IMG/VR virus record: IMGVR_UViG_3300022198_000015
Direction: 5' to 3' (one strand)
DNA: 20,000 bases
From: an uncultured virus (IMG/VR IMGVR_UViG_3300022198_000015)
Lineage: Duplodnaviria; Heunggongvirae; Uroviricota; Caudoviricetes
A program made the position numbers and the translations under genes. Under the pieces are notes generated by a model. The model saw nothing but the letters and a program-made list of their open reading frames with translations. It was not told the origin of the DNA and searched no databases. This document shows, piece after piece, positions 1-20,000 of the stretch (the stretch's first letter is position 1; every line of letters starts with the position of its first letter).

Positions 1-2
1 AT

Positions 3-209
3 TGCCGTATCACCGCCGGCAACAACCATGAACAAGCAACCAACTGCTACTTTGTAGGCCTGCCTATTATGGGCATTGGCGTAGCCGGACGTAGCGGCTA
101 TAAAGTGGGCTTTGACACCTATAACCCAGCACTGAAGCGTCCTGAAGAAGAGATTCTAGCCGCTCCTCCTACAACCCGTCGCACTCGTAGTTCTACTAAA
201 AAGGCTTGA
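3..209 (+). CDS. Hypothetical protein, 5'-truncated at the window edge (possible small membrane protein)
   Basis: Frame 3 is open from the edge to TGA 207-209 (CRITAGNNHEQATNCYFVGLPIMGIGVAGRSGYKVGFDTYNPALKR...). It ends 1 nt before the next ATG. Not in the ORF track. Confidence 0.7.
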   Translation, partial: CRITAGNNHEQATNCYFVGLPIMGIGVAGRSGYKVGFDTYNPALKRPEEEILAAPPTTRRTRSSTKKA

Positions 210-210
210 T

Positions 211-513
211 ATGAAAATCTCTTTATTCCTAGAGCTGACTTATGCTTTTGCTATTCTTGGTCTAACTGAAGCAGTAATTAAACCAATAGCCAAAAAGTTT
301 ATTCAAGCAAAGATCCTTAAATATGCCCCCATGGTATTTGATGCCTTAGACCCTGTAATGCCTGGATTAATTGCAAAATACGATAGCAAAGAATTAGAAG
401 TTATTATCCGCGAAGAGTTTGAAGAATTGACAGGAGAAGATTGGTCTAATGTGAATTTAAATACTTTCTGGCAATTGTATGATCCTCGTAAAAATGCCGA
501 CAAGTGCAAATGA
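211..513 (+). CDS. Hypothetical protein with an N-terminal hydrophobic helix
   Basis: 100 aa, tightly coupled to the upstream ORF. Hydrophobic stretch LFLELTYAFAILGLTEAVI. Confidence 0.75.
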   Translation: MKISLFLELTYAFAILGLTEAVIKPIAKKFIQAKILKYAPMVFDALDPVMPGLIAKYDSKELEVIIREEFEELTGEDWSNVNLNTFWQLYDPRKNADKCK

Positions 514-717
514 TCATCCCAAACTATTGACGTAATCAATTAAACCTTGTTTGCGTATATATGCTCCGCAACACCACCCCAAAGGTTTAACATAATAGCA
601 AGGTTCCCCTGTATTAGGATTTACATGCTGAGTCGGGGGCAGAGCTATTCCAGTAGACTGAAGCCGCTCCCCAGTCCACATATACCCAGGCAAAAAATCT
701 AGTATAACTTGAGACAC
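514..717 (-). CDS. Hypothetical protein
   Basis: 67 aa, GTG start. Its stop abuts the stop of 211..513 (TGATCA). A promoter-like motif copy lies at 739-747, 22 nt upstream. Confidence 0.65.
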   Translation of the reverse strand: MSQVILDFLPGYMWTGERLQSTGIALPPTQHVNPNTGEPCYYVKPLGWCCGAYIRKQGLIDYVNSLG

Positions 718-738
718 ATTTTTGGATCGTCTGCTTTA

Positions 739-763
739 TAATATGCCTAAATTTGGTAAACTG
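739..763. promoter_or_regulatory. Back-to-back divergent copies of the phage promoter-like motif
   Basis: GGCATATTA on the minus strand (739-747) and GGTAAACTG on the plus strand (755-763). Each is 22 nt from a start codon (717 and 785). Confidence 0.7.
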
Positions 764-784
764 TATTAGGTACATGGTGTAACG

Positions 785-1171
785 ATGCGACAGGTACTGT
801 ACCATCTAGTTATGATATTTGGTGCAAAAATTCTTAAGCTTATAAGCGCAATAAATGTCCTAGTAGCCCAAGCCACTCAAAATCTTGCTAAATTTTTATC
901 CAAAGAACAAGCAGAGTATTACGAAGTCTTACTACCCCAATTACAAACCTTAAATGAGTTTCAGATAATTCAAGCTAGTCTGCAAACTAGAGATGCTGCT
1001 CTAGATCAAGAAGAATGGACTGAAGAACAGTATGAATATCTTAGCCATCTAATGAGCAGCTTACATGACATTCATGGTTGGACAAAAGAAGACGTGGATA
1101 CCCACATGGAAATGTTAGTAACTTCCGGACCCGAAGGCTATGAATATGAACCCTCTGAGGATGACGAATGA
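785..1171 (+). CDS. Hypothetical protein (hydrophobic N-terminus, acidic C-terminus)
   Basis: 128 aa, motif 22 nt upstream, ATGA overlap with the next ORF. Confidence 0.75.
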   Translation: MRQVLYHLVMIFGAKILKLISAINVLVAQATQNLAKFLSKEQAEYYEVLLPQLQTLNEFQIIQASLQTRDAALDQEEWTEEQYEYLSHLMSSLHDIHGWTKEDVDTHMEMLVTSGPEGYEYEPSEDDE

Positions 1172-1308
1172 CTAAAAAGAAAACTCAGACTATCCAAATC
1201 TATAGCCAAGGTGTTACTACCAGTCATGTATTACCCTTGGATATAGTGGATCAAGCCATTCGTAAGTTTTATAAACAAGGGTATATTTGTTGGAAAGTGC
1301 CTAATTAA
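1168..1308 (+). CDS. Small hypothetical protein (46 aa)
   Basis: ATGA-coupled to the previous stop. Reads MTKKKTQTIQIYSQGVTTSHVLPLDIVDQAIRKFYKQGYICWKVPN* and fills the gap to the endolysin. Below the ORF-track cut-off. Confidence 0.6.
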   Translation: MTKKKTQTIQIYSQGVTTSHVLPLDIVDQAIRKFYKQGYICWKVPN

Positions 1309-1331
1309 GTTTTTCCAAAAAATCGTTAAAA

Positions 1332-2444
1332 CTAGATTACAGATACGTACCAGCCGTCAGAGCTAGAATGTATTAACCAGCGTTTTAATAAGTTTTGTCG
1401 AGTATACCTTACAGCCTTACCATCAGTGCTACCACGCTTAGGATAACCACCGTTAATAAGATCTAATTCACCATAAGGGTCATGAACCCAGAAGTGTGTC
1501 TGGTCGTATCCAATTAAAGTAACCCAGTGACCACCTCCAGTAGGAGAGCTGATCGGGCCTTTATGCAGAATACCGATGGGCACCGGAACCTGACGATCTA
1601 ATAATGTGATCAAATCTTTTTCGCAGCCGTCCGTATGGAACTCTGCACTAGTGAATCCTAAGGCATGCGCCGTAGAAATTTGTGCAACAGACGATACAGT
1701 ATCACCACGTTTAAATACTTCATTCAAGTACCAGTCATCATCACCTGCAATAGCCTCAGGATCTAGGTAGTCCAAAGCCATCGCCATTGCTGAGCTAAAA
1801 CACATACGCTCGCCATGTCCTTCCTTGCTATCTCGTTGATAGAAGTAAGGCACATCCAATGGGAATTTAAAAACACCGACTTTAGGGGGGCTAAACAATT
1901 CTTTGAATTTAGCGAACACTTTAGGATCGCTATTAGCCTCTAGGTAATCAAAAGCAGCATCTTGGTGAGGATAAAATTTGTAATGTTCAGCAGCCCGACG
2001 TAAAAAGCCAGGAGATGTAGCCGGGTTACTAATGGGCATTGTGTGGTACCTGTTCATCAAATCAACTAACTTCTTAGAATACCCAGGATCAGTAGCATAA
2101 CCTTCCTGCTTCAAAAGAAAAGCGCACTCTTCCCGAGTTTTAGCACGGTTAACTCCTTCGTAACCTTTGTAATTTTTATACCATTTATTGACTAAATCTA
2201 TGACACAATCCTCTGCATTATAGTAATCTTTAAAAGTATCTTGAATAGTAATAAATTTACCATTTACCCATTCTTGTGTGCTAACTGTAGTACCTGGAGT
2301 TCCTTTAATACCAAAAAAATTATTTTTACCACTAGTATATGCACCGAAACCTGATTCGCATGCCCATTGCGCGGCTACACATTCAGGAAACTTAGCTCCC
2401 GCTTTTTTAGCATAGCCGTAGATCTTTTCCCAAGAAGTTTTCAT
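1332..2444 (-). CDS. Endolysin: N-terminal GH73 glucosaminidase plus C-terminal C39-like cysteine peptidase
   Basis: GH73 motifs AAQWACESGFG, NNFFGIKG and GYATDPGY. C39-like motifs LDVPYFYQRDS, RMCFSSAMAM, GGGHWVTLIGYD and VHDPYG. Start moved to ATG 2444 (MKTSW), just after the upstream stop. Confidence 0.88.
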   Translation of the reverse strand: MKTSWEKIYGYAKKAGAKFPECVAAQWACESGFGAYTSGKNNFFGIKGTPGTTVSTQEWVNGKFITIQDTFKDYYNAEDCVIDLVNKWYKNYKGYEGVNRAKTREECAFLLKQEGYATDPGYSKKLVDLMNRYHTMPISNPATSPGFLRRAAEHYKFYPHQDAAFDYLEANSDPKVFAKFKELFSPPKVGVFKFPLDVPYFYQRDSKEGHGERMCFSSAMAMALDYLDPEAIAGDDDWYLNEVFKRGDTVSSVAQISTAHALGFTSAEFHTDGCEKDLITLLDRQVPVPIGILHKGPISSPTGGGHWVTLIGYDQTHFWVHDPYGELDLINGGYPKRGSTDGKAVRYTRQNLLKRWLIHSSSDGWYVSVI

Positions 2445-2446
2445 AA

Positions 2447-3841
2447 TTACCATGTGGATAAAGGAGCGCGTTTCCAAACATTATCACTAATGCATGTATA
2501 AATATAATTTGTATCATACCGAATCTCTCCAGCAGCTCCAGGGGAGGTTGCAGTAGCCGGAGGATTATTAGTAGCTACAGAAGTGTGCTCCCAGCGATTT
2601 GTGATACTAGACCATTTAATAACATCAGCATTATGCGGGCTACTAGTTTGCACATCATGCAAATCTGCTAAGCGCGAACCAGTACTCCAACGAACCATTA
2701 AAGTGCCATTATTTTTACTAGAAATAACAGCAGCCACCGGCAACTTTAAATTAGGAGCATTTGGTTCTGTAATAGTAAAACCACCTGGCACACTTGGATT
2801 ACACCATAAAATAGAACCCTGAGGATAAATACTAGTGTCAATTTTTTTAAGCTTACCATAGCTAATAGCAAATCCATCTTCAGAGGGATTAATTGCCTCA
2901 GCTGTCACACCAAAAAACACGTAACCAGGGTATGTACCGTCAGCTACCATAGGAGCCACTTTAATTCGACCACTTGCCCCTAAAGTACCCGTAAACATTA
3001 CGGCTGTGCCTTTTGGAATAACTGAAACAGTGTCATTACGCACAAGACTAAAAGTATCCTGACCCAGGTGCATATGAACAGCCTCATCAAGGCCTAGAAC
3101 CAGAGTACTCTCATCTATCTCCCAATGTATATTCCCTTGGGCAGGATCATACTGCTCTACTTCAGTATTAAAAGTAATACTATCAAGATTGATATCACTA
3201 GGAACACCAGAACGATTATGCAAAACTTGAGGGATATAACGATTTGTCCATCCAGTACCATCAAACGTAAGTACTTGACCTTTAGTTAATTCTAGCTCAT
3301 CAAAATTAACATCCTGCAAATCTTCTAACTTGGCCTCAGTAGCCACCATATCCAGACCATCACGACCGTCACGGCCATCCCTACCATCCTTTCCAGCAGG
3401 CCCTGGAAGCCCCATAGGCCCAGGTGCTCCAGCAGGCCCCCTAGCCCCGTCAGAGCCGCTCTTAAGGCTAGTCGCGTACTTGATGGCGCTGCCGATCTCT
3501 TCCCGTTGTCGGTACAGCTGCTGGCGCTCCTCTACGGCATCAATTAACTCAGGCGTGGCAAATTGTATTATTTTTAACGTAGACTCAAACCATGTACCAC
3601 CAATCTTATCTTTTATAGCGGCTTTTAATACTTCTAAATCAGTATCCAAAACACCATACACCCTGATTGTCCAAACAGCCTCTACACCATCCAAATACGG
3701 AATCTCAGATATAAATATCGAAGACCCTAGTAAAAATTTAATATCAGCATCGCGAGTAATTTCAATATTATCAACTAATTCGCTAATTAAAATGTCTGCT
3801 TGCAGAGCTTTTTTGATCTCTTTAGCACTAGAAAAGTACAT
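2447..3841 (-). CDS. Collagen-repeat fibre/virion structural protein
   Basis: Gly-X-Y run, two L.DL.DV...GQVL.(F/W)D..W repeats, and C-terminal GEIRYDTNYIYTC...WKRAPLSTW shared with other fibre genes in this window. Confidence 0.75.
   Translation of the reverse strand: MYFSSAKEIKKALQADILISELVDNIEITRDADIKFLLGSSIFISEIPYLDGVEAVWTIRVYGVLDTDLEVLKAAIKDKIGGTWFESTLKIIQFATPELIDAVEERQQLYRQREEIGSAIKYATSLKSGSDGARGPAGAPGPMGLPGPAGKDGRDGRDGRDGLDMVATEAKLEDLQDVNFDELELTKGQVLTFDGTGWTNRYIPQVLHNRSGVPSDINLDSITFNTEVEQYDPAQGNIHWEIDESTLVLGLDEAVHMHLGQDTFSLVRNDTVSVIPKGTAVMFTGTLGASGRIKVAPMVADGTYPGYVFFGVTAEAINPSEDGFAISYGKLKKIDTSIYPQGSILWCNPSVPGGFTITEPNAPNLKLPVAAVISSKNNGTLMVRWSTGSRLADLHDVQTSSPHNADVIKWSSITNRWEHTSVATNNPPATATSPGAAGEIRYDTNYIYTCISDNVWKRAPLSTW
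3355..3456 (-). repeat. Collagen-like Gly-X-Y coding repeat
   Basis: GSDGARGPAGAPGPMGLPGPAGKDGRDGRDGRDG; 9-bp periodicity and locally GC-rich. Confidence 0.85.
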
Positions 3842-3863
3842 TACTAATAAGCAGACTAGGCCC

Positions 3864-3872
3864 TAGGATACC
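3864..3872 (-). promoter_or_regulatory. Promoter-like motif GGTATCCTA
   Basis: 23 nt upstream of ATG 3841. Confidence 0.72.
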
Positions 3873-3877
3873 AGCAA

Positions 3878-4165
3878 TCAGGCCTTAGTATCCCGACGAA
3901 TATGCTTTGGTCGGCCTTTTTTTGTGCCATTACGAGCCCTGTTTTTTCTAGGATCTTCCAGTTTAAAGCCACCATTTTTAGTATGGCTCACATCAGGACC
4001 ACCCTTGCCCATGATCCCACGACGACGACGCTCGCGTGCTAATTCAGCACGGTATTTTTTCTGATCCTTACGAGCATTACGCTTTTTATCATAAGCAAGC
4101 TTCTTACGATATGCCTCTGGATTCTTCTTGTAAAAGTCAGCGGTAGAGCGTTTCTTAGGAGCCAT
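3878..4165 (-). CDS. Small basic protein, degenerate HNH-like
   Basis: Very K/R-rich. DVSHTKNG...LEDPRKNRARNG resembles the short HNH-like proteins of cyanophages. Confidence 0.65.
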   Translation of the reverse strand: MAPKKRSTADFYKKNPEAYRKKLAYDKKRNARKDQKKYRAELARERRRRGIMGKGGPDVSHTKNGGFKLEDPRKNRARNGTKKGRPKHIRRDTKA

Positions 4166-4185
4166 GGTTCTTATTGACCTACCTT

Positions 4186-4194
4186 TAGGTTACC
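4186..4194 (-). promoter_or_regulatory. Promoter-like motif GGTAACCTA
   Basis: 21 nt upstream of ATG 4165. Confidence 0.72.
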
Positions 4195-4198
4195 ACAA

Positions 4199-4381
4199 TT
4201 ACAGTTCTGAACCATTACGGTTCTTCTGTCCTGGCTGATAACCCAAACCACTGATACCAGTTACAGGAGCATCAATACTGAGTTCGATATCTTTTTCAGG
4301 AAAAGTTGCCACTACGTCCAAATCTAGGTTGGTACCATCTTCTAAAATACGAGGCCCACTAGTGTACGTAATGTCCATCAT
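4199..4381 (-). CDS. Hypothetical protein
   Basis: 60 aa, ATGA overlap with the upstream stop. Confidence 0.7.
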   Translation of the reverse strand: MMDITYTSGPRILEDGTNLDLDVVATFPEKDIELSIDAPVTGISGLGYQPGQKNRNGSEL

Positions 4382-4734
4382 TGGAACACATCCTGAGTAC
4401 CATTTTCAATGTGCTTACACATTGCTAAGATCTCAGCTTTCGGCAAAGAATTTTTAAGATCGTAACCCTGATCTTCAGCCCACTCCAAAAGCTCTGCTTT
4501 AGTCATAGAATCAAGCTCAGTCTTAATCTCAGCATCCATTAAATCTTCAAAAGCGTCACCACCGGCAACAACAGGCTGTTCGGGAACCTTAGGAGCCGGA
4601 GGAGCGGCAACGGCCTTAGGACCTTCTTCCACGTACCCCGCATCCAAAAGCTCGCGGGCAGTTACAGTATAATAAGCAGCACGGCGATCATCGCCTTTTA
4701 CAAAATAAGTAGGAAGCTTGCTAAGATGAGCCAT
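4378..4734 (-). CDS. Protein with a C-terminal Rho-N/SAP/HeH-like helical motif (head-module accessory)
   Basis: ELDSMTKAELLEWAEDQGYDLKNSLPKAEIL after a Pro/Ala linker. Confidence 0.65.
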   Translation of the reverse strand: MAHLSKLPTYFVKGDDRRAAYYTVTARELLDAGYVEEGPKAVAAPPAPKVPEQPVVAGGDAFEDLMDAEIKTELDSMTKAELLEWAEDQGYDLKNSLPKAEILAMCKHIENGTQDVFQ

Positions 4735-4752
4735 TGTTACTAGACACTAATG

Positions 4753-5064
4753 TTATAGTATACCATCATCATCAGATTTTTCATACTGTCTTAACCTAGC
4801 CCTAAGTTTATTAATATCTTGGGTCTGAGCATACACATGAAAATATAATTTTTGTTCAAAACGATTTAAGGTATTAAATAAACGCTCCATTTGAATTTCA
4901 AATTCTTGCTTACTGAGATATTTCTCTGCTAATTTAATTTCTAATTGATCTGAACGATCACATGCTTTTCCTGCTAAATCAACAGCGTGCTCAGATCGAC
5001 GCCATGTAAAACCGCCCCAACCTAACATAGCAGTAATAACAAGAACAAACAAATGATCCGGCAT
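4753..5064 (-). CDS. Single-TM plus coiled-coil protein (possibly lysis-related)
   Basis: N-terminal TM LFVLVITAMLGWGGFTW, then LEIKLAEKYLSKQEF...RFEQKL. Confidence 0.6.
   Translation of the reverse strand: MPDHLFVLVITAMLGWGGFTWRRSEHAVDLAGKACDRSDQLEIKLAEKYLSKQEFEIQMERLFNTLNRFEQKLYFHVYAQTQDINKLRARLRQYEKSDDDGIL
4756..4764 (-). promoter_or_regulatory. Promoter-like motif GGTATACTA, within the last codons of the upstream gene
   Basis: 22 nt upstream of ATG 4734. Confidence 0.7.
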
Positions 5065-5084
5065 TAGAACTGCCCTATTCCATT

Positions 5085-5093
5085 TAGTTTTCC
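5085..5093 (-). promoter_or_regulatory. Promoter-like motif GGAAAACTA
   Basis: 21 nt upstream of ATG 5064, directly after a terminator U-tract. Confidence 0.68.
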
Positions 5094-5095
5094 AT

Positions 5096-5121
5096 AAAAA
5101 AAAAAGGGGCCGAAGCCCCCT
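5096..5121 (-). terminator. Rho-independent terminator
   Basis: GGGGGC-TTCG-GCCCCT followed by a long T run, downstream of 5143..5505. Confidence 0.9.
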
Positions 5122-5142
5122 TCTTTATATCTGGCGTTAAAC

Positions 5143-5505
5143 TCAGAAAACGCCTTCCACCAGATCCAGGAACACACCGCCAGCGATGGCAGCAGTGCCA
5201 CCCAGGGTGTAGTAAGCATCATTGTCATCAGCGTCGCACAGAGCGCCGCGCACATGAGCGATACCCACACCGTTGCCGTCCAGATCAGCAGCGTTGAATA
5301 CCACAGCCTGACCACCCAGGGTAACGGTAATCTTGTTGGTGCCGGCATTGTCGATACCAGAAGCGCCCACAACCACCACACGGATGGTCTTAGCAGCCGT
5401 CAGGGTGAAGGGGGCATCGGTACCAGTAGCGGTAGCCGTGATCTTGTTCGCGTCATCCAGGTCAAAACCTTCGCGAGGGAAAATACCAGTAGAACGTGCA
5501 GCCAT
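5143..5505 (-). CDS. Probable capsid cement/decoration protein
   Basis: 120 aa, Ala/Gly/Thr-rich beta-type sequence. It shares GC-rich codon usage and a GGAG-containing start region with the capsid gene and has its own terminator. The function is inferred. Confidence 0.6.
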   Translation of the reverse strand: MAARSTGIFPREGFDLDDANKITATATGTDAPFTLTAAKTIRVVVVGASGIDNAGTNKITVTLGGQAVVFNAADLDGNGVGIAHVRGALCDADDNDAYYTLGGTAAIAGGVFLDLVEGVF

Positions 5506-5533
5506 GATTAAAACTCCAGAGAGATGTGAAAGT

Positions 5534-5577
5534 AACCCGCCCCGTAGAGAAATGGCGCGGTTATATTATATATTACC
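5534..5577 (-). promoter_or_regulatory. Motif variant GGTAATATA (5569-5577) plus a 5' leader hairpin (5534-5562)
   Basis: AACC-G-CGCC...GGCG-GGTT stem starting at about the predicted transcription start. Confidence 0.55.
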
Positions 5578-5580
5578 TAT

Positions 5581-5715
5581 TCAGAAAACACCAGGAAAAA
5601 TTTGACCAGTTACAAAATACGCCCCAACGGCTGCAATAAAACCAACCATAGCAAGGCGTCCATTTAAACGCTCAGCTCGCTCATAATGAGTCTCGTGAAC
5701 ATTACGATCCGACAT
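5581..5715 (-). CDS. hli: High-light-inducible protein
   Basis: AERLNGRLAMVGF chlorophyll-binding motif and C-terminal TGQIFPGVF. Start corrected to ATG 5715 (44 aa), 22 nt after the motif. Confidence 0.95.
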   Translation of the reverse strand: MSDRNVHETHYERAERLNGRLAMVGFIAAVGAYFVTGQIFPGVF

Positions 5716-5736
5716 AATAACACATAAAAGGTGTCT

Positions 5737-5745
5737 TAGTGTTCC
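5737..5745 (-). promoter_or_regulatory. Promoter-like motif GGAACACTA
   Basis: Between the psbA terminator and the hli start. Confidence 0.7.
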
Positions 5746-5748
5746 AAT

Positions 5749-5774
5749 AAAAAACCACCCCATATAGGGGTGGT
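5749..5774 (-). terminator. Rho-independent terminator after psbA
   Basis: ACCACCCC-TATAT-GGGGTGGT followed by TTTTT. Confidence 0.88.
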
Positions 5775-5796
5775 AGCACTCAAATTGTGAGTATAT

Positions 5797-6876
5797 TCAA
5801 CCAATAACCGGAGCTTTTAAAGCCACGGGAGTAAATTCCGTAGCTGCAAGGTCCAGAGGGAAATTATGAGCATTGCGCTCGTGCATCACCTCAAAACCTA
5901 AATTAGCCCGATTCAGCACATCTGCCCAGGTATTAATTACATTATTTTGAGTATCCAGCAGAGACTGATTAAAATTAAATCCATTTAAATTAAACGCCAT
6001 AGTAGATACGCCAAGAGCAGCGAACCAAATACCCACAACAGGCCATGCTGCAAGGAAAAAGTGGAGACTACGAGAATTGTTAAAGCTAGCGTATTGAAAA
6101 ATAAGACGACCAAAGTAACCATGAGCAGCTACAATATTATAGGTTTCCTCTTCTTGGCCGAATTTATATCCATAATTTTGGCTAATAATTTCAGTAGTTT
6201 CACGCACCAGGCTGGAGGTCACCAGCGAACCGTGCATGGCGGAGAACAGGCTGCCGCCGAACACACCGGCCACACCCAGCATGTGGAAGGGGTGCATCAG
6301 AATGTTGTGCTCAGCCTGGAACACCAGCATGTAGTTGAAGGTGCCGCTGATACCCAGAGGCATACCATCAGAAAAAGAACCTTGACCAAAAGGATAAACA
6401 AGGAATACTGCAGTTGCCGCAGCCACAGGAGCCGAATACGCGACGCAGATCCAAGGCCGCATCCCTAATCGATAGCTAAGTTCCCATTCGCGTCCCATGT
6501 AAGAGAAGACGCCAATAAGGAAGTGGAAGACGACCAATTGGTACGGGCCCCCGTTATAGAGCCATTCGTCAAGGCTATTAGCTTCCCAAATTGGATAGAA
6601 ATGTAGTCCGATTGCGTTACTGGAGGGGACAACTGCTCCAGAGATGAGATTGTTTCCATAAAGCAATGCACCGGCAACAGGTTCACGGATACCGTCAATA
6701 TCGACGGGAGGAGCAGCCACAAAGGCGACAATGAAGCAAATGGTGGCAGCCAGCAGGGTGGGGATCATCAGCACACCGAACCATCCCACATACAGGCGGT
6801 TGTTGGTGGAAGTCACCCATTGACAAAACTGTTCCCAAATAGAAAAACTAGGACGTGTTGCAATAGTAGCAGTCAT
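5797..6876 (-). CDS. psbA: Photosystem II D1 protein
   Basis: Full-length 359 aa with [35 protein letters not shown] and [13 protein letters not shown]. No intron. Confidence 0.99.
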
Positions 6877-6889
6877 ATAACAAATGAAG

Positions 6890-6991
6890 GTAATTAAACC
6901 AGTAGGGAGCTGGTAGTTTAATATTCCCGCACTACCCTCAAGCGCGATATAAGGGGCGTATTTTACTTCCTAAAAGCCCCGGTTAAGGAAG
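6890..6991 (-). ncRNA. Structured psbA leader, PhotoRC-II-type RNA motif
   Basis: Three stems: CUUCCU/AGGAAG, CGCGCU/AGUGCG and ACCAG/CUGGU. Two loop pairings: GGGGC:GCCCC and AGGG:CCCU. The layout matches cyanophage psbA leaders as I recall them. Confidence 0.78.
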
Positions 6992-6997
6992 ATAATA

Positions 6998-7006
6998 CAG
7001 TTTACC
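6998..7006 (-). promoter_or_regulatory. Promoter-like motif GGTAAACTG upstream of the psbA leader
   Basis: TTGGTAAACTGTATTA (6993-7008, minus) is identical to 753-768 (plus). Confidence 0.75.
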
Positions 7007-7021
7007 AATTAATAAAGTAAC

Positions 7022-8461
7022 TTATAAAGCTGCTATGCGTGATTGAAAATCAGCGAAGTCTGTAGAAGCTGCTGTTACTGTTTTAAGACTAGTTGTAGTA
7101 ATAATATTAGTAGGTACCCATTTACTGCCATTCCAGGTTAAACCTTGATCAGTAGTGGGTACCGTAGTACTAGTATCAACATCATCAAAGGTATTTATAG
7201 AAGATGCTGTATAGCCATCTCCTTTAACGTAAGCAGTACTTGGAGGTGTAAAAGTAGTTCCATTATAACGAGCAACACCGTATGTTTGCCTATATAAGTC
7301 TATAACAGTACCATAGCCACCTATTTCTAAGCTGGTTTGACAATACATAGAATAGCTAGTAGTTTCTACGGCACTTGCAACTCCATTAACGTGTAAACGC
7401 CATGCAGCAGATCCTGATTGTCTTGTTAAAGCAATATGATTCCAAGAACCTTTAGTAATAGTATTCTGATGTGTCATAACTACAGAATTATATTTAAACC
7501 AAGACACAGCACCACTAGTCCCATTAATCCTTATACCACCCGAAAGGGAAGAAACAGTACTAGTAAAGTATACTGCATAAAAATTAGAAGTCGAGGCCCA
7601 ATCACGCATCCAGAATTCTAAAGTAAGAGCAGTACCATCAGCAGGCATATTTAAGGAGCTTGGCGGTGAATTAATTTTAATTTTTTCGTACAAACAGCCC
7701 GAACCCGCCTTAGGATTAGTATCTATAATTGAGCCAATAGGGCTATAACCTGTACCAGCAATAGTATTATTTAAAGGGGAATCATCGATTATATTTGCAG
7801 GAGTAGTGCCTGCAGGATGATCAAAGTTTAATTGTAAAACGGTAGAGTTATAATCTGCATCAATCCCATCTAAATTACTAGAAGCCAGCTTAGTGGTACT
7901 CGGCACCCATGCCACCCCATTCCAAACCAAAGGATACCCTACTTGTAAAGTAGCACTAGTATCTACGTCGCTTAAATCATTAAGTGCTGCCGCTCCAGCG
8001 GCAATATCACCCGGCTCCCATGTACCAGCAGTATCATCCCAAGTTAAAACTTGACCATCGGTAGGTGCCGTAGTGGCTGTATCAACATCACTTAAGTCAT
8101 TAAGTTCTGTAGCTCCAGATGTAATAGTCCCAGGCTTCCAGTGAAGCGTAGAACTATCCCAAATTAAAGATTGACCATCAGCAGGAGCTACCGTGCTAGT
8201 ATCAACATCCGCTAAGTCATCAATATTGTTTACTGTGCCACCGATAGCAATATAGGCCGAACCACTCCAGCGATAAGTAGTACCAGCATCAATAGCTACA
8301 TAGATCTTGCCAGTCTCGCCGGTGACTGGGAAGCTTGCAAAATCAGCGTACTCCAGAACGTCGTCAACGTAACTAGGCAATAAATCACTAGAAATCTGAC
8401 CATTCTCTAAAGGAACAGTATCGTCAAAAGTGCCAGTAAAAGGGTTAAAAGTGTAAGGCAT
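7022..8461 (-). CDS. Fibre/virion protein with 40-aa repeats and a LamG/ConA-like domain
   Basis: FNPFTG N-terminus; LPSYVDDVLEY...YRWSGSAY; LNDLSDVD repeats; LamG-like TLEFW, WNHIALTR and GVARY...FTPP; C-terminal STDFADFQSRIAAL. Confidence 0.8.
   Translation of the reverse strand: MPYTFNPFTGTFDDTVPLENGQISSDLLPSYVDDVLEYADFASFPVTGETGKIYVAIDAGTTYRWSGSAYIAIGGTVNNIDDLADVDTSTVAPADGQSLIWDSSTLHWKPGTITSGATELNDLSDVDTATTAPTDGQVLTWDDTAGTWEPGDIAAGAAALNDLSDVDTSATLQVGYPLVWNGVAWVPSTTKLASSNLDGIDADYNSTVLQLNFDHPAGTTPANIIDDSPLNNTIAGTGYSPIGSIIDTNPKAGSGCLYEKIKINSPPSSLNMPADGTALTLEFWMRDWASTSNFYAVYFTSTVSSLSGGIRINGTSGAVSWFKYNSVVMTHQNTITKGSWNHIALTRQSGSAAWRLHVNGVASAVETTSYSMYCQTSLEIGGYGTVIDLYRQTYGVARYNGTTFTPPSTAYVKGDGYTASSINTFDDVDTSTTVPTTDQGLTWNGSKWVPTNIITTTSLKTVTAASTDFADFQSRIAAL
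7905..8230 (-). repeat. Three degenerate 120-bp (40-aa) tandem repeats
   Basis: An exact 120-nt period is visible (cttaaatcattaag 7971 / cttaagtcattaag 8091; atcccaa 8036 / 8156). A fourth copy lies near 7110-7195. Boundaries are approximate. Confidence 0.8.
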
Positions 8462-8474
8462 TTATTTGCTCCTA

Positions 8475-8666
8475 TTAGTAGTTAGTCTTGGTGACAGTTT
8501 CAACATTACCACTACCGTCATAGGTAATAGCCTGAGTAGCTACAGTGGTACCACTAGCCCCTCCAATTTTGTACGTAACTAAGGTTAATTTACCTGCAGT
8601 ATAAGTATTATGAATGTAATCATGAGCCGGGATATTCATCCCGCGAGTGGCTAAAGTAGTTGCCAT
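8475..8666 (-). CDS. Small beta-rich virion-type protein
   Basis: 63 aa, IPAHDYI..TY...VTYKIGGASGTTVAT...YD. AGGAGG SD and its own promoter motif. Confidence 0.75.
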   Translation of the reverse strand: MATTLATRGMNIPAHDYIHNTYTAGKLTLVTYKIGGASGTTVATQAITYDGSGNVETVTKTNY

Positions 8667-8694
8667 AATGCCCTCCTACGGCATTTTGTTATCC

Positions 8695-8703
8695 TAGGTT
8701 ACC
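8695..8703 (-). promoter_or_regulatory. Promoter-like motif GGTAACCTA
   Basis: Immediately after the capsid terminator, 29 nt upstream of ATG 8666. Confidence 0.7.
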
Positions 8704-8706
8704 CAT

Positions 8707-8730
8707 AAAAAAAAGCCCCCCGAAGGAGGC
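8707..8730 (-). terminator. Rho-independent terminator after the major capsid gene
   Basis: GCCTCC-TTCG-GGGGGC followed by T8. Confidence 0.9.
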
Positions 8731-8752
8731 CTTTATCTAGTTAATGCTTAGA

Positions 8753-9643
8753 TCAGACGCTAGCAGTAGCATCAATACCAGCCAGGCGAGCAGCAGCACG
8801 ACCATTGATCAGAGCCAGACCGCAGTACCATTCAACGCGGGTGATTAGTTGAGGCTGGGTGTGCGATTCGCCAAGCTCACGCACGTTCACGCCACCGTTC
8901 TGAATACCAGTCAGATGATCGTTGCCGAAGGACACGACATACAGATCTTGGGCGCTGGGGGTACCATCGAGGATCGCCACGTTCTTGTGGTCACGATCAA
9001 GCTCCAGCACAGGAATGCCGGAGTAGCTGAGCTGCTGGTAGCCGAACTCGGTACGCTCGATATCGATCTGACCATTAGCACGGGCGTGCTTGCTCAGATG
9101 ACGACGCAGGGACTTGGAACAGACAATGTACTTGCTACCGCCCTGGGCATCCACGTTGTCAATAGCCTCATCCAGCTTGTTCAGATCCAGAGCACCGCCA
9201 CCGTTGGCGAAGTACTGGGAAGAACCAGACTTGATGCGAGCAGCCAGACCATCAAACTCAGCCGGCGACTGGTTGGAGTCACCATTGATGAACAGAGCTT
9301 CCCAAGCCAGACGCATGGCACGCACACGGGCCTGGATCTGATAAGCCTTGGCCTCGGGACCTTCCAGCTCAACGATAGCGCGATCAACTTTGATGTCGCC
9401 ACCGAACAGCTTCAGGCTCTCGGACTGCTGGCTCACTTCAGCATAGCTCTCAGCCAGAGAACCATTATAGTTACGGAAGCCCACATCCGGCAGCGACTCT
9501 TCACGCTTCCAGAACAGACCGTTGCCTTCGATAGAACGGAAGGGCAGAGCCGACAGCAGCTGACCAGCAGCTAATTCGGTAATAACAGCAAGCTCTTGAA
9601 CATTACGAGCATGCTTCTTAGCTTGAAGCAGGGTTAAAGCCAT
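8753..9643 (-). CDS. Major capsid protein
   Basis: LPFRSIEGN...REESLPDVGFR, FGGDIKVDR, FINGD...EFDGL, TRVEWYCGLA...AAARL. Lies downstream of the scaffold gene, with a strong SD, biased codons and a terminator. Confidence 0.9.
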   Translation of the reverse strand: MALTLLQAKKHARNVQELAVITELAAGQLLSALPFRSIEGNGLFWKREESLPDVGFRNYNGSLAESYAEVSQQSESLKLFGGDIKVDRAIVELEGPEAKAYQIQARVRAMRLAWEALFINGDSNQSPAEFDGLAARIKSGSSQYFANGGGALDLNKLDEAIDNVDAQGGSKYIVCSKSLRRHLSKHARANGQIDIERTEFGYQQLSYSGIPVLELDRDHKNVAILDGTPSAQDLYVVSFGNDHLTGIQNGGVNVRELGESHTQPQLITRVEWYCGLALINGRAAARLAGIDATASV

Positions 9644-9680
9644 AGTAAAAAACTCCTTTTAGATGAAATGAACAAAGATC

Positions 9681-9770
9681 AGGGTGATTCGTTTAAACAG
9701 CATCGCACTGTATCAAACGCGACACCCTTTCCTGTCCACCTCGTCACGATTAGGAGGGTTAGGGTATCTC
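9681..9770 (-). ncRNA. Candidate structured 5' leader of the capsid mRNA
   Basis: GAUACCCU/AGGGUGUC stem; CGUUUGA-U-ACAGU-GCGAU-GCUGU-UUAAACG hairpin; alternative pairing partner CACCCU. Confidence 0.6.
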
Positions 9771-9776
9771 TATAAA

Positions 9777-9785
9777 TAGAATACC
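9777..9785 (-). promoter_or_regulatory. Promoter-like motif GGTATTCTA (capsid)
   Basis: Between the scaffold terminator and the structured leader. Confidence 0.72.
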
Positions 9786-9795
9786 AATTAATAAT

Positions 9796-9818
9796 AAAAA
9801 ACCCCTAAAATTAGGGGC
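9796..9818 (-). terminator. Rho-independent terminator after the scaffold gene
   Basis: GCCCCTA-ATTT-TAGGGGT followed by TTTTT. Confidence 0.8.
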
Positions 9819-9842
9819 ATTTTGGTAAACTAGGGGTTACTA

Positions 9843-10568
9843 TTAACTAAAAGCTCGCTGGAATAATTGATCAGGATCCAGACTATCCAGGTCTTCAGTA
9901 GGCATACCATTAGCATCAGTTCCACCGTAGCCGAGGCCAGCACCAGAACCCTTGGTTCCTTTAAAGAAAGCACCGTAGATAGGATGATGCTTAAAACTGG
10001 AGACAAACTCTTCTGGCGAAATGCGCTTACCAGATTCTTTATCCAACACTGGATCGCCCTGCAGATCCACTACAGTAAGAGAGCCATCAGATTCTTGACG
10101 GAAACGACCACCCAACTGATCAGCCAGCATATCAAAGAACGATACGCCATCAGCCGCATCAGTCCGACCACCAGCTGCAAAGAAAACTTTCTCTAGAGCA
10201 TACCGCTTCTGAAATTCCTGCATCCGACGCTCAGCAGCCTCAGCACGAGTAGCAGCCTCTTCCGCTTGCTTAGAGTACTTCAATTCAATAGCTTCTTTCG
10301 CTTCACCATACTGGGCTTGTAATTGAGCAGCCCGTGCCACTTCCTCCTGCAATTTAGCATATTCATCAGGATTAATATTTGCAAAACGCTCAAGTTGAGC
10401 GGCGCGTTCTTTAGCTTCTTTTTCATAATTTTTACGAGTCTCACGTTCGGCCTTCAGGGCTTTCATGAGATTTTCAACTTCACCTTCAGTAAAGACTTTG
10501 CCCTTCTCGGGCGTAACAGTAGTCTCAACTTCGGCCACAGGAGTTTGAATAGATTCCTCAGACATCAC
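9843..10568 (-). CDS. Capsid scaffolding protein
   Basis: Long E/K/A-rich coiled coil and C-terminal FFKGTKGSGAG tail, directly upstream of the capsid gene. Start is GTG 10568 or ATG 10565. Confidence 0.8.
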   Translation of the reverse strand: MMSEESIQTPVAEVETTVTPEKGKVFTEGEVENLMKALKAERETRKNYEKEAKERAAQLERFANINPDEYAKLQEEVARAAQLQAQYGEAKEAIELKYSKQAEEAATRAEAAERRMQEFQKRYALEKVFFAAGGRTDAADGVSFFDMLADQLGGRFRQESDGSLTVVDLQGDPVLDKESGKRISPEEFVSSFKHHPIYGAFFKGTKGSGAGLGYGGTDANGMPTEDLDSLDPDQLFQRAFS

Positions 10569-10589
10569 GACTAGAGATAAAGTGTCCTA

Positions 10590-10598
10590 TAGTATACC
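10590..10598 (-). promoter_or_regulatory. Promoter-like motif GGTATACTA
   Basis: 22-25 nt upstream of the scaffold start. Confidence 0.72.
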
Positions 10599-10604
10599 TA
10601 ATAG

Positions 10605-10994
10605 TTACCTAGGCCATTTATTTTTAGGACATAATAAACTAGGCTCAGCCGCTATCCATGTTTTTGCTTCCATGAAACACCCACATTCAGAGCACCGTTT
10701 AGAATCTTCAATAAAATGAGGACATTCTAAGCAAATATCATACCGCTCTTGCCTAATCTCAGAATTAACTTTACCATTTGATGCTAAGTATCCAACATTT
10801 TTTAATAAACCAGAGGCCATTTTTGCTGCACTAGCTTTGACCACAGTATCATGTTTAATGGCTTTAAACTGAGGTACCTGTTTTTTTGTATTTTCCACTG
10901 GCCAAGTTTCTGGTTTAGGCCAAGGGCATACTGGGCCTATAGGAGCTATTCCATTACAAGATAAATCCTCAGCGGTTAATCTTAAAGAGGCCAT
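10605..10994 (-). CDS. DUF6171-like Cys-cluster protein
   Basis: RYDICLECPHF...RCSECGCFMEAK...CPKNKW. Confidence 0.7.
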   Translation of the reverse strand: MASLRLTAEDLSCNGIAPIGPVCPWPKPETWPVENTKKQVPQFKAIKHDTVVKASAAKMASGLLKNVGYLASNGKVNSEIRQERYDICLECPHFIEDSKRCSECGCFMEAKTWIAAEPSLLCPKNKWPR

Positions 10995-11013
10995 ATTAAA
11001 GACTAAACTGCTC

Positions 11014-11022
11014 TAGTCTACC
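11014..11022 (-). promoter_or_regulatory. Promoter-like motif GGTAGACTA, overlapping the upstream Trp and stop codons
   Basis: 20 nt upstream of ATG 10994. Confidence 0.65.
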
Positions 11023-11587
11023 AAGTACTTAAAGCAGCTCTTTTCCAGGTATTTATAGCTATACAAATATACAAATAACCCGCTCCAAATCTTATTTCAC
11101 CTTCTTCGCCTGTATCTGTGCTTAAATTAGGAGGTGCCACAGTTGTTATTTTTTCTAAAACTACTTCTTTATTTATAAATTGTGTATTCACTACATCCCA
11201 ACTTAAGATATCACCAGAAACTAAAGAAGTAGTACTAATATCTACATCATTAAAAACATCAATACTATAATTGTAAGCACTTGTAACAGGATCAATGTAT
11301 ACAATAGGTGGACCACTACGCCATTGCCATACAGGTCCCATATAGACAATAGGTACCCACGCAGTAACTACAGGATTTTGAAAATCAACATCTTGGTATC
11401 TTTCTAAAGAATGAGGCTTTATATTTAAAGGTGTTAAATTACTCCAAGTCTGATTACCATCACCAACTCTTGCATAATTAGTATCAGAACTAATCGCAAA
11501 TTCACCAGGCTCAAGAACTAATGTACTATTTTGCCATACACTATAAGTATCTATTTTTTGTTTAAATCTAGCGGAAGTAGTAGTCAT
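11018..11587 (-). CDS. Short fibre-like protein with an Mtd_N-like N-terminal domain
   Basis: VLEPGEFAISSDTNYARVGDGNQTWSNL; C-terminal GEIRFGAGYLYIC...WKRAALSTW. Confidence 0.75.
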   Translation of the reverse strand: MTTTSARFKQKIDTYSVWQNSTLVLEPGEFAISSDTNYARVGDGNQTWSNLTPLNIKPHSLERYQDVDFQNPVVTAWVPIVYMGPVWQWRSGPPIVYIDPVTSAYNYSIDVFNDVDISTTSLVSGDILSWDVVNTQFINKEVVLEKITTVAPPNLSTDTGEEGEIRFGAGYLYICIAINTWKRAALSTW

Positions 11588-11593
11588 ATTATC

Positions 11594-12874
11594 TCACCAA
11601 GTATTTAAAGGGCTACGTACCCACGTATTAGTGGCCGTGCATACGTACACATAAGAACTATCATACCTGATCTCTCCTGTTGAACCTGTATCAGTAGCAC
11701 TAGTTGGGGCCGCTGTATTAGTTATCTTTTTACCTGTAATATCACCAAGAATAAATTGTGAGGTGGCTCCATCCCAAACTAAAGTTTGCCCATTTGAAGG
11801 AATTCCAGTTATATTTACGTCTGAATGTTCTTTTATGCTATAAATTAATGTAGGACTAGTAACTGAACTACTAGGAACTTCTACTAAAGGAGGGGTAAAA
11901 TCTGTAGTATATCTAGCTACTGCTTTTGTTATTCTAAAGTCATCTATATATCCTTTAAATCCTACAGAAGTGACAGTATTAGTTGTCGTACTAGTACCCA
12001 GATACATAATAGGCGGACTAGATGAATATATAGGTAAGCTACCATTTGCAGTATCTTCAGCTATTTTAACGCCATTAATATAAACGCGCACAGAAGTACT
12101 ATCTTTACATGCCGATAAATAAACCCAAGTATTAACTGGAATGCTGTTTCTAAAAGCCGTAGGAGGGGATAAACTTGCTGAAGGAGCTGAGCCTGAATAA
12201 CTCCAAGTAACTACTGGATAATATGTAGTAGAGGTACTCTTAACAAAATATATTGAAAAAGGAATAGAGTAGAAAAACTGCATATTAGTGGAACTAGTAG
12301 CTTCTACATATACCCATGTGTCTATAGTTAAACCAGCAGACCCGAAAGGAAATCCTTGATTATTAGCAGCAAGTACTCGTAAACCTTGAGCCGTAGCTAT
12401 AGTATTGTTAAAAAATCCTGAAGTATAACCGTATTTAACTTGTGTTGTAGAATGTATAGGAGTTCCTTGTATAGTTAAAGGCGTATTAAAACTACTAGAG
12501 TCATTAAAATTACTAGTCCCAGCTACTCCATTAAACTTCAAAAGTAATGTAACATCGTCATAATAAGTATCTGTACTAGGGTCTAAATAACCAATAACAG
12601 GACCAGGAACCCATTCATTTGTGTTACTATTATATATTAATGTGGTGCCTTCGCTAGGAGTACTGGAAATATTAACATCAGCTATATCATTAATACTAAT
12701 AGGTTCTACTTCTACATATAAAAGACTGTTCCAAAGTGAGTTACCATCACCTATTTTAACTTTATTAGTATCGCTTTCTACCCCAAGTTCTCCAGCTAGT
12801 AATAAAGGATTTACAGTAGCCCAATTCGCTGCTGTATCATATCTTTGTTGCTGCCGAGCATCTATAACAGTCAT
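11594..12874 (-). CDS. Fibre protein with Mtd_N-like and LamG/ConA-like domains
   Basis: QQRYDTAANWATVNPLLLAGELGVESDTNKVKIGDG; DDVTLLLKFNG...TIDTWVY...FKGYIDDFRITKAVARYTTDFTPP; shared C-terminal motif. Confidence 0.82.
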   Translation of the reverse strand: MTVIDARQQQRYDTAANWATVNPLLLAGELGVESDTNKVKIGDGNSLWNSLLYVEVEPISINDIADVNISSTPSEGTTLIYNSNTNEWVPGPVIGYLDPSTDTYYDDVTLLLKFNGVAGTSNFNDSSSFNTPLTIQGTPIHSTTQVKYGYTSGFFNNTIATAQGLRVLAANNQGFPFGSAGLTIDTWVYVEATSSTNMQFFYSIPFSIYFVKSTSTTYYPVVTWSYSGSAPSASLSPPTAFRNSIPVNTWVYLSACKDSTSVRVYINGVKIAEDTANGSLPIYSSSPPIMYLGTSTTTNTVTSVGFKGYIDDFRITKAVARYTTDFTPPLVEVPSSSVTSPTLIYSIKEHSDVNITGIPSNGQTLVWDGATSQFILGDITGKKITNTAAPTSATDTGSTGEIRYDSSYVYVCTATNTWVRSPLNTW

Positions 12875-12893
12875 TATGAAGGTAACGCTAGTG

Positions 12894-12902
12894 TAGTATA
12901 CC
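12894..12902 (-). promoter_or_regulatory. Promoter-like motif GGTATACTA
   Basis: 20 nt upstream of ATG 12874. Confidence 0.72.
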
Positions 12903-12904
12903 TA

Positions 12905-13126
12905 CTAAGTCAAGGCCCCAGCTGCTCTAAGAATATCTGTAGCCGGGTTGCTAGCACTCCCAGCTTGAATAAAATCTAAGATTAAAGTACTAGAATCTTT
13001 AGCTGTATACACAATATGATTTCTAGCATATAGAAGGTTACTACCTAAAAAAATCACATCAGCTTCTCTAGAGCCAAAAAAAATTTTGTAAGCTGAATTG
13101 GTACCTAACTGTATAGCAGTTGTCAT
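12905..13126 (-). CDS. Small fibre-associated protein
   Basis: IQLG....KIFFGS....IFLGSNLLY repeat pattern. Start corrected to ATG 13126, just after the upstream stop. Confidence 0.65.
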   Translation of the reverse strand: MTTAIQLGTNSAYKIFFGSREADVIFLGSNLLYARNHIVYTAKDSSTLILDFIQAGSASNPATDILRAAGALT

Positions 13127-13127
13127 A

Positions 13128-13436
13128 TCACAACACAATATACAAAGTAGCCGCATCTTTAACAGTTAAAGCTGTGTACTCAGCTGCAGTTAAAGAGACA
13201 ATATTTTTAATACGAGTTTCTCCGGTTATATTATTAGTTCTAGAAGCTATCGAAGGGATAACTACAGCATCTCCATTATTATTTACAGTATAAATAGCTT
13301 CAGATCCTGCATCAATACCTACAACTAATTCTCCAGGTAAAATAGTATCAGGGCCAGTACTAGAAATATCACTTAATAAAGTACTTTCTGGGTCCTCACT
13401 GTATTTTAATCTAATTCGGCGTAATTCAGCAGCCAT
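13128..13436 (-). CDS. Small tail-fibre-type protein
   Basis: PGELVVG...IYT and C-terminal SLTAAEYTALTVKDAATLYIV, a motif familiar from phage fibre proteins. Confidence 0.7.
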   Translation of the reverse strand: MAAELRRIRLKYSEDPESTLLSDISSTGPDTILPGELVVGIDAGSEAIYTVNNNGDAVVIPSIASRTNNITGETRIKNIVSLTAAEYTALTVKDAATLYIVL

Positions 13437-13455
13437 ACGTACTCTTAAGCTAGTT

Positions 13456-13464
13456 TAGTTTACC
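13456..13464 (-). promoter_or_regulatory. Promoter-like motif GGTAAACTA
   Basis: 20 nt upstream of ATG 13436. Confidence 0.72.
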
Positions 13465-13475
13465 ATTAACATCAC

Positions 13476-14987
13476 TTAAGCTTGAGGTAAATTAGAAGGA
13501 AAGTTAGGATCCGCATTACCAGAATTAGAATAAAAAACATCCTGCTGGTTGTAACTAAATTCAAATTTTACATTCCCCCAAGCTACTATTTCAGGAGGAT
13601 CGTTTAAATTTGTATATTTTTGATAGCCTACTTTACCCGAATATGGATTGAGATAGTTCCCATTTGCATCATACACAACAAACATATTACAATTGTTACA
13701 CTCAATACTACATCCAAAATCTCCGGGATGCGTGATTACTCTAGTACTTACCCAAGGGCCTCCTTCAGAATACTCAACACAATAATTAGGATAACTAGGA
13801 AGTAAATTTGGTGCCCGAACGGCTCCTATAGATTCCCCATTACTGACATTTACCCAATACCCTGTAAAATTATATTGTTCTGGAGGACCATACCACCCAT
13901 TACCATAAACAGTACCTACAGCCCTAGCATAAACTGGAGGAGGTACATATTTTCCTGGGCAATTACTATATTTTACGCAAAGTCCTCTATCGCAATATTG
14001 ACACTCACCACAATTCTGATCTTCATCACATTGAACACACCCAGGTTTTTCATTTAAAACTTCACAGCACTCATAAATATAAATAGTTTCTCCTGTTAAA
14101 TCACTTGTAATAAATCCTTTAGATGTGCAACCATCAGGTACTGATGGTCCACTCCCCGTGGTACATCCTCTACAAGCACTGCCTCCAGGTAGGCATTCGA
14201 CATCTGGGTCATAACAACGAGGGTACCATGTTCTATATGTAGGGTGACAATAAAGACCTTCTATACGACCTTTGCAAGTATCTCTAAAATTACAACAAGT
14301 TATGTCTTCTCTTTCACCACATTCATTATTGCAATGGCAGGGTCTTTCAGCATCTGATTTTTCTTCACAAGTCCCGTCATTACAACTAGAGCATTCTGTA
14401 CAAGTATTTCTAGAGTCACACCCTTCGCCATAAGAGCCGTAACTTTCCTTTTCATTTGTACAATACTCAGAGCAGGTACCTTCAGGTGGACAGCTGCCTG
14501 ATGTGCATCGTACATTCCCAGAAGAATCTTCTCGGCAACAAGTGGCACAGGGGTTACCCTTAGACCCACTAGAAGCCGCATCATTTACACGGGATCCTTG
14601 ACCGCATCCAGCAGAATAACAACCATTCCCTGTACCAGAAGAGGACCCACATCTAGAACCACCTCCCCCATATGTTCCCGAATCTACTCCATTAGGTCCA
14701 ACAGAGCAGCCTATCCCAGATGTTATAGAATAAGTATTACCTCCACCCGAAGAAACACAAGTCCCATTATTACAATAAAAACCAGCGCCACATTCTTGCG
14801 AACTTGAACACTTAGTATTAGTAGTAGCTAAATATGTTGTAGCCGTATTATCTTTTGCTCTAGAGGATAGCCCTGCAAATATAGGACTAACCATAGAACC
14901 TATAGGGACAAAAGGCGCCCTATAAATTTCTTGTTGAACCTTATTAAACAGCTTAGGAACTATATTTTGGCTATTTCCTAGAACCAT
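13476..14987 (-). CDS. Cysteine-rich protein in the tail module
   Basis: 503 aa, about 45 Cys by hand count, with recurring C..C..C..G.C units and Gly/Ser linkers. Confidence 0.8.
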   Translation of the reverse strand: MVLGNSQNIVPKLFNKVQQEIYRAPFVPIGSMVSPIFAGLSSRAKDNTATTYLATTNTKCSSSQECGAGFYCNNGTCVSSGGGNTYSITSGIGCSVGPNGVDSGTYGGGGSRCGSSSGTGNGCYSAGCGQGSRVNDAASSGSKGNPCATCCREDSSGNVRCTSGSCPPEGTCSEYCTNEKESYGSYGEGCDSRNTCTECSSCNDGTCEEKSDAERPCHCNNECGEREDITCCNFRDTCKGRIEGLYCHPTYRTWYPRCYDPDVECLPGGSACRGCTTGSGPSVPDGCTSKGFITSDLTGETIYIYECCEVLNEKPGCVQCDEDQNCGECQYCDRGLCVKYSNCPGKYVPPPVYARAVGTVYGNGWYGPPEQYNFTGYWVNVSNGESIGAVRAPNLLPSYPNYCVEYSEGGPWVSTRVITHPGDFGCSIECNNCNMFVVYDANGNYLNPYSGKVGYQKYTNLNDPPEIVAWGNVKFEFSYNQQDVFYSNSGNADPNFPSNLPQA

Positions 14988-14991
14988 GATA

Positions 14992-15411
14992 TTAAATTGC
15001 AGCTACTATACGATACGGATTTTCTAAAGCAAAAGATGAAAATACTGGTACCCATTTTAAGAAAATAATTCTTCCAGTTTCAGGATCCGTTTCATCAATA
15101 CCAGCTGGTACAGCTAAAAATAAACGAGCAGTGTAAGGTGTGACGCCAGTTACCGTAGCTTCTGGTGTCATAACATTAGTCCACATTAATTGTCCAGCAT
15201 ACTCAGGGTAAACTTTTAATTCATAAGTATACGTAGCTCCTCCCGAAGCACCTGTTACTTTCTCAAAAGTACTGTAAGTAACCGTAGGAGTACTTCCGAT
15301 TATATTAGTTGGATAATAAGGACCCCCTTTTATAGTACTAAGTACTTTAATATTAGAGGCAACTGTATAAGGCCCTGTAGTGCCTGAAAATGTAGGAGAA
15401 ATTACAGCCAT
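14992..15411 (-). CDS. Hypothetical tail-module protein
   Basis: 139 aa, tightly packed; GQL...ARLFLAV motif. Confidence 0.7.
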   Translation of the reverse strand: MAVISPTFSGTTGPYTVASNIKVLSTIKGGPYYPTNIIGSTPTVTYSTFEKVTGASGGATYTYELKVYPEYAGQLMWTNVMTPEATVTGVTPYTARLFLAVPAGIDETDPETGRIIFLKWVPVFSSFALENPYRIVAAI

Positions 15412-15412
15412 T

Positions 15413-15706
15413 TTAGTGTAAAATAAGAACTCTTTGCCCGCTAGGATCTATTACGTATAGACGAATTACATCATAACCTACATAACCGGGTAGTTTATAT
15501 ATTGTTCCATACAAACTTCCAGGTTTTTTAGTATCATTTAAGACTTCATGCCCTCTTAAGCCATTACCAAAATCTGTAATAAAAAAATTTCCAGGACCTA
15601 CAGTTTGGAAAGACACATCTGTTTTTACCAAAGGAGTTACCCTATATTTAATAGTACCCGGAGGTATGGGGTTATGCTCTAATTCAGGAAGATTATAAAT
15701 AGCCAT
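15413..15706 (-). CDS. Hypothetical tail-module protein
   Basis: 97 aa, 1-nt spacing to both neighbours; PGSL...RLYVIDPSG. Confidence 0.7.
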   Translation of the reverse strand: MAIYNLPELEHNPIPPGTIKYRVTPLVKTDVSFQTVGPGNFFITDFGNGLRGHEVLNDTKKPGSLYGTIYKLPGYVGYDVIRLYVIDPSGQRVLILH

Positions 15707-15707
15707 T

Positions 15708-15971
15708 TTATTCTATAGGAGTAAATTTGTAGCCACTTGAGTCAACAACATAAAGTAAAGCATACGTAAGGTCAGGGTTTGGATTACAAAAACTTGTAGT
15801 ATTAGGATAATTTATACAAGGTATTACGACATAGGCGCACAAAGTTCCAGGTTGTCGATATTCTGAATAAGTGACTTTTGGGCTAGGTTTAAAAGTTAAA
15901 AACTCTACAGCACCGTCAACATTATCTAAAGTATCTGAAGTATCTATAATGCCGTATTTAAACTGTGCCAT
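15708..15971 (-). CDS. Hypothetical tail-module protein
   Basis: ATG 15971 (MAQF) just after the upstream stop; PGTL...LLYVVDSSG. Confidence 0.7.
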   Translation of the reverse strand: MAQFKYGIIDTSDTLDNVDGAVEFLTFKPSPKVTYSEYRQPGTLCAYVVIPCINYPNTTSFCNPNPDLTYALLYVVDSSGYKFTPIE

Positions 15972-15973
15972 AA

Positions 15974-16234
15974 CTACCAATCAGCGAAGTAAATACCATT
16001 TGCAAAAGTTAAAGCCACTGGCGTATTTTTAGGTATAGATTTTTTACCTAAAGGGCGCACAAAGTATGTTTTATTTTTATATACTACTTCCCCGATACCA
16101 TCGGAATTTAAACGTGCCCAAGAAGCTTTAACAGTGCCTTCAAAATCACCCATATCTGTAATGTTTTTAGGTTGTTGTAGAAAAATTTCTCTTTCTGCAT
16201 AGTATAAAGCTAAACTGTCTTGAAGGGCTGTCAT
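15974..16234 (-). CDS. Hypothetical tail-module protein
   Basis: 86 aa, in operon; beta-rich C-terminal half. Confidence 0.7.
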   Translation of the reverse strand: MTALQDSLALYYAEREIFLQQPKNITDMGDFEGTVKASWARLNSDGIGEVVYKNKTYFVRPLGKKSIPKNTPVALTFANGIYFADW

Positions 16235-16239
16235 AGTTT

Positions 16240-16956
16240 TTAATTATAGAAGCCAAAGTGTTTAATATCAAAATAAATAACAGCTTGATTACCTCCTGAT
16301 AAAGTTACTCTAGAGCTTGTTTTACTTACAGAATAGATTGTATTACTTCCTGCAGTAACGCTAGATACAAAAACATTTAAATTACCATCTCCTTGGCTAC
16401 AAACTCCTGCGGTAATTAAATCCGCTTCCAAAACGGTTAATTGATCAGATACTACATAATCATAACCGGGGTATGCCACAGAAACTGTAAATGCGGTACC
16501 ACTATTGGATACAACTAAATCTACTAAAGCTTGCTTACCATTACCAAAAGTAGCAGTAGGTAAATCATTATATACACCATCCACAGCGTTAGTAGGAGTA
16601 GCCCCAGTTGAGCCCAAAGTTAAAATATTTCCAGATCCTCTAAGTAGCACAACATGCGTAAAATATATAGGTGTAGCACTATTATCGTGGTCAAAAATAG
16701 CTGCTTTTCTTGTTAAACTAACTCCTAAATCCGTGTAATTACTAAGGTCTGAACTTGAATACCCTATAATTTGACGATAATAACCTCCAGAGCCTTCTGT
16801 AACCTCGGCAGTTAAAAACGTAGAATCTACAGTTGTTCCTGGGGTATAAGTAGTACCAGAACTATCAATTAAAGCTACCTCAAAATACTTATCAACATAA
16901 GCACTAGTCATTTGCGTCGTAATCTCTGTAGAGCTAATTTTAGCTGCAATAGACAT
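16240..16956 (-). CDS. Putative tail/baseplate structural protein
   Basis: 238 aa, Ser/Thr-rich; AEVTEGSGGYYRQ; an internal VSVAYPGYDYVVSDQLTV module. Confidence 0.6.
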   Translation of the reverse strand: MSIAAKISSTEITTQMTSAYVDKYFEVALIDSSGTTYTPGTTVDSTFLTAEVTEGSGGYYRQIIGYSSSDLSNYTDLGVSLTRKAAIFDHDNSATPIYFTHVVLLRGSGNILTLGSTGATPTNAVDGVYNDLPTATFGNGKQALVDLVVSNSGTAFTVSVAYPGYDYVVSDQLTVLEADLITAGVCSQGDGNLNVFVSSVTAGSNTIYSVSKTSSRVTLSGGNQAVIYFDIKHFGFYN

Positions 16957-16982
16957 TTAAATTCACGGCTATAAGACTGTTC

Positions 16983-16991
16983 TAGTATTCC
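16983..16991 (-). promoter_or_regulatory. Promoter-like motif GGAATACTA
   Basis: 27 nt upstream of ATG 16956. Confidence 0.65.
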
Positions 16992-16999
16992 AAGAAAAA

Positions 17000-19354
17000 T
17001 TAACCAAATAAAGACGTTTGCAATACATTCGCACCTACAGTTAAAAGTATGTTGTCTGCTGATATAGGTATTCCTCCTGCACCCTCAACTGCTATCAAAC
17101 CTCCAGGTTGTACAATTTGCCCTGATGTTAAACAATAAATGGTATGCTCAGCATTCGGATTTAAATCAATAATTTGTATTCGGGCAATAATAGAAATTTC
17201 AGCTTCATCTATTGAGGCTAATTCTGCTTGTAGCCCTATTTCAATTTTAATTTCTAATACTATGCTGCCACTTTCTAGAATATTCGCACCCAATATACTA
17301 GGTGGAGTGCTTATACCAGGAACTCCTGGTGTTCCTGCAGGATCCTCAGGATGTACTGGGCGTACATGACTACCTGTAGTATTATCACCAGGAAAATATG
17401 TGAACGAAGAAGCAACATTACCTAAAAATACTGCCTTAAAAGTTACAACTGAAGAATCTTTATCTATAGCCCAGCTACCAGCATCTAAACAAGCTAAGAA
17501 AGCTTCATTAGCTATAGGATCGTAATAATAAAAAGGTACTCCTGGTACCCAATTACTCACAATTTCTTCCCTAAGATTTTCAGATAAATTTAAACCAAAA
17601 GTATTACCTTTAATCCATAAAATTAAATATTGTTTATATTTTTCAACGACCTGTAAAATTTTCTCCCGTTGTACTTGTATAGGGTCATTCTCATAAAAAG
17701 ATAGAACATCAATAGGTAACTGCTCCTGCACTACAAATTCTTGAGATTCTGAAGGCGGAGTAATATACGTATTAGCAATAATAGGCGTTAATGATACTTC
17801 CTCTGTAGTCTCTAATTGAGCCCCTCCTGTATTCCTTTCAGGAGCATCGGGATTAATACTTAAAGTACTACTAGTTCTAATTTGTACCGTTTTAATTCCT
17901 TGTGTTGCATCTAAATCGAGGTAACTTTTAATGCCGATCCCTTCAGAAGCAACACTTGCATAACTAGTAGTAGTCTGTCGAGTACCATTATTAAAGTACT
18001 CATAATCATCAATTTGCTTACTATCTAAATAATACTCCCCACTTTCCATACGTGCTTCAAATGCTCCTCCTTCCCAAGGTCGTTTCACTAAAGTTCCTTC
18101 GGCATCTTCTTCAGTGGTAGAGCGCCAATCAGTAGGTTGTGCGGCATACCCTATATTCTGATAATTTTCAGTAACAGTTTGTTTAACCGAGCCGTCTGCA
18201 TTATAAGTATATGTTGTTATAGATTTACCTTGGAAAATATTTCTATCCCCAGTGGCTCGGCAGCTACCTGTTAAATTACAACGACTAGAAAAACTAGCTA
18301 CGCAGTATGCATATTTATCTGTATAATATTGAGAATTAACCTCTAATGCAGGCCCATATGAAACTTGCTCAACTTCAGAAAGTTGCCCACCTACTCCATA
18401 ATATCTACTAATTTGTGTATTAGTTTTAGTAACATATAAGTATTCAGTGTAATCTTCAGCTACAAAACCTTCAGTACAAGAGTCAAAATTTGAACCATTA
18501 TTACCATCAGGTTGCGTAGGATTATTACCACAATCTCCAGAACCATAATTATTTTCTACAGCAAAAGCACCAGAAATACCTAACCCAGCAACTCCTGAAG
18601 ATGGTGGAATTCTGGTGTAAATTTTCATGGGGAATCGTATGTAATAATTTGTAGTAGTTTCATCTATTTGAATATTTTCAAATGAACCCCCTTCAGTAGT
18701 AGGTAAACTATAATTTATAGCTAAAGCATCAGGTAAAGGCTCTGTGGTACTTATAGGAGAAGCCGCTAATAACGTAGTTCCTAAGACACTAACCCATTTT
18801 GCCGCATTTTGACCTGAAAGTTCTGCACCATATTCTAAAGAATTTATAAAAAAAGAGCGTTGTATTAAAGAACCATTTTTATTTTGATATAAAATTTTGC
18901 CTTCTAGAGCTAAGACTGCCGATATATTATTAAAAGTCTGCAATTCGGGGCTTAAAGGAACTGATATATACTGTAATAAACTAGATACATCATTTTCAGT
19001 ACTAAGTTCTAATAGAGCTAATTTGCACCCTACTTCAATAGTAAGTGTATCATTTTCTGGGTTATAAGAATTGGTAATTACATATAAATAACCCCGAGGG
19101 TGGCGCACAATAGTCCCATCATCTTTTTGTAAGTCAATTGTGACTAAATTACCACGTAAGAAAATTTTACGTCTGTACTCATTAAGTAAATTAAAATTGG
19201 AAGACCACGTTAAAGTTATACTACCTTTTGTAGAAATAATACCCCTACGATCAGCACTAGAATCTGCACATTGAAAACTAATAAAGGAATCAGTAAAATC
19301 GGTGCCGGCAATCGTAATAGCAGCAAATTTTAAACCGTTAGAAATATAAGCCAC
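17000..19354 (-). CDS. Large putative tail (hub/tip-type) structural protein
   Basis: 784 aa, GTG start, beta-rich. The N-terminal pattern (ITIAGTDFT...LYVITNSYNPENDTLTIEVGCKL) and position suggest a tail hub protein; the function is inferred. Confidence 0.6.
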   Translation of the reverse strand: MAYISNGLKFAAITIAGTDFTDSFISFQCADSSADRRGIISTKGSITLTWSSNFNLLNEYRRKIFLRGNLVTIDLQKDDGTIVRHPRGYLYVITNSYNPENDTLTIEVGCKLALLELSTENDVSSLLQYISVPLSPELQTFNNISAVLALEGKILYQNKNGSLIQRSFFINSLEYGAELSGQNAAKWVSVLGTTLLAASPISTTEPLPDALAINYSLPTTEGGSFENIQIDETTTNYYIRFPMKIYTRIPPSSGVAGLGISGAFAVENNYGSGDCGNNPTQPDGNNGSNFDSCTEGFVAEDYTEYLYVTKTNTQISRYYGVGGQLSEVEQVSYGPALEVNSQYYTDKYAYCVASFSSRCNLTGSCRATGDRNIFQGKSITTYTYNADGSVKQTVTENYQNIGYAAQPTDWRSTTEEDAEGTLVKRPWEGGAFEARMESGEYYLDSKQIDDYEYFNNGTRQTTTSYASVASEGIGIKSYLDLDATQGIKTVQIRTSSTLSINPDAPERNTGGAQLETTEEVSLTPIIANTYITPPSESQEFVVQEQLPIDVLSFYENDPIQVQREKILQVVEKYKQYLILWIKGNTFGLNLSENLREEIVSNWVPGVPFYYYDPIANEAFLACLDAGSWAIDKDSSVVTFKAVFLGNVASSFTYFPGDNTTGSHVRPVHPEDPAGTPGVPGISTPPSILGANILESGSIVLEIKIEIGLQAELASIDEAEISIIARIQIIDLNPNAEHTIYCLTSGQIVQPGGLIAVEGAGGIPISADNILLTVGANVLQTSLFG

Positions 19355-19355
19355 A

Positions 19356-19757
19356 TTAAACCTCCGTTAAACCAATAGAAGTAACCCAGTACCCAATACC
19401 AAATTTATTAAAAACAGGAGGTGTAGTTATAGCTGCATCAGTATCTACAGTAGCACCAAAAGTATCGTCTAAAATACCCACAACAGCATTGTATCCATCA
19501 GCTCTATCTTCATTCCATGCCCTGAATAAAGAATCTAAAGTTTGTGCATCTGCGTCATTTAATATGCTAGAAATAGCCCATATGCGTTTATCAGGATGTG
19601 CTGGGCCTCCATAACTAAGAGCACCTTTAGCTGTTAAATTATATTGACTAGCCCCTGAATAAGTCCGAGGCAAACTATCATTATCAAATAACTGAAAGGA
19701 TACATTATAAGTTGTTGAGGTACCTTCCTTAGTATATGCTATACTGATAGTAGACAT
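19356..19757 (-). CDS. Putative distal-tail-like protein
   Basis: 133 aa directly upstream of the large tail gene; G.LSYGGP...KRIWAIS...LTEV. The function is inferred from size and position. Confidence 0.55.
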   Translation of the reverse strand: MSTISIAYTKEGTSTTYNVSFQLFDNDSLPRTYSGASQYNLTAKGALSYGGPAHPDKRIWAISSILNDADAQTLDSLFRAWNEDRADGYNAVVGILDDTFGATVDTDAAITTPPVFNKFGIGYWVTSIGLTEV

Positions 19758-19776
19758 CGGCTCTAAAATCCTGTCG

Positions 19777-19785
19777 TAGGATGCC
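19777..19785 (-). promoter_or_regulatory. Promoter-like motif GGCATCCTA
   Basis: 20 nt upstream of ATG 19757. Confidence 0.65.
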
Positions 19786-20000
19786 TATTCTTTGTCTTCA
19801 ATTAATGACTGGAAGTGTTGAATAATATGAGGCTCATTCATAAATAAATACTGATGCCTATTATTTTTAACAGCTGTCCGTAGCCGGCTATCAGTATTGA
19901 CTAAATGTTTAAAAAGACTTTCATAAACTTCAAATAGATAAGTCATCGCTTCTTCTGATATGTCTTCAGAATTACGTGCGGCATATTGCAAAGCCATACG
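19785..20000 (-). CDS. Hypothetical protein, probably 5'-truncated at the window edge
   Basis: The frame stays open to position 20000. Confidence 0.6.
   Translation of the reverse strand, partial: RMALQYAARNSEDISEEAMTYLFEVYESLFKHLVNTDSRLRTAVKNNRHQYLFMNEPHIIQHFQSLIEDKE

What the first reader, a model, noticed from the sequence alone, without database searches (positions are those of the whole stretch)
9645..9772. Switch-like structured leader on the major capsid mRNA, with twin GYGAY loops
Seen in the minus-strand RNA: P1 is GAUACCCU (9761-9768) paired with AGGGUGUC (9721-9728), enclosing UCC-UAA-UC[GUGAC]GA-GGU-GGA. P2 is CGUUUGA-U-ACAGU[GCGAU]GCUGU-UUAAACG (9690-9719). Both apical loops read GYGAY. 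The AGGGUG strand of P1 can instead pair with CACCCU (9681-9686), extending P2, so two exclusive folds exist about 25 nt before the AAGGAG SD. I cannot assign it to a named RNA family. Known: phage P22 scaffolding protein regulates its own synthesis post-transcriptionally. Inference: a protein-binding element or switch tuning capsid output, possibly to scaffold level.
Basis: partly seen in the sequence, partly recalled or inferred. Interest (0 to 1): 0.7.

Follow-up and report, generated by a model that had tools for sequence, protein, structure and literature searches.

The report
Conserved switch-like capsid mRNA leader
The stretch before the major capsid gene of this cyanobacterial virus encodes a conserved folded RNA leader, found in no RNA family library searched, with two look-alike hairpins that probably toggles between two shapes to control how much capsid protein is made.

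Summary
The window is an S-CBS2/S-CRES-like cyanosiphovirus.

**Setting.** The capsid gene (8753-9643, minus strand) is bracketed by intrinsic terminators. It has a -10-like element and a leader of about 130 nt.

**Distribution.**
- A covariance model built from 61 related leaders finds one strong copy per phage record, always just 5' of the capsid start. It scores 67.5 bits (E 5e-16) in the window.
- It matched 68 of 74 loci of a sister capsid clade.
- It matched none of 153 picocyanobacterial genomes searched.
- Rfam 15 has no match.

**Structure.**
- Both hairpins covary strongly: 5 of 6 and 7 of 8 pairs change on both sides.
- Both loops read G-N-G-A-Y in 85 of 94 sequences.
- The invariant GGGUG tract can pair with a 5' ACCC (88.8% of cells paired) or with a 3' CACCC (98.5%).
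- The 3' half of hairpin 1 also co-evolves with the pyrimidine-rich stretch ahead of the ribosome site (0 of 100,000 permutations as good). The signal in any single lineage is modest.

**Reading.** This is most likely a bistable translational leader. One fold shows both loops and frees the ribosome-binding region. The other fold buries that region. The trigger (protein, metabolite or folding kinetics) is not known. The proposed link to the scaffold protein was not tested.

The parts
9843..10568 (-). Head scaffolding protein gene, upstream neighbour
   Evidence: phrog_206, E 3.1e-27
9792..9818 (-). Intrinsic terminator after the scaffold gene: stem-loop 9818-9801 followed by a T-run
   Evidence: Terminator scan, 7 pairs then TTTTTATTAT. 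GC-rich hairpin plus T-run also seen at this position in many relatives.
9778..9786 (-). -10-like promoter element TGG-TATTCT. Family consensus is T-N-G-G-N-A-N-N-N-T-A. The inferred transcript start is about 9771-9770.
   Evidence: Conserved block in the alignment of upstream regions. The sigma-70 two-hexamer scan found no full promoter. The start site is inferred from spacing only.
9667..9772 (-). The conserved leader RNA motif (covariance-model match)
   Evidence: R1 match, 67.5 bits, E 5.3e-16, the only significant hit in the window; the next best has E 0.33
9761..9768 (-). P1 5' arm GAUACCCU (family: ..ACCC)
   Evidence: In A3, columns 6-12 pair with 49-55 in 88.8% of cells. The outer pair is GC in 29 and AU in 18 sequences.
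9736..9757 (-). Hairpin 1: CCUCC-UAA-UC[GUGAC]GA-GGUGG, loop 9747-9743
   Evidence: Family hairpin 1 has changes on both sides in 5 of 6 pairs and is 91.1% paired. Loop is G-N-G-A-Y in 92 of 94. The window's copy is weak.
9721..9728 (-). Switch tract AGGGUGUC; GGGU is invariant in the first 61 sequences
   Evidence: Invariant columns G46-T49. Pairs either with the 5' ACCC or with the 3' CACCC.
9690..9719 (-). P2 hairpin with loop GCGAU (9706-9702)
   Evidence: Apex has changes on both sides in 7 of 8 pairs, base in 3 of 3. Loop is G-N-G-A-Y in 87 of 94.
9681..9686 (-). CACCCU, the 3' partner of the switch tract
   Evidence: A3 columns 49-53 pair with 100-104 in 98.5% of cells, with one-sided changes only (GC 59, GU 33 at the outer pair)
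9659..9680 (-). Pyrimidine-rich segment (GAUCUUUGUUCAUUUCAUCUAA) that can pair with the loop, 3' arm and linker of hairpin 1
   Evidence: Minimum-free-energy (MFE) structures. Co-evolution tests.
9641..9658 (-). SD AAGGAG (9658-9653) and capsid AUG (9643-9641). In the window's MFE fold, AGGAG pairs with CUCCU (9756-9752).
   Evidence: The CUCCU:AGGAG pairing is specific to this window and a few relatives; it is not family-wide.
8753..9643 (-). Major capsid protein gene
   Evidence: phrog_212, E 8.9e-71. Pfam GP7 (E 5.5e-13) and SU10_MCP.
8711..8734 (-). Intrinsic terminator after the capsid gene
   Evidence: 10-pair stem followed by TTTTTATGGGT

Best explanation
This is a phage-specific cis-acting leader RNA at the 5' end of a capsid-only transcript. 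The gene is set up as terminator, -10 element, leader, capsid gene, terminator. The leader can adopt two mutually exclusive folds.

**Fold B, proposed ON state.** The 5' ACCC tract pairs with GGGUG (P1). Hairpin 1 forms, and with hairpin 2 it displays two identical G-N-G-A-Y loops side by side. The 3' CACCC, the pyrimidine-rich segment and the ribosome-binding site are left free.

**Fold A, proposed OFF state and the predicted ground state.** GGGUG pairs with the 3' CACCC instead. The loop, 3' arm and linker of hairpin 1 pair with the pyrimidine-rich segment. This makes one long helix capped by hairpin 2. It removes loop 1 and buries the ribosome landing region and, in some members, the SD.

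Fold B is transcribed first. I propose that a factor recognising the twin loops holds it and so licenses capsid translation. The most likely factor is a dimeric phage or host protein; a small ligand is less likely.

**Shown:** conservation, position, covariation of both hairpins, retention of both partners of GGGUG, and family-wide co-evolution of the alternative helix.

**Inferred:** the transcript start, the effect on translation, the direction of the switch, and the existence and identity of the trigger.
For: **Family and position.**
- One strong copy per record in 5 of 5 large phage records; every other match has E >= 0.058.
- 68 of 74 loci of a sister clade match at E < 0.01, each ending 13-22 nt before the capsid start.
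- 94 of 99 sources match at E < 0.05.

**Covariation on the 94-sequence alignment.**
- 88.2% of cells are paired, against 34.7-53.0% when partners are slid by 1-3 columns.
- The covariation score is 0.563 against 0.246 in shuffles; 0 of 500 shuffles reach it.
- 369 of 1999 cells are G-U pairs. Pairing would fall to 69.8% on the opposite strand, so the structure belongs to the sense RNA.

**The two partners of GGGUG.**
- P1 is 88.8% paired, with a GC (29) to AU (18) exchange at its outer pair.
- GGGUG:CACCC is 98.5% paired.

**The alternative helix.**
- Fold A is the MFE in 58 of 61 leaders. It is more stable than the best P1-containing fold by a median of 6.8 kcal/mol (range -15.2 to +4.4).
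- Native pairing of the two segments beats permuted pairings: 1 of 20,000 permutations is as good with 18 clusters, and 0 of 100,000 with 29 clusters.
- With composition controlled, 27 of 29 cluster representatives pair better than their own shuffled partner (mean z -1.06, Wilcoxon p 8e-7).

**Effect on the ribosome site.**
- Enforcing P1 plus hairpin 1 raises the predicted unpaired probability of positions -20 to +6 from 0.43 to 0.57. It rises in 70 of 94 leaders and falls in 3.
- The pyrimidine-rich segment goes from 0.40 to 0.63.

**Loops.** Both loops read G-N-G-A-Y in 85 of 94 sequences.
Against: - No experiment or probing data exists; everything rests on sequence comparison and energy models.
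- The long-range complementarity is modest in any one lineage. Only 4 of 29 representatives reach z < -2, and 2 have z > 0.
- In one large clade the predicted long helix stops short of the SD.
- Neither P1 nor GGGUG:CACCC has more than one pair with changes on both sides. Their exclusivity could be a by-product of three invariant tracts kept for another reason.
- In two large clades the 5' ACCC can pair with an adjacent GGG instead. That would permit a static three-hairpin fold with no competition.
- The clusters in the permutation tests are not phylogenetically independent.
- No G-N-G-A-Y hairpins are enriched elsewhere in the window: 6 found against 5.1 +/- 2.3 in shuffles. So there is no sign of a wider regulon for a loop-binding protein.
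- No RNA-binding domain was found in the 27 neighbouring proteins scanned.
Confidence: 0.5

Rival explanations
1. A static structured leader. Two or three stable hairpins at the very 5' end protect the abundant capsid mRNA from 5'-end-dependent decay, and/or serve as a fixed protein-binding platform. There is no conformational switching. GGGUG simply closes hairpin 2 by pairing with CACCC.
For: - GGGUG:CACCC is the best-kept helix, at 98.5% paired, and RNAalifold chooses it.
- In two large clades the 5' ACCC has its own local GGG partner.
- The motif sits at the inferred 5' end of a capsid-only cassette between terminators.
- The long-range signal per lineage is modest.
Against: - It does not explain why the hairpin 1 3' half and the downstream segment co-evolve.
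- It does not explain why P1 pairing potential is kept in clades that lack the local GGG, or the GC/AU exchange.
- A simple stabiliser does not need two invariant loop sequences.
Confidence: 0.22
2. A riboswitch. A small molecule or ion binds the two-hairpin fold and stabilises P1 against the competing helix, tying capsid translation to a host metabolite. This shares the switch mechanism of the best explanation but names a different trigger.
For: - The architecture matches translational ON riboswitches. The sensing part is conserved, and the variable downstream partner co-evolves with it.
- Invariant nucleotides concentrate in loops and junctions.
- One copy per genome and no loop regulon.
- Other cis-regulatory RNAs, some classed as riboswitch candidates, are reported from cyanophages (PMC2864571, passages on manA, wcaG and PhotoRC-II seen).
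Against: - No ligand is suggested by gene context; a structural gene is an unusual riboswitch target.
- Two identical solvent-exposed loops are more typical of protein sites.
- Not found in 153 host-family genomes searched, whereas most riboswitch classes occur in cells.
Confidence: 0.12
3. An RNase processing site. The long irregular helix of fold A is cut by host RNase III (or RNase E cuts nearby). This matures the capsid mRNA and releases its ribosome site, as recalled for T7 late mRNAs and the lambda N leader.
For: Fold A is a long imperfect duplex that includes the region upstream of the SD, and it is the predicted ground state in 58 of 61 leaders.
Against: - It does not explain the invariant twin loops, or the strong covariation of hairpin 1, which fold A destroys.
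- The helix is interrupted and modest in many lineages.
- No cleavage data. The RNA-library material available was assembled contigs, which cannot show ends.
Confidence: 0.08
4. A promoter-proximal antitermination RNA of the HK022 put type. The nascent two-hairpin RNA acts on RNA polymerase so that it reads through the terminator after the capsid gene.
For: Two hairpins lie directly downstream of the inferred promoter. A terminator follows the capsid gene, with further genes beyond it.
Against: - It does not account for co-evolution with the segment next to the ribosome site.
- There is no similarity test for put, which is recalled and not in the searches run.
- The element always abuts the capsid start.
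Confidence: 0.04

Closest known systems
Translational ON riboswitches with P1 / anti-P1 competition (for example the add adenine riboswitch; recalled)
   Same: A 5' strand and a 3' strand compete for one central tract. The fold that forms first frees the ribosome site, and the more stable one occludes it. The conserved sensing part is joined to a variable, co-evolving expression part.
   Different: No ligand is known. The conserved core is two side-by-side hairpins with identical loops, not a junction pocket. There is no Rfam match. It is found only in phages among the sequences searched.
Guanidine-II riboswitch (mini-ykkC; recalled)
   Same: Two tandem hairpins carry the same short conserved loop upstream of a start codon.
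   Different: The loops here are G-N-G-A-Y, not ACGR. The two loops cannot form a Watson-Crick kissing pair, and their N positions do not covary. No Rfam hit even at E <= 10.
Phage translational operators and autoregulation (MS2 coat-protein operator, T4 RegA and gp32, P22 scaffolding protein; recalled)
   Same: Post-transcriptional control of a phage gene through a structured site near the start codon. Sequence-specific hairpin loops fit protein recognition.
   Different: The site lies 40-125 nt upstream rather than over the start codon. There are two loops. The proposed action is activation by holding an open fold. No protein partner has been identified.
Lambda boxB / N and HK022 put RNAs (recalled)
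   Same: Promoter-proximal phage hairpins. boxB is a five-base loop of the GNRA-like kind, as G-N-G-A-Y could be.
   Different: No boxA-like partner was looked for or seen. The element is tied to the translation start rather than to terminators, and the loop sequence differs.
PhotoRC-II RNA (RF01717), present in this same window
   Same: A cyanophage cis-regulatory leader RNA of unknown mechanism, lying directly upstream of one highly expressed gene (psbA).
   Different: Different sequence and structure. The capsid-leader model does not hit it, and Rfam's PhotoRC-II model does not hit the capsid leader.

Membership tests
Any Rfam 15 family | Score at or above the family's gathering threshold | tested here: not met
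   The whole window at gathering thresholds gave only PhotoRC-II at 6913-7003. Positions 9550-9950 at E <= 10 gave only weak hits. Most lie on the terminator and promoter region, 9765-9916. The only one inside the leader is mir-962 at 19.9 bits against a gathering score of 70.
Guanidine-II (mini-ykkC) | Two hairpins, each capped by an ACGR tetraloop | tested here: not met
   The loops are GUGAC and GCGAU in the window, and G-N-G-A-Y in 85 of 94 relatives. The ACGR consensus is recalled.
Riboswitch (general) | Direct, specific binding of a small ligand that changes the fold | not testable with these tools
   Only the two-fold architecture could be examined.
Riboswitch (general) | Conserved sensing domain coupled to mutually exclusive pairing with an expression platform | tested here: inconclusive
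   Both partners of GGGUG are kept (88.8% and 98.5% paired), and the alternative helix co-evolves. However, helix-level covariation for the switching helices is weak.
RNA thermometer (ROSE type) | Match to the ROSE model; SD paired in a hairpin with characteristic mismatches | tested here: not met
   ROSE_2 scored 20.2 bits against a gathering score of 65, and the hit lies at 9789-9851, on the terminator and outside the leader.
Protein-bound translational operator | Specific binding of a regulatory protein to the hairpin loop(s) | not testable with these tools
   No partner is known. No RNA-binding Pfam domain was found among the 27 window proteins scanned.
Leader-peptide (upstream ORF) control | A conserved short reading frame in the leader | tested here: not met
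   Loop 1 contains AUG in 69 of 94 sequences. The frames run 2 to 34 codons with scattered stops, and 12 run on into the capsid region.

The most novel reading that the evidence does not exclude
The leader is an orphan riboswitch-like sensor, unique to a large group of cyanobacterial siphoviruses, that gates translation of the major capsid protein. Its input would be a cellular or assembly-state signal: a metabolite, or a phage or host protein read through the twin G-N-G-A-Y loops. It would be the first conformational RNA switch known to control a phage structural gene.
Probability: 0.3. Interest if true: 0.85.

Novelty: new variant of a known kind. Interest (0 to 1): 0.64.

Why it matters
Capsid protein is the largest protein investment of an infection, yet how tailed phages set its output after transcription is poorly known. 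This is a strongly covarying RNA element that is not in Rfam. It is present in more than 150 environmental and cultured cyanosiphovirus sequences and is always attached to the capsid gene. That makes capsid-level translational control directly testable. At least three cultured phages carry it (S-CBS2, S-CRES1, S-CRES3), so experiments are feasible. If a ligand or protein trigger exists, it would show how phage particle production is coupled to host state in abundant aquatic cyanobacteria. It would also add a new twin-loop architecture to the known RNA switches.

Tried and rejected
**Rfam.** Searches at gathering thresholds and at E <= 10 found nothing relevant.

**Other copies or a regulon.**
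- The model found no second copy in the window with filters off, nor in 5 large phage records.
- Hairpins with G-N-G-A-Y loops are not enriched in the window: 6 found against 5.1 +/- 2.3 in shuffles.

**Host origin.** 0 of 2 and 0 of 151 genomes of the family of a Cyanobium genome matched. This means not found in those searched, not absent. The larger call used stricter filters.

**Upstream ORF starting at the loop AUG.** Not conserved.

**Loop-loop kissing.** The N positions of the two loops do not covary.

**Resemblances checked by eye only.** K-turn, C/D-box and hammerhead-like features ("GUGAUGA", "CUGA") are not conserved across the clades shown. Rfam also gave no hit.

**DNA-level element.** Disfavoured, because 369 G-U cells would be mismatches on the other strand.

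**Expression data.**
- RNA-library runs were available only as assembled contigs.
- They cover the capsid gene, and one 197-nt contig (4 differences) reaches into the leader as far as 9739.
- They cannot show the transcript start. Parts without cover say nothing.

**Promoter motif TNGGNANNNTA(N7)AG.** 2 matches in the window against 0.99 expected, which is not significant.

**Prior description.**
- Two literature searches found no paper that describes this leader.
- The catalogue of 10,006 viral candidate RNAs built from IMG/VR (PMC10690425) may contain it unnamed. I saw passages of the main text and part 1 of one supplementary table.
- Searches for five of my contig numbers and for 'S-CBS2' (or 'capsid') found nothing in the tables that could be read.
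- The files holding alignments and gene contexts could not be read.

**Earlier notes of this scan.** None for this place.

Full report
**What is there.** On the minus strand the window carries, in order:
- a head scaffolding gene (10568-9843; phrog_206);
- an intrinsic terminator (stem 9818-9801 plus T-run);
- a short AT-rich stretch with a -10-like TGG-TATTCT (9786-9778);
- a leader of about 130 nt;
- the major capsid gene (9643-8753; phrog_212, E 8.9e-71; Pfam GP7 and SU10_MCP);
- a second intrinsic terminator (8734-8711).

The capsid gene therefore looks like a one-gene cassette. The phage is a cyanosiphovirus. The nearest named records are Synechococcus phages S-CRES1 and S-CRES2 (71% DNA identity over the whole 701-nt query), S-CBS2 and S-CRES3. 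The window also carries psbA, with the Rfam PhotoRC-II RNA in front of it.

**The observation.** The details are in the observation check. The 151-nt stretch folds far better than shuffles (z = -4.99, 0 of 200 as good).

**Relatives.**
- A capsid-protein scan of viral contigs returned 132 relatives, of which the best 80 were kept.
- I added three phage records. I left out two loci that start inside the capsid gene (L073, L074) and two with under 200 nt upstream (L040, L055). After removing duplicates this left 61 distinct leaders.
- They align from a conserved TAG near the inferred transcript start down to the start codon.
- A covariance model (R1) built from them finds a single strong match in the window, at 9772-9667 with 67.5 bits and E 5.3e-16. 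The next best match has E 0.33 with filters off.
- It finds one strong match in each of 5 of 5 large phage records; all other matches have E >= 0.058.
- A second capsid scan, started from a distant member, gave 74 new loci. Of these, 68 matched at E < 0.01, each ending 13-22 nt before the capsid start.
- Of the six without a match, one has no upstream DNA (L159). The other five show the motif by eye but score below threshold.
- In S-CBS2 another gene lies between the scaffold-like gene and the capsid gene. It is annotated as hypothetical in one record and as an HNH endonuclease in the other. The model match lies 19 to 121 nt before the capsid start.
- The model matched none of 2, and none of 151, genomes of the family of a Cyanobium genome. 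This is a sample and was searched with strict filters.
- Rfam 15 has nothing.

**Anatomy of the family.** From 5' to 3':
- ..ACCC;
- a variable spacer;
- hairpin 1, with loop G-N-G-A-Y;
- a purine-rich linker;
- the invariant tract GGGUG;
- a long irregular hairpin 2, whose loop is again G-N-G-A-Y;
- CACCC (variants CAUCC, CACCU, UACCC);
- a G-poor, pyrimidine-rich segment;
- a short SD and then AUG.

Numbers on the 94-sequence model alignment:
- Hairpin 1 has changes on both sides in 5 of 6 pairs and is 91.1% paired.
- The hairpin 2 apex has such changes in 7 of 8 pairs, and its base in 3 of 3.
- For the whole structure 88.2% of cells pair, against 34.7-53.0% with slid partners.
- The covariation score is 0.563 against 0.246 in shuffles (0 of 500 as high).
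- This alignment was fitted to the model. The unfitted MAFFT alignment gives the same picture for both hairpins.
- Loop 1 is G-N-G-A-Y in 92 of 94 sequences, loop 2 in 87, and both in 85.
- The first G and the last pyrimidine could themselves pair (GU 71 and GC 21 in loop 1; GU 47 and GC 40 in loop 2). The loop may therefore be a three-base N-G-A loop rather than a five-base one.
- G-U pairs make up 369 of 1999 cells. Only 69.8% of cells would pair on the opposite strand, so the structure belongs to the sense RNA.

**Two folds.** GGGUG has two possible partners.
The outer pair is GC in 29 sequences and AU in 18. The remaining variation is one-sided, such as AU to GU and UG to CG.
- With the 3' CACCC, 98.5% of cells pair, with one-sided changes only.

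- In 58 of 61 leaders the MFE fold uses GGGUG:CACCC.
- It extends that helix by pairing the loop, 3' arm and linker of hairpin 1 with the pyrimidine-rich segment, and in some members with the SD.
- In the window this gives CUCCU (9756-9752) paired with AGGAG (9657-9653).
- This fold (A) is more stable than the best fold containing P1 (B) by a median of 6.8 kcal/mol, with a range from -15.2 to +4.4.

I tested whether the long-range complementarity is selected.
- Across 18 sequence clusters, native pairings of the two segments beat permuted pairings; 1 of 20,000 permutations was as good.
- With the sister clade added (29 clusters), the native mean is -11.6 kcal/mol against -9.55 for cross-cluster pairs, and 0 of 100,000 permutations are as good.
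- Against shuffles of each lineage's own downstream segment, 27 of 29 representatives do better (mean z -1.06, Wilcoxon p 8e-7). Only 4 reach z < -2 and 2 are above 0.
- The signal is therefore consistent across the family but modest in any single lineage.
- Enforcing P1 plus hairpin 1 raises the predicted unpaired probability of positions -20 to +6 from 0.43 to 0.57. It rises in 70 of 94 leaders and falls in 3. The pyrimidine-rich segment goes from 0.40 to 0.63.

**Interpretation.**
- I read this as a bistable translational leader. The fold transcribed first (P1, hairpin 1, hairpin 2) shows two identical loops and leaves the ribosome landing region open. The more stable fold removes loop 1 and buries that region.
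- The twin invariant loops are unique to this leader within the phage. They are the obvious recognition surface for whatever holds the open fold. I favour a dimeric protein, with a small ligand second and purely kinetic control third.

Arguments against a switch:
- The two switching helices have almost no double-sided covariation.
- Two clades offer the 5' ACCC a local GGG partner, which allows a static fold.
- In one large clade the long helix stops short of the SD.

The static stabiliser or platform reading therefore remains a serious rival. An upstream ORF starting at the loop AUG is rejected.

**This window's copy.** It is a divergent member. Its spacer reads CCCUCC where most relatives have GGG. 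Its hairpin 1 has 3 non-canonical pairs out of 6 in the model alignment. Its score of 67.5 bits is low for its clade, where the highest scores reach about 100 bits.

**Expression.** RNA-library runs were available only as assembled contigs. They cover the capsid gene, and one contig reaches the leader as far as 9739. This fits the leader being transcribed with the gene, but it shows neither the start nor the strand.

**Novelty.**
- The element matches no Rfam family, and two literature searches found no description of it.
- A 2023 catalogue of 10,006 candidate viral RNAs built from the same contig collection (PMC10690425) may list it without a name. I saw passages of the main text and part 1 of one supplementary table. 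The alignment and gene-context files could not be read.
- The kind of element, a structured leader with competing folds, is well known. The twin-loop architecture, the target gene and the phage-only distribution are new.

Noticed in passing
window 6913-7003 (-), before psbA at 5797-6876 (-): Rfam PhotoRC-II RNA (RF01717), 46.5 bits against a gathering score of 39, lies directly upstream of the phage psbA gene (phrog_182, E 1e-194). It is a second, unrelated cis-regulatory leader in the same phage.
   Followed up: partly
window 9778-9786 (-) and the same position in relatives: A conserved T-N-G-G-N-A-N-N-N-T-A block (a -10 hexamer with conserved A2 and T6 and a TGG-like extension) lies 6-8 nt before the motif's first conserved bases and directly after a terminator. 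No -35 element is visible. It may be a dedicated late promoter. The pattern is not enriched elsewhere in the window.
   Followed up: partly
L002 1843-2319 (S-CBS2, between the scaffold-like gene and the capsid gene): S-CBS2 carries an extra gene between the scaffold-like gene and the capsid gene. It is annotated as hypothetical in one record and as an HNH endonuclease in the other. It looks like a mobile insertion that left the leader attached to the capsid gene.
   Followed up: no
window 11594-12874 (-) and 11018-11587 (-): Two adjacent tail-fibre-like proteins both start with an Mtd_N (major tropism determinant N-terminal) domain. The larger also has a Laminin_G_3 domain. Whether a diversity-generating retroelement is present was not examined.
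   Followed up: no
window 5581-5763 (-): A 60-aa ORF downstream of psbA has a weak, sub-threshold Chlorophyll a/b-binding match (E 0.0014, 19.6 bits against a cut-off of 22.3). It is probably a high-light-inducible (hli) gene like the one S-CBS2 carries near its capsid gene.
   Followed up: no
window 1332-2477 (-): Likely lysin with two catalytic domains: Glucosaminidase (E 4e-20) plus a Peptidase_C39-like domain (E 1e-9).
   Followed up: no
leader loops, A3 columns 29-34 and 77-82: Because the loop is usually G-N-G-A-U followed by G, most copies contain AUG (69 of 94 in loop 1) and often GUG or UGA inside the loops. The reading frames are not conserved, but mimicry of a start codon was not excluded.
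   Followed up: partly
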